From: Escherichia coli | GTDB lineage: Bacteria > Pseudomonadota > Gammaproteobacteria > Enterobacterales > Enterobacteriaceae | Length of the DNA stretch: 64,000 nt | Reading direction: 5' to 3' (one strand) | Assembly (NCBI RefSeq): GCF_051903065.1 | Contig: NZ_CP178439.1 | Shown: one piece after another, positions 1 to 64,000 of the stretch | Layout: every line of letters starts with the position of its first letter | Numbering within the stretch: position 1 is the stretch's first letter | Translations under genes and position numbers: made by a program | The notes under the pieces: model-generated | Seen by the model: the letters and a program-made list of their open reading frames with translations, nothing else | What the model was told of the DNA's origin: nothing | The model's database searches: none

Positions 1-759
1 GCGGCATTGATGTTCGGCTCATTTGCTATCGGAGAGGGTGACGAGTTCTCTGATATCGAATTCGCAGTGTTCATCCAGGATGACCATTTTGAAAATTTCG
101 ATCAGCGCTCGTGGCTTAATGCCGTAAGTCCGGTTGCTGCTTACTTTCCGGACGACTTCGGCCACCACACCGCACTTTTTGAAAACGGCATTCGCGGTGA
201 ATTCCATTTCATGCGAAAATCGGACATACCGGTCATTTCCACTTGGCAAGGCTATGGGTGGTTTCCCTCGCTTGAGGCGGCTGTTTTGTTGGACCGATCA
301 GGAGAGTTGTCAAGGTACGCAAGCGCTCTCGTGGGCGGTCCCCCGATACGTGAAGGCGCGCCGCTGGTGGAAGGGCTTGTGTTGAACCTCATCAGCCTGA
401 TGCTCTTTGGGGCCAATCTTTTAAATCGGGGAGAGTACGCTCGCGCCTGGGCTTTGCTCAGCAAAGCACATGAAAACCTACTCAAGCTGGTTCGACTCCA
501 CGAAGGGGCAACAGACCACTGGCCGACACCTTCACGCGCGCTCGAAAAGGATATCTCGGAGGACTCGTATAATCGCTATCTGGCATGCACAAGCAGTGCA
601 GAACCAAGAGCACTATGTGCAGCCTATCATCAAACGTGGACGTGGAGTCTCGAATTGTTCAAGAGCGTGACAGAACCTCTGAATATCGAGCTTCCGAGAA
701 CTGTAATTGCGCAGGCAAAAAGGTTGCTCAATGAGTCTGCGACGCCGCACAACAAGTAA
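1..759 (+). CDS. lnu(F): Lincosamide nucleotidyltransferase, Lnu(F)-like; 5' end lies outside the window
   Basis: ORF 7..759 open to the window edge; nucleotidyltransferase motif FGSFAIGEGDEFSDIEF; recognised as Lnu(F)-like from memory; followed by attC-like and 3'-CS-like sequence. Confidence 0.6.
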   Translation, partial: AALMFGSFAIGEGDEFSDIEFAVFIQDDHFENFDQRSWLNAVSPVAAYFPDDFGHHTALFENGIRGEFHFMRKSDIPVISTWQGYGWFPSLEAAVLLDRSGELSRYASALVGGPPIREGAPLVEGLVLNLISLMLFGANLLNRGEYARAWALLSKAHENLLKLVRLHEGATDHWPTPSRALEKDISEDSYNRYLACTSSAEPRALCAAYHQTWTWSLELFKSVTEPLNIELPRTVIAQAKRLLNESATPHNK

Positions 760-848
760 ATCCAGCGGACGCATAAAAACGCGCCGCTGATTTTGACGTT
801 AGATGCACTAAGCACATAATTGCTCACAGCCAAACTATCAGGTCAAGT
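760..848 (+). other. Cassette attC remnant plus first bases of class 1 integron 3'-conserved segment, cut by IS26
   Basis: Sequence gttagatgcactaagcacataattgctcacagccaaactatcaggtcaagt matches the start of the 3'-CS as I recall it; abuts the IS26 end at 849. Confidence 0.45.
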
Positions 849-1668
849 GGCACTGTTGCAAATAGTCGGTGGTGATAAACTTATCATCCCCTTTTGCTGA
901 TGGAGCTGCACATGAACCCATTCAAAGGCCGGCATTTTCAGCGTGACATCATTCTGTGGGCCGTACGCTGGTACTGCAAATACGGCATCAGTTACCGTGA
1001 GCTGCAGGAGATGCTGGCTGAACGCGGAGTGAATGTCGATCACTCCACGATTTACCGCTGGGTTCAGCGTTATGCGCCTGAAATGGAAAAACGGCTGCGC
1101 TGGTACTGGCGTAACCCTTCCGATCTTTGCCCGTGGCACATGGATGAAACCTACGTGAAGGTCAATGGCCGCTGGGCGTATCTGTACCGGGCCGTCGACA
1201 GCCGGGGCCGCACTGTCGATTTTTATCTCTCCTCCCGTCGTAACAGCAAAGCTGCATACCGGTTTCTGGGTAAAATCCTCAACAACGTGAAGAAGTGGCA
1301 GATCCCGCGATTCATCAACACGGATAAAGCGCCCGCCTATGGTCGCGCGCTTGCTCTGCTCAAACGCGAAGGCCGGTGCCCGTCTGACGTTGAACACCGA
1401 CAGATTAAGTACCGGAACAACGTGATTGAATGCGATCATGGCAAACTGAAACGGATAATCGGCGCCACGCTGGGATTTAAATCCATGAAGACGGCTTACG
1501 CCACCATCAAAGGTATTGAGGTGATGCGTGCACTACGCAAAGGCCAGGCCTCAGCATTTTATTATGGTGATCCCCTGGGCGAAATGCGCCTGGTAAGCAG
1601 AGTTTTTGAAATGTAAGGCCTTTGAATAAGACAAAAGGCTGCCTCATCGCTAACTTTGCAACAGTGCC
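849..1668 (+). mobile_element. tnpA: IS26 copy 1 (820 bp), transposase CDS 912..1616, Gly at residue 184 (KRIIGATLG)
   Basis: Terminal inverted repeats GGCACTGTTGCAAA at 849 and TTTGCAACAGTGCC ending 1668; 234-aa Tnp26 ORF; flanks ggtcaagt / catttatg do not match. Confidence 0.95.
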
Positions 1669-1928
1669 CATTTATGAATGTTCCTGTTATGGCTTATGTT
1701 CAAGAAAGCATTGCCCCTGAAATGATGGGCAAGGTGTTTTCCCTTTTGATGACCGCCATGACTCTTTCTATGCCGATAGGCTTACTTGTTGCAGGTCCGG
1801 TTGTTGAGGTTATAGGTGTTAATACATGGTTTTTCTGGTCTGGTGTTGCGTTGATAGTAAACGCTGTTCTCTGCCGCATTCTGACACGACGCTATGACAA
1901 AGTAACAATGAAACCGCAAGTGGACTGA
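1669..1928 (+). pseudogene. mef(B): C-terminal fragment of an MFS macrolide-efflux protein, Mef(B)-like, 5'-truncated by IS26
   Basis: Hydrophobic C-terminal 86 codons in frame directly after the IS26 end; sul3 nearby fits the known sul3/mef(B) association. Confidence 0.5.
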
Positions 1929-2073
1929 AAAAAGGACCGGGTTGATGATAATTTGTAGTGGTGAGCTTCTGGGAGTACAAAACAAAGTGCTCAAAATTGT
2001 CGGGCTCATGGCGTTTAACGGTATTAATTTCGCTTATAATAATCTTTCTATAATAGCCTAAAGGAGAATATCT

Positions 2074-2937
2074 ATGATACCTAATAGCGAAAATAAAAGA
2101 GTATGGTTTATTACCGGAGCAAGCAAGGGGCTTGGCTATGCTTTTACATGCGCCGCCTTGAAAGCCGGGGATAAAGTTGTTGCAGTTGCAAGGACTATCG
2201 ATAATTTGGCGAAGCTAGAAGAAACATATCAAGAGAGCTTACTGCCATTAAACCTCGATGTTACAGATAGGGAGGCTGTTTTTTCTACGGTTGAAACAGC
2301 AGTTAAACATTTCGGTAGGCTTGATATTGTTGTTAATAATGCGGGTATCATGACTATGGGTATGATTGAAGAACTAAACGAATCCGATGCTCGGAAACTA
2401 ATGGACACAAACTTTTTTGGAGCTCTTTGGGTTTGTCAGGCAGTGATGCCCTATTTGAGGTCGCAGCGTTCTGGACATATCATACAGATTACAAGCATTG
2501 GCGCTATTATCTCGGGTCCGATGTCTGGTATTTACAGTGCAAGTAAATTTGCGCTGGAAGGAATGAGTGAAGCCTTAGCAAAAGAAGCGGAACATTTCGG
2601 AGTGAAACTCACTATGGTGGAACCAGGAGGATATTGGACAGATTTATACACTTCGATGAGTTACAGCAATCCATTAGATTCATACGGTACACTGCGCGAT
2701 GAGCTGGCGAAACAGTATTCCGAAGATTCGGTCGATAGTGATCCTTCCTTGGCAGCGGAAGCCCTTATGAAATTAGTAGCCAGCAATAATCCGCCTTTGA
2801 GGCTTATCCTTGGCAGCATGGTATACGATTTGGCGATGGATACCTTAAAAGCACGGATGGCTACCTGGGAAGAATGGGAAGCTGTTAGCCGTGCATCAGA
2901 AAAGGCTATTCCTGCACCGGAGAGATATGGAGTATAA
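2074..2937 (+). CDS. Short-chain dehydrogenase/reductase (SDR) family oxidoreductase
   Basis: TGASKGLG cofactor motif, NNAG, and YSASK catalytic motif in a 287-aa ORF. Confidence 0.75.
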   Translation: MIPNSENKRVWFITGASKGLGYAFTCAALKAGDKVVAVARTIDNLAKLEETYQESLLPLNLDVTDREAVFSTVETAVKHFGRLDIVVNNAGIMTMGMIEELNESDARKLMDTNFFGALWVCQAVMPYLRSQRSGHIIQITSIGAIISGPMSGIYSASKFALEGMSEALAKEAEHFGVKLTMVEPGGYWTDLYTSMSYSNPLDSYGTLRDELAKQYSEDSVDSDPSLAAEALMKLVASNNPPLRLILGSMVYDLAMDTLKARMATWEEWEAVSRASEKAIPAPERYGV

Positions 2938-2974
2938 TACCAAACATGGTTTTTGAGGCAAGGACGAAACTATC

Positions 2975-3220
2975 ATGAAAATTGAAATTATGGAATATAA
3001 CCCGGATTGGACAAAGAATTTTGAAGAAGAGAAAATAAAATTGCTCCATTTTTTCGGTTCTCATGCCGTAGCCATTGAACATATCGGAAGCACGGCGATA
3101 CCCAATCAACGGGCGAAACCGGTTATAGATATATTTATTGGCGTTTCGCCTTTTGCTGAACTACCTTTTATCAGCGCATTTTTAATGCAAAGGAGTATCA
3201 CCACACTCCGACAGATATGA
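2975..3220 (+). pseudogene. GrpB/UPF0157-like nucleotidyltransferase, N-terminal fragment
   Basis: 81-aa ORF with EHIGSTAIP...KPVIDI motif; about half the expected family length. Confidence 0.35.
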
Positions 3221-3688
3221 CAGGCAGATATTTGTTTGCAAAATATACAAATGAAGTTTGGACCCATAATCTTCTTGCTTTGGTGTAGGTATAATACCCA
3301 AAAACGAAGTTTATGCGGAACAGGATAACACCTCGAAATCGGAGTTTATATGGCTTCGTGGGGGAGTTATGTGTTTGAGCTTTGTCGCATTAACGCGAAT
3401 CAGGGGTTGACGGCAGAAATAGACTGGAATTACACTTCTTGGAGTCGGCGTTGCCGGAAAATTCTGATTGGATTAGTTGTTCGGGGTGCGAAAACAGTCG
3501 TAGTTCGGGGAAAAAACCGAATTTTGACCCAAAACCGCGAAAAACTCGAAATGACAGTTCCTATCAGTTTTCATAATGAATTAAAACAAAAAAATTAGGC
3601 TGCAAAGATAGGGAAAATGTGTCAATTTGCGTAAGTGATAATTAGTCAATTAAGATAAATGCTACTTTTGTAATCAAAGCAAAATGAT

Positions 3689-4480
3689 ATGAGCAAGATT
3701 TTTGGAATCGTAAATATAACCACCGATAGTTTTTCCGATGGAGGACTTTATTTAGATACAGATAAGGCAATTGAGCATGCTCTGCATTTGGTTGAAGATG
3801 GAGCAGATGTGATTGATTTGGGAGCCGCTTCCAGTAATCCTGATACAACTGAAGTGGGCGTTGTGGAAGAAATCAAAAGACTCAAACCTGTCATTAAGGC
3901 TTTAAAAGAAAAAGGCATTTCTATTTCTGTTGATACATTTAAACCTGAGGTTCAGAGTTTTTGCATAGAACAAAAGGTTGATTTTATTAATGATATTCAA
4001 GGTTTTCCTTATCCTGAGATTTATTCAGGCTTGGCAAAGTCAGATTGCAAACTTGTGTTGATGCACTCCGTTCAGCGAATTGGTGCAGCTACTAAAGTTG
4101 AAACGAATCCGGAAGAGGTTTTTACTTCCATGATGGAATTTTTTAAAGAAAGAATTGCTGCTTTAGTTGAGGCTGGTGTAAAGCGTGAACGAATTATTCT
4201 TGATCCGGGTATGGGCTTCTTTTTAGGCTCTAATCCAGAAACATCTATTCTTGTTTTGAAGCGTTTCCCTGAAATTCAAGAAGCTTTTAATTTGCAAGTA
4301 ATGATTGCAGTGTCACGGAAATCATTCTTAGGTAAAATAACTGGAACCGATGTGAAATCTCGTTTAGCACCAACTCTTGCAGCAGAAATGTATGCATACA
4401 AAAAAGGTGCAGATTATCTCCGCACCCATGATGTTAAGTCTTTATCAGATGCCTTGAAAATATCCAAAGCCCTAGGTTAG
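3689..4480 (+). CDS. sul3: Dihydropteroate synthase Sul3 (sulfonamide resistance)
   Basis: 263-aa ORF starting MSKIFGIVNITTDSFSDGG, recognised as Sul3; DHPS fold motifs. Confidence 0.9.
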   Translation: MSKIFGIVNITTDSFSDGGLYLDTDKAIEHALHLVEDGADVIDLGAASSNPDTTEVGVVEEIKRLKPVIKALKEKGISISVDTFKPEVQSFCIEQKVDFINDIQGFPYPEIYSGLAKSDCKLVLMHSVQRIGAATKVETNPEEVFTSMMEFFKERIAALVEAGVKRERIILDPGMGFFLGSNPETSILVLKRFPEIQEAFNLQVMIAVSRKSFLGKITGTDVKSRLAPTLAAEMYAYKKGADYLRTHDVKSLSDALKISKALG

Positions 4481-4701
4481 TTTTATTTTTTTAGCTTTCT
4501 AAATGAATATGCTATACTTGCTCTGAAGTTGTGTTGGCGTACTTGACTTAGGTCTGGATCTTTCGAACTGTTACTAAGAGGGTAATCATAGCCAAACATA
4601 AACTGGAAATGTCCTAATTCTAAACCTGTTCCAATACCTACACTATGGTGATGCTGCCAACTTACTGATTTAGTGTATGATGGTGTTTTTGAGGTGCTCC
4701 A

Positions 4702-4977
4702 GTGGCTTCTGTTTCTATCAGCTGTCCCTCCTGTTCAGCTACTGACGGGGTGGTGCGTAACGGCAAAAGCACCGCCGGACATCAGCGCTATCTCTGCTCT
4801 CACTGCCGTAAAACATGGCAACTGCAGTTCACTTACACCGCTTCTCAACCCGGTACGCACCAGAAAATCATTGATATGGCCATGAATGGCGTTGGATGCC
4901 GGGCAACCGCCCGCATTATGGGCGTTGGCCTCAACACGATTTTCCGCCATTTAAAAAACTCAGGCCGCAGTCGGTAA
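4702..4977 (+). CDS. insA: IS1 InsA
   Basis: 91-aa [43 protein letters not shown], zinc-finger InsA. Confidence 0.85.
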
Positions 4978-5399
4978 CCTCGCGCATACAGCCGGGCAGT
5001 GACGTCATCGTCTGCGCGGAAATGGACGAACAGTGGGGATACGTCGGGGCTAAATCGCGCCAGCGCTGGCTGTTTTACGCGTATGACAGGCTCCGGAAGA
5101 CGGTTGTTGCGCACGTATTCGGTGAACGCACTATGGCGACGCTGGGGCGTCTTATGAGCCTGCTGTCACCCTTTGACGTGGTGATATGGATGACGGATGG
5201 CTGGCCGCTGTATGAATCCCGCCTGAAGGGAAAGCTGCACGTAATCAGCAAGCGATATACGCAGCGAATTGAGCGGCATAACCTGAATCTGAGGCAGCAC
5301 CTGGCACGGCTGGGACGGAAGTCGCTGTCGTTCTCAAAATCGGTGGAGCTGCATGACAAAGTCATCGGGCATTATCTGAACATAAAACACTATCAATAA
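4896..5399 (+). CDS. insB: IS1 InsB reading frame (expressed as InsAB' by -1 frameshift)
   Basis: Overlapping downstream ORF inside IS1. Confidence 0.75.
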
Positions 5400-5442
5400 G
5401 TTGGAGTCATTACCGGAGAATTGTATCATTAACAGTCTAGTT

Positions 5443-6108
5443 CTAACGACTACCACTTTTAAGTATGTATTGAGCCAGTTTTATATTCAGGCACACCATA
5501 TTGCACTCTAGCTCTTTCATCATTCTTGAAGAACTCTTAATTAAGTATTCTTCAAGTGGGCCAGCATATGCCCCTGATGTCACGATCGTTAGTTGCGTAA
5601 GAGGATGAGTCAAACTCTCAATGCCCTTCAGGATGTCATTCTGGACAGCAGCAATATAAACAGGCGAAGCCGCAATCAAATATTCATCATTCGGGCTGGA
5701 CTGCATTAACTGGCTTATAGTTGCGCAACGGTTATGCTTACCTAGTGATTTTGTGATGGCTTTCCACCAGAGATCATGCCTGAATGGTACTTGATGAAAT
5801 GTCGCCTCGTAAGAGGGCACCCGATCTCGACTATTTAAAAACCCCATCCCGGCAGAGATTATCCACAACTCCAGATTTCTGGTTGAGTTTAAAATTTCCT
5901 TTGCCGTAGACCAGTGATTACCTGAATACAAGGACAATGCCGGTACCGCCTGATTACTTCTGGCGTCGTCTACAATGTTACTCCAGGCATATGCTGCGTC
6001 GTCCGGGGTTTGTTTTGGATCTATGTCCAATGTCGGCCAGACGTGGCCCTGATGATTCTTGCCCTTTGTACAGGAAGTGATTAAGTGTACTGAGCGTTCA
6101 GAGAACAT
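5443..6108 (-). CDS. Hypothetical protein (221 aa)
   Basis: Six-frame ORF in AT-rich backbone; no family recognised. Confidence 0.5.
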   Translation of the reverse strand: MFSERSVHLITSCTKGKNHQGHVWPTLDIDPKQTPDDAAYAWSNIVDDARSNQAVPALSLYSGNHWSTAKEILNSTRNLELWIISAGMGFLNSRDRVPSYEATFHQVPFRHDLWWKAITKSLGKHNRCATISQLMQSSPNDEYLIAASPVYIAAVQNDILKGIESLTHPLTQLTIVTSGAYAGPLEEYLIKSSSRMMKELECNMVCLNIKLAQYILKSGSR

Positions 6109-6165
6109 TATCTTCCTTACATACCCATAGAACAGCTTTCTAAGAACGGTGGGCTCGCCTGAAAA

Positions 6166-6546
6166 TTACAAATCAGCCCCTTTCACGGCATCATTTTGAT
6201 TCTTCGCGTCTGCCCCCAGTAAGATGACCGGTTTTCTGCATGACAGTGTTATTCCTAACAAACGCAACACAAAACCACGCCAGCCAGAGCAAATTTTTTC
6301 ATTTGCTGCGTAAAGCCTATTGTTTTCTCTTTTAAGCTTCGCCCACTCGTTACAGAGGGTAACATCATCAAGCGCTGTTATATGCTTCGCCTCACCTTCG
6401 ACGATAACGGTATGGATACCGTATGCTGTAAATCTCATACTATTTTCCAGAACCCAGTTGCGGTATTCGTCGAGTCCACCTTCGGAACCGGTAGCTCTGC
6501 GCCACATTTCAATTTGCTTGTGTGATGGGTCAAGTGTACTTGTCAT
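6166..6546 (-). CDS. Hypothetical protein (126 aa)
   Basis: ORF upstream of and co-oriented with 5443..6108; divergent from the 7189 operon. Confidence 0.5.
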   Translation of the reverse strand: MTSTLDPSHKQIEMWRRATGSEGGLDEYRNWVLENSMRFTAYGIHTVIVEGEAKHITALDDVTLCNEWAKLKRENNRLYAANEKICSGWRGFVLRLLGITLSCRKPVILLGADAKNQNDAVKGADL

Positions 6547-6814
6547 TGAAGCCTCGTCTCAGCGATAACGCTTGAAATAGCCCGCTTTGGTCATCATGAA
6601 ATTAGCCATCTGACTGGCGATTTGATTGTATCTTACTCATAGTGCCCTACCTATAGGTTAAAAAGGGGCATTTTCGCTTTATAGCGTGTTCAGCAGCATC
6701 AATCCTCCCAAGAAAGGCTGGCTTATTAAGCCGGTCCATCATTTTCTGTATATCTCTCATCAATTTTTATATCCGCCCTGGAGTGCACCGTTCAAGCACA
6801 CCGATTAGGCAGAT

Positions 6815-6875
6815 AGTCACTAGTTAACTCTTTACTAGTGACTAAATTCCATTGATATACGTGACAACGTCACGT
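6815..6875. promoter_or_regulatory. Two perfect palindromes (AGTCACTAGT-N9-ACTAGTGACT and ACGTGAC-AAC-GTCACGT) in the divergent intergenic region
   Basis: Read directly at 6815..6843 and 6859..6875; a third palindrome AGTAAAG-C-CTTTACT lies at 7084..7098. Confidence 0.35.
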
Positions 6876-7188
6876 CATGAAAGCTTATAAATGCCTATTT
6901 TTCATACAATGGGATTTAATTAGGAGTAAATCCCATAGGCTTACATAAGGATGACAATTAAAAGCGTTAAATATCAACCAGATAGAATGATTACCCCCAA
7001 TTAATGGGCTCATCACATTATTTCACTGGCTGGGGTTATTGCTGGCATATCTGAAAGTGCTAATATGTTAGTCATTAGTAATTAGTAAAGCCTTTACTAA
7101 ACGCGTTTCTACGTAAATTCTATAGGTTTTATAGTGTCCTACCTTTGCTCAAATCAAAATGTTCTGACATACCAAAATGGAGTGTAAA

Positions 7189-8007
7189 ATGACTCAAAAC
7201 CAGGGTTCTGAGCCAGTACCGGCGAGCCGGACAGGGCAGCTCATCAGCGCCCGGGATATGGCCATGCAGAAATTCGAAGAAGGGATGCGGTTAATCTCGG
7301 AAGCGTCGGAACTGTGCGGTCTCTCTCTCTTCACCAGCAGAATTATGCAGCCCAACGCATTTGGTCTTCCGTCGTCACTGGATCGCACCATCGAGGAGGG
7401 GCGTAAGGAAATTGACCGTAAAACGTGGAAAAGGCTCTTTGAAGAAACAGGTATGGACCGGTACTGGAACCATAAGCAAAAAGAAGCCTTTAACGAATCC
7501 CTTCGTACGGATCCGCCCGTCGCTTCCCTGGAGATTGTTAAGGGAACATTACAGCATGCACTGGCTAACAGACGAGACACCCTTGCAGAAGGTTTCGTTG
7601 ATGTTCTCAACAAGCTTGACCGAAGTTTCAAAAGCAATGCCAGGCAATATACAATGCCAAAAAAGCTTGTTCTTCGGGGGATTTTTCCTGGTGTGAACGT
7701 GCTGAGGTACAACGGTTTCTCGCAGGACAATCACTTTTGTTTACGCGACTTTGAGAATATTGTATGCATCTGTTCTGATACTCCAACACCTGCAACCGGC
7801 GGTGGGCTGAGTATGGTCGACAGGCTGACGGCCATGAGAAATACAGAATTCACAGGCGAGGTCAGTGATGAGAATGGCTGGCGGTGTCGCCTGTTTGAGA
7901 ATGGAAACGTTCATATTTGCATCGACAGTATCTCGCTTCTGAATGCTCTGAACGATCTTATCAGCATATATTTTGCAAACCAGCTTCCGGCCGCAGGAAA
8001 AAAATGA
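7189..8007 (+). CDS. Hypothetical protein (about 272 aa)
   Basis: ORF 7177..8007; ATG at 7189 has GGAG 6 nt upstream; stop overlaps next start (ATGA at 8004..8007). Confidence 0.55.
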   Translation: MTQNQGSEPVPASRTGQLISARDMAMQKFEEGMRLISEASELCGLSLFTSRIMQPNAFGLPSSLDRTIEEGRKEIDRKTWKRLFEETGMDRYWNHKQKEAFNESLRTDPPVASLEIVKGTLQHALANRRDTLAEGFVDVLNKLDRSFKSNARQYTMPKKLVLRGIFPGVNVLRYNGFSQDNHFCLRDFENIVCICSDTPTPATGGGLSMVDRLTAMRNTEFTGEVSDENGWRCRLFENGNVHICIDSISLLNALNDLISIYFANQLPAAGKK

Positions 8008-9209
8008 TGATTGAAAATGATAAAGAAAAAAGCCTGAACGATGCTACCCCGCCAGAGGTGCAGAATGACATCCGCAGCGAATCCACTGAAAAATCAAAGG
8101 AAATGGGTCGTTCAAGGTACTCATCTATCGCGATGATCGATTACTTCAATGCAATCGAACGTCTGTGCAAAGAGAAAGAAATTAACCCGGAAAATATCGA
8201 TCTGAGCTTCAAAGTTCACTGGCTCAGAAACGCTGTTGGCGGCTCGTTTGCAAGGTCACAGGAGATGTTCGCGGAGTACCAGAAGTATGTTAAAGAGGTT
8301 CCTGAAGAGGCCCGTTACCTGGATATACCCGATGAGGTAAAGGTTGCACTCGGCGATATTATCTCGTACATCACCTGGCACTACCGTAGAAGCTATACCG
8401 CAATACAGAATGATAGTGTTAAAAAAGCTGAAGCACGTAGCATGCAGCTGGAGGAGGAGGTAACGCAGCTGTTACAGCGGCTTGAGCAAAGCGCTACCGA
8501 TATGGATGAGCTGAAACTTGAGAATCAGGCACTACAGGGTCGATTAGAGATCCGGGACAGTACCGTCAAGGAGTTAGAAACAAGGCTGAATGTTGCCGAA
8601 GCAGAACTCGAAACCTGCCATCACCAGTTAGATAGCACACGGCATGAATTGAGCCTCGCACAGCAGTCAAATGACTCACTCTCCCAGCAACTGGCTGAAC
8701 GTAAAACAGAGATCGCTGGTCACCTTGAATATCAAAAAAAGCTGAACGAAGAGATCAACACGCAGCGTTCTGATAACGCCGGTCTTTCCAGACAATGCGA
8801 CCAGTTAAGTCAGACTGTGTCAGATACAAAGGCAGAGAGGGACAGGTTTGAACAGGAATTGATTGCTGCACAGAACCTTTGTACTGAGCTGAAAAGTGCA
8901 CTGTCCGGGAAAGAGGGTGACCTGGTGGCGGTGAATGCCGAGCTTACTGAACTCCATAAACTAAACGAGTCGCTGAGCGCCGACCTGAATAAAGTAACTT
9001 TGGTCAGCCAGGGCTATGAAGCGGAAGTGGCTGAACAAAGCAATGAACTCAAAACGCTCCAGGCCAAAGTAATGAAGCTGGAAGCTACCCTGGAGGCGGA
9101 GAAAACAATCTCAGAATCCCTAAAAGGCACCATTGATACATTAACTGGTGCAATGGCAGGGGGAGGTACTGGAAAGTCAAAACAGCCGCGTAGCAGAAAA
9201 ACATCATGA
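8004..9209 (+). CDS. Coiled-coil protein (401 aa), KfrA-like architecture
   Basis: Globular N-terminus then ~300 aa of heptad-like E/Q/L-rich sequence; translationally coupled to upstream gene. Confidence 0.55.
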   Translation: MMIENDKEKSLNDATPPEVQNDIRSESTEKSKEMGRSRYSSIAMIDYFNAIERLCKEKEINPENIDLSFKVHWLRNAVGGSFARSQEMFAEYQKYVKEVPEEARYLDIPDEVKVALGDIISYITWHYRRSYTAIQNDSVKKAEARSMQLEEEVTQLLQRLEQSATDMDELKLENQALQGRLEIRDSTVKELETRLNVAEAELETCHHQLDSTRHELSLAQQSNDSLSQQLAERKTEIAGHLEYQKKLNEEINTQRSDNAGLSRQCDQLSQTVSDTKAERDRFEQELIAAQNLCTELKSALSGKEGDLVAVNAELTELHKLNESLSADLNKVTLVSQGYEAEVAEQSNELKTLQAKVMKLEATLEAEKTISESLKGTIDTLTGAMAGGGTGKSKQPRSRKTS

Positions 9210-9272
9210 TAAATGAAGCCAGGTTGATACACTTCTCTGCATCCCCTGGCACATAAGAACTTCTGCGGACAT

Positions 9273-9476
9273 TCAGCCCGTCCGCAGGAGTTTTCGTCCT
9301 TCAGTCAACAAATGCACTACCTTTTTTGAGTCTCCACTTTCCAGAGCAGAAAACACGTTACCGATTCTACCAACAGCTTGTATCTGAGTGATAACCCCAG
9401 TCTTGTAATCATCTAGGATCCCTGACAGGAAAGCGTTCAGTTTTGTCTGTTCGCTTAGCGAAAGCATGTAGGACAT
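9273..9476 (-). CDS. Small hypothetical protein (67 aa)
   Basis: ORF immediately downstream of 9489..10808 on the same strand. Confidence 0.3.
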   Translation of the reverse strand: MSYMLSLSEQTKLNAFLSGILDDYKTGVITQIQAVGRIGNVFSALESGDSKKVVHLLTEGRKLLRTG

Positions 9477-9488
9477 TTTTTCTCCATT

Positions 9489-10808
9489 TTAAGCAGGTGT
9501 GTCAGTTGAAAGAGGTTTGCGTGATTCTGGAAAATGAGGCAGCACCATAGTTTCAGATGCTGTGGTCGCATCCCAGTGCCACCATCCATAAGGCCCATAT
9601 TCACGGTTGTAATAATCTTTTTTGAGTTGCTTTCGGGCCAGATAAGCAGGAGTGGCCATACCAAATACTTCCATCGGGAACGGCTTATCGCTTTTTGTGT
9701 CGAGCAGGTAGAAGTCAGGGAACACCTCACTAATACTCGCATCATAACGCATGGGCTTAACGTACTGCCGGTGCTCTGCATCCAGCTTTTCTGCAACAAC
9801 CGCCTCATAGGAGGAGTCCAGAGGTATCCAGTTCTCGCTAACGTGCATCAGCACAATTTGATGAGCTCTTACAGAAGGGCCTCTGCCGGTTACCGCAGCT
9901 GGTGACGTCAACGCAAAGACAACTATTTTCGCCCCGGATTTCCATGCTGCGTACTCCGATGAAAATCGTTTCTTTACGCTATCCCAATGGACTTCTGAAT
10001 TGAAAAAAATCAGCGGTAGCCCCCCAAAATTCCGCAGGGGTAAAAATTTAAGTGGCTTCTCATGCTTTTCAGCATCGTAGCGAGGTAAAACTGACAGGAG
10101 CATGAGACGTTTATCACTCATCGCCTGTGATGAAAGACGCTGAATTTGCGACTGAGCGACAGGTTGTTTCGGGTCAGGTACACCAATGAATAAATGGTCA
10201 CCTATGCAGGCTCTGCCGGTACGAATTTGTTTAGCGGTTTCAAGCAGACGATACCGTACCAGTGAATCGTTACGTTTCCCTGCCATTTTCGGGTACCAGA
10301 CATTCAGACCAGACTCTGTCCACAAAAGACTAAGCAAGCCCAGGAGGGTCATTGAGGCCTGACCTCCTTCTGGTCGCTGAACATGGGGCAGGGGAGGCAC
10401 TTCTGATTTTTCAGGAGGATCTTTCTCTGTCATACCGATACCGAGCCTTACAGCCATATCACCTTCGGTTGTAATCCGGACCACACCACTCGCATATCCT
10501 TTCAGGCCGGTATGCCGGGCATCAAGGGAGAAGAATACACAGGAAGGATCATGCTCAATGCCCGTGTTAGCGGCTTTGACGAGAATAAAGGCATCACCGT
10601 TCGGTAAAGCACGAACATAAAGTCGCTTTTCTCCTTTTCCACGACATCCGCAGGTGATGACTGATTTTTGACCTGAGGTGTGGTGTGCCTTTTTAAGAGC
10701 CGACTGCCACCCTTTAGCAAACTCATCCTGCGTTTGAAAGTCAGGTGAATACCTTTTGACGTTTGGATCGTCGTCGTAAGCAATCATCACTGCGAATTTT
10801 TGGCTCAT
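9489..10808 (-). CDS. Hypothetical protein (439 aa), conserved-plasmid-protein appearance
   Basis: Long ORF with AGGAGA RBS 6 nt upstream; co-oriented downstream of the Dcm-like gene. Confidence 0.6.
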   Translation of the reverse strand: MSQKFAVMIAYDDDPNVKRYSPDFQTQDEFAKGWQSALKKAHHTSGQKSVITCGCRGKGEKRLYVRALPNGDAFILVKAANTGIEHDPSCVFFSLDARHTGLKGYASGVVRITTEGDMAVRLGIGMTEKDPPEKSEVPPLPHVQRPEGGQASMTLLGLLSLLWTESGLNVWYPKMAGKRNDSLVRYRLLETAKQIRTGRACIGDHLFIGVPDPKQPVAQSQIQRLSSQAMSDKRLMLLSVLPRYDAEKHEKPLKFLPLRNFGGLPLIFFNSEVHWDSVKKRFSSEYAAWKSGAKIVVFALTSPAAVTGRGPSVRAHQIVLMHVSENWIPLDSSYEAVVAEKLDAEHRQYVKPMRYDASISEVFPDFYLLDTKSDKPFPMEVFGMATPAYLARKQLKKDYYNREYGPYGWWHWDATTASETMVLPHFPESRKPLSTDTPA

Positions 10809-10830
10809 AGTAGTCTCCTAAACAGGAAGT

Positions 10831-10998
10831 TTAATATCCCAACCAGAGCAACACTTCCTGAGCGTCATACTGTTCCTTTACGCCCATGTCGCTAAAGAAT
10901 TCTTCGAAATCTGTTTCGGGAACGCAATGCCTGGACAGTTCTTGTAATGCTCGTTCTTTAGATACCGTCTCACCTTCAGCTGATTCGAAATACGTCAT
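10831..10998 (-). CDS. Small acidic protein (55 aa, MTYFESAEGETVSKERALQELSRHCVPETDFEEFFSDMGVKEQYDAQEVLLWLGY)
   Basis: Hand-translated ORF below the 60-aa track cutoff, between the Dcm-like gene and the 439-aa gene; GAGG upstream. Confidence 0.35.
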   Translation of the reverse strand: MTYFESAEGETVSKERALQELSRHCVPETDFEEFFSDMGVKEQYDAQEVLLWLGY

Positions 10999-11058
10999 GG
11001 TTGACCTCTGACATTATTACAACAATCTTAAGCATTTAAATTGATGAAGGAGCTCAGG

Positions 11059-12528
11059 TCAGCTGACTTCGTCGTAAAACTGCCGCAAGCGCTGGGAGGC
11101 TGCAAATTCAATTCGTGACTTCAGCAGTTTGGCGACGGCCGCAAAGACATCAACGACCACGGAGTTCCCAAACTGTCTGTAAGCCTGTGTATTGGACACA
11201 GGGATACGGAAAACACTTTCCCCGGGTTTATCGAAGCCCATTAGCCTGCTGCATTCACGTGGCGTTAGCATGCGTGGCCGACGGTCCATGTTGTATGTGT
11301 TATGGAAATCAGTTTCTCCCAGTTCATGAGACCAGCCCCGATCAATAAGAATTTCAGATCCGTCTTTCATATAGCGGCTTGAGAGGGTTCTGGTGACACT
11401 ATTAACATTGGAAGGATCTACTAGTCCAAAACCAAAACCATTGCCTTTTGCCGCATGTTTCTTTGCATAGTTGTATAAGTACTCCCAGAGTTTAGGGGAG
11501 AGGATGTATTTACTATCTACGCTCGGATCCAGTAAATCTGAGAGAGAAGGGCGCTTGTCCGGATAAAAGTCTTTAATGTCTCTCAGAGTAAAACCGTCTT
11601 TCAGACGTAGGTCGCGGCGAAAACCAATAAGGACGATACGTTCACGGTGCTGGGGTCGGAAATGACGGCCATCGATGACTTTAGGATCATCCGCGCCCGT
11701 GCTTTCGCTGTTTGCGACGTCGTAGCCAAGCTCATCGAGCGTTTTCATGATGATGTTAAAGGTATTACCCTTATCGTGACTCTTCAGATTTTTTACGTTT
11801 TCCAGAACAAAAATTGCAGGTTGTTTTGCCCGGATGATCCTGGCCACATCAAAGAAGAGCGTACCCTGAGTGTCGCACTCGAAACCGTGTTTGCGACCCA
11901 TAGAGTTCTTTTTACTGACACCGGCGATGCTGAATGGCTGGCATGGAAATCCCGCAAGAAGAACATCATGATCCGGGATAGAGGCATCGATAAATTTGTA
12001 TGCCTCGTCATCAGTAACCTCGGGCCGGTTGCTAAGAGTGATGTCACGGATGTCTGAATTGAAGCGGTGCTCGTTCTCATCGCAATACCAGTTCGCCCGG
12101 TAAGTACGGCTGGAATAAGTATTCCATTCGCTCGTGAAAAGACATTTACCACCGATGGCATCAAATCCGCTTCGCAGTCCACCTATCCCTGCAAACAGAT
12201 CGATAAAGCTAAAGTGCCTGTCCTCATAATCAGCAGGTCGTGAAGGTATTAAAGTCTGTAGATAGCGTCCATCTGCGATACTCAGCTCACAATGCTCAGG
12301 TATGCATGTAACCTGACGTTTAAGGGATGCACGGGACCAATTACTGCCATTTTCATCATTTAATACCTGAGCCAGATATTTCAGGTCATAAATGGTCGAA
12401 GCTGTTAACAAAGTTTTGTGGATCAGAGATGGTGTTTTATCCACATCATTCAGGTCTGTCTCAAGATCATGAGTGTAACGTTTCATCCAAACTCTCTCAG
12501 GAATAATATCTTTGAGATAGATTAACAC
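11059..12528 (-). CDS. dcm: DNA cytosine-5 methyltransferase, Dcm-like
   Basis: Motif [16 protein letters not shown], motif [13 protein letters not shown] motif, QFGNSV; near-collinear with E. coli Dcm / M.EcoRII as recalled; no vsr downstream. Confidence 0.85.
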
Positions 12529-12697
12529 GCTTAATTTGGATTATTTTTTGGTTCAGGTTCTAAATTTATTGTGATTATTCTGCCTTTAAGTTGCAAAAAG
12601 ATTGGTTTTAAGCCCGCCCATGAAATAATGACTTGTTAAAATACTGCCTGTAAATAGGCTTGTGGATACATGTCTGTACTCAACAAATCAAGGTGAA

Positions 12698-13216
12698 ATG
12701 ATGTTTTTTTTAACAAAGTTACTTTTGCCCATCATGATTGTTGTATTCCCAGTGGCGTCCTGGGGGAACTCAACAACTTTTGAGGCAAAGGTGGTTAAGA
12801 TTGTTGACGGTGACACCATAACTGCGTTGGATGCTCAAAACACAACCATCAAAATACGGATGTATGGTATAGACGCTCCTGAATCTAAACAGGCTTTTGG
12901 CCAAAAAGCAAAACAGGCCTTAACCACAGCTATAGCAACTAAAATCGTTACCGTGATAGACCATGGTACGGATATCTATGGCCGTATGTTAGGTACCATC
13001 TGGTTAGATGGATATGATATCAATGCCTCTATGGTGGACAGTGGATATGCGTGGGTTTATCGGTTCGAAGATAACGCCATTGTCCCTGGCTATATCAAAT
13101 ATGAATCCGCAGCACAAAAGGAGGCAAAAGGGTTATGGGCAGACACCAACCCTGTCCCACCATGGCAGTGGAGACAGGCAAACGAAAAGCCCAGAAAGGT
13201 GAAAGAGAAGAAATAA
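12698..13216 (+). CDS. nuc: Secreted thermonuclease (SNase/Nuc family)
   Basis: N-terminal signal-like hydrophobic segment, GIDAPE motif typical of staphylococcal-nuclease fold. Confidence 0.7.
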   Translation: MMFFLTKLLLPIMIVVFPVASWGNSTTFEAKVVKIVDGDTITALDAQNTTIKIRMYGIDAPESKQAFGQKAKQALTTAIATKIVTVIDHGTDIYGRMLGTIWLDGYDINASMVDSGYAWVYRFEDNAIVPGYIKYESAAQKEAKGLWADTNPVPPWQWRQANEKPRKVKEKK

Positions 13217-13218
13217 CC

Positions 13219-14115
13219 ATGATGAAAGAGCCTCATCCGTTACTTCAGTTGGTACTAAACGATTCCGGTCGTCTAACCATGCCTGTTTATTATAGAGATC
13301 AACAGTATTGCCCGACTTGCCTTACAAAGGTGTTGAAGAGTGAGGATGGAAGTTTGGCGCACCTCGGGGAAATAAATCAAAATACATGTAGACCTTCTAT
13401 TTCAGTAGTTGTGACAAAAGCAATTATTGAAATGTTATGTGACGGGGAAAAAATATATGTAAATCCAATACGACACCGAGGCCGGGTGCTGGCACCCTCA
13501 GTAATTTTTTCTCCCGACACTCACACTTTCAAACCGTTTATAAATACAGACTATCAGCCTGTGGGAGCAAACTGGAAAAGTGAAAAGGGATATAAACTCG
13601 GTCTGTTTTATCTCAAAGATCGAGCCAACTCTATCAATAAAGAGGAATTTGATTTCATTGCCGTTATAGACCCTGAGGCAATGCAGAAAGAATTTATTTC
13701 GGCCTGGTCTGAGGTTGATGAAAAAAATCCATTGGAAACGCTGAAGCAGATCTTACGATCTAAAAACAACTCTTCTTTATGGGTAAAATGGCCTGGCAAA
13801 ATTGAGCATGCGCAAAAAGGAAATTACAACGAAAATTACTGGTTCGATTATCAATCTGATAATCAGGAAGTGAACTGTACGGTCTCTGTTGTAGGTATCG
13901 AAGGTAACAGTTCCGGTGAGACAATTTATAGATTGCAAACTTTGCTAAAGCGTAAGCTCAATGAATATCAACTGGTTCGGTCTTTAGGGACTATTATGCT
14001 TCTTGATAATACCGGGAATATGATTCCATCAAACCATCCTTATTTTGAAGTCATCTCAAAAGCATGTATAAATGGAGTGCGTGACTTTGTTCGTCAAAAC
14101 CCGTGGGTAGTCTGA
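13219..14115 (+). CDS. Hypothetical protein (298 aa)
   Basis: ATG 2 nt after nuc stop; ORF 13135..14115 frame. Confidence 0.5.
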   Translation: MMKEPHPLLQLVLNDSGRLTMPVYYRDQQYCPTCLTKVLKSEDGSLAHLGEINQNTCRPSISVVVTKAIIEMLCDGEKIYVNPIRHRGRVLAPSVIFSPDTHTFKPFINTDYQPVGANWKSEKGYKLGLFYLKDRANSINKEEFDFIAVIDPEAMQKEFISAWSEVDEKNPLETLKQILRSKNNSSLWVKWPGKIEHAQKGNYNENYWFDYQSDNQEVNCTVSVVGIEGNSSGETIYRLQTLLKRKLNEYQLVRSLGTIMLLDNTGNMIPSNHPYFEVISKACINGVRDFVRQNPWVV

Positions 14116-14162
14116 CGGTCAACTATAAAGCATAATATAATTAGTAATAACAAGGAACAGAC

Positions 14163-14570
14163 ATGAATGAAAACTCAGTAATCTTAATAAGTTTATTTTG
14201 GTTTTTTTTGGGATCGAGTGTTGTAGCTGGTTTTATGGATGCATCATTATATTGCTGGATTTTTGCAGCCATAAGCGCATTGTTTCTTCTTTCGGTGATA
14301 CAAACACCAAAGGAGTTAACGGTATCTATTAGTCATATGACAAGCAAAACGCTGATCTCAAAGACAGATGATGGATACACATTTAGCATTTCACCTTACG
14401 GAGACGGGTACCGCTTATCAGTCTCGCCTGAAAATCGTCACAATGGTACCCAAAGCTTTGACGGCTGGTTCCCACGTTTTTTTTCCGAACCACAGTATGC
14501 CAAATCATCTTTAACTAAATTTCTCGGTGAGTCCTTAGTATGGGAAGAAGATTCAAGTAATGCTCTATGA
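14163..14570 (+). CDS. Hypothetical membrane protein (135 aa)
   Basis: ORF with two N-terminal hydrophobic segments. Confidence 0.45.
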   Translation: MNENSVILISLFWFFLGSSVVAGFMDASLYCWIFAAISALFLLSVIQTPKELTVSISHMTSKTLISKTDDGYTFSISPYGDGYRLSVSPENRHNGTQSFDGWFPRFFSEPQYAKSSLTKFLGESLVWEEDSSNAL

Positions 14571-14615
14571 GATTACTTATTATAAATTTTTCTATTAATC
14601 TCCATGGAGTGATAT

Positions 14616-14870
14616 ATGAATTTGGCCTATTTTTTATTTTTGTCTATAACTGTTATGCTTACGAGCTTTATTATTAAATCACTTGTCGTATTGGTAAAGT
14701 TCAAATTACTTCGTGATGAACGTCTCGAATATACCAGCAATAAAAATATTGATGAGATGTACGATTTAATGAATGCGAAGGAAGAAATCCTCATAAGGCA
14801 TCATAAGCAGATGTTGGCATTGCATCTTTCACTATTAATATTCGTTCTATTTATTGCTTACATTTACTAA
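14616..14870 (+). CDS. Small membrane protein (84 aa)
   Basis: ORF with N- and C-terminal hydrophobic helices. Confidence 0.4.
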   Translation: MNLAYFLFLSITVMLTSFIIKSLVVLVKFKLLRDERLEYTSNKNIDEMYDLMNAKEEILIRHHKQMLALHLSLLIFVLFIAYIY

Positions 14871-14907
14871 AAATAATTTTATTCAACATTTCAACAAAGG
14901 GTTTTCA

Positions 14908-15195
14908 ATGGAAAGCTTCGAAACTGAACAAATGATTCAATATGCTTTCTACATAAATATCGTAATAACGACTGGTTTGGCATGGTTTTGCTTGCGGTCA
15001 GGATTGCATTACAATTTTTTCAGAAAAGCAGAGAGTGCCAGAACAAAAGGGCTGAGTAGTACCTCTACTGAACACGGTCCAGCAATAGTGAGACTAAAGA
15101 AGCTACAAGCATTAGTAGATTTTATTAGTAACTGTGCTTTTCTAATCCTTTCAATTGGCACAGCTTATATTTTGTATGTTTGGAGCCACAGTTAA
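14908..15195 (+). CDS. Small membrane protein (95 aa)
   Basis: ORF 14854..15195, internal ATG at 14908 with purine-rich upstream. Confidence 0.4.
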   Translation: MESFETEQMIQYAFYINIVITTGLAWFCLRSGLHYNFFRKAESARTKGLSSTSTEHGPAIVRLKKLQALVDFISNCAFLILSIGTAYILYVWSHS

Positions 15196-15231
15196 CTCAT
15201 ACGAGGTAACTTCGGCAGGTAACAACTTCTA

Positions 15232-15462
15232 ATGCAGGACTTTAATAACTCTAAGGGATTCTACATGAAAAAAGACGATCTAATTACGCGTTGTAAATTA
15301 CTTAAAGGCGAACGCGATGAGTCTATCTTTACCATATTAATTGGGATAGTAGTAAAGCTGGGGCTGGTAGGCCTGGCATTCTATCTGTTGCTTGGTTCCA
15401 CGATTGATTGGTCAAGCTGGAAAACTTATGCCGCCATGTTGATCTTGGGAGCATTTCTCTAA
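15232..15462 (+). CDS. Small membrane protein (76 aa)
   Basis: ORF with C-terminal hydrophobic helix. Confidence 0.4.
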   Translation: MQDFNNSKGFYMKKDDLITRCKLLKGERDESIFTILIGIVVKLGLVGLAFYLLLGSTIDWSSWKTYAAMLILGAFL

Positions 15463-15574
15463 AATCTTGAACCTTTTTTCACTCATTACAAGCCATGACC
15501 TAGTGCGTAGATCATACGATCTTTAAACCTTATGTCATTGATTTATAAGTACATATAACAAAGATTATGTTAAA

Positions 15575-15594
15575 TACTGTATGTATGTACAGCA
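15575..15594. promoter_or_regulatory. LexA (SOS) box-like site TACTGTATGTATGTACAGCA
   Basis: CTGT-N8-ACAG consensus read directly, about 200 bp upstream of gene 15799. Confidence 0.5.
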
Positions 15595-15798
15595 TCAACA
15601 GTTGCCCCCCTCATATTGAGGTAATTGCTACATTCATACCACTATTCTTCTTATAGTATCGACATCCTGAATTATTGCACCCTACTGCTTTGTCTTTAGC
15701 TGTTCCGAATTAAAATTCATTGCTCAATTTGGATCACATGACGATCAGCGTATTCCTTTGCTTTATCAAAGTTAAGTTTTTAAAACATAAGATATGTA

Positions 15799-16260
15799 AT
15801 GACAAATTCTCAATCTGATTTTCCTTTGAACGATCAAAATTTTCAGGCAGATTTGCTGAAAATCAAAAAGGTTTTCGCCGACCTTATAACGCAGGCATCA
15901 GATGGTAAGATACCCATAAGGTCTTCTCATGTACACGGCTTACACCATTTCGAGGAGCTCTACATCCGGGCAAGAGCAGGCATGTGTTCGGTCCTGGGAT
16001 ATCCGGTCATGGTTGTTTCAACTATCTCAGTTAAAGAGCCCGGCACAGGCATTTTTAGAGCGCTTCTTGCAGAATTGAAATGTATTGCAGATGAACAAAA
16101 TTACATTTTGAAAATTGAAAATGTACTGCCTCCCCTATTCCGCAAATACCTTATTCAAGAAGGTTTTGTTTTCCCAGGTGAACCTTGGATGTGTGGTTCC
16201 GGCTATTGGTTTAAGAACCCACAAGTACTTCATGAAAATATTGAGTTATTATCTGTTTAA
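15799..16260 (+). CDS. Hypothetical protein (153 aa)
   Basis: ORF downstream of the LexA-like box. Confidence 0.5.
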   Translation: MTNSQSDFPLNDQNFQADLLKIKKVFADLITQASDGKIPIRSSHVHGLHHFEELYIRARAGMCSVLGYPVMVVSTISVKEPGTGIFRALLAELKCIADEQNYILKIENVLPPLFRKYLIQEGFVFPGEPWMCGSGYWFKNPQVLHENIELLSV

Positions 16261-16289
16261 GTCGATCTAACAATTTCACTGGAGCTAAC

Positions 16290-16697
16290 ATGTCCCCGGA
16301 ATTGGTATCAGACATTGCAAGAGTGGCGCATGAAAAGCTACTTTCAATTTTAACGGAGTGCGGCATAGAGAAGACGGCAGGCACTTGCCTTTTTGCAAGC
16401 TATCTTGTGTGTTATTTAGCAAAAACTAAAGGTCTAGATGCTGTTGTCCGTGGGGGTAACGGTGCAGATGATGGCGGTATATTTATAGAGTGTGGTGGCT
16501 TTGGCCATTATTGGTGTGAGTTGAATTTCGAAGAAGTGCAATATTATATTGACATCACTTCCGAACAGTTTGGGTTTCATCCATACATAGTGAAACTCGC
16601 CAACGATATAACAGGATGGCCTCGATATATTCCTGGTGATCAGGAAACGGTCGATAGTCATTTAGAACAATTATTACGCGACGGCTATACAGAATAG
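16290..16697 (+). CDS. Hypothetical protein (135 aa)
   Basis: ORF 29 nt after the previous gene, probably co-transcribed. Confidence 0.5.
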   Translation: MSPELVSDIARVAHEKLLSILTECGIEKTAGTCLFASYLVCYLAKTKGLDAVVRGGNGADDGGIFIECGGFGHYWCELNFEEVQYYIDITSEQFGFHPYIVKLANDITGWPRYIPGDQETVDSHLEQLLRDGYTE

Positions 16698-16747
16698 GCT
16701 GCGTATACCCTATCGCAGCCTTTCAGGCTCTTAACCCTTGTGACCTG

Positions 16748-17275
16748 TTAACGGAACCACTCAGGATGACGCTGCCGATCAACTTTGATAACCTGCGAAT
16801 TAAATTCAACGACATCCGCTGGAGTAAGCATTAATTCATCAGGATTTACAATAAATGGTCTTAAAACCACTTCGCCACCGTCTTCTTTTGCACCGTAGAT
16901 ATTAATAAGAAAGTGCAGTCGTTGATTTCCTTCAGCATTGCGTTGCCATTCTCTAAAAGTCAAAGTTTGTTTAATATAGTTTGTTAAAAGAAATGCGAAT
17001 TCAGATTCTTCCGTTTGTGAGATACCGATTTTGTTAGACATTTTTTTTAGTATCTTTCCGAGCATGGACACACAGGCATCTAGACTTAACGATGTTGAAA
17101 TTTTGGTCGTATTAAAATCCTCCTGCGAAAGTGAAATCATCCATGTATTATCTTTATGATAGTCGGTAATATAAATAAAATGAGATGTAAAAGGCGTTGA
17201 GTGATTGAACTCTCCTAAGTTCCATCCATACTGACTCACTGTATTTGAGCTAAGTTCTTTGTCGGTAATGTTCAT
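16748..17275 (-). CDS. Hypothetical protein (175 aa)
   Basis: ORF, AT-rich. Confidence 0.5.
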   Translation of the reverse strand: MNITDKELSSNTVSQYGWNLGEFNHSTPFTSHFIYITDYHKDNTWMISLSQEDFNTTKISTSLSLDACVSMLGKILKKMSNKIGISQTEESEFAFLLTNYIKQTLTFREWQRNAEGNQRLHFLINIYGAKEDGGEVVLRPFIVNPDELMLTPADVVEFNSQVIKVDRQRHPEWFR

Positions 17276-17441
17276 AATTCATACCTTTCGATAAAGTCTG
17301 TAATGATAATTAGCTATCTCAAAGGACCAGAACAACTCTTGAAATAACCACACTCGAAGAATTTATCATATTGAACACCCCTACCTAATAACCTTGCCGA
17401 CTTAATAAATCACAATAGCCCTCCCCTGACATTTTAAAATG

Positions 17442-17828
17442 CTACTTGAATTTTTGATAGCTTATGGTTGTTTTATGTTCTTTGTGATACGCATATGTCA
17501 TCTTCTCTTTCCAGTACCAATCTTGTAGATCCTGCAAGTCTAGCCCATTTTTCTCACGTATGCTTTCGTGTAATTCGCTAAGCGCGAGTTTATCATTAGG
17601 TTTATAAATGGCTAATTTTTCTTCAAATAAATCCAGCCAACGTTTCCCCATCTTACGACGCAAAACAAACACCATCGTGATAAATGTAATGAAATGCACA
17701 GCAATTAGTTCCAACTTATGCGATTGCTGACCAGATAAAATTACTATTGTAACAACAGGGATGGCCGTATATAAAGCAATCAAAGCGACCATAAGTTGGT
17801 ATGGTTTTTCCCGTATTACCATGTTCAT
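17442..17828 (-). CDS. Hypothetical membrane protein (128 aa)
   Basis: ORF with two predicted TM helices. Confidence 0.45.
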   Translation of the reverse strand: MNMVIREKPYQLMVALIALYTAIPVVTIVILSGQQSHKLELIAVHFITFITMVFVLRRKMGKRWLDLFEEKLAIYKPNDKLALSELHESIREKNGLDLQDLQDWYWKEKMTYAYHKEHKTTISYQKFK

Positions 17829-17878
17829 GGGTAAACCAGAGGACGCTACTGCTTGCCAAAATCTTAAAGGGGAGCCCG

Positions 17879-18779
17879 CAGAATTCGGAAAAAATCGTAC
17901 GCTAAGGTTTTCCGGGCATCCGTAAGGGCCGAAACTTCCCGTCTTCCAGTCTGCGGCTCTGCCGCCAGACGTAATCGCCGGTTAGGTTGATGTGCTCCCA
18001 GCCCAGCGGCGACAGGAATTGCAGCAGCTCGCCGTCCACCGGCTTGCCGGCCTCGACCAACCCCTGGGTGGCGCGTTCCAGGTACACCGTGTTCCACAGC
18101 ACGATAGCCGCCGTCACCAGGTTGAGGCCGCTGGCCCGGTAGCGCTGCTGCTCGAAGCTCCGATCCCTGATTTCCCCAAGGCGGTTGAAGAACACCGCCC
18201 TGGCCAGCGAGTTGCGCGCCTCACCTTTGTTCAGGCCGGCATGCACGCGGCGGCGCAGTTCAACACTTTGCAGCCAGTCCAGGATGAACAGCGTGCGCTC
18301 GATCCGGCCCAGCTCGCGCAGGGCCACGGCCAGTCCGTTCTGGCGCGGGTAGCTGCCGAGCTTGCGCAGCATCAGCGAGGCGGTGACGGTGCCCTGCTTG
18401 ATCGAGCTGGCCAGGCGCAGGATGTCGTCCCAGTGGGCACGCACGTGCTTGATGTTCAGGGTGCCGCCGATCAGCGGGCGCAACGTCGGGTAGGCTTGCA
18501 CGCCCTGCGGCACGTACAGCTTGGTTTCGCCGAGGTCGCGGATGCGCGGCGCGAAGCGGAAGCCTAGCAGGTGCATCAGGGCAAAGACGTGATCGGTGAA
18601 GCCGGCCGTGTCGGTGTAGTGCTCCTCGATCCGCAGGTCGGACTCGTGGTACAGCAGGCCGTCGAGCACATAGGTGGAATCGCGGACGCCGACATTCACC
18701 ACGCGGGTGCTGAACGGCGCGTACTGGTCGGAGATATGGGTATAGAACAGCCGTCCCGGCTCGCTACCGTACTTCGGGT
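17879..18779 (-). mobile_element. tnpA: Tn1721/Tn501-type transposon end: 38-bp IR (17879..17916) plus 3' part of tnpA (pseudogene), truncated by IS26
   Basis: IR GGGGAGCCCGCAGAATTCGGAAAAAATCGTACGCTAAG; Tn3-family TnpA C-terminus ([12 protein letters not shown]...[32 protein letters not shown]) ends at the IS26 junction. Confidence 0.85.
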
Positions 18780-19599
18780 GGCACTGTTGCAAATAGTCGG
18801 TGGTGATAAACTTATCATCCCCTTTTGCTGATGGAGCTGCACATGAACCCATTCAAAGGCCGGCATTTTCAGCGTGACATCATTCTGTGGGCCGTACGCT
18901 GGTACTGCAAATACGGCATCAGTTACCGTGAGCTGCAGGAGATGCTGGCTGAACGCGGAGTGAATGTCGATCACTCCACGATTTACCGCTGGGTTCAGCG
19001 TTATGCGCCTGAAATGGAAAAACGGCTGCGCTGGTACTGGCGTAACCCTTCCGATCTTTGCCCGTGGCACATGGATGAAACCTACGTGAAGGTCAATGGC
19101 CGCTGGGCGTATCTGTACCGGGCCGTCGACAGCCGGGGCCGCACTGTCGATTTTTATCTCTCCTCCCGTCGTAACAGCAAAGCTGCATACCGGTTTCTGG
19201 GTAAAATCCTCAACAACGTGAAGAAGTGGCAGATCCCGCGATTCATCAACACGGATAAAGCGCCCGCCTATGGTCGCGCGCTTGCTCTGCTCAAACGCGA
19301 AGGCCGGTGCCCGTCTGACGTTGAACACCGACAGATTAAGTACCGGAACAACGTGATTGAATGCGATCATGGCAAACTGAAACGGATAATCAACGCCACG
19401 CTGGGATTTAAATCCATGAAGACGGCTTACGCCACCATCAAAGGTATTGAGGTGATGCGTGCACTACGCAAAGGCCAGGCCTCAGCATTTTATTATGGTG
19501 ATCCCCTGGGCGAAATGCGCCTGGTAAGCAGAGTTTTTGAAATGTAAGGCCTTTGAATAAGACAAAAGGCTGCCTCATCGCTAACTTTGCAACAGTGCC
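18780..19599 (+). mobile_element. tnpA: IS26 copy 2, transposase CDS 18843..19547, Asn at residue 184 (KRIINATLG)
   Basis: Both 14-bp IRs present; GGC to AAC codon change relative to copy 1; flanks do not match. Confidence 0.95.
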
Positions 19600-19953
19600 G
19601 ACAAGAGTACGCCGCAGCTCGATCTTTTGGCTCGTGTCGAACGAGAGCTACCGGTGCGGCTCGACCAAGAGCGCACCGATATGGTTGTTTGCCATGGTGA
19701 TCCCTGCATGCCGAACTTCATGGTGGACCCTAAAACTCTTCAATGCACGGGTCTGATCGACCTTGGGCGGCTCGGAACAGCAGATCGCTATGCCGATTTG
19801 GCACTCATGATTGCTAACGCCGAAGAGAACTGGGCAGCGCCAGATGAAGCAGAGCGCGCCTTCGCTGTCCTATTCAATGTATTGGGGATCGAAGCCCCCG
19901 ACCGCGAACGCCTTGCCTTCTATCTGCGATTGGACCCTCTGACTTGGGGTTGA
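19600..19953 (+). pseudogene. strA: aph(3'')-Ib (strA) 3' fragment, 5'-truncated by IS26
   Basis: C-terminal 117 codons of StrA in frame from the IS26 boundary. Confidence 0.85.
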
Positions 19954-20789
19954 TGTTCATGCCGCCTGTTTTTCCTGCTCATTGGCACGTTTCGCAACCT
20001 GTTCTCATTGCGGACACCTTTTCCAGCCTCGTTTGGAAAGTTTCATTGCCAGACGGGACTCCTGCAATCGTCAAGGGATTGAAACCTATAGAAGACATTG
20101 CTGATGAACTGCGCGGGGCCGACTATCTGGTATGGCGCAATGGGAGGGGAGCAGTCCGGTTGCTCGGTCGTGAGAACAATCTGATGTTGCTCGAATATGC
20201 CGGGGAGCGAATGCTCTCTCACATCGTTGCCGAGCACGGCGACTACCAGGCGACCGAAATTGCAGCGGAACTAATGGCGAAGCTGTATGCCGCATCTGAG
20301 GAACCCCTGCCTTCTGCCCTTCTCCCGATCCGGGATCGCTTTGCAGCTTTGTTTCAGCGGGCGCGCGATGATCAAAACGCAGGTTGTCAAACTGACTACG
20401 TCCACGCGGCGATTATAGCCGATCAAATGATGAGCAATGCCTCGGAACTGCGTGGGCTACATGGCGATCTGCATCATGAAAACATCATGTTCTCCAGTCG
20501 CGGCTGGCTGGTGATAGATCCCGTCGGTCTGGTCGGTGAAGTGGGCTTTGGCGCCGCCAATATGTTCTACGATCCGGCTGACAGAGACGACCTTTGTCTC
20601 GATCCTAGACGCATTGCACAGATGGCGGACGCATTCTCTCGTGCGCTGGACGTCGATCCGCGTCGCCTGCTCGACCAGGCGTACGCTTATGGGTGCCTTT
20701 CCGCAGCTTGGAACGCGGATGGAGAAGAGGAGCAACGCGATCTAGCTATCGCGGCCGCGATCAAGCAGGTGCGACAGACGTCATACTAG
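19953..20789 (+). CDS. strB: Aminoglycoside 6-phosphotransferase APH(6)-Id (streptomycin resistance)
   Basis: 278-aa protein MFMPPVFPAHWHVSQ...; start overlaps strA stop as in the strAB operon. Confidence 0.9.
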   Translation: MFMPPVFPAHWHVSQPVLIADTFSSLVWKVSLPDGTPAIVKGLKPIEDIADELRGADYLVWRNGRGAVRLLGRENNLMLLEYAGERMLSHIVAEHGDYQATEIAAELMAKLYAASEEPLPSALLPIRDRFAALFQRARDDQNAGCQTDYVHAAIIADQMMSNASELRGLHGDLHHENIMFSSRGWLVIDPVGLVGEVGFGAANMFYDPADRDDLCLDPRRIAQMADAFSRALDVDPRRLLDQAYAYGCLSAAWNADGEEEQRDLAIAAAIKQVRQTSY

Positions 20790-21368
20790 ATATCAAGCGA
20801 CTTCTCCTATCCCCTGGGAACACATCAATCTCACCGGAGAATATCGCTGGCCAAAGCCTTAGCGTAGGATTCCGCCCCTTCCCGCAAACGACCCCTGGAA
20901 GCCCCGTAGCGACGCGGAGAGGGGCGAGACAAGCCAAGGGCGCAGGCTCGATGCGCAGCACGACATAGCCGGTTCTCGCAAGGACGAGAATTTCCCTGCG
21001 GTGCCCCTCAAGTGTCAATGAAAGTTTCCAACGCGAGCCATTCGCGAGAGCCTTGAGTCCACGCTAGATCTATCTCATCTGCGCAAGGCAGAACGTGAAG
21101 ACGGCCGCCCTGGACCTCGCCCGCGAGCGCCAGGCGCACGAGGCCGGCGCGCGGACCCGCGCCACGGCCCACGAGCGGACGCCGCAGCAGGAGCGCCAGA
21201 AGGCCGCCAGAGAGGCCGAGCGCGGCCGTGAGGCTTGGACGCTAGGGCAGGGCATGAAAAAGCCCGTAGCGGGCTGCTACGGGCGTCTGACGCGGTGGAA
21301 AGGGGGAGGGGATGTTGTCTACATGGCTCTGCTGTAGTGAGTGGGTTGCGCTCCGGCAGCGGTCCTGA

Positions 21369-22019
21369 TCAATCGTCACCCTTTCTCGGTCCTTCAACGT
21401 TCCTGACAACGAGCCTCCTTTTCGCCAATCCATCGACAATCACCGCGAGTCCCTGCTCGAACGCTGCGTCCGGATCGGCTTCGTCGAAGGCGTCTATCGC
21501 GGCCCGCAACAGCGGCGAGAGCGGAGCCTGTTCAACGGTGCCGCCGCGCTCGCCGGCATCGCTGTCGCCGGCCTGCTCCTCAAGCACGGCCCCAACAGTG
21601 AAGTAGCTGATTGTCATCAGCGCATTGACGGCGTCCCCGGCCGAAAAACCCGCCTCGCAGAGGAAGCGAAGCTGCGCGTCGGCCGTTTCCATCTGCGGTG
21701 CGCCCGGTCGCGTGCCGGCATGGATGCGCGCGCCATCGCGGTAGGCGAGCAGCGCCTGCCTGAAGCTGCGGGCATTCCCGATCAGAAATGAGCGCCAGTC
21801 GTCGTCGGCTCTCGGCACCGAATGCGTATGATTCTCCGCCAGCATGGCTTCGGCCAGTGCGTCGAGCAGCGCCCGCTTGTTCCTGAAGTGCCAGTAAAGC
21901 GCCGGCTGCTGAACCCCCAACCGTTCCGCCAGTTTGCGTGTCGTCAGACCGTCTACGCCGACCTCGTTCAACAGGTCCAGGGCGGCACGGATCACTGTAT
22001 TCGGCTGCAACTTTGTCAT
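21369..22019 (-). CDS. tetR(A): Tetracycline repressor TetR(A)
   Basis: 216-aa protein MTKLQPNTVIRAALDLLNEVG..., divergent from tetA. Confidence 0.9.
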   Translation of the reverse strand: MTKLQPNTVIRAALDLLNEVGVDGLTTRKLAERLGVQQPALYWHFRNKRALLDALAEAMLAENHTHSVPRADDDWRSFLIGNARSFRQALLAYRDGARIHAGTRPGAPQMETADAQLRFLCEAGFSAGDAVNALMTISYFTVGAVLEEQAGDSDAGERGGTVEQAPLSPLLRAAIDAFDEADPDAAFEQGLAVIVDGLAKRRLVVRNVEGPRKGDD

Positions 22020-22025
22020 GCTTGA

Positions 22026-22076
22026 CACTTTATCACTGATAAACATAATATGTCCACCAACTTATCAGTGATAAAG
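22026..22076. promoter_or_regulatory. tet operator palindromes in the tetR-tetA intergenic region
   Basis: ACTTTATCACTGATAAAC and CAACTTATCAGTGATAAAG palindromes read directly. Confidence 0.7.
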
Positions 22077-22124
22077 AATCCGCGCGTTCAATCGGACCAG
22101 CGGAGGCTGGTCCGGAGGCCAGAC

Positions 22125-23324
22125 GTGAAACCCAACAGACCCCTGATCGTAATTCTGAGCACTGTCGCGCTCGACGCTGTCGGCATCGGCCTGATTATGC
22201 CGGTGCTGCCGGGCCTCCTGCGCGATCTGGTTCACTCGAACGACGTCACCGCCCACTATGGCATTCTGCTGGCGCTGTATGCGTTGATGCAATTTGCCTG
22301 CGCACCTGTGCTGGGCGCGCTGTCGGATCGTTTCGGGCGGCGGCCGGTCTTGCTCGTCTCGCTGGCCGGCGCTGCTGTCGACTACGCCATCATGGCGACG
22401 ACGCCTTTCCTTTGGGTTCTCTATATCGGGCGGATCGTGGCCGGCATCACCGGGGCGACTGGGGCGGTAGCCGGCGCTTATATTGCCGATATCACTGATG
22501 GCGATGAGCGCGCGCGGCACTTCGGCTTCATGAGCGCCTGTTTCGGGTTCGGGATGGTCGCGGGACCTGTGCTCGGTGGGCTGATGGGCGGTTTCTCCCC
22601 CCACGCTCCGTTCTTCGCCGCGGCAGCCTTGAACGGCCTCAATTTCCTGACGGGCTGTTTCCTTTTGCCGGAGTCGCACAAAGGCGAACGCCGGCCGTTA
22701 CGCCGGGAGGCTCTCAACCCGCTCGCTTCGTTCCGGTGGGCCCGGGGCATGACCGTCGTCGCCGCCCTGATGGCGGTCTTCTTCATCATGCAACTTGTCG
22801 GACAGGTGCCGGCCGCGCTTTGGGTCATTTTCGGCGAGGATCGCTTTCACTGGGACGCGACCACGATCGGCATTTCGCTTGCCGCATTTGGCATTCTGCA
22901 TTCACTCGCCCAGGCAATGATCACCGGCCCTGTAGCCGCCCGGCTCGGCGAAAGGCGGGCACTCATGCTCGGAATGATTGCCGACGGCACAGGCTACATC
23001 CTGCTTGCCTTCGCGACACGGGGATGGATGGCGTTCCCGATCATGGTCCTGCTTGCTTCGGGTGGCATCGGAATGCCGGCGCTGCAAGCAATGTTGTCCA
23101 GGCAGGTGGATGAGGAACGTCAGGGGCAGCTGCAAGGCTCACTGGCGGCGCTCACCAGCCTGACCTCGATCGTCGGACCCCTCCTCTTCACGGCGATCTA
23201 TGCGGCTTCTATAACAACGTGGAACGGGTGGGCATGGATTGCAGGCGCTGCCCTCTACTTGCTCTGCCTGCCGGCGCTGCGTCGCGGGCTTTGGAGCGGC
23301 GCAGGGCAACGAGCCGATCGCTGA
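22125..23324 (+). CDS. tet(A): Tetracycline efflux MFS transporter TetA(A), GTG start
   Basis: 399-aa protein MKPNRPLIVILSTVALDAVGIGLIMPVLPGLLRDL... within ORF 22050..23324. Confidence 0.9.
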   Translation: MKPNRPLIVILSTVALDAVGIGLIMPVLPGLLRDLVHSNDVTAHYGILLALYALMQFACAPVLGALSDRFGRRPVLLVSLAGAAVDYAIMATTPFLWVLYIGRIVAGITGATGAVAGAYIADITDGDERARHFGFMSACFGFGMVAGPVLGGLMGGFSPHAPFFAAAALNGLNFLTGCFLLPESHKGERRPLRREALNPLASFRWARGMTVVAALMAVFFIMQLVGQVPAALWVIFGEDRFHWDATTIGISLAAFGILHSLAQAMITGPVAARLGERRALMLGMIADGTGYILLAFATRGWMAFPIMVLLASGGIGMPALQAMLSRQVDEERQGQLQGSLAALTSLTSIVGPLLFTAIYAASITTWNGWAWIAGAALYLLCLPALRRGLWSGAGQRADR

Positions 23325-23355
23325 TCGTGGAAACGATAGGCCTATGCCATGCGGG

Positions 23356-24240
23356 TCAAGGCGACTTCCGGCAAGCTATACGCGCCCTAGGAGTGCGGTT
23401 GGAACGTTGGCCCAGCCAGATACTCCCGATCACGAGCAGGACGCCGATGATTTGAAGCGCACTCAGCGTCTGATCCAAGAACAACCATCCTAGCAACACG
23501 GCGGTCCCCGGGCTGAGAAAGCCCAGTAAGGAAACAACTGTAGGTTCGAGTCGCGAGATCCCCCGGAACCAAAGGAAGTAGGTTAAACCCGCTCCGATCA
23601 GGCCGAGCCACGCCAGGCCGAGAACATTGGTTCCTGTAGGCATCGGGATTGGCGGATCAAACACTAAAGCTACTGGAACGAGCAGAAGTCCTCCGGCCGC
23701 CAGTTGCCAGGCGGTAAAGGTGAGCAGAGGCACGGGAGGTTGCCACTTGCGGGTCAGCACGGTTCCGAACGCCATGGAAACCGCCCCCGCCAGGCCCGCT
23801 GCGACGCCGACAGGATCTAGCGCTGCGTTTGGTGTCAACACCAACAGCGCCACGCCCGCAGTTCCGCAAATAGCCCCCAGGACCGCCATCAATCGTATCG
23901 GGCTACCTAGCAGAGCGGCAGAGATGAACACGACCATCAGCGGCTGCACAGCGCCTACCGTCGCCGCGACCCCGCCCGGCAGGCGGTAGACCGAAATAAA
24001 CAACAAGCTCCAGAATAGCGAAATATTAAGTGCGCCGAGGATGAAGATGCGCATCCACCAGATTCCCGTTGGAATCTGTCGGACGATCATCACGAGCAAT
24101 AAACCCGCCGGCAACGCCCGCAGCATCGCGACCGTCATCGGTGAGAAGTTCGGCAGGTATTGGGTGGTGACAATGTAGGTGCTGCCCCAAATGGCAGGTG
24201 CTATCGCTGTGAACAATAAATCGGGCGTGCGTAATGACAT
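23356..24240 (-). CDS. pecM: EamA/DMT family transporter PecM-like (Tn1721 tet module)
   Basis: 294-aa 10-TM protein convergent with tetA, as in Tn1721. Confidence 0.8.
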   Translation of the reverse strand: MSLRTPDLLFTAIAPAIWGSTYIVTTQYLPNFSPMTVAMLRALPAGLLLVMIVRQIPTGIWWMRIFILGALNISLFWSLLFISVYRLPGGVAATVGAVQPLMVVFISAALLGSPIRLMAVLGAICGTAGVALLVLTPNAALDPVGVAAGLAGAVSMAFGTVLTRKWQPPVPLLTFTAWQLAAGGLLLVPVALVFDPPIPMPTGTNVLGLAWLGLIGAGLTYFLWFRGISRLEPTVVSLLGFLSPGTAVLLGWLFLDQTLSALQIIGVLLVIGSIWLGQRSNRTPRARIACRKSP

Positions 24241-24704
24241 GCGATTACAAGACCTCCGCTACGGCGATGGGTTTTTGAGAGTTGCAGGCGCCGCGATGAC
24301 CGCACCCTGACTTGGACTGGCCCTGCCTCGCACCAATCCACCTGCGGCTATGGCCGCGATCATGCGAGGCCCGAAAATTACACGACCTGTACACGTCCGC
24401 CGAACCCGGAACGCAACAGAGCTTCGTGGGCATCCCGATCCGGGTCGTAGCAGCAGTCCTGGACCAAACGCACGTCGTAGTCCGCATCACTAGCCCAGGC
24501 GACGCTTGAAAGAACAACGCCGGTGGTGCTTATCCCGGCCATGACAAGCGTGCTTACGCCGCGCGTCCGAAGGTCGGCGTCGAGCGCCGTGCCATAAAAG
24601 ACGCTGGCTCGCGGACATGCATAGAAAAGGTCGCCCCGTTCGATCGCAAGCCCTTCGACGGGCAGACCGGTGCGAAATCGTCCGCTCGGGAGATACGGTG
24701 AGAT

Positions 24705-25589
24705 TTGGCGATTCGTCGCCGGCGGCGCATGTTCATACTCTTCGCCGAGCGAAAAGTTGGGGAACAGCACGGGCCGGCCGCGCAAGGCGTGCTGGCAGCC
24801 GTGCAGACCCTGCGTGAGATGAACGCCGACAACCTGCGCAAGGTGCCGGCCGATGCACCCACGGCCTTCATCAAGCCGCGCTGGAAGCCGCTGGTGATCA
24901 CCCCGGAAGGCCTCGACCGGAAATTCTACGAAATCTGCGCCCTGTCCGAGCTGAAGAACGCCCTGCGCTCCGGCGACATCTGGGTCAAGGGCTCGCGGCA
25001 GTTCCGCGACTTCGACGACTACCTGCTGCCGGCCGAGAAGTTCGCCGCACTCAAGCGCGAGCAGGCCCTGCCCCTGGCGATCAACCCGAACAGCGACCAG
25101 TACCTGGAAGAGCGTTTGCAGCTGCTGGACGAGCAGTTGGCCACCGTCACCCGCCTGGCCAAGGACAACGAGCTGCCCGATGCCATCCTCACCGAGTCAG
25201 GGCTGAAAATCACCCCGCTGGATGCGGCGGTGCCGGATCGGGCGCAGGCGCTGATCGACCAAACCAGCCAGTTACTGCCGCGCATCAAGATCACCGAACT
25301 GCTGATGGACGTGGACGACTGGACGGGCTTCAGCCGCCACTTCACCCACTTGAAGGACGGGGCCGAGGCCAAAGACAGGACGTTGCTGCTGTCCGCAATC
25401 CTCGGTGATGCGATCAACCTCGGGCTGACCAAGATGGCCGAGTCGAGCCCCGGCCTGACCTACGCCAAGCTGTCCTGGCTGCAAGCCTGGCACATCCGCG
25501 ACGAAACCTATTCGGCGGCCTTGGCCGAGCTGGTCAACCACCAGTATCGCCACGCCTTTGCCGCCCACTGGGGCGACGGCACGACCTCA
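24705..25589 (+). pseudogene. tnpA: Tn3-family (Tn1721-type) tnpA internal fragment, 3'-truncated by IS26
   Basis: 348-aa ORF with Tn3-family TnpA central-region similarity, ends at the IS26 boundary 25590. Confidence 0.7.
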
Positions 25590-26409
25590 GGCACTGTTGC
25601 AAAGTTAGCGATGAGGCAGCCTTTTGTCTTATTCAAAGGCCTTACATTTCAAAAACTCTGCTTACCAGGCGCATTTCGCCCAGGGGATCACCATAATAAA
25701 ATGCTGAGGCCTGGCCTTTGCGTAGTGCACGCATCACCTCAATACCTTTGATGGTGGCGTAAGCCGTCTTCATGGATTTAAATCCCAGCGTGGCGTTGAT
25801 TATCCGTTTCAGTTTGCCATGATCGCATTCAATCACGTTGTTCCGGTACTTAATCTGTCGGTGTTCAACGTCAGACGGGCACCGGCCTTCGCGTTTGAGC
25901 AGAGCAAGCGCGCGACCATAGGCGGGCGCTTTATCCGTGTTGATGAATCGCGGGATCTGCCACTTCTTCACGTTGTTGAGGATTTTACCCAGAAACCGGT
26001 ATGCAGCTTTGCTGTTACGACGGGAGGAGAGATAAAAATCGACAGTGCGGCCCCGGCTGTCGACGGCCCGGTACAGATACGCCCAGCGGCCATTGACCTT
26101 CACGTAGGTTTCATCCATGTGCCACGGGCAAAGATCGGAAGGGTTACGCCAGTACCAGCGCAGCCGTTTTTCCATTTCAGGCGCATAACGCTGAACCCAG
26201 CGGTAAATCGTGGAGTGATCGACATTCACTCCGCGTTCAGCCAGCATCTCCTGCAGCTCACGGTAACTGATGCCGTATTTGCAGTACCAGCGTACGGCCC
26301 ACAGAATGATGTCACGCTGAAAATGCCGGCCTTTGAATGGGTTCATGTGCAGCTCCATCAGCAAAAGGGGATGATAAGTTTATCACCACCGACTATTTGC
26401 AACAGTGCC
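25590..26409 (-). mobile_element. tnpA: IS26 copy 3, transposase CDS 25642..26346, Asn at residue 184
   Basis: IRs at both ends; inverted relative to copy 2. Confidence 0.95.
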
Positions 26410-26566
26410 CTTCATCATTATGAATATGAAAAAGCCGAATGCGGCGACTACCACATTTATCCCCGGGGCTATGGACGCAGCAACTTTGCAGGGCGCAATC
26501 GAAAAAGCTCGCGGGGCCTAAAGTTACTTTCACTTTTGATGAGTACGGCCATGCCGGTCATGGCCG

Positions 26567-27826
26567 CTACGCTTTTACAACGAGTAATTCATCCCAGCGG
26601 GTCGTATATCTCGGTGATAGCATGGCCTGTTTCATACGAAAATCCTGTTGAATGCCTTCCCCCAGCAAAAACAGAGCTCCGCGCTTTTCTTTATTGAACC
26701 GGTCCATAACTTTCATCAGTGCCTGACTGCCAGGCCTGGCCGGGCGCTCATCAAACAGGCTGAGTTGCTCTGTGCCGTCAGTCATAGCGGAGAGCATTAC
26801 CCCAGCTTTCGCATACGCTATCCCGGGTTTGTAAATGCGGTTCAGGATGGTCATGGCTGCATCAACCAGATCGCGGGTGTCCTGTGTAGCGGTAAGCGGC
26901 TCGATACCACAATTGCTGTAGCGGTTTTCACCTTGCGCATAATTGCTGCTCTGAATGAAGACTGTGATTTGACGGGTCCACGAGCCATCCTTGCGCAGCT
27001 GCTCTGCCGCCCGGGCGGTAAAAAATGAAACTGCCTCATGTAGCTTGCCTATCTCATTAAGGCGCTGACCAAAACTTCTGGAAACGATAATCTGTTGCCG
27101 GACAGGAGGGGATTCATGCAGCCGGAAACATGGTTCGCCATGCAGTTCCCGCCAGGTACGCTCGATTTCAACGCCAAAGCTTTTACGTAAAAAGCGAACG
27201 TCGCTATTATAAAAATCACCGGCAGTGATGATCCCGAAAGCCGACAGGCGTTCACTGATCTTTTGACCAATACCCCATATTTCTCTGGTACTGATAAGGC
27301 CCAGGAGCTTCCTGATCCTGGCCTGATCAGTCAAAACTACAACCCCGCCTGTAGCTGCCCATCGTTTGCTCGCATAGGTGCATAATTTAGCCAGGGTTTT
27401 GGTGCTTGAACACCCCACACCACAGGTAAGGGACAGATTATGAAGAAGTGTACTTCTGATCAACCGGCCGTAATCTTCATAATCTATTATCTTGTTCATG
27501 TTTTTCAATAACATGAAATTTTCATCTATGCTATATCGACTCGATTGAGGCGCGAAGCTTTCCAGCGTTTCATGGAAGCGATTTGAGTAGTCTTCATACA
27601 AAGTAAAGTTAGAGCTCCGGACTTCGATCTGGTGTTGCTGAATCAAATCCCTGCACTTAAAAATTGGGGTCCCACGCTTAATACCAACGCTTTTAGCCAG
27701 TTTATTCATTGCAATGACGGACGAATCGTTATTGCTGGCTATGATGAGCGGCTTTTTTGCCAGCTTGGGATCCATCGCACACTCAAATGCCGCATAGGCC
27801 CCGTTAATATCAACGTGCATGTACAT
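26567..27826 (-). CDS. umuC: Y-family translesion DNA polymerase subunit, UmuC/MucB/ImpB-like
   Basis: 419-aa protein, MYMHVDINGAYAAFE N-terminus typical of UmuC; overlaps the upstream umuD-like gene. Confidence 0.8.
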   Translation of the reverse strand: MYMHVDINGAYAAFECAMDPKLAKKPLIIASNNDSSVIAMNKLAKSVGIKRGTPIFKCRDLIQQHQIEVRSSNFTLYEDYSNRFHETLESFAPQSSRYSIDENFMLLKNMNKIIDYEDYGRLIRSTLLHNLSLTCGVGCSSTKTLAKLCTYASKRWAATGGVVVLTDQARIRKLLGLISTREIWGIGQKISERLSAFGIITAGDFYNSDVRFLRKSFGVEIERTWRELHGEPCFRLHESPPVRQQIIVSRSFGQRLNEIGKLHEAVSFFTARAAEQLRKDGSWTRQITVFIQSSNYAQGENRYSNCGIEPLTATQDTRDLVDAAMTILNRIYKPGIAYAKAGVMLSAMTDGTEQLSLFDERPARPGSQALMKVMDRFNKEKRGALFLLGEGIQQDFRMKQAMLSPRYTTRWDELLVVKA

Positions 27827-28244
27827 GGCTAAACTGATTCAGTGCAAAGGTGACGACGCCCCATATCTCAAGGGATTCGGGATTTACACGTATCGGCTTA
27901 TAGGCTGGATTAGAAGGCATCAAAAGCAGCTCAGGATACGTGTGTAAGATCTTTACCGTGAACTCTCCATCCACCAGCGCAACGACGATAGAGCCGTGTC
28001 GTGCCGTTAAAGACCGATCCACAACCAGAATAGCGCCATCATTGATACCGGCATTGATCATACTGAGGCCCGCCGCCCTGACAAAGAAGGTTGAGGGGCG
28101 GTTACGGACTACATATTCATGCAAATTTAATTCATTATCTTCATGCCCGGCGCACGGACTCATCACTCCACAGCTCAGTAAATCACTGAAAAAAGGTGCC
28201 ATTTCGTAAGGCTTGTTGCTAATGTGCTCAAGGATAACAGACAT
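27810..28244 (-). CDS. umuD: UmuD/MucA/ImpA-like S24 peptidase (LexA-like self-cleaving)
   Basis: 144-aa protein with S24 LexA-like fold motifs (GLSMINAGINDGAILVVDRS). Confidence 0.8.
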   Translation of the reverse strand: MSVILEHISNKPYEMAPFFSDLLSCGVMSPCAGHEDNELNLHEYVVRNRPSTFFVRAAGLSMINAGINDGAILVVDRSLTARHGSIVVALVDGEFTVKILHTYPELLLMPSNPAYKPIRVNPESLEIWGVVTFALNQFSHVHAR

Positions 28245-28263
28245 AGCTACACTCGAATTCTCA

Positions 28264-28283
28264 TACTGTATGTATAAACAGTA
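28264..28283. promoter_or_regulatory. LexA box TACTGTATGTATAAACAGTA upstream of umuD-like gene
   Basis: Perfect CTGT-N8-ACAG, 20 bp upstream of the start codon. Confidence 0.75.
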
Positions 28284-28437
28284 TTGCGAGTTACAGAGAA
28301 AAGATCAAATCTCTCCGGTAACGCTATCGAGCCTGACGAAAAATTAAGCTTTGTCACAAACACCAAAAACCATCTTTTACCGATAATGGCGAGCTGGCCT
28401 ACGAAGAAGGTATACAAGCTAGGATGAAAGGATTCTG

Positions 28438-29055
28438 ATGCCCCTCCCACCAAATTTTTTATCTCCTGAAGACCAGGCTGAGTACGATGCTTATATGTCA
28501 AGATTCAGCGAGATAAATCACTATTATGATTATCACACTGTCCCCGTGATTGACTGGTTCTTTAAACAAGCAACCGAGGCGTTGCATCACGAACTATGGA
28601 TACCGGCCTGTACGAGCTTCCTGAACGGGATTGAAACATCACTCATGGTTACGTTGAAGTCGCTGATGCTGAAACCAACAGTTAACGATCAGCATGCAGC
28701 TCCTGAGCTGGTGGACTTGGAGGGTATCTCCGTAATGAGTAATGCCTTACTGAGAAAGGCCAAGCAGGAAGGGGTGCCGGTAGAATTACTTTCATTTCCA
28801 GCCGAGCAGGATATGTTGGTTAAGGTAGCAGCCGGGAGAACACCTGAAGCAGAAATTGTCAGGCTGAGAAACAACCTATGCCATGGCAACATTCTGGAGT
28901 TTATCATGTCTGTTGATATCGGTACTTCAGGACCCATACGTATTTTTACGCCTGAATGCTGTCGTGAACTGGCGCATGAACTTTCGTCCATTTCCAGGAA
29001 TTGGGTGGTAGGTTTGCACAAGTACTGGGTCGACAACAATCTGATTTCCCCCTGA
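28438..29055 (+). CDS. Hypothetical protein (205 aa)
   Basis: ORF; no family recognised. Confidence 0.5.
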   Translation: MPLPPNFLSPEDQAEYDAYMSRFSEINHYYDYHTVPVIDWFFKQATEALHHELWIPACTSFLNGIETSLMVTLKSLMLKPTVNDQHAAPELVDLEGISVMSNALLRKAKQEGVPVELLSFPAEQDMLVKVAAGRTPEAEIVRLRNNLCHGNILEFIMSVDIGTSGPIRIFTPECCRELAHELSSISRNWVVGLHKYWVDNNLISP

Positions 29056-29204
29056 AGCTCCTTGAACCTTGCTTTCAGAAGCCAGGTGTATGAAACCCTA
29101 TTGGATAATATTTAAAGCCAAAATATGGGGATCTCGTATTCGGTGACAGGCATGGTATAAATGATGTGTCTGAGCAACCATCATTGATAATCATGGAGTG
29201 AGTC

Positions 29205-29561
29205 ATGAAATTAAAATACCTTCTGTTATGTGCAACTCTGTCTGTCGCCTTTACCTCCTCTGCGGTCCTTGCATCTGAAAACGGGAAAAAACCGATCCCG
29301 GGCAAATCAGATGTGATGGTTGCCGATATTTGTTTAAAACCTGAAATCCAAAGTGAAACCGATTATAAAAAAACGAAAGAACTGGTAAGGACTGAGTTTG
29401 AAGAAAACTTGCCTGTTGGATCTAAAATCAAAGAAAAAGACTTGAATGCCGTAATTGAAGCATTTGCTACTCGTAAAAGGGACACGCCGGAGCGAGCGGA
29501 CCATTGCCAAGAAAACGTACGTGAAAGATACTGGGAAATGAACCCGGTGAAAGATAAATAA
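29205..29561 (+). CDS. Secreted hypothetical protein (118 aa) with signal peptide
   Basis: N-terminal MKLKYLLLCATLSVAFTSSAVLA signal sequence. Confidence 0.5.
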   Translation: MKLKYLLLCATLSVAFTSSAVLASENGKKPIPGKSDVMVADICLKPEIQSETDYKKTKELVRTEFEENLPVGSKIKEKDLNAVIEAFATRKRDTPERADHCQENVRERYWEMNPVKDK

Positions 29562-29586
29562 AATACATTCACGTTGTATAATATAG

Positions 29587-29612
29587 AGGCTTCAATTCTG
29601 AAGCCTTTTTTA
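29587..29612 (+). terminator. Rho-independent terminator
   Basis: AGGCTTCA-ATTC-TGAAGCCT hairpin followed by TTTTTT. Confidence 0.5.
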
Positions 29613-29810
29613 TTTTCAGATTATTTTGATTCTGACAATAATGAAATAAAATTGAGCATTATCGCTTAACACTGGATAAGAAAAAGAGCCATCTTTTATA
29701 TTGGACAGGTTTGAATTTAAGGAATTTTGGATTCACAGTTTTCTGCGTTATTAGACGGCAAGGGCAATCTGGTATGATTCACCTAACACACGAATCTGGA
29801 AGGAAAAGTA

Positions 29811-29955
29811 TATGGGTGACCTGGTCAGCAAAAATAGCATTGACCGTTTAGAGCGATTTCATTCTTTGCTGGCGGGTCAGTACTGGACGTCCACTGACAG
29901 CATCCCTGAAGAGGGTATTGTGGCAGGGGATACACTGCTCATTACGTCTTTGCGT
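29811..29955 (+). pseudogene. N-terminal 48 codons of an unknown gene, cut by IS26
   Basis: ATG with GGAAGGA upstream; reading frame runs into the IS26 left end. Confidence 0.3.
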
Positions 29956-30775
29956 GGCACTGTTGCAAATAGTCGGTGGTGATAAACTTATCATCCCCTT
30001 TTGCTGATGGAGCTGCACATGAACCCATTCAAAGGCCGGCATTTTCAGCGTGACATCATTCTGTGGGCCGTACGCTGGTACTGCAAATACGGCATCAGTT
30101 ACCGTGAGCTGCAGGAGATGCTGGCTGAACGCGGAGTGAATGTCGATCACTCCACGATTTACCGCTGGGTTCAGCGTTATGCGCCTGAAATGGAAAAACG
30201 GCTGCGCTGGTACTGGCGTAACCCTTCCGATCTTTGCCCGTGGCACATGGATGAAACCTACGTGAAGGTCAATGGCCGCTGGGCGTATCTGTACCGGGCC
30301 GTCGACAGCCGGGGCCGCACTGTCGATTTTTATCTCTCCTCCCGTCGTAACAGCAAAGCTGCATACCGGTTTCTGGGTAAAATCCTCAACAACGTGAAGA
30401 AGTGGCAGATCCCGCGATTCATCAACACGGATAAAGCGCCCGCCTATGGTCGCGCGCTTGCTCTGCTCAAACGCGAAGGCCGGTGCCCGTCTGACGTTGA
30501 ACACCGACAGATTAAGTACCGGAACAACGTGATTGAATGCGATCATGGCAAACTGAAACGGATAATCAACGCCACGCTGGGATTTAAATCCATGAAGACG
30601 GCTTACGCCACCATCAAAGGTATTGAGGTGATGCGTGCACTACGCAAAGGCCAGGCCTCAGCATTTTATTATGGTGATCCCCTGGGCGAAATGCGCCTGG
30701 TAAGCAGAGTTTTTGAAATGTAAGGCCTTTGAATAAGACAAAAGGCTGCCTCATCGCTAACTTTGCAACAGTGCC
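29956..30775 (+). mobile_element. tnpA: IS26 copy 4, transposase CDS 30019..30723, Asn at residue 184
   Basis: Both IRs present; flanks ctttgcgt / cactgatc do not match. Confidence 0.95.
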
Positions 30776-31220
30776 CACTGATCCGCATGCCCGTTCCATA
30801 CAGAAGCTGGGCGAACAAACGATGCTCGCCTTCCAGAAAACCGAGGATGCGAACCACTTCATCCGGGGTCAGCACCACCGGCAAGCGCCGCGACGGCCGA
30901 GGTCTTCCGATCTCCTGAAGCCAGGGCAGATCCGTGCACAGCACCTTGCCGTAGAAGAACAGCAAGGCCGCCAATGCCTGACGATGCGTGGAGACCGAAA
31001 CCTTGCGCTCGTTCGCCAGCCAGGACAGAAATGCCTCGACTTCGCTGCTGCCCAAGGTTGCCGGGTGACGCACACCGTGGAAACGGATGAAGGCACGAAC
31101 CCAGTGGACATAAGCCTGTTCGGTTCGTAAACTGTAATGCAAGTAGCGTATGCGCTCACGCAACTGGTCCAGAACCTTGACCGAACGCAGCGGTGGTAAC
31201 GGCGCAGTGGCGGTTTTCAT
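30776..31220 (-). pseudogene. intI1: Class 1 integron integrase intI1, N-terminal 148 codons, truncated by IS26
   Basis: [49 protein letters not shown]... ends at the IS26 boundary. Confidence 0.85.
31105..31133 (+). promoter_or_regulatory. Integron cassette promoter Pc, hybrid type (-35 TGGACA, 17-bp spacer, -10 TAAACT); P2 lacks the GGG insertion
   Basis: Hexamers read at 31105..31110 and 31128..31133 inside intI1. Confidence 0.6.
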
Positions 31221-41810: not shown

Positions 41811-41906
41811 ATGATTAACCTGTTAATCATCGTTCTCAGGGCTGTGGTCGCCGTTGCAAACGCGCTGATTGCAGTTCTGGAACTGATCCGTCAGTTCATC
41901 GACTGA
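41811..41906 (+). CDS. Candidate type I toxin, DinQ/TisB-like 31-aa hydrophobic peptide (MINLLIIVLRAVVAVANALIAVLELIRQFID)
   Basis: Hand-translated ORF; LELIR motif shared with DinQ as recalled; SD within a CTCCAG-N7-CTGGAG hairpin; terminator-like hairpin at 41928..41954. Confidence 0.45.
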   Translation: MINLLIIVLRAVVAVANALIAVLELIRQFID

Positions 41907-41972
41907 TGACTGCGGAAACGTAACTAAGGGCAGGAAGTGCACCGCTTCCTGCCCTTTAACAAAGGAGGATTT

Positions 41973-42152
41973 ATGGATTTTATGAGCATTTTGGGGCGCT
42001 GTTTACTTCTTCCTTTCCCTGTTGCGATGTTTGTCGGTTGCCTGTTTCCAGGCATTGATGATCGTTTTACTGGAATGTTCATGAGTTTTATTGTCGGTTG
42101 TCTATCGTGGTATATCACCAAGCCAAAACCGCAAAAGGCTGAGGTCGCGTAA
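41973..42152 (+). CDS. Small membrane protein (59 aa)
   Basis: Strong RBS AAGGAGG 6 nt upstream of ATG; two hydrophobic helices. Confidence 0.4.
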   Translation: MDFMSILGRCLLLPFPVAMFVGCLFPGIDDRFTGMFMSFIVGCLSWYITKPKPQKAEVA

Positions 42153-42538
42153 GCGGCCTTTTTTACGTCTCTCGTTTAATTCCTCGCCATTCTGTCCAGA
42201 AATAGTATTGCGGCTAATCAAGCCAATTCCTACGTCTTTTCGCTGTTGCACGATCTAAAAGAAAATATGGGAAAATTTCATGAAAGTATGGTACTAAAGG
42301 GTCTTTAATTCCTTTATCTTGTTCCTTCAACTGCACAGTATCTCGTAAAAACCAACAAGCCGGTTGTTTAAAAAACGCTCTTAGCGTAGGATGTTTTCCA
42401 TTTTCCAAGTGGAACCCAAGTACGATGCCCGCGAAAAAGACAGCCCTCTTATGAAGAGGGCTGTTATCTGATATAGGCTTGTTATGGTCTCACTCTTGAT
42501 TAATCAGGTGTATGTGCAACCTTGGTGCACACAATCGA

Positions 42539-44440
42539 TTATGCAGCTTGATGATCTGAAGTGTTACCGGAAGTATCTTCGGTTCGTTTTTTGTTTGTGA
42601 TGGATTCACTTTTATCTCGCAAGGCTGAGTCTATGACGTTAAACACCTTTTCCCACCGAGAAATCCAACCGCATATAGGTTGAACACGACATTTTTCCAG
42701 GAAGAAATTTAATAAGTTAGTTTTTTTATTATCTTGCACTTTGAATGGTTCAATTACATCATCGGCATCAACAGATTTTCCTCCGATAAACCACGACGGA
42801 TGGGTTTCCATTGCGTCAGAAATGAAATCGTCAGGGAAGAGGCCTTCAATAGCAAAACCACTTCTTACAGAAATATAGTCTTTATTTGACTCAAATCTAA
42901 TTTGTTTTTTACCAAAGTAGCTTTGTAATCTGGTTCTTTCTTTGACCCCAGCTTCATCACCGTCAAAAACAGATATTACGGGGACATCTTTAGAAATAAA
43001 CTCGTAGCACCCTTTCAAGAATCCCCCAAGTTGACTGACTCCACCAAACTCATCAACTTTAGCACTCCTCAGAAAAGGCCATCTGTTCTTAAACTCATCA
43101 TCTTCAGATGTCAATTTCAATATTGATTCTATATATTGTTTGTCGGTGATACCTTCAACGAAAACTGCACTACTTGATATGTTAAAGAAATCAGAAAATC
43201 TGACCCCAAGATTTTCTCTTATGCTTGCAACTGCATTAAATCTTTTTTCATGCTTTTTATCTTTTGTAACACCGGCGTCATCTTTATATAACTCAATGAT
43301 CTTACTTGGCTCATCACTGACAAATGATAAGGAATGAGTTGTAATAAGAACATAAGCAACATCCATCAGTGATTTGAAAATGTGATTACATGACCGGCCT
43401 AATGAGGGATGCAAGAAAGACTCAGGCTCCTCAACCATCCAAATCGTTTTCTTACCTAGAGTAAGTTTTCTCTCTGAAATAGATTTAAATGAAGAAAATA
43501 AAGATAAGCATTGTAGCCCCATACCTTTACTCGATATCACATTCTCAATAGTATCTTTTATTGAAACCTCAAAGCGACCAAATAACTCATCAAGAGATGG
43601 CGGAGCTTTAATAATAAAGCTACAGTCATCTATACCGCTTAGAATCATTTCATTTGTTATCTTTTCAGATACTTCCAACAGTTTATCATGAATCACTTGA
43701 ACCGATGTTTTCATGGCTGAAGCTACTTCACTCCTAACATATGGAACTAATAGATTATGATATATATCATCAATACTTTTTGACGATGGTATATACACAC
43801 ACTCAAAACTAGAAAGTATTTTTTCTATGAACCTTCTTTCAACAGATGTATACATGGAGGAAGTTACTTCAGGTTTCCTCTTGTAACCTTTAAAGACAGT
43901 GTAAAAGTAATTGTTTTTATTAGATATTGTCAGATGTACGGTCACTTCGTTTTGAGGTGACTTTAACCTGGAGTCATCAATCATGTTAAACAGCTGCAAA
44001 TATCTATCTCTCAAACTTAGCTTTCTGCCTCTTGATTGAGTTGGTTTTGATTCTTGTTGTTTAGAGCTGCCATCATCAAATGAAATAGAATTACTAGGCT
44101 CTTCTTGCTCCCCTAAAACACCAAGTTCAATAATCGAGTCATCATCGTCATCATCATCGTCTTGGCTCAAATCCTCAGAGACATCATCTAGCTCACTTTC
44201 AGAAAAAGTAAATCTTACAGCAAAACTAGTTTGTCCTTGCTTAACACCATGTGGCTTATCTTTTTCATAGTCATATAAGTCAGGATTAAATTTTCCTTCA
44301 AAAAAAACCCTCATAGCTTTTAATAGGTTTGTTTTACCACTGTTGTTTTGCCCAACAATGGTTAATCCATTAAAGTTATCAGAGGATATCTCCCCTGAAA
44401 TAGACCTATACTGAGAAACTTTAAATGATACTATTTCCAT
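42539..44440 (-). CDS. OLD-family ABC-type ATPase fused to a TOPRIM nuclease domain (633 aa)
   Basis: Walker A GQNNSGKT, Walker B IWMVEEPESFLHP, H-loop ITTHS, then TOPRIM-like VFVEGITDKQ and FDGDEAG; eight-Asp run; AT-rich. Confidence 0.7.
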   Translation of the reverse strand: MEIVSFKVSQYRSISGEISSDNFNGLTIVGQNNSGKTNLLKAMRVFFEGKFNPDLYDYEKDKPHGVKQGQTSFAVRFTFSESELDDVSEDLSQDDDDDDDDSIIELGVLGEQEEPSNSISFDDGSSKQQESKPTQSRGRKLSLRDRYLQLFNMIDDSRLKSPQNEVTVHLTISNKNNYFYTVFKGYKRKPEVTSSMYTSVERRFIEKILSSFECVYIPSSKSIDDIYHNLLVPYVRSEVASAMKTSVQVIHDKLLEVSEKITNEMILSGIDDCSFIIKAPPSLDELFGRFEVSIKDTIENVISSKGMGLQCLSLFSSFKSISERKLTLGKKTIWMVEEPESFLHPSLGRSCNHIFKSLMDVAYVLITTHSLSFVSDEPSKIIELYKDDAGVTKDKKHEKRFNAVASIRENLGVRFSDFFNISSSAVFVEGITDKQYIESILKLTSEDDEFKNRWPFLRSAKVDEFGGVSQLGGFLKGCYEFISKDVPVISVFDGDEAGVKERTRLQSYFGKKQIRFESNKDYISVRSGFAIEGLFPDDFISDAMETHPSWFIGGKSVDADDVIEPFKVQDNKKTNLLNFFLEKCRVQPICGWISRWEKVFNVIDSALRDKSESITNKKRTEDTSGNTSDHQAA

Positions 44441-44545
44441 TTTTCTTCCTACGATAGAATATTGCTCGGATTATCGACATTTTTTCCCAAGGCTTTAACT
44501 GTCTTTCGCTACTTGGATAAATGGCTCTTCCTCCACTGTTCTGCT

Positions 44546-45055
44546 TTATTTTCGCCAGAAAGCCCACCATGCATGTTGTTTGTCCTGAAGTGCTGCTTTA
44601 TCCTGAAGCAATTCAGCACTCACTGCCCCCTGAAGCACAGAAACGGCGTTTCTCGCGGCATTGCGACAGGAATCAATAACCTCTGGTTCGTTGGGCTTTC
44701 TGAGCAGGATAAATTGCGATACTTTGGACTGAGTATCAAAAGCATAGATTCGCAATTCAGGGGAGGATGTCAGGCTTACAATATTATGCAACCGCATATA
44801 ATTGGTGTAGTCCTTGCTACTTGGATCACATGATTCATAAAGATATTTCTGCATTAGCGTTTGCGATGAAGAAAGAAAATCTATATAGCGGTCAGTTTTT
44901 TTATCTATATCCCGCAGTCGCTGAGCTATTGCATCTTTTCTTATTTCGTGGCAGTGTGTTAATTTCAGTGTAATCCAGCCACCAACAATGGTGATTAATG
45001 CACCCAGCCCAATTTTAACGGCATTATCAGCCACATCTACCCACTCAGTTGCCAT
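44546..45055 (-). CDS. Hypothetical protein with N-terminal TM helix (169 aa)
   Basis: ORF 105 bp upstream of and co-oriented with the OLD-like gene. Confidence 0.45.
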   Translation of the reverse strand: MATEWVDVADNAVKIGLGALITIVGGWITLKLTHCHEIRKDAIAQRLRDIDKKTDRYIDFLSSSQTLMQKYLYESCDPSSKDYTNYMRLHNIVSLTSSPELRIYAFDTQSKVSQFILLRKPNEPEVIDSCRNAARNAVSVLQGAVSAELLQDKAALQDKQHAWWAFWRK

Positions 45056-45182
45056 CTGTTACGTGTTCTTCCTGTGATGATCATGGTCGCTAGTATAATT
45101 CTCCGGCTGACTGGACATACAGCATTTTCTGTCCAAGATTAATAACCTCGAACTGCAACACAATGCCGCAGATGATGCAAAG

Positions 45183-46031
45183 GGGGAGCCCGCAGAATTC
45201 GGAAAAAATCGTACGCTAAGGTTTTCCGGGCATCCGTAAGGGCCGAAACTTCCCGTCTTCCAGTCTGCGGCTCTGCCGCCAGACGTAATCGCCGGTTAGG
45301 TTGATGTGCTCCCAGCCCAGCGGCGACAGGAATTGCAGCAGCTCGCCGTCCACCGGCTTGCCGGCCTCGACCAACCCCTGGGTGGCGCGTTCCAGGTACA
45401 CCGTGTTCCACAGCACGATAGCCGCCGTCACCAGGTTGAGGCCGCTGGCCCGGTAGCGCTGCTGCTCGAAGCTCCGATCCCTGATTTCCCCAAGGCGGTT
45501 GAAGAACACCGCCCTGGCCAGCGAGTTGCGCGCCTCACCTTTGTTCAGGCCGGCATGCACGCGGCGGCGCAGTTCAACACTTTGCAGCCAGTCCAGGATG
45601 AACAGCGTGCGCTCGATCCGGCCCAGCTCGCGCAGGGCCACGGCCAGTCCGTTCTGGCGCGGGTAGCTGCCGAGCTTGCGCAGCATCAGCGAGGCGGTGA
45701 CGGTGCCCTGCTTGATCGAGCTGGCCAGGCGCAGGATGTCGTCCCAGTGGGCACGCACGTGCTTGATGTTCAGGGTGCCGCCGATCAGCGGGCGCAACGT
45801 CGGGTAGGCTTGCACGCCCTGCGGCACGTACAGCTTGGTTTCGCCGAGGTCGCGGATGCGCGGCGCGAAGCGGAAGCCTAGCAGGTGCATCAGGGCAAAG
45901 ACGTGATCGGTGAAGCCGGCCGTGTCGGTGTAGTGCTCCTCGATCCGCAGGTCGGACTCGTGGTACAGCAGGCCGTCGAGCACATAGGTGGAATCGCGGA
46001 CGCCGACATTCACCACGCGGGTGCTGAACGG
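45183..46031 (-). mobile_element. tnpA: Second Tn1721-type transposon end: 38-bp IR (45183..45220) plus tnpA 3' fragment, truncated by IS26 52 bp further 3' in tnpA than the copy at 17879..18779
   Basis: Identical IR and TnpA C-terminus; retained tnpA is 52 bp shorter than in the first copy. Confidence 0.85.
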
Positions 46032-46851
46032 GGCACTGTTGCAAATAGTCGGTGGTGATAAACTTATCATCCCCTTTTGCTGATGGAGCTGCACATGAAC
46101 CCATTCAAAGGCCGGCATTTTCAGCGTGACATCATTCTGTGGGCCGTACGCTGGTACTGCAAATACGGCATCAGTTACCGTGAGCTGCAGGAGATGCTGG
46201 CTGAACGCGGAGTGAATGTCGATCACTCCACGATTTACCGCTGGGTTCAGCGTTATGCGCCTGAAATGGAAAAACGGCTGCGCTGGTACTGGCGTAACCC
46301 TTCCGATCTTTGCCCGTGGCACATGGATGAAACCTACGTGAAGGTCAATGGCCGCTGGGCGTATCTGTACCGGGCCGTCGACAGCCGGGGCCGCACTGTC
46401 GATTTTTATCTCTCCTCCCGTCGTAACAGCAAAGCTGCATACCGGTTTCTGGGTAAAATCCTCAACAACGTGAAGAAGTGGCAGATCCCGCGATTCATCA
46501 ACACGGATAAAGCGCCCGCCTATGGTCGCGCGCTTGCTCTGCTCAAACGCGAAGGCCGGTGCCCGTCTGACGTTGAACACCGACAGATTAAGTACCGGAA
46601 CAACGTGATTGAATGCGATCATGGCAAACTGAAACGGATAATCGGCGCCACGCTGGGATTTAAATCCATGAAGACGGCTTACGCCACCATCAAAGGTATT
46701 GAGGTGATGCGTGCACTACGCAAAGGCCAGGCCTCAGCATTTTATTATGGTGATCCCCTGGGCGAAATGCGCCTGGTAAGCAGAGTTTTTGAAATGTAAG
46801 GCCTTTGAATAAGACAAAAGGCTGCCTCATCGCTAACTTTGCAACAGTGCC
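46032..46851 (+). mobile_element. tnpA: IS26 copy 8, transposase CDS 46095..46799, Gly at residue 184
   Basis: Both IRs present; flanks do not match. Confidence 0.95.
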
Positions 46852-47050
46852 GCGCGACGAGCAGCAGCACCAGGAGCAGAAGCACGTCGAGAAAAAGCAA
46901 CAGCAGATCGAGCAGCGCCCACGGCGGGCCGCTCGCATCGGATAAGTCGAAAAATCCGGCTAAAGTGGCCGAGCTGCACATCAGGCCGCGCGGTTTTCCT
47001 CCCTGATCGCCGGCGCGGTTTCTTCCTCCCTGAACCGCATGCAGACTTGC

Positions 47051-47080
47051 CGCCTCGGACACCCCGAGGCGGTTTTTTTT
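47051..47080 (+). terminator. Rho-independent terminator
   Basis: GCCTCGG-ACACC-CCGAGGC hairpin followed by GGTTTTTTTT. Confidence 0.5.
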
Positions 47081-47092
47081 CGCCTCGCTCGA

Positions 47093-47306
47093 GCATCGCC
47101 GCATCCGACGATGCCGAGACGACCAGGCCGCGCACGTCGAGCTGCAGCATCGCCATTGCCGACGATGGCACCAGGTCGCCGGCGGTGGCCACCGACCTCG
47201 AGCTCGCATCGCCACATCCGACGATGCGCGCCGGCGTCGACCATCGCCAGGTCTGACGATGGCGGCCGCCCTGCCCTGGATCTCGCATCGCCATTTCTGG
47301 CGATGA
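47093..47306. repeat. Five imperfect 22-bp palindromic repeats (CATCGCC-N6-GACGATG type); candidate res/accessory recombination or iteron-like sites
   Basis: Copies at 47093, 47147, 47206, 47241, 47285 with spacings 54/59/35/44 bp, upstream of the resolvase gene. Confidence 0.5.
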
Positions 47307-47430
47307 GATCCACGGAGCGGCCATTTAGACCCGCCAATAACGACCCGGCCAAGATAAATCGCATGACGGCCTTTTTGGCCGGGGGTAGCATGACCGGACA
47401 CTTTGCGTATGCCCAAAGGAGCCCGCAAGT

Positions 47431-48168
47431 ATGCGCAGGACGAAGCCAGTAGCCGCGCCGATGGTGGCGCGGGTCTATCTGCGCGTCAGCACCGACGCGC
47501 AGGACTTGGAACGCCAAGAGGCGATCACTACGGCCGCGAAGGCCGCCGGCTACTACGTCGCCGGCATCTACCGTGAGAAGGCATCCGGCGCACGCGCCGA
47601 CCGGCCTGAGCTGCTGCGCATGATCGGCGACCTACAGCCCGGCGAGGTGGTCATTGCCGAGAAGATCGACCGCATCAGCCGCCTACCTTTGCCCGAGGCC
47701 GAGCGCCTGGTGGCCTCGATACAGGCCAAAGGCGCACGCCTGGCCGTCCCTGGCGTGGTCGATCTATCCGACCTGGCGGCCGAGGCCCAGGGCGTCGCCA
47801 AGATCGTGCTGGAAGCCGTGCAGATCATGCTTTTTCGCCTGGCCTTGCAGATGGCCCGCGACGACTACGAGGACAGGCGCGAACGCCAGCGCCAAGGCAT
47901 TGAGTTGGCCCGCCAGGCCGGGCGGTACAAGGGCCGCCGTGCTGATCCGAAGCGCCGCGCCCAAGTTGTCGCGCTGCGCAAGTCCGGCTACAGCATCAAC
48001 AAGACCGCCGAGCTGGCCGGGTACAGTGCGGCCCAGGTGAAACGGATATGGGCCGAGGTCAGCCAGGCCGAAGCGAAGCAGCACGGCGCGTTCGTGGAGG
48101 ACGCATTGACGGAAGCCGATGCCCTGGCCGCTGTCGGCCAGGATGAGCGCCAGGAGGAAAGGGCATGA
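47431..48168 (+). CDS. Serine recombinase/resolvase
   Basis: N-terminal catalytic motif VYLRVSTDAQDLERQ and C-terminal HTH; GC-rich. Confidence 0.8.
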   Translation: MRRTKPVAAPMVARVYLRVSTDAQDLERQEAITTAAKAAGYYVAGIYREKASGARADRPELLRMIGDLQPGEVVIAEKIDRISRLPLPEAERLVASIQAKGARLAVPGVVDLSDLAAEAQGVAKIVLEAVQIMLFRLALQMARDDYEDRRERQRQGIELARQAGRYKGRRADPKRRAQVVALRKSGYSINKTAELAGYSAAQVKRIWAEVSQAEAKQHGAFVEDALTEADALAAVGQDERQEERA

Positions 48169-48482
48169 AGAAGCCGAACCAAGACGACGAGCCGTTTTTC
48201 ATCACCGAGGAGATTGCGGCCGAAATGATCGCCGGCGGCTATGAGTTCGAGCTGCCGCCCATTCCTTGCACCATCCGCCTACGCGACGTGCTGGAGCGCA
48301 TGACCGATGCTGAGCTAGCATTGCAGCCGGGCGAGATCGCCGACCAGGAGCGTGAACGCTGCCGGCGCAAGCCGTGTTCAACCTCATGATCTGGTCATGG
48401 TATTTTTCATGGCACTGAGCCTGATAGTTCTTGCAAATTGTTGTCACTAAAGGGTTTTGTGTGCTTGTTTACAATCGAGTGG

Positions 48483-50100
48483 GAGTGACGGGCACTGGCT
48501 GGCAATGTCTAGCAACGGCAGGCATTTCGGCTGAGGGTAAAAGAACTTTCCGCTAAGCGATAGACTGTATGTAAACACAGTATTGCAAGGACGCGGAACA
48601 TGCCTCATGTGGCGGCCAGGACGGCCAGCCGGGATCGGGATACTGGTCGTTACCAGAGCCACCGACCCGAGCAAACCCTTCTCTATCAGATCGTTGACGA
48701 GTATTACCCGGCATTCGCTGCGCTTATGGCAGAGCAGGGAAAGGAATTGCCGGGCTATGTGCAACGGGAATTTGAAGAATTTCTCCAATGCGGGCGGCTG
48801 GAGCATGGCTTTCTACGGGTTCGCTGCGAGTCTTGCCACGCCGAGCACCTGGTCGCTTTCAGCTGTAAGCGTCGCGGTTTCTGCCCGAGCTGTGGGGCGC
48901 GGCGGATGGCCGAAAGTGCCGCCTTGCTGGTTGATGAAGTACTGCCTGAACAACCCATGCGTCAGTGGGTGTTGAGCTTCCCGTTTCAGCTGCGTTTCCT
49001 GTTTGCCAGCCGGCCCGAGATCATGGGGTGGGTGCTGGGCATCGTTTACCGCGTCATTGCCACGCACCTGGTCAAGAAAGCGGGCCATACCCACCAAGTG
49101 GCCAAGACGGGCGCGGTCACCCTGATCCAGCGTTTTGGATCGGCGCTCAATCTGAATGTTCACTTCCACATGCTGTTTCTCGACGGTGTGTATGTCGAGC
49201 AATCCCACGGCTCAGCGCGTTTCCGCTGGGTCAAGGCGCCGACCAGCCCAGAGCTCACCCAGCTGACGCACACCATCGCCCACCGGGTGGGTCGCTATCT
49301 GGAACGGCAAGGCCTGCTGGAACGGGATGTCGAAAACAGCTATCTGGCCTCGGATGCGGTGGATGACGACCCGATGACACCCCTGCTGGGGCACTCGATC
49401 ACTTACCGTATCGCTGTCGGTTCACAGGCGGGGCGAAAGGTGTTCACTTTGCAAACTCTGCCGACCAGTGGTGATCCGTTCGGTGACGGGATTGGCAAGG
49501 TAGCCGGGTCCAGCCTGCACGCCGGCGTGGCGGCCAGGGCCGATGAACGCAAGAAGCTCGAACGGCTGTGCCGGTACATCAGCCGCCCGGCGGTATCCGA
49601 GAAGCGGCTGTCGTTAACACGAGGCGGCAACGTGCGCTACCAGCTCAAGACGCCGTACCGGGACGGCACCACGCACGTCATTTTCGAACCATTGGATTTC
49701 ATTGCAAGGCTGGCCGCCCTGGTACCGAAGCCCAGAGTCAACCTAACCCGCTTCCACGGGGTGTTCGCACCCAACAGTCGGCACCGGGCGTTGGTCACGC
49801 CGGCAAAACGGGGCAGGGGCAACAAGGTCAGGGTGGCTGATGAACCGGCAACACCAGCACAACGGCGAGCGTCGATGACATGGGCGCAACGGCTCAAGCG
49901 TGTTTTCAATATCGACATCGAGACCTGCAGCGGCTGCGGCGGCGCCATGAAAGTCATCGCCTGCATTGAAGACCCTATAGTGATCAAGCAGATCCTTGAT
50001 CACCTGAAGCACAAAGCCGAAACCAGCGGGACCAGGGCGTTACCCGAAAGCCGGGCGCCACCGGCTGAGCTGCTCCTGGGTCTGTTTGACTGACGAGCCT
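48483..50100 (+). mobile_element. ISCR2 (IS91-like rolling-circle element), transposase CDS 48600..50093; element boundaries approximate
   Basis: 497-aa IS91-family transposase; a second partial copy of the first ~300 bp at 52767..53072 defines the 5' boundary. Confidence 0.75.
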
Positions 50101-50123
50101 GAAGGCCAACGATACCAATCAAA

Positions 50124-51008
50124 ATGCTGCGTTCACAGCGCCGCGGCAGGGATCCGCCGTGCTGGTTGTCGGAAAAGGAGCCGCTAGTGGGAAAGAGGAG
50201 GGTAAATTTTCAGCGTTGCTGGCTCCCCGTCAGCCGGATTGGGTTGCATCGCAGGGGTGTCGAAAGAGTCAACTGCGGTCCAAAGCTGTTGGACTTGGGT
50301 GAAAAGGGCGTTTATTCTTCCTATACGTGCCGCGTTCCAGGCGGCGACTATGAGGGCTATGTCGATGCCCATGTGCGCCGGCTGGAGGCGCTACGCCGGG
50401 CCGGTATCGTCGAGCGGATCGACGCCGACCAATGGCGCATCCCCAATGATCTGGTCAGCCGTGCCGCCGCCCATGACGCCGGCCGAGACAGTCAGGCCAG
50501 CGTTCGCGTCCTTTCCCCGGTCGATCTGAACAAACAGATCGGATCGGACGGCGCGACCTGGCTGGACCGGCGGCTGATCCACGGCGAGACGGCCGACCTT
50601 GCGCCAACCGGCTTCGGGCAACAAGTCCGCGAAGCCATGGACCAGCGCCGCGAGCACCATATCGAACAGGGCGACGCCACCCGCAGCCGGGACAGCCGCG
50701 TCTTCTACCGGCGCAACCTTCTCGCCATCCTGCGGGAGCGCGAGGTAGCCGGCGTCGGATCGGATATGGCTTTGAGTAAGGGCCTGCCGTTCCGCGCCGC
50801 CACGGACGGCGAGAGCGTCAGCGGCAAGTTTACCGGAACCGTGCATCTATCGAGCGGCAAGTTCGCCGTGGTCGAGAAATCCCATGAGTTCACCCTTGTC
50901 CCGTGGCGGCCGATCATCGACCGCCAACTCGGCCGCGAGGTTATGGGCATCGTGCAGGGCGGGTCGGTGTCGTGGCAGTTAGGGCGGCAGAGGGGGCTGG
51001 AACGCTGA
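50124..51008 (+). pseudogene. Relaxase-like (VirD2-like) fragment commonly found between ISCR2 and floR
   Basis: ORF in the position described for the virD2 relic of floR loci; identity not verified. Confidence 0.35.
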
Positions 51009-51088
51009 GTGCGCCCATGCCGCATTGCGAAGCAAAAGATAATCGGATAAAATGTAGCAATTCATATTCGTAAGCGTGGAGTAATCAG

Positions 51089-51148
51089 ATGGGAAATTCC
51101 AAGTCAGCAGACAAGTAAGCCGCAACAACCAGTATTGTTGTTGCGGCG
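51089..51148 (+). promoter_or_regulatory. floR leader: 9-codon peptide MGNSKSADK plus GCCGCAACAACC...GTTGTTGCGGCG hairpin
   Basis: Read directly; parallels the cmlA leader at 32605..32669. Confidence 0.5.
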
Positions 51149-51224
51149 CTCTGTAAGGCTAGTCTCATCTGATTGCTGACGAGCAGACGTCGCCCGGTAT
51201 TCCTTAATCGAGGGTTGATTCGTC

Positions 51225-52439
51225 ATGACCACCACACGCCCCGCGTGGGCCTATACGCTGCCGGCAGCACTGCTGCTGATGGCTCCTTTCGACATCCTCG
51301 CTTCACTGGCGATGGATATTTATCTCCCTGTCGTTCCAGCGATGCCCGGCATCCTGAACACGACGCCCGCTATGATCCAACTCACGTTGAGCCTCTATAT
51401 GGTGATGCTCGGCGTGGGCCAGGTGATTTTTGGTCCGCTCTCAGACAGAATCGGGCGACGGCCAATTCTACTTGCGGGCGCAACGGCTTTCGTCATTGCG
51501 TCTCTGGGAGCAGCTTGGTCTTCAACTGCACCGGCCTTTGTCGCTTTCCGTCTACTTCAAGCAGTGGGCGCGTCGGCCATGCTGGTGGCGACGTTCGCGA
51601 CGGTTCGCGACGTTTATGCCAACCGTCCTGAGGGTGTCGTCATCTACGGCCTTTTCAGTTCGATGCTGGCGTTCGTGCCTGCGCTCGGCCCTATCGCCGG
51701 AACATTGATCGGCGAGTTCTTGGGATGGCAGGCGATATTCATTACTTTGGCTATACTGGCGATGCTCGCACTCCTAAATGCGGGTTTCAGGTGGCACGAA
51801 ACCCGCCCTCTGGATCAAGTCAAGACGCGCCGATCTGTCTTGCCGATCTTCGCGAGTCCGGCTTTTTGGGTTTACACTGTCGGCTTTAGCGCCGGTATGG
51901 GCACCTACTTCGTCTTCTTCTCGACGGCTCCCCGTGTGCTCATAGGCCAAGCGGAATATTCCGAGATCGGATTCAGCTTTGCCTTCGCCACTGTCGCGCT
52001 TGTAATGATCGTGACAACCCGTTTCGCGAAGTCCTTTGTCGCCAGATGGGGCATCGCAGGATGCGTGGCGCGTGGGATGGCGTTGCTTGTTTGCGGAGCG
52101 GTCCTGTTGGGGATCGGCGAACTTTACGGCTCGCCGTCATTCCTCACCTTCATCCTACCGATGTGGGTTGTCGCGGTCGGTATTGTCTTCACGGTGTCCG
52201 TTACCGCGAACGGCGCTTTGGCAGAGTTCGACGACATCGCGGGATCAGCGGTCGCGTTCTACTTCTGCGTTCAAAGCCTGATAGTCAGCATTGTCGGGAC
52301 ATTGGCGGTGGCACTTTTAAACCGTGACACAGCGTGGCCCGTGATCTGTTACGCCACGGCGATGGCGGTACTGGTTTCGTTGGGGCTGGTGCTCCTTCGG
52401 CTCCGTGGGGCTGCCACCGAGAAGTCGCCAGTCGTCTAA
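51225..52439 (+). CDS. floR: Florfenicol/chloramphenicol efflux MFS transporter FloR
   Basis: 404-aa protein MTTTRPAWAYTLPAALLLMAPFDILASLAMDIYLPVVPAMPGILNTTPAMIQ... Confidence 0.9.
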   Translation: MTTTRPAWAYTLPAALLLMAPFDILASLAMDIYLPVVPAMPGILNTTPAMIQLTLSLYMVMLGVGQVIFGPLSDRIGRRPILLAGATAFVIASLGAAWSSTAPAFVAFRLLQAVGASAMLVATFATVRDVYANRPEGVVIYGLFSSMLAFVPALGPIAGTLIGEFLGWQAIFITLAILAMLALLNAGFRWHETRPLDQVKTRRSVLPIFASPAFWVYTVGFSAGMGTYFVFFSTAPRVLIGQAEYSEIGFSFAFATVALVMIVTTRFAKSFVARWGIAGCVARGMALLVCGAVLLGIGELYGSPSFLTFILPMWVVAVGIVFTVSVTANGALAEFDDIAGSAVAFYFCVQSLIVSIVGTLAVALLNRDTAWPVICYATAMAVLVSLGLVLLRLRGAATEKSPVV

Positions 52440-52466
52440 CCGACGACTGGTAGCAGGCCCGCTCCG

Positions 52467-52772
52467 ATGCGGCGCACTAACCATCGAAACCTCGTGAATG
52501 TCGGTATCCTGTCTGGCAGGATACCGCTCATTTCCCTTGTTCAGTTCATCGCCGTCGCCGAGCATCTGAATTTTCGGCATGCGGCCAAGGCACTTGGTAT
52601 CAGCCAGTCGAGCGTCAGCGCGCGTGTGAAAGCGCTGGAGGATAACCTTGGTGTCCTGCTATTTGAGCGCCATGCGCGGGGCGTTCGGCTAACAGACGCA
52701 GGCAGGCACTTCATGGAGCGTGTCACGGCGGGTGTCGATCAACTCGATCACGCAGTGAAGACCGCGGAGTGA
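52467..52772 (+). pseudogene. LysR-family regulator, N-terminal HTH fragment, truncated by partial ISCR2
   Basis: FIAVAEHLNFRHAAKALGISQSSVSARVKALE HTH; ends where ISCR2 homology begins. Confidence 0.6.
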
Positions 52773-53072
52773 CGGGCACTGGCTGGCAATGTCTAGCAAC
52801 GGCAGGCATTTCGGCTGAGGGTAAAAGAACTTTCCGCTAAGCGATAGACTGTATGTAAACACAGTATTGCAAGGACGCGGAACATGCCTCATGTGGCGGC
52901 CAGGACGGCCAGCCGGGATCGGGATACTGGTCGTTACCAGAGCCACCGACCCGAGCAAACCCTTCTCTATCAGATCGTTGACGAGTATTACCCGGCATTC
53001 GCTGCGCTTATGGCAGAGCAGGGAAAGGAATTGCCGGGCTATGTGCAACGGGAATTTGAAGAATTTCTCCAA
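52767..53072 (+). mobile_element. Partial ISCR2 (5' ~300 bp only)
   Basis: Matches 48483..48790; diverges after GAATTTCTCCAA. Confidence 0.8.
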
Positions 53073-53317
53073 AGCCCGCGACGCAGCGCCGGCAGGCAGA
53101 GCAAGTAGAGGGCAGCGCCTGCAATCCATGCCCACCCGTTCCACGTTGTTATAGAAGCCGCATAGATCGCCGTGAAGAGGAGGGGTCCGACGATCGAGGT
53201 CAGGCTGGTGAGCGCCGCCAGTGAGCCTTGCAGCTGCCCCTGACGTTCCTCATCCACCTGCCTGGACAACATTGCTTGCAGCGCCGGCATTCCGATGCCA
53301 CCCGAAGCAAGCAGGAC
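53073..53317 (-). pseudogene. tet(A): tet(A) internal 3' fragment fused to partial ISCR2 and cut by IS26
   Basis: Reverse complement matches tetA positions ~23047..23294 of this window. Confidence 0.8.
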
Positions 53318-54137
53318 GGCACTGTTGCAAATAGTCGGTGGTGATAAACTTATCATCCCCTTTTGCTGATGGAGCTGCACATGAACCCATTCAAAGGCCG
53401 GCATTTTCAGCGTGACATCATTCTGTGGGCCGTACGCTGGTACTGCAAATACGGCATCAGTTACCGTGAGCTGCAGGAGATGCTGGCTGAACGCGGAGTG
53501 AATGTCGATCACTCCACGATTTACCGCTGGGTTCAGCGTTATGCGCCTGAAATGGAAAAACGGCTGCGCTGGTACTGGCGTAACCCTTCCGATCTTTGCC
53601 CGTGGCACATGGATGAAACCTACGTGAAGGTCAATGGCCGCTGGGCGTATCTGTACCGGGCCGTCGACAGCCGGGGCCGCACTGTCGATTTTTATCTCTC
53701 CTCCCGTCGTAACAGCAAAGCTGCATACCGGTTTCTGGGTAAAATCCTCAACAACGTGAAGAAGTGGCAGATCCCGCGATTCATCAACACGGATAAAGCG
53801 CCCGCCTATGGTCGCGCGCTTGCTCTGCTCAAACGCGAAGGCCGGTGCCCGTCTGACGTTGAACACCGACAGATTAAGTACCGGAACAACGTGATTGAAT
53901 GCGATCATGGCAAACTGAAACGGATAATCAACGCCACGCTGGGATTTAAATCCATGAAGACGGCTTACGCCACCATCAAAGGTATTGAGGTGATGCGTGC
54001 ACTACGCAAAGGCCAGGCCTCAGCATTTTATTATGGTGATCCCCTGGGCGAAATGCGCCTGGTAAGCAGAGTTTTTGAAATGTAAGGCCTTTGAATAAGA
54101 CAAAAGGCTGCCTCATCGCTAACTTTGCAACAGTGCC
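53318..54137 (+). mobile_element. tnpA: IS26 copy 9, transposase CDS 53381..54085, Asn at residue 184
   Basis: Both IRs present; flanks do not match. Confidence 0.95.
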
Positions 54138-54843
54138 TGATGAAGCCGGGTGTGCCGGTGATCCCAAGCGCTTCGCCCAGCTGCATGTTGCCGGAGATCA
54201 CGTTTTCATATCGGTTTTTTTCCCTGTCAGAAAACGTGCTGTTAAACCCTGACTTATCCACCACAGTATTAAAGTCGCTGAGTTCGAATTTGCGTTGAGA
54301 GGTCATGAAGGTATGAGCCACAGCCATCAGGTTGTTGTGGTATTTACGATAGGCTTCAGCACCGAAATTCTGATAGACGTGCAGACCCGTAGCGGCCCCC
54401 ATGGCAGATACAGGTTTTGAACCGGCAAAAATCGGGAATTCTTTAAAGAAGAATTTTACATCTTTGCTCTGATTCATTACCGATTCAACAACAGGTGTAA
54501 CCCGCATGCAGTAAATACACTGATAGTCGAAGAACTCGATTACCGCGACGTCGGCGTCATCCGGGCCGATGTTTGGCGTCTCCTTGGTATCCAGCAGAGC
54601 TGGCGCATATGGAATTATTCGTTCCACTGAGGCACTTACGTTCTGATTTTCCAGCGCCTTACCTGCTTCCACTAAATAATGGGGATTTTTTACCAGGTAA
54701 GTAGCGGCAATTTTGCCAATTTCTTCCTCACTGAGCACCTTCGGTTTAAAATAAGTTGCCGCGATTAACGCCGAGGCAGCGGTAGCAATTACCGCAGAAA
54801 TTAAAATCGTGGCCATCGGTTTTAAATAAAATTCTTTAGACAT
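54138..54843 (-). pseudogene. Thioredoxin-fold DsbA/DsbC-like protein, 3'-truncated by IS26
   Basis: CIYC active-site motif, N-terminal TM/signal; reading frame runs into IS26. Confidence 0.55.
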
Positions 54844-54949
54844 AGCTACCTTTATGCTTTTCAGCCTGTTAGTTATTAACCTGCGATGGATTATACTGGC
54901 CCGGTAAATCGGAATTATTCGTGAAACAATGCTTTTTGGAGATTAAAGG

Positions 54950-55561
54950 ATGATTAGGCAGGGCTTTATACTCACAACCGCAATGCTTTTGAGTGGTTGT
55001 GGATATCATTTCGCAAACCAGGTAGATGCGTACGATCTAATGCCTCGTCCTGTTACAAATAAAAGGTTTCAGATAGTCCCTCCGGACGAAAGTATTCAGT
55101 CCAGAATGTTTTCAGGCCGTTTTGCTGATGGATTAGCAAAAAAAGGAGTCATTATTTCCACTCACCAGCCAGATTATGTGCTCAGGTTCCGAATGAGCAG
55201 CTCACAGGAGAACATGCAGTATAGCGAGCAGCTTCTTACTGGGGTGACAGGCTACGTTGTAGATAAAAAGACAACGAGAACTGACAAGCATGGCGAATCG
55301 CATACTGACTATGACTACAGGCCGGTCGATGGGGTAATAGGCACTGAGACGATGTCGCAGATGCACTATATGCGACAGCTGGATGTCGAGGTATACCCGT
55401 CAGCGAAAGGAGCAAAGCAGGTTCTGAAAGTGAGTATGCAAAGCAATGCACCTGTGCCGTCAGACAGCATTGCTTATTCAGCAATGATCGACGCCTTTAC
55501 TGATAAATTTGATGCGCCGCTGCGTTCCGGAAATTATGTTGCAGTGATCCCCTGGAACTGA
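54950..55561 (+). CDS. Lipoprotein (203 aa)
   Basis: Lipobox LLSGC at the signal-peptide end. Confidence 0.5.
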   Translation: MIRQGFILTTAMLLSGCGYHFANQVDAYDLMPRPVTNKRFQIVPPDESIQSRMFSGRFADGLAKKGVIISTHQPDYVLRFRMSSSQENMQYSEQLLTGVTGYVVDKKTTRTDKHGESHTDYDYRPVDGVIGTETMSQMHYMRQLDVEVYPSAKGAKQVLKVSMQSNAPVPSDSIAYSAMIDAFTDKFDAPLRSGNYVAVIPWN

Positions 55562-55620
55562 AAGCAGACGGCGGGAAGAGAATGTTCAAAAGTGACTTTT
55601 GGACACGCACATAAACGTGG

Positions 55621-56043
55621 CTATCGCCCTCCCCCATTAAAATCATAAAGTCGGTAAAGATCGCCCATCGTGATGGAATTGGGCTTATTAATGATTAGAT
55701 ACTGTAACTGTTCTTTATGTTGAGTACTGGCGGCTGCATTCATAAGCACTTCCAGGTAGAACTTGTAGCCTATGCTTCGCTCTGAATACATATACTGGAA
55801 CTGCATCAGTAAAATGCCTGACATAACATACAACAGCAGCAGACTGAGTAACACAGTGCTATCAGGCTGTTCCAGTGCCATACTGACATACCCTGAACCC
55901 AGAATGCACAGAAGCCAACCCGTCATTAGAGCAGGCACCCTACGACTCAGACGTTCATAACAACGTTTTATTACGGGATCCCGGAGATACTTTTTGTCAG
56001 GTATCCCCGTTGCCCTGATGACGAAGTTACTGAGTATCGACAT
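55621..56043 (-). CDS. Membrane protein (140 aa)
   Basis: ORF with two TM helices. Confidence 0.45.
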   Translation of the reverse strand: MSILSNFVIRATGIPDKKYLRDPVIKRCYERLSRRVPALMTGWLLCILGSGYVSMALEQPDSTVLLSLLLLYVMSGILLMQFQYMYSERSIGYKFYLEVLMNAAASTQHKEQLQYLIINKPNSITMGDLYRLYDFNGGGR

Positions 56044-56076
56044 CTTTTTTCCTTCTGGACGCTCTCAGTCAATAAA

Positions 56077-56469
56077 TCAGGCCAGGCGCTCATTGAAAGC
56101 TACCACGAGCTGCGAATCGGGATTTTTTACCAGTTCGGGCCGGATAACTTTTAGTTGCCTCGTTGGGGCGAGCTCATCTGTAGGCCTGATGGTGGTATTA
56201 CCCGGCCCCTTGCGGGTACTGTCGGTGTTTACCTTGAGCTTTTTATTTCCCAGGTAGCTTTCCATCTTTTTAGAGATGGTGTCACCTGTGGTCGCAACAC
56301 CAGAGAGTTCCTTTAGTTGTTCACCTTGATCCATTTGTACCGATGACATCAGAAATACGATTCCTGGATCGTTTTCCGTTCCACAGGCTCCGTACTGACA
56401 TTGTGCAGCGAAAACGGGCTGTACACCTACAGCAACCAGCATTAACGTACTCAGTAAAGTAGATTTCAT
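56077..56469 (-). CDS. Secreted protein (about 130 aa)
   Basis: Signal peptide MKSTLLSTLMLVAVGVQPVFAAQ. Confidence 0.4.
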   Translation of the reverse strand: MKSTLLSTLMLVAVGVQPVFAAQCQYGACGTENDPGIVFLMSSVQMDQGEQLKELSGVATTGDTISKKMESYLGNKKLKVNTDSTRKGPGNTTIRPTDELAPTRQLKVIRPELVKNPDSQLVVAFNERLA

Positions 56470-56493
56470 ACACACCTCTTACAGTCGGAAAAG

Positions 56494-57243
56494 TTACTTT
56501 TGCGCAGCGCCCATTTGGGTCACCAGGTTTTCCGGGCTCAGCCACCCCGTAAATAACTGCGGTTTGCCGCTTAGTGTCACCATGGTAGGAGTACCTTGCA
56601 GCGGGATTGTTGAGGCCACCTGGAAATGCGATTTGATAATGTTTAAGCAAGCCTCATCAGGACGTCCTTCCGGGATAGTTGAAACCGGATTCATCGCTGC
56701 ATCCAGAGCTTCGTTTGGCTTTGCTGAACACCAGATTTTGGCCATGTTCCCGGCTACTACCGAGTTCAGTCCTGCACGTGGGAATGCAAGAAACTTAATC
56801 GAAATACCGGCATCAAGATAAGACTTCAGATCATGATGCAGTTTTTGGCAGTATCCACAGGTTATATCGGTAAAGATAGCAAGCCGGTATTTTTCGTTTG
56901 GTGATTTGTAGTCGATGGATTTTGTTTTGGATGCGAATTCCCGGACGCCCATTAAAATGGCCTGCTCAGTGGTGTTTACCACATCTTTACCTTTCACGTG
57001 GAATAAGCTTCCGGTAAAAATGTAATCTCCGTCTTTGCTCACGTAACTTACCCCCTCCCTGGAAATCACCGTAAAAATATCTTTTACTGGCGAGGGTTCG
57101 ACGTGCTCGATTGAAAGCCCAATGGCTTTGAGCTTATCCCGGGCTGCATCTGGCAGTACCATTGTATTAACCGGCTCGGCATTCATCGTGAAGGCGGTAC
57201 TTAATGAAAGAAGTAATACCGATGCCTTAATAATTTTTTTCAT
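56494..57243 (-). CDS. dsbC: Thiol:disulfide interchange protein DsbC-like (conjugation-associated)
   Basis: Signal peptide, CGYC active site, DsbC-like length (249 aa). Confidence 0.7.
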   Translation of the reverse strand: MKKIIKASVLLLSLSTAFTMNAEPVNTMVLPDAARDKLKAIGLSIEHVEPSPVKDIFTVISREGVSYVSKDGDYIFTGSLFHVKGKDVVNTTEQAILMGVREFASKTKSIDYKSPNEKYRLAIFTDITCGYCQKLHHDLKSYLDAGISIKFLAFPRAGLNSVVAGNMAKIWCSAKPNEALDAAMNPVSTIPEGRPDEACLNIIKSHFQVASTIPLQGTPTMVTLSGKPQLFTGWLSPENLVTQMGAAQK

Positions 57244-57390
57244 TTATGCTCCTTGAATCGAGCACTAATATTATCACGCCCAAAAATTCCAGAATTTTGC
57301 TTAAACGCTTAAATCAACGGGTAAAGCCGAAAGAAAGTCGATAGATATATGGGAGAATAGATAAAACGTAGATTCAGTGGAGAAATCGTT

Positions 57391-57930
57391 GTGTTTACAC
57401 CACCAGCAGATGATGTGAAACCTATTCCCGTTCCTGATGAGATTTACACTCAGTGCATTACGGATGCCGCCCGCTTCTTCGGAATTGATGCCGAACTGGT
57501 TTTTACGTTGTTTGACAATGAAGGCGGTAAGGTTGGTACTTTCAGCAGGAATACTAACGGCACTTATGATATTGGCCCGATGCAGATCAACTCATCCAAT
57601 CTGCCTGAAATAAAAAAGCATTTCCCGACTGTAACGTGGCGGGTTCTGGCTTACGATGCTTGCGCTAGTTTCTGGGTTGGAACATGGTGGCTCTACAGAA
57701 AAATTGTTGATCGCAAGGGCAATGTGTTTGAAGGGATTGCAGATTACAACAGCAAAACCCCAAAGGTACGTGCAAAGTACATATTTAACTTCATGGTAAA
57801 GTACAATCGCCGGATCCAGCAGCGTAACGGGATGGGTGAGCTTTATCAATGGACCCAACAACCTCCTCGATACAATGGCCATATAGCTAAAAATGTCCCG
57901 GAGCAAAACCCGACTCCTGTTGTTAAATAA
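57391..57930 (+). CDS. Lytic transglycosylase (SLT domain) associated with transfer apparatus
   Basis: YDIGPMQIN SLT motif in a 179-aa protein. Confidence 0.65.
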   Translation: MFTPPADDVKPIPVPDEIYTQCITDAARFFGIDAELVFTLFDNEGGKVGTFSRNTNGTYDIGPMQINSSNLPEIKKHFPTVTWRVLAYDACASFWVGTWWLYRKIVDRKGNVFEGIADYNSKTPKVRAKYIFNFMVKYNRRIQQRNGMGELYQWTQQPPRYNGHIAKNVPEQNPTPVVK

Positions 57931-58012
57931 ATTCAACCTGATATTACAGAAGATCATCGAGTAGCTTGGGTACCCCCCCGCAAAAAATTCGCATAGACTC
58001 AGGGGTAATAAA

Positions 58013-58579
58013 TTGTCTTTTTCTGCAAGAAATATATTTAAGATTCTCTCTTCTTTCTTGATGCAGAAAAGCCCTCTTCATGAAGAAGTATGTGTTCCTG
58101 AAGAAACAACAGCTGGTTTATGGGGCCCTCTCCCTGATTCGCATGTCGTGCTTTTCTTAGATTTCGATGGGGTTTGTCACAGGTGCAAAAATGAAACCTT
58201 TGAGCGAATGCCATTGGTGGAAAAATTACTGGATAAATGCCCTTCCATGGTGATTGTCATCTCCAGTTCGTGGCGTGAATGTGCCAGTATAACTTACCTG
58301 AAATCTCTTTTCCGGCTACCTTATAGAGACAAAGTCATAGGTGCTACCGATTCGGTATATTTAAAACCTAATCAGTCAGGTGTGCGGGCTGCTGAGTGTG
58401 AGGACTTTGTATTTTCACATCGAGTTAAAGCATTTATCTGCCTTGATGACGACGAATCATTATTCCCGGTCGGTTATCCACATTTGCAAAAAACCAATTA
58501 TTACACCGGCCTCACCGAATCTGATCTTGCAGCTCTTAACACCAGGTATCATCTGCTTATGAAACGTTGGGCTTCCTGA
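58013..58579 (+). CDS. HAD-superfamily-like hydrolase (188 aa)
   Basis: FLDFDGV motif I-like sequence; assignment tentative. Confidence 0.4.
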   Translation: MSFSARNIFKILSSFLMQKSPLHEEVCVPEETTAGLWGPLPDSHVVLFLDFDGVCHRCKNETFERMPLVEKLLDKCPSMVIVISSSWRECASITYLKSLFRLPYRDKVIGATDSVYLKPNQSGVRAAECEDFVFSHRVKAFICLDDDESLFPVGYPHLQKTNYYTGLTESDLAALNTRYHLLMKRWAS

Positions 58580-58686
58580 ATTAAAGTAACTTTTACGGAG
58601 AGCATGCCCGCATTATCAGTTCTATGCTTCTCCATTTCTGCCCCGGGTCAAAGCATTGCACAGTTGGAAGAAAACATGCCGGTCTC

Positions 58687-59976
58687 TTAAGCTTGCTGCT
58701 CAGTTTGGTTCCGGTGCTGAAAAACCTGCCAACGGTGCTTTAGGAATTCAGTATTGATGGGTTTACGCAGCGGCTTAATAAACTCTCCTTGATATGCCGC
58801 TAAATCATGATCTACCGCCAAAGCTTCAGCGAGAATGTTAACCTCCAACGTCACCGGATGAATGGCAATCATGTTTGCGTCGAAAAGATCGTGTATATCA
58901 TGGCGTAAGAGCAACCCATTTGTATAATGGTCTACTCCTCCGTTACGATGCTCCATCAGATGAGCAGCCTCAGTGCGCTGGCGCAGTCTAGAGCCTGTAA
59001 TCACACATTGGTCATAACAGTTGTTGCGGACGGCTTCTGCAAATGAGGCCTGATCTGGTCGTGTCTCGACAGTTGTCTTACTACCCTTACGCTTACCCGG
59101 TACAGTAGTTTCATCAGGAATATTCGGCTGAAGCTCCTTTTCTTCTATACCATCAGTCTTCATAGCGACCATAATCGCGGCCGGTGGAGATTTAGGCTGA
59201 TCTTCCTGCGATCTTTCGCGGCCACCAACTGGATACCCTAGAAAACCCTCAATGATCTCTAGTGGAGGTAATGTAGCGTTTGAACGTGCATAAATAGCGA
59301 ACTCTGCGGCACGTCCGCCGGGAATATATCTACGTACCAGTATTGGAAGAGAGGCTTCTTCATCTGGTTCCTCTTTTTCCGACAGGATTATTCGTTCGGT
59401 GAGACGGGCTGAATTTTTTTTCATTTCACTCAACAGTCTATTGCGTTCTTTTACCTTTCGGTCATTATCCTCCAACATCTTACGATGACTAACCTTAGCC
59501 AGATGGTCTTCCAGTTCCTGTATATATTCGGGATCGATAGTGTCAATTAGACCGAACGCCATCAACCGCTCCCCCCTTGTTTTACAAGATTCTAGCCGAA
59601 CGCGAATGTACTCCTTACGCTTGGCCATCAAATGTTCTTTTTGTTTTTTTTCTCGAATTACACGGAGCTGAGTATTGTAATTAGAATAAACGGTTTCGCT
59701 ATTCTGCTCTGTCTCTAGAGCAAATTTTTGTAGGTGTTCACGTAGTTTTTTACGGGTATTTTTGGGGGCATGCATTACGGTACGCTCAATGTATGAGCCT
59801 GTGCAGCGTAAAGAAAGTACAGTTTCAGCATGGGAATAACCAGCATTGAGACGATAGCGGGCAATTTTAAGCAAATTATTAAAGTGTGCACCATTACATA
59901 TACCTAGTTCTTCCAAGACACGACGTTCTCTATCATTAATAGATGGATGGTTAATATCTTTTACTTTGTTTGCCAT
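58687..59976 (-). CDS. HNH endonuclease domain protein with charged, probably coiled-coil N-terminal region (429 aa)
   Basis: C-terminal AAHLMEHRNGGVDHYTNGLLLRHDIHDLFD HNH-like motif. Confidence 0.55.
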   Translation of the reverse strand: MANKVKDINHPSINDRERRVLEELGICNGAHFNNLLKIARYRLNAGYSHAETVLSLRCTGSYIERTVMHAPKNTRKKLREHLQKFALETEQNSETVYSNYNTQLRVIREKKQKEHLMAKRKEYIRVRLESCKTRGERLMAFGLIDTIDPEYIQELEDHLAKVSHRKMLEDNDRKVKERNRLLSEMKKNSARLTERIILSEKEEPDEEASLPILVRRYIPGGRAAEFAIYARSNATLPPLEIIEGFLGYPVGGRERSQEDQPKSPPAAIMVAMKTDGIEEKELQPNIPDETTVPGKRKGSKTTVETRPDQASFAEAVRNNCYDQCVITGSRLRQRTEAAHLMEHRNGGVDHYTNGLLLRHDIHDLFDANMIAIHPVTLEVNILAEALAVDHDLAAYQGEFIKPLRKPINTEFLKHRWQVFQHRNQTEQQA

Positions 59977-60065
59977 GTCCTGTGTCTCAGTGCCTATTCA
60001 GCCGGAACATCTACTACATAAAGAACGAGATTGTACAGAAATCAGCTAAGTTTATGAATAAAAAA

Positions 60066-60090
60066 GGCCGCAAATTTATACTTTGCGGCC
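60066..60090 (-). terminator. Rho-independent terminator downstream of the TraG-like gene
   Basis: GGCCGCAAA-TTTATAC-TTTGCGGCC hairpin with a U-run on the minus strand. Confidence 0.5.
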
Positions 60091-60156
60091 TTCACTGTTT
60101 AACACCATATTTTAGTAAATACGTTTAATTTTCATTAGGTTATATTTGAAACTCAC

Positions 60157-63100
60157 CTACCTTTTATTTTCATTAAGCCACTGATCCGCTTTATCGACAC
60201 GTGACTGGTAAGGCTCATTTGTGTTGCTCAGCTCTGACTTCATGTACTGAATGAATTCATCTGCTTTCTGAGGCCCAAAGCGTGGGTCATCCGTCAATTG
60301 CTGCCGGATAGCCCTTTCAGAGTTCTGCGCTGCATTCGCATAAGTCGAAACGCCGTCGCTGCTAATACTCTGATACCGGTCACTTACAGCTGCGACGCCA
60401 TCAGACATCTGCATGTGATTAAGGACTTTACCCTGGAGAGAATCAGGCATATTTGCAGGGTTAGAGGCATCATTTGCTATCGATGTCTGGGTTTGAAGGA
60501 TGCCCGCTCCCGTAAGCATCTCATTTACCGGTTTCGCCCCAACGCTGGTTAGCGTATCCGAAACAAATTGCTGGCCCCCGAGTAGCGCACCAGAAATCGC
60601 GCCCCGCTCAGTGTTGGCCTCTATCTTTTCCCCAACCAAGCGATCTGTGACGGTCTGAGTGCGGTTACCAACGAGACCACCGCCCGACCCACCCTCTCCT
60701 AGGTTTGCCCGTACGACTGACTCAAGTGAACCATCAGCTCTGTTATGAGTGTTGAAACTGCTATGGATGCTCTGAACGTCATTCATACTCCAGTTAACGT
60801 TATAGTTACCCAGTTCATTAAGGATCTTCTGGGTATCCGCTTTGAGCTGCTCTCTTTCGGCACCGGTAGCCATGGTGCTGGCACCATAGGTAAAGACAGC
60901 TTGCTGTGCCAATTCAGCTCGCTTATCGTCCCGGCTTAAGTTCGGGTTGTTGGCAACACGACTAAAGTAGTTATCAGTGTTATTAGATAAGCCACGAACT
61001 TGACCGCTCTGATACATACTGTTCAAAGCAGTGGCTCGTTGATCCATTCCATCACCAACCACCCGACCTCCGGTAGCCTTTTCCAGATCGTTAAATGTGC
61101 CTTCTGCATTTCTGACATCCTGACCTGAATTGACGACTTTCTCTACACCCTGATTATTCAGTACAGGGCCATTCGTTTTGAGAGAATTGAGCACATTCCT
61201 TTCTTCATCAGAATAAGTGCGGCCCACGTTGTTGTTATGTATTCCCTGAATATCGCCTTTGCCCGCGTTATCAAGGTTATACGGAGTAAAGCCAGCTTCA
61301 CTTTTTCCAGGGACACGCTGAGTCGCGTCCTGAGCGTTGGAGGAAAGACCGAGTTTAGCCTGCGAATCAACACTTCCACCCAGTTCCCCTACGCGTGACG
61401 CACTCATCACGCCAGACGTATTTACGCTGTCAGGAGTTCTATCCTGTGCCTGAGTGATAGTATTAATTCCTGACCCTTCGCCTGAAATTCTGTCGAGCTG
61501 ATTGGTGATAGGTAGCAGCTGCTGTGCATTACCACCGAAGTCGGAAACCAGACTTTTAAGCAGGCTGGAGGTTTCACGGAGATCCTGTTTATTACTTTCG
61601 GCCGTCTCTCCCCGGGCGGTATCAATCGCAATTTTTTGCTCACTGAAATCTCGTGTTGCAGCCACAAGCGCGTCAGTACGTTGAAGCTGCGAACCAAGCT
61701 GATTACTGGCCTTGAAGGTATCGTTATAGGAGTTGAATTTCTCCATAAACGCATTCTCATCCAGCCCATTCTTACGAGCAAAATTCCTTACATCATCATC
61801 ACTGAAGTTTTTGTTGCGAATAGAATCGGAGAACCTGTCCAGGTTAATGCTTTGTTTAGAATCAAGGCTCATTCCACTATTGGAGCTGGCGTTAGTCGAT
61901 ACCGATGTAGAAATGTTTTGCGCCATCGTCTGTGTCGCCTGGTTCATTTTCGACGATGCTTCTTTAAACGCATTAGTATTGGATATCTGATCGCTGCTTA
62001 CCTGAGACGCCGCTTTACTGAACTGGTCAGTCAAAGCAGAATCCTGGCTAAGCTGATTCGTGATTGCTTTTGAAAGGTCATTTGAAAGCGAGTCACTGCC
62101 TGTATTGGTCTTAGATGCGCCGCTACTCAATTGCCCTGCTACAGCTGCTTTCAGCCCGGCTCCGTTGCCAGTTCCAGCACCTCCATTAAGCCCAGCGTTT
62201 AGAATAACATTTGAAGCAATGCTGGCCATCTGAGACGCACTCACCCCATGTTTCGTTGCAATACCTTCTGCTACAGAGGCACCAATCTTATCCGAGATCT
62301 GCTTCATTGTTTGCAGGTTGGTTGAGAACTGCTGGCTCGACTGTCCTGACCTTCCAATTTCACTCATCTGACTGTAACCAGCCTGGAATGAATTACTTGC
62401 CGCACTCATAACTGATGAGGTTACAGCTGATCCTTGCCCCTGGCTGTTAGCGATACTTGAACCAGCATTCCACATTCCAAGACGGAAATTACTTGAATCA
62501 ACTGCGCCGCCATCGCTGTATCCCTGACCGGTACTGGTCAAGGCGGTTCGTGTCACGTCACCAAATGAAGATTTACCGCTGTTAGGGCCATCCCATACTT
62601 TGGGCGTTACATGACCAGTATCCACCGGCGCATCGGGGGTCACTCCCTTAACCGCATTCATCATCGGGTGAATCGACTGTGTCATCAGGAATAATGTGAG
62701 TACCGGAATCAGAGCATAAAGCGCGGAAGCAACAGACAGGTATGAACTGTATGTTTCCGCAAGCCCTGGGAGCCCCATCCACGTGACGGCATTATTCTGG
62801 CTGTTGAGGGTGCTCCAGGTATCCAGATCGGCCGTCGCGACTTTCTTCACATACGCGTTGACCATTACTGCCGTAAGCGGCCACATATTCACGAAGAGAA
62901 TAAGTTGCAAATATTTCGCCGCAGCGGCAACACCATTACCACCTAACGCCAGCAGCATAAGCAAAGCAAATGGAGCAACCATGTAAGCAAACATCTCAAG
63001 GAATGCGATTGCTGCTCCAGACAGTTGTAACCACAACTGGCCCTGTGAAGCCATTGTGTTGGTTCGCTTCAGAGAAGCCTCAAACAACTGCATATCGGAA

Positions 63101-63981
63101 GCCAGACCGAGTGGGGTCTTATATTTGCTTGCGCCATTTCTGAGCTCATTCATTATGAACAGGTTCAGGGTGGCGTCATACGAACCAATAGCCTTACCGT
63201 ACATACCATTTGCTGACGCCATAACATCAGTAAAACTTGCGCCGGTAGGTGCACCATTTGCTTCGTCTGGAGTAAGGATGCCGTTTGTCTGTCCTATAAG
63301 GGAAATAGTCTGGCGAGCTTCAGCTGTACTGGTAACCTGTTTCACAGTTGACCAGACCTCATCACACGTACCAGATTTTGAACCGTTAGCGCCAACAATA
63401 CTGGCAGAGGCATTCTTCAGTGCGCCTTTCATCGCCTGATTAATCCGGTCCATGCTATCTGCCAGATTAGCTGAGAAAATATCGTTAAAAATAGTTTCTT
63501 TACCGGCAATATTTGCGCTTGAGTTTTGGGTAGCCTTCAGGCAGTTGTATGCAAGAGACTGAACGGTAGCACATACGTTCATTGGCCCTAGCCCGCTGGC
63601 CGGTTCAGGAAATGCAGAACAGTAGCCCTGGCTATCGCCGCCCCATTGCAAAAACTTCACGAATCGGATCATCGGACCGAGGGTGATGTCATCGTCCAGA
63701 GTTGTTGCAGACAGGTCCACCGGAGAAAGCGGATCAAACGCAGTTTTATAATCCTTCAGCAAACCCTGGCTTAAGTTAGTGGTGACGGTGGCCATCGCAG
63801 CAATAAAAATTGGAATTCCGTCGACGTTTCTGACCTCTCCCGACTTTACAGATTCAATAGTTACATCCACTCGAACCATTGCCATCATGAAAAGGATCAA
63901 CCCCAAAAACCAGGAGAAAAACGGTAATTCATTTTTGGTCGGAGCCTGAAGCCATAGCCACGTTTTATAGAATAGGCTCAC
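60157..63981 (-). CDS. traG: TraG/TrhG-like mating-pair stabilisation protein (1274 aa)
   Basis: Multi-TM N-terminal TraG_N-like region then long S/T/N/Q-rich periplasmic region; size and context match conjugative-plasmid TraG/TrhG. Confidence 0.65.
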   Translation of the reverse strand: MSLFYKTWLWLQAPTKNELPFFSWFLGLILFMMAMVRVDVTIESVKSGEVRNVDGIPIFIAAMATVTTNLSQGLLKDYKTAFDPLSPVDLSATTLDDDITLGPMIRFVKFLQWGGDSQGYCSAFPEPASGLGPMNVCATVQSLAYNCLKATQNSSANIAGKETIFNDIFSANLADSMDRINQAMKGALKNASASIVGANGSKSGTCDEVWSTVKQVTSTAEARQTISLIGQTNGILTPDEANGAPTGASFTDVMASANGMYGKAIGSYDATLNLFIMNELRNGASKYKTPLGLASDMQLFEASLKRTNTMASQGQLWLQLSGAAIAFLEMFAYMVAPFALLMLLALGGNGVAAAAKYLQLILFVNMWPLTAVMVNAYVKKVATADLDTWSTLNSQNNAVTWMGLPGLAETYSSYLSVASALYALIPVLTLFLMTQSIHPMMNAVKGVTPDAPVDTGHVTPKVWDGPNSGKSSFGDVTRTALTSTGQGYSDGGAVDSSNFRLGMWNAGSSIANSQGQGSAVTSSVMSAASNSFQAGYSQMSEIGRSGQSSQQFSTNLQTMKQISDKIGASVAEGIATKHGVSASQMASIASNVILNAGLNGGAGTGNGAGLKAAVAGQLSSGASKTNTGSDSLSNDLSKAITNQLSQDSALTDQFSKAASQVSSDQISNTNAFKEASSKMNQATQTMAQNISTSVSTNASSNSGMSLDSKQSINLDRFSDSIRNKNFSDDDVRNFARKNGLDENAFMEKFNSYNDTFKASNQLGSQLQRTDALVAATRDFSEQKIAIDTARGETAESNKQDLRETSSLLKSLVSDFGGNAQQLLPITNQLDRISGEGSGINTITQAQDRTPDSVNTSGVMSASRVGELGGSVDSQAKLGLSSNAQDATQRVPGKSEAGFTPYNLDNAGKGDIQGIHNNNVGRTYSDEERNVLNSLKTNGPVLNNQGVEKVVNSGQDVRNAEGTFNDLEKATGGRVVGDGMDQRATALNSMYQSGQVRGLSNNTDNYFSRVANNPNLSRDDKRAELAQQAVFTYGASTMATGAEREQLKADTQKILNELGNYNVNWSMNDVQSIHSSFNTHNRADGSLESVVRANLGEGGSGGGLVGNRTQTVTDRLVGEKIEANTERGAISGALLGGQQFVSDTLTSVGAKPVNEMLTGAGILQTQTSIANDASNPANMPDSLQGKVLNHMQMSDGVAAVSDRYQSISSDGVSTYANAAQNSERAIRQQLTDDPRFGPQKADEFIQYMKSELSNTNEPYQSRVDKADQWLNENKR

Positions 63982-64000
63982 ACCTGCTACAACGGCGGCC

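Follow-up and report, generated by a model that had tools for sequence, protein, structure and literature searches.

An HNH_2 nuclease-family gene in a variable slot and a conserved HAD_SAK_2 phosphatase-type gene at the edge of the Tra1 region of IncHI2 plasmids

The closest solved relatives of the nuclease domain described here are found in VcaM4I (EVE-HNH), TagI (SRA-HNH) and EcoKMcrA, all of which are modification-dependent type IV enzymes. Like the protein under study, each of these enzymes is a single chain that begins with a recognition part, continues through a helical connector and ends in the nuclease, and none is paired with a methyltransferase. A second point of comparison is provided by the free-standing homing endonucleases of phages, such as I-HmuI, I-TevI and the T4 Mob and Seg enzymes. 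For the phosphatase-type gene that lies next to the nuclease gene, the relevant family is HAD_SAK_2, which has been described in the RNA-repair "Swiss army knife" proteins and to which the 3'-phosphatase domain of T4 Pnkp is presumably a more distant relative. Among the type IV enzymes, VcaM4I is of most use for what follows. Its residues H224, N241, D250 and D254 have been validated by mutagenesis, its isolated HNH domain is toxic and its linker helix is autoinhibitory (PMC7897488).

We analyzed a stretch of 64,000 nt from Escherichia coli (NZ_CP178439.1 of assembly GCF_051903065.1), referred to below as the window, in which the genes of interest occupy positions 58013 to 59976. About 520 IncHI2 plasmids in PLSDB match the stretch at 100% identity, and their annotations name the two genes "HAD domain-containing protein" and "HNH endonuclease signature motif containing protein." A preliminary description of this DNA had proposed that an HNH-domain protein gene and a HAD-like hydrolase gene lie between a lytic transglycosylase gene and a TraG-like gene. 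Both genes proved to be real and correctly typed, since domain searches matched each to its family above the cut-off (PF13391, E 1.5e-10; PF18143, E 7e-20), and the flanking genes were confirmed as an SLT gene at 57391 to 57930 and trhG from 60157. The features of the locus are as follows.

57391 to 57930, plus strand: SLT-domain lytic transglycosylase gene (Pfam SLT, E 6e-5; likewise annotated in L001)
58013 to 58579, plus strand: HAD_SAK_2 phosphatase-type gene, 188 aa, a core IncHI backbone gene (PF18143, E 7e-20)
58570 to 60059, no strand assigned: variable slot, from blastn breakpoints, lineage annotations and sliding identity
58687 to 59976, minus strand: HNH gene, an ORF of 429 aa with an HNH_2 match
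60030 to 60058, minus strand: candidate sigma-70-like promoter of the HNH gene, TTCATA-17-TACAAT (consensus scan, pattern match only)
60063 to 60093, minus strand: predicted intrinsic terminator of the trhF-trhH-trhG operon (scan and sequence: 12-bp stem with 6 G-C pairs, T-run)
60157 to 64000, minus strand: trhG (TraG_N, mating-pair formation), with its 5' end outside the window (ORF list and L001 annotation)

Both genes are thus placed at the edge of Tra1, near trhG, SLT and Dsb genes. The SLT gene adjoins the HAD gene on its left and is co-directional with it, and its product has 99% amino acid identity with that of the sister IncHI2 lineage; trhG is annotated in L001 as a 1317-aa TraG N-terminal domain protein. 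No second copy of either the HAD or the HNH gene was present in the window, and no methyltransferase gene was found across its 54- to 64-kb part. An Rfam scan of positions 57000 to 60400 gave no match. The convergent intergenic region between the HAD and HNH genes folded no better than shuffled sequences and held no clear bidirectional terminator.

The region was then compared across the IncHI lineages. By blastn, the match to the sister IncHI2 lineage (pME-1a type, L002) ends at 58569 and restarts at 60060, and the terminator at 60063 to 60093, which is predicted to be strong, marks the right edge of the slot. In the window the slot contains the HNH gene alone, with the HAD gene and trhG as its neighbors. 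The slot of the sister lineage, represented by about 430 IncHI2 plasmids, instead holds an unrelated HNH gene and, 10 bp after it, a YrhA-family gene. No relatedness was detectable between the two IncHI2 slot nucleases, which are oriented oppositely, and the HNH core of the sister-lineage enzyme, GWQVHHKIPLDDGG, is colicin/WHH-like by inspection. In a third IncHI2-like lineage (L003) the slot is filled by the same HNH family as in the window, while in IncHI1-type plasmids (L015 and L016) it is empty and measures 246 to 371 bp, examples being the IncHI1 plasmid pMAK1 and an IncHI1B-type plasmid. The plasmids with an empty slot or an unrelated cassette are all typed as conjugative. Since IncHI1-type plasmids lack the HNH gene and the other IncHI2 lineage has a different cassette in its place, transfer should not require it. 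The promoter-like site lies inside the cassette, beyond the trhG terminator, and the HNH gene therefore has the appearance of a self-contained, separately transcribed, stand-alone cassette, for which the promoter is a candidate only.

The HAD gene behaved quite differently in this comparison. Its ORF matches PF18143 over profile positions 1 to 138 of 139 with 72.2 bits (cut-off 27.5). The ORF begins with TTG, and the GGGG/AGGAG-like ribosome-binding site upstream is conserved in the sister lineage; the start annotated in RefSeq is an ATG at 58061, giving a product of 172 aa. Motifs I, II and IV (DFDGV, SSSWRE and CLDDD) are conserved across five lineages (three IncHI2, IncHI1 and one IncHI1B-type plasmid), and from these motifs the product is predicted to be a HAD_SAK_2-type phosphatase with an intact active site. 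PLSDB contains the gene in 2015 plasmids, which span the IncHI groups. Its position is syntenic in IncHI1, IncHI2 and one IncHI1B-type plasmid, and in Klebsiella IncHI1B plasmids it is linked to SLT/Dsb genes. Identity with the pMAK1 counterpart was 63% at the amino acid level in the full-length alignment and 72% in the local tblastn match. A sequence search of the PDB with the HAD protein gave no meaningful match, so that a solved homolog was undetectable by sequence, and a word-indexed homolog search returned close IncHI relatives only. No relevant literature on HAD_SAK_2 was found in our search.

By gene order, the HAD gene is the ortholog of R0129 and the SLT gene the ortholog of R0130 of the IncHI1 plasmid R27, in which the genes run trhF (R0126), trhH, trhG, R0129, R0130 (SLT/bfpH) and on to R0135 (dsbA), as they do in pMAK1. 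In R27-type plasmids, R0129 and trhG have no HNH gene between them. When R27 is held at the mating-permissive temperature of 25 °C, R0129 is induced 3.76 times and R0130, the transglycosylase gene, 3.1 times (PMC7366339). By analogy with this gene order, the HAD gene may be switched on together with the transfer genes in IncHI2 as well. The preliminary description saw no obvious conjugation role for either gene. This was too strong for the HAD gene, since it is a core IncHI gene whose R27 ortholog is induced about 3.8-fold at 25 °C. Neither gene showed orthology to a known accessory transfer gene, such orthology having been named in advance as evidence against the preliminary description. The HAD product would remove phosphate from a nucleic-acid end or a nucleotide, as an accessory to transfer or establishment, a nucleic-acid substrate being suggested by the family name only.

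The same comparison bears on whether the two genes act together. The HAD-HNH pair could serve IncHI2 conjugation or establishment as an accessory module for DNA processing, with the nuclease nicking or trimming DNA, the phosphatase healing the ends and both genes being expressed alongside the Tra1 genes. Such a module would fit the location of both genes at the Tra1 edge beside trhG, SLT and Dsb genes and the induction of the R27 HAD ortholog at the mating-permissive temperature. It would also fit the recombination pattern, as the backbones of IncHI2 lineages are otherwise 98 to 100% identical and the cassette and the adjacent HAD gene (88 to 91%) form a single divergent tract, and a gene for an HNH-superfamily nuclease adjoins the HAD gene in both the window's lineage and the sister IncHI2 lineage. 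However, the two nucleases are unrelated and oppositely oriented, a strong terminator is predicted between trhG and the HNH gene, and IncHI1 and IncHI1B-type plasmids retain the HAD gene with no nuclease gene. Moreover, neither a HAD gene nor tra genes were found beside HNH homologs in any of nine contexts outside IncHI2. We consider a joint processing module quite improbable. The backbone comparison shows that the HAD gene is core to all IncHI groups and the HNH gene is a lineage-specific insert, so the idea that they share one story was not borne out, and the HAD gene was likewise rejected as a general partner of the HNH family because no HAD gene lies near its homologs outside IncHI2.

We next consider the HNH protein itself. 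Its match to HNH_2 (PF13391) covers residues 324 to 373 with 41.2 bits against a cut-off of 21, and all of its homologs also match PF13391. Within this region, the predicted catalytic residues H339, N353, H362 and D366 are invariant in the 15 homologs of the full-length alignment (A1) and align with H224, N241, D250 and D254 of VcaM4I, H339 standing opposite the catalytic H224. A profile made from a deeper, trimmed C-terminal alignment (A3) matched VcaM4I (6yex, E 8.9e-10) among PDB sequences, whereas the full-length A1 profile matched none. Residues 283 to 429 were modeled by AF2 with a pLDDT of 93, and a Foldseek search with the C-terminal model returned VcaM4I (3.6e-5), TagI (1.1e-4) and EcoKMcrA (0.025), with a probability of 1.00 for VcaM4I and TagI. 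Taken together, these results indicate that the C-terminal 135 residues are an HNH_2 domain that is predicted to be catalytically intact and to adopt the beta-beta-alpha-metal fold. The parts of the protein, in order from its C terminus, are as follows.

58690 to 59094, minus strand: HNH_2 catalytic domain, aa 295 to 429 (PF13391, VcaM4I profile match, AF2 model)
59095 to 59226, minus strand: acidic Pro-rich linker, aa 251 to 294, predicted disordered (pI 4.4, 6 Pro)
59227 to 59376, minus strand: small conserved helical domain, aa 201 to 250 (helices 210 to 246; motif LVRRYIPGG...F...PLEIIEGFLG)
59395 to 59763, minus strand: highly charged helical hairpin, aa 72 to 194, coiled-coil-like (AF2 helices 72 to 130 and 149 to 194)
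59773 to 59934, minus strand: four-helix bundle, aa 15 to 68, HTH-like by inspection (pLDDT above 90; no family match)

The label of a long, charged, coiled-coil-like N-terminal region, given in the preliminary description, was accurate, because 41% of residues 71 to 200 are K, R, E or D and the region is modeled as two long helices. The small domain at residues 201 to 250 is the best-conserved N-terminal part, with F226 and F245 invariant and 46 to 70% identity in full-length homologs. The linker region is the least conserved segment of the protein and has a pLDDT below 50 for residues 253 to 309, and AF2 modeled the full-length protein with mediocre confidence (pLDDT 71, pTM 0.30). A Pfam scan of the N-terminal part, run on 11 members with E values up to 1, gave nothing consistent, and comparison of this part with PDB folds gave no significant match. 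No modified-base sensor (PUA, SRA, EVE, YTH, NEco, wH or SBD) was recognizable in the N-terminal 294 residues. When an N-terminal profile was searched against 1.84 billion representatives, only 23 clusters were recovered, and all 10 of the newly found clusters that were scanned carry HNH_2; residues 1 to 294 thus appear, from these searches, to be known only as fusions to HNH_2 within 1.84 billion proteins. Compared with the L003 allele, the HNH domain has a dS of 0.29, similar to that of the backbone, and residues 1 to 294 are saturated at synonymous sites. The N-terminal module was swapped by recombination between the window and L003 alleles.

Our searches for literature on the HNH protein (by accession, and by Pfam family plus defense) found nothing relevant, papers on IncHI2 and HNH citing the gene only as a landmark near mcr-1 insertions. 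In PADLOC-DB v2 it matched a single weak, generic "HNH" model (PDLC04132, E 1.7e-5) over the catalytic domain and no system-specific model with partner genes. In Salmonella bongori, a type I R-M system, an HNH homolog, Mokosh MkoC and another HNH_2 gene follow one another in that order, and on a Salmonella island a type I R-M system lies beside a homolog. On an Enterobacter plasmid, a homolog immediately precedes PifA (E 2e-238), and Septu PtuAB is some 6 kb upstream. Further homologs are carried by SSU5-like phage-plasmids and a Serratia plasmid, and on the SSU5-like phage-plasmids homologs with differing N termini share one conserved slot. The context of P0018 had no mobile-element or defense marks. 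Overall, known defense genes were present in about four of the nine contexts outside IncHI2, two of which (P0007 and P0008) are closely related. A conserved partner ORF was also sought. ORFs of 90 to 91 aa upstream of P0004 and P0005 are 41% identical, and they were rejected as a general partner because they show no relation to the ORF that precedes P0009 and do not occur in the window.

These results are best accounted for if the HAD and HNH genes are two independent units, the first a transfer-associated backbone phosphatase and the second a stand-alone nuclease acting against foreign DNA, a reading to which we assign a probability of roughly 45%. Defense or competition between mobile elements is the most likely function of the HNH protein, with a homing-type endonuclease as the main rival. 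Defense, exclusion and DNA processing had all been suggested beforehand; each is compatible with the data, and defense is the best supported of the three, given the type IV restriction-class domain and the homologs near type I R-M, Mokosh, Septu and PifA. Against defense, the N-terminal region has no modified-base sensor, the PADLOC match is weak and generic, just four or so of the nine contexts contain known defense genes, and the IncHI2 slot is not itself a defense island. Under the defense or competition reading, the C-terminal HNH_2 domain would dimerize and make double-strand cuts, as VcaM4I and TagI do, and the bundle, hairpin, small domain and acidic linker of the N-terminal region would supply target recognition. 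The N-terminal region would also restrain the nuclease from acting on host and plasmid until DNA of a phage or rival plasmid arrived, for which the linker autoinhibition of VcaM4I offers a precedent by analogy, and a plasmid with the gene would protect its host cell or exclude competitors.

Several of the same observations could also be produced by a selfish gene. The HNH gene might encode a free-standing homing-type endonuclease that uses its N-terminal part to bind DNA, cuts at or near the HAD-trhG junction of plasmids without the cassette and is copied in by recombinational repair, benefiting neither host nor plasmid. The slot is intergenic, lies between conserved genes and is empty or filled by another nuclease in relatives; the cassette has its own promoter-like site; and the divergent tract of cassette plus HAD gene (88 to 91%) within a backbone of 98 to 100% identity resembles a co-conversion tract. 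The SSU5-like phage-plasmid homologs, with varied N termini at one conserved slot, fit as well, and an architecture that joins a putative DNA-binding module to a nuclease through a long flexible linker recalls I-TevI and I-HmuI-type enzymes. But the catalytic domain falls in the HNH_2 class of dimeric restriction enzymes and outside the HNH_3 and I-HmuI classes, several homologs lie within defense islands and a target site could not be identified. In addition, divergence between the HNH domains of the window and L003 keeps pace with that of the backbone (dS 0.29), which points to long vertical residence and not a recent invasion. Co-residence of two IncHI2 plasmids is rare owing to incompatibility and entry exclusion, so opportunities for homing would be limited. 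We judge homing to be unlikely.

A toxin or addiction module, killing plasmid-free segregants or neighbors and held in check by the N-terminal region or an unlinked plasmid factor, was also considered. The sister-lineage slot, with its nuclease followed by a YrhA-family gene, has a toxin-immunity-like layout; CcdAB or YafQ toxin genes adjoin some homologs on plasmids and phage-plasmids; and isolated HNH_2 domains are toxic (PMC7897488). Conversely, no immunity-like ORF was found in the slot or beside the HNH gene, no secretion or delivery domain was detected in the HNH protein, and the small ORFs that precede some homologs lack conservation and do not occur in the window. That YrhA serves as an immunity protein is an unproven assumption, and a literature search for YrhA and immunity found nothing. 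This explanation appears very improbable.

The reading of the HNH protein as a stand-alone defense or competition nuclease can be extended. The protein might found a new single-gene immunity or competition family among enterobacterial mobile elements, in which a restriction-type HNH_2 nuclease is steered by an exchangeable and so far undescribed helical sensor that recombines between alleles to alter specificity, the HAD-trhG junction of IncHI2 plasmids being a dedicated hotspot at which nuclease cassettes change places. The fast-evolving HAD protein might join this conflict, for example by healing nucleic-acid ends damaged by host or rival nucleases at plasmid entry. This extension is speculative, and we regard it as rather unlikely.

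IncHI2 plasmids of the window's lineage are major vehicles of mcr-1 and of multidrug resistance in both Escherichia coli and Salmonella, and this exact HNH gene is carried by about 520 sequenced plasmids. Should its product restrict phages or rival plasmids, the plasmid backbone would itself encode a property that bears on plasmid success and on phage therapy, and stand-alone restriction nucleases would gain a new sensor architecture. With its exchangeable N-terminal module and its nuclease slot, the locus offers a clear natural experiment on the evolution of specificity, and the HAD gene is among the few conserved IncHI backbone genes with an enzymatic fold that are, by analogy with R27, co-regulated by temperature. 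If the HNH gene instead proves to be inert cargo or to encode a selfish endonuclease, this would amount to routine annotation.

The HAD gene shares PF18143 nearly end to end with the HAD domains of the "Swiss army knife" proteins, as well as the motifs DxDxV, S/T and DD. Unlike those proteins, its product is small and stand-alone, with no kinase, ligase or nuclease partner domains, and the gene sits among conjugation genes. The HNH gene resembles those of homing endonucleases in being intergenic, polymorphic for presence or absence and equipped with its own promoter-like site, but its product belongs to a different HNH subclass and its domain order is reversed. The type II enzymes AlwI, BbrI and HphI (His-Me finger group 6; PMC5714182) have the same Pfam catalytic family, PF13391, and also place recognition outside the catalytic domain, in a region unrelated to that of the HNH protein. 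Type II R-M systems have an adjacent cognate methyltransferase, which the plasmid HNH gene lacks. Unlike VcaM4I, TagI and EcoKMcrA, the HNH protein has a charged helical hairpin of 120 residues and an acidic linker predicted to be disordered, and its N-terminal 294 residues match nothing in Pfam or the PDB. Cleavage dependent on 5mC or 6mA would be problematic in Dam+ Dcm+ enterobacterial hosts. Because no modified-base sensor is recognizable in the N-terminal region, the likeness to type IV enzymes applies only to the catalytic half of the protein.

The 54-64 kb part of the window is IncHI2 plasmid backbone, and approximately 520 PLSDB plasmids were 100% identical to it over 57300-60200, including pMCR_WCHEC050613 (IncHI2A, MOBH, MPF_F).

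Genes of the stretch (window coordinates)
53318-54137, strand n/a: IS26
54031-54843, minus: dsbA, 3' end truncated
54950-56475, mixed strands: three small hypothetical genes
56494-57243, minus: DsbC-like gene
57391-57930, plus: SLT transglycosylase gene
58013-58579, plus: HAD gene, HAD_SAK_2 (PF18143), E 7e-20
58687-59976, minus: HNH gene, HNH_2 (PF13391), E 1.5e-10, residues 324-373
60157 to window end, minus: trhG

The preliminary description of an HNH-domain protein with a long charged N-terminal region beside a HAD-like hydrolase was accurate, since both domains were matched by the Pfam families listed and charged residues made up 41% of positions 71-200 of the HNH protein, a segment modelled as a pair of long helices. 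The three small genes (203 aa, plus strand; 140 aa and 132 aa, minus strand) had no Pfam match, were kept between the Dsb genes in every IncHI lineage examined, and going by gene order are R0134, R0133, and R0132 of the IncHI1 plasmid R27; the 203-aa gene is annotated as a lipoprotein in IncHI1. The window contained at least eight complete IS26 copies and 17 exact terminal-repeat matches, with ends at 849-1668, 18780-19599, 25590-26409, 29956-30775, 33026-33845, 35026-35845, 39111, 46032-46851, and 53318-54137. The last copy borders the backbone at 54138, and both the final ~104 bp of dsbA, whose ORF continues into the IS26, and umuDC, which is upstream of dsbA in related IncHI2 plasmids, were lost to it. 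Elsewhere, pSDE-SvHI2 carried IS1 between the SLT and HAD genes (locus L024, 1059-1756), the HNH ORF of pSEN110055 was in two pieces through a frameshift or sequencing error (locus L025, 1501-2791), and the published IncHI2 plasmid pLH30 has an mcr-1 transposon between the DsbC and HNH genes (PMC5748712). The SLT-HAD-HNH neighbourhood is tolerant of insertions.

When the window was compared to pME-1a, of the sister IncHI2 lineage (approximately 430 plasmids), homology covered 54138-58569 and 60060 onward, and the intervening 1.5 kb could not be aligned. In the sister lineage, the slot equivalent to window 58570-60059 (pME-1a locus L002, 9395-10972) held a 353-aa HNH protein (PF01844), encoded on the opposite strand and unrelated to that of the window, with a core, 'GWQVHHKIPLDDGG', that was colicin/WHH-like by eye, and a YrhA-family gene (NF038335) lay 10 bp downstream. 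This arrangement is toxin-immunity-like, and the 353-aa protein strongly matched two PHROGs of unknown function; nothing on YrhA as an immunity protein was found in the literature searched. A third IncHI2-like lineage (L003, ~91.5% nucleotide identity) had a homolog of the window HNH gene in the same place, and the IncHI1 plasmid pMAK1 and an IncHI1B-type Citrobacter plasmid had SLT, HAD, 246-371 bp, and then trhG, without a nuclease gene. The HAD gene was present in 2015 plasmids spanning all IncHI groups and the HNH gene only in some lineages, and therefore HAD is core backbone and HNH a lineage-specific occupant of a slot that runs from the HAD stop codon to the trhG terminator (60093-60063, a 12-bp stem and T-run). 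Because this terminator is followed by a promoter-like TTCATA-17-TACAAT inside the cassette, the HNH gene looks like its own transcription unit. IncHI1 and the sister IncHI2 lineage lack this gene, yet are typed as conjugative; judged from these comparisons, it cannot be essential for conjugation.

The two halves of the HNH gene had different histories. Between the window and L003, the HNH domain had a dS of 0.29, in line with the flanking backbone genes (0.17-0.49), whereas residues 1-294 were synonymously saturated (dS 1.6 to above 3). Recombination with a distant allele has therefore replaced the N-terminal module and left the catalytic module in place. The backbones of the window and pME-1a were 98-100% identical in 200-bp windows, but the HAD gene fell to 88-91% nucleotide identity, with a dS of 0.27 versus 0.06 for SLT and 0 for DsbC. 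This divergence relative to its neighbours spans 57938-58579 and points to an exchanged tract of ~57940-60100 comprising HAD and the cassette. Such a co-conversion-like tract running through HAD, together with the intergenic position, the presence/absence and replacement polymorphism of the slot, and the gene's own promoter-like site, is what a selfish homing-type endonuclease might leave; the subclass of the HNH catalytic domain, its vertical codivergence with the backbone, and the placement of several homologs in defence islands speak against homing, which we regard as unlikely although the main rival.

HAD is the fastest-evolving backbone gene of the stretch. Amino acid identity between IncHI2 and IncHI1 was 63% for HAD, 90% for SLT, and 84% for DsbC, and within IncHI2 the HAD dN/dS was 0.25-0.44 versus 0.04-0.10 for its neighbours, with HAD motifs intact in every lineage compared. 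The R27 order, trhF (R0126), trhH, trhG, R0129, R0130 (bfpH/trbN-like muramidase) to R0135 (dsbA), is the same as that of pMAK1, making R0129 the HAD ortholog by synteny. In an R27 microarray (25 °C versus 37 °C), R0129 rose 3.76-fold and R0130 3.13-fold alongside the tra operons (PMC7366339), which connects SLT and HAD, as a unit, with the transfer regulon in IncHI1; by synteny the same may hold in IncHI2. Searches found no HAD mutant data in the literature and no solved homolog by sequence, and its one functional hint is its Pfam family, whose description comes from RNA-repair 'Swiss army knife' proteins. That HAD and HNH form a conjugative DNA-processing pair is improbable, more so than homing.

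The HNH family is small, with 27 strongly matching clusters in a word-indexed search, all from Enterobacterales. Among 14 aligned homologs the C-terminal 135 residues were 46-90% identical, and invariant positions included RPDQ, C320, C324, H339, N353, H362, and D366. The profile of this domain matched VcaM4I, a modification-dependent restriction endonuclease (PDB 6yex), with an E value of 8.9e-10 and gave a weak match to TagI; H339, N353, H362, and D366 align with VcaM4I H224, N241, D250, and D254, which are catalytic and validated by mutagenesis (PMC7897488). The catalytic half is accordingly predicted to be an active nuclease of the class found in stand-alone modification-dependent restriction enzymes. 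PF13391 also takes in the type II enzymes AlwI, BbrI, and HphI, which recognise their targets through regions other than the catalytic domain (PMC5714182). A second HNH_2 protein (WP_000289256, 202 aa, near plasmid hns; outside the window, at 5797-6405 of locus L014 in IncHI2 plasmid p131), which shares 44% identity with residues 296-424 of the HNH protein in the window, occurs in IncHI2 backbones of both lineages, so that two HNH_2 nucleases are often encoded per IncHI2 plasmid.

The N-terminal half was modelled as a four-helix bundle (residues 15-68; pLDDT above 90, resembling an HTH by eye), a helical hairpin (72-130 and 149-194), and a small helical domain (210-246; LVRRYIPGG...PLEIIEGFLG), its most conserved element, joined to the HNH domain by an acidic, Pro-rich linker predicted to be disordered. 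Pfam gave no match to this half in 11 of 11 members, and a structure search gave no significant relative. Its profile retrieved only 23 clusters from 1.84 billion representative proteins, and all 10 newly found clusters scanned ended in HNH_2, which indicates a fixed architecture of narrow distribution.

Contexts of homologs of the window HNH protein
P0007, Salmonella bongori chromosome: type I R-M; Mokosh MkoC (PADLOC E 0); second R-M-like HNH_2
P0008, Salmonella island with AlpA and YfjJ-like genes: type I R-M; NERD-helicase
P0004, Enterobacter plasmid: CcdAB; 91-aa ORF, HNH, 86-aa ORF, PifA (E 2e-238)
P0005, Pectobacterium integrative island: resolvase, integrase fragment
P0009 and P0012, SSU5-like phage-plasmids of ~100 kb: shared slot with YafQ toxin, HNH, tail-fibre gene, large terminase
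P0026, phage-plasmid-like contigs: Dam, RNase H, DHFR, ThyA
P0027, Serratia plasmid: between Rep3 and IncFII RepA
P0018, chromosome: without mobile-element marks

The apparent four-gene string of P0004 (L004/L005, 7716-11697) was on Enterobacter hormaechei plasmid contigs with ccdAB nearby and Septu PtuA/PtuB about 6 kb upstream; its PifA belongs by PADLOC to the family of the F-plasmid T7-exclusion protein, and its 91-aa ORF had a 41% identical homolog upstream of P0005. The SSU5-like loci (L011, 6457-13480; L022/L023, 6712-13608), on E. coli contigs of ~60-100 kb that also carry genes for terminase, portal, and tail fibre, encode proteins of 395 and 471 aa with different N-termini, and are a second case in which N-termini have diversified while the position stayed the same. 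No HAD gene occurred near the homologs in these contexts and no conserved small partner ORF was found beside them, and the family is therefore a stand-alone mobile-element gene, which known defence genes adjoin repeatedly, though not always. A toxin or addiction role for HNH is the least probable of the readings weighed here.

We infer that HNH is a stand-alone nuclease for defence or inter-element competition and HAD an independent, conserved accessory gene co-regulated with transfer, a tentative reading to which we give a probability of roughly 0.45. The restriction-type HNH_2 domain would cut DNA and the novel N-terminal region would set target choice, with HAD acting independently of HNH. 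No description was found of the N-terminal architecture and recombinational modularity of the HNH family, of the IncHI2 nuclease-cassette slot at the HAD-trhG junction, or of HAD as a core IncHI gene that evolves fast. The catalytic domains of both proteins belong to kinds already known, and RefSeq gives the two genes generic annotations. A linker helix autoinhibits the nuclease of VcaM4I and provides a model for control of the window protein, in which the N-terminal region probably acts likewise.
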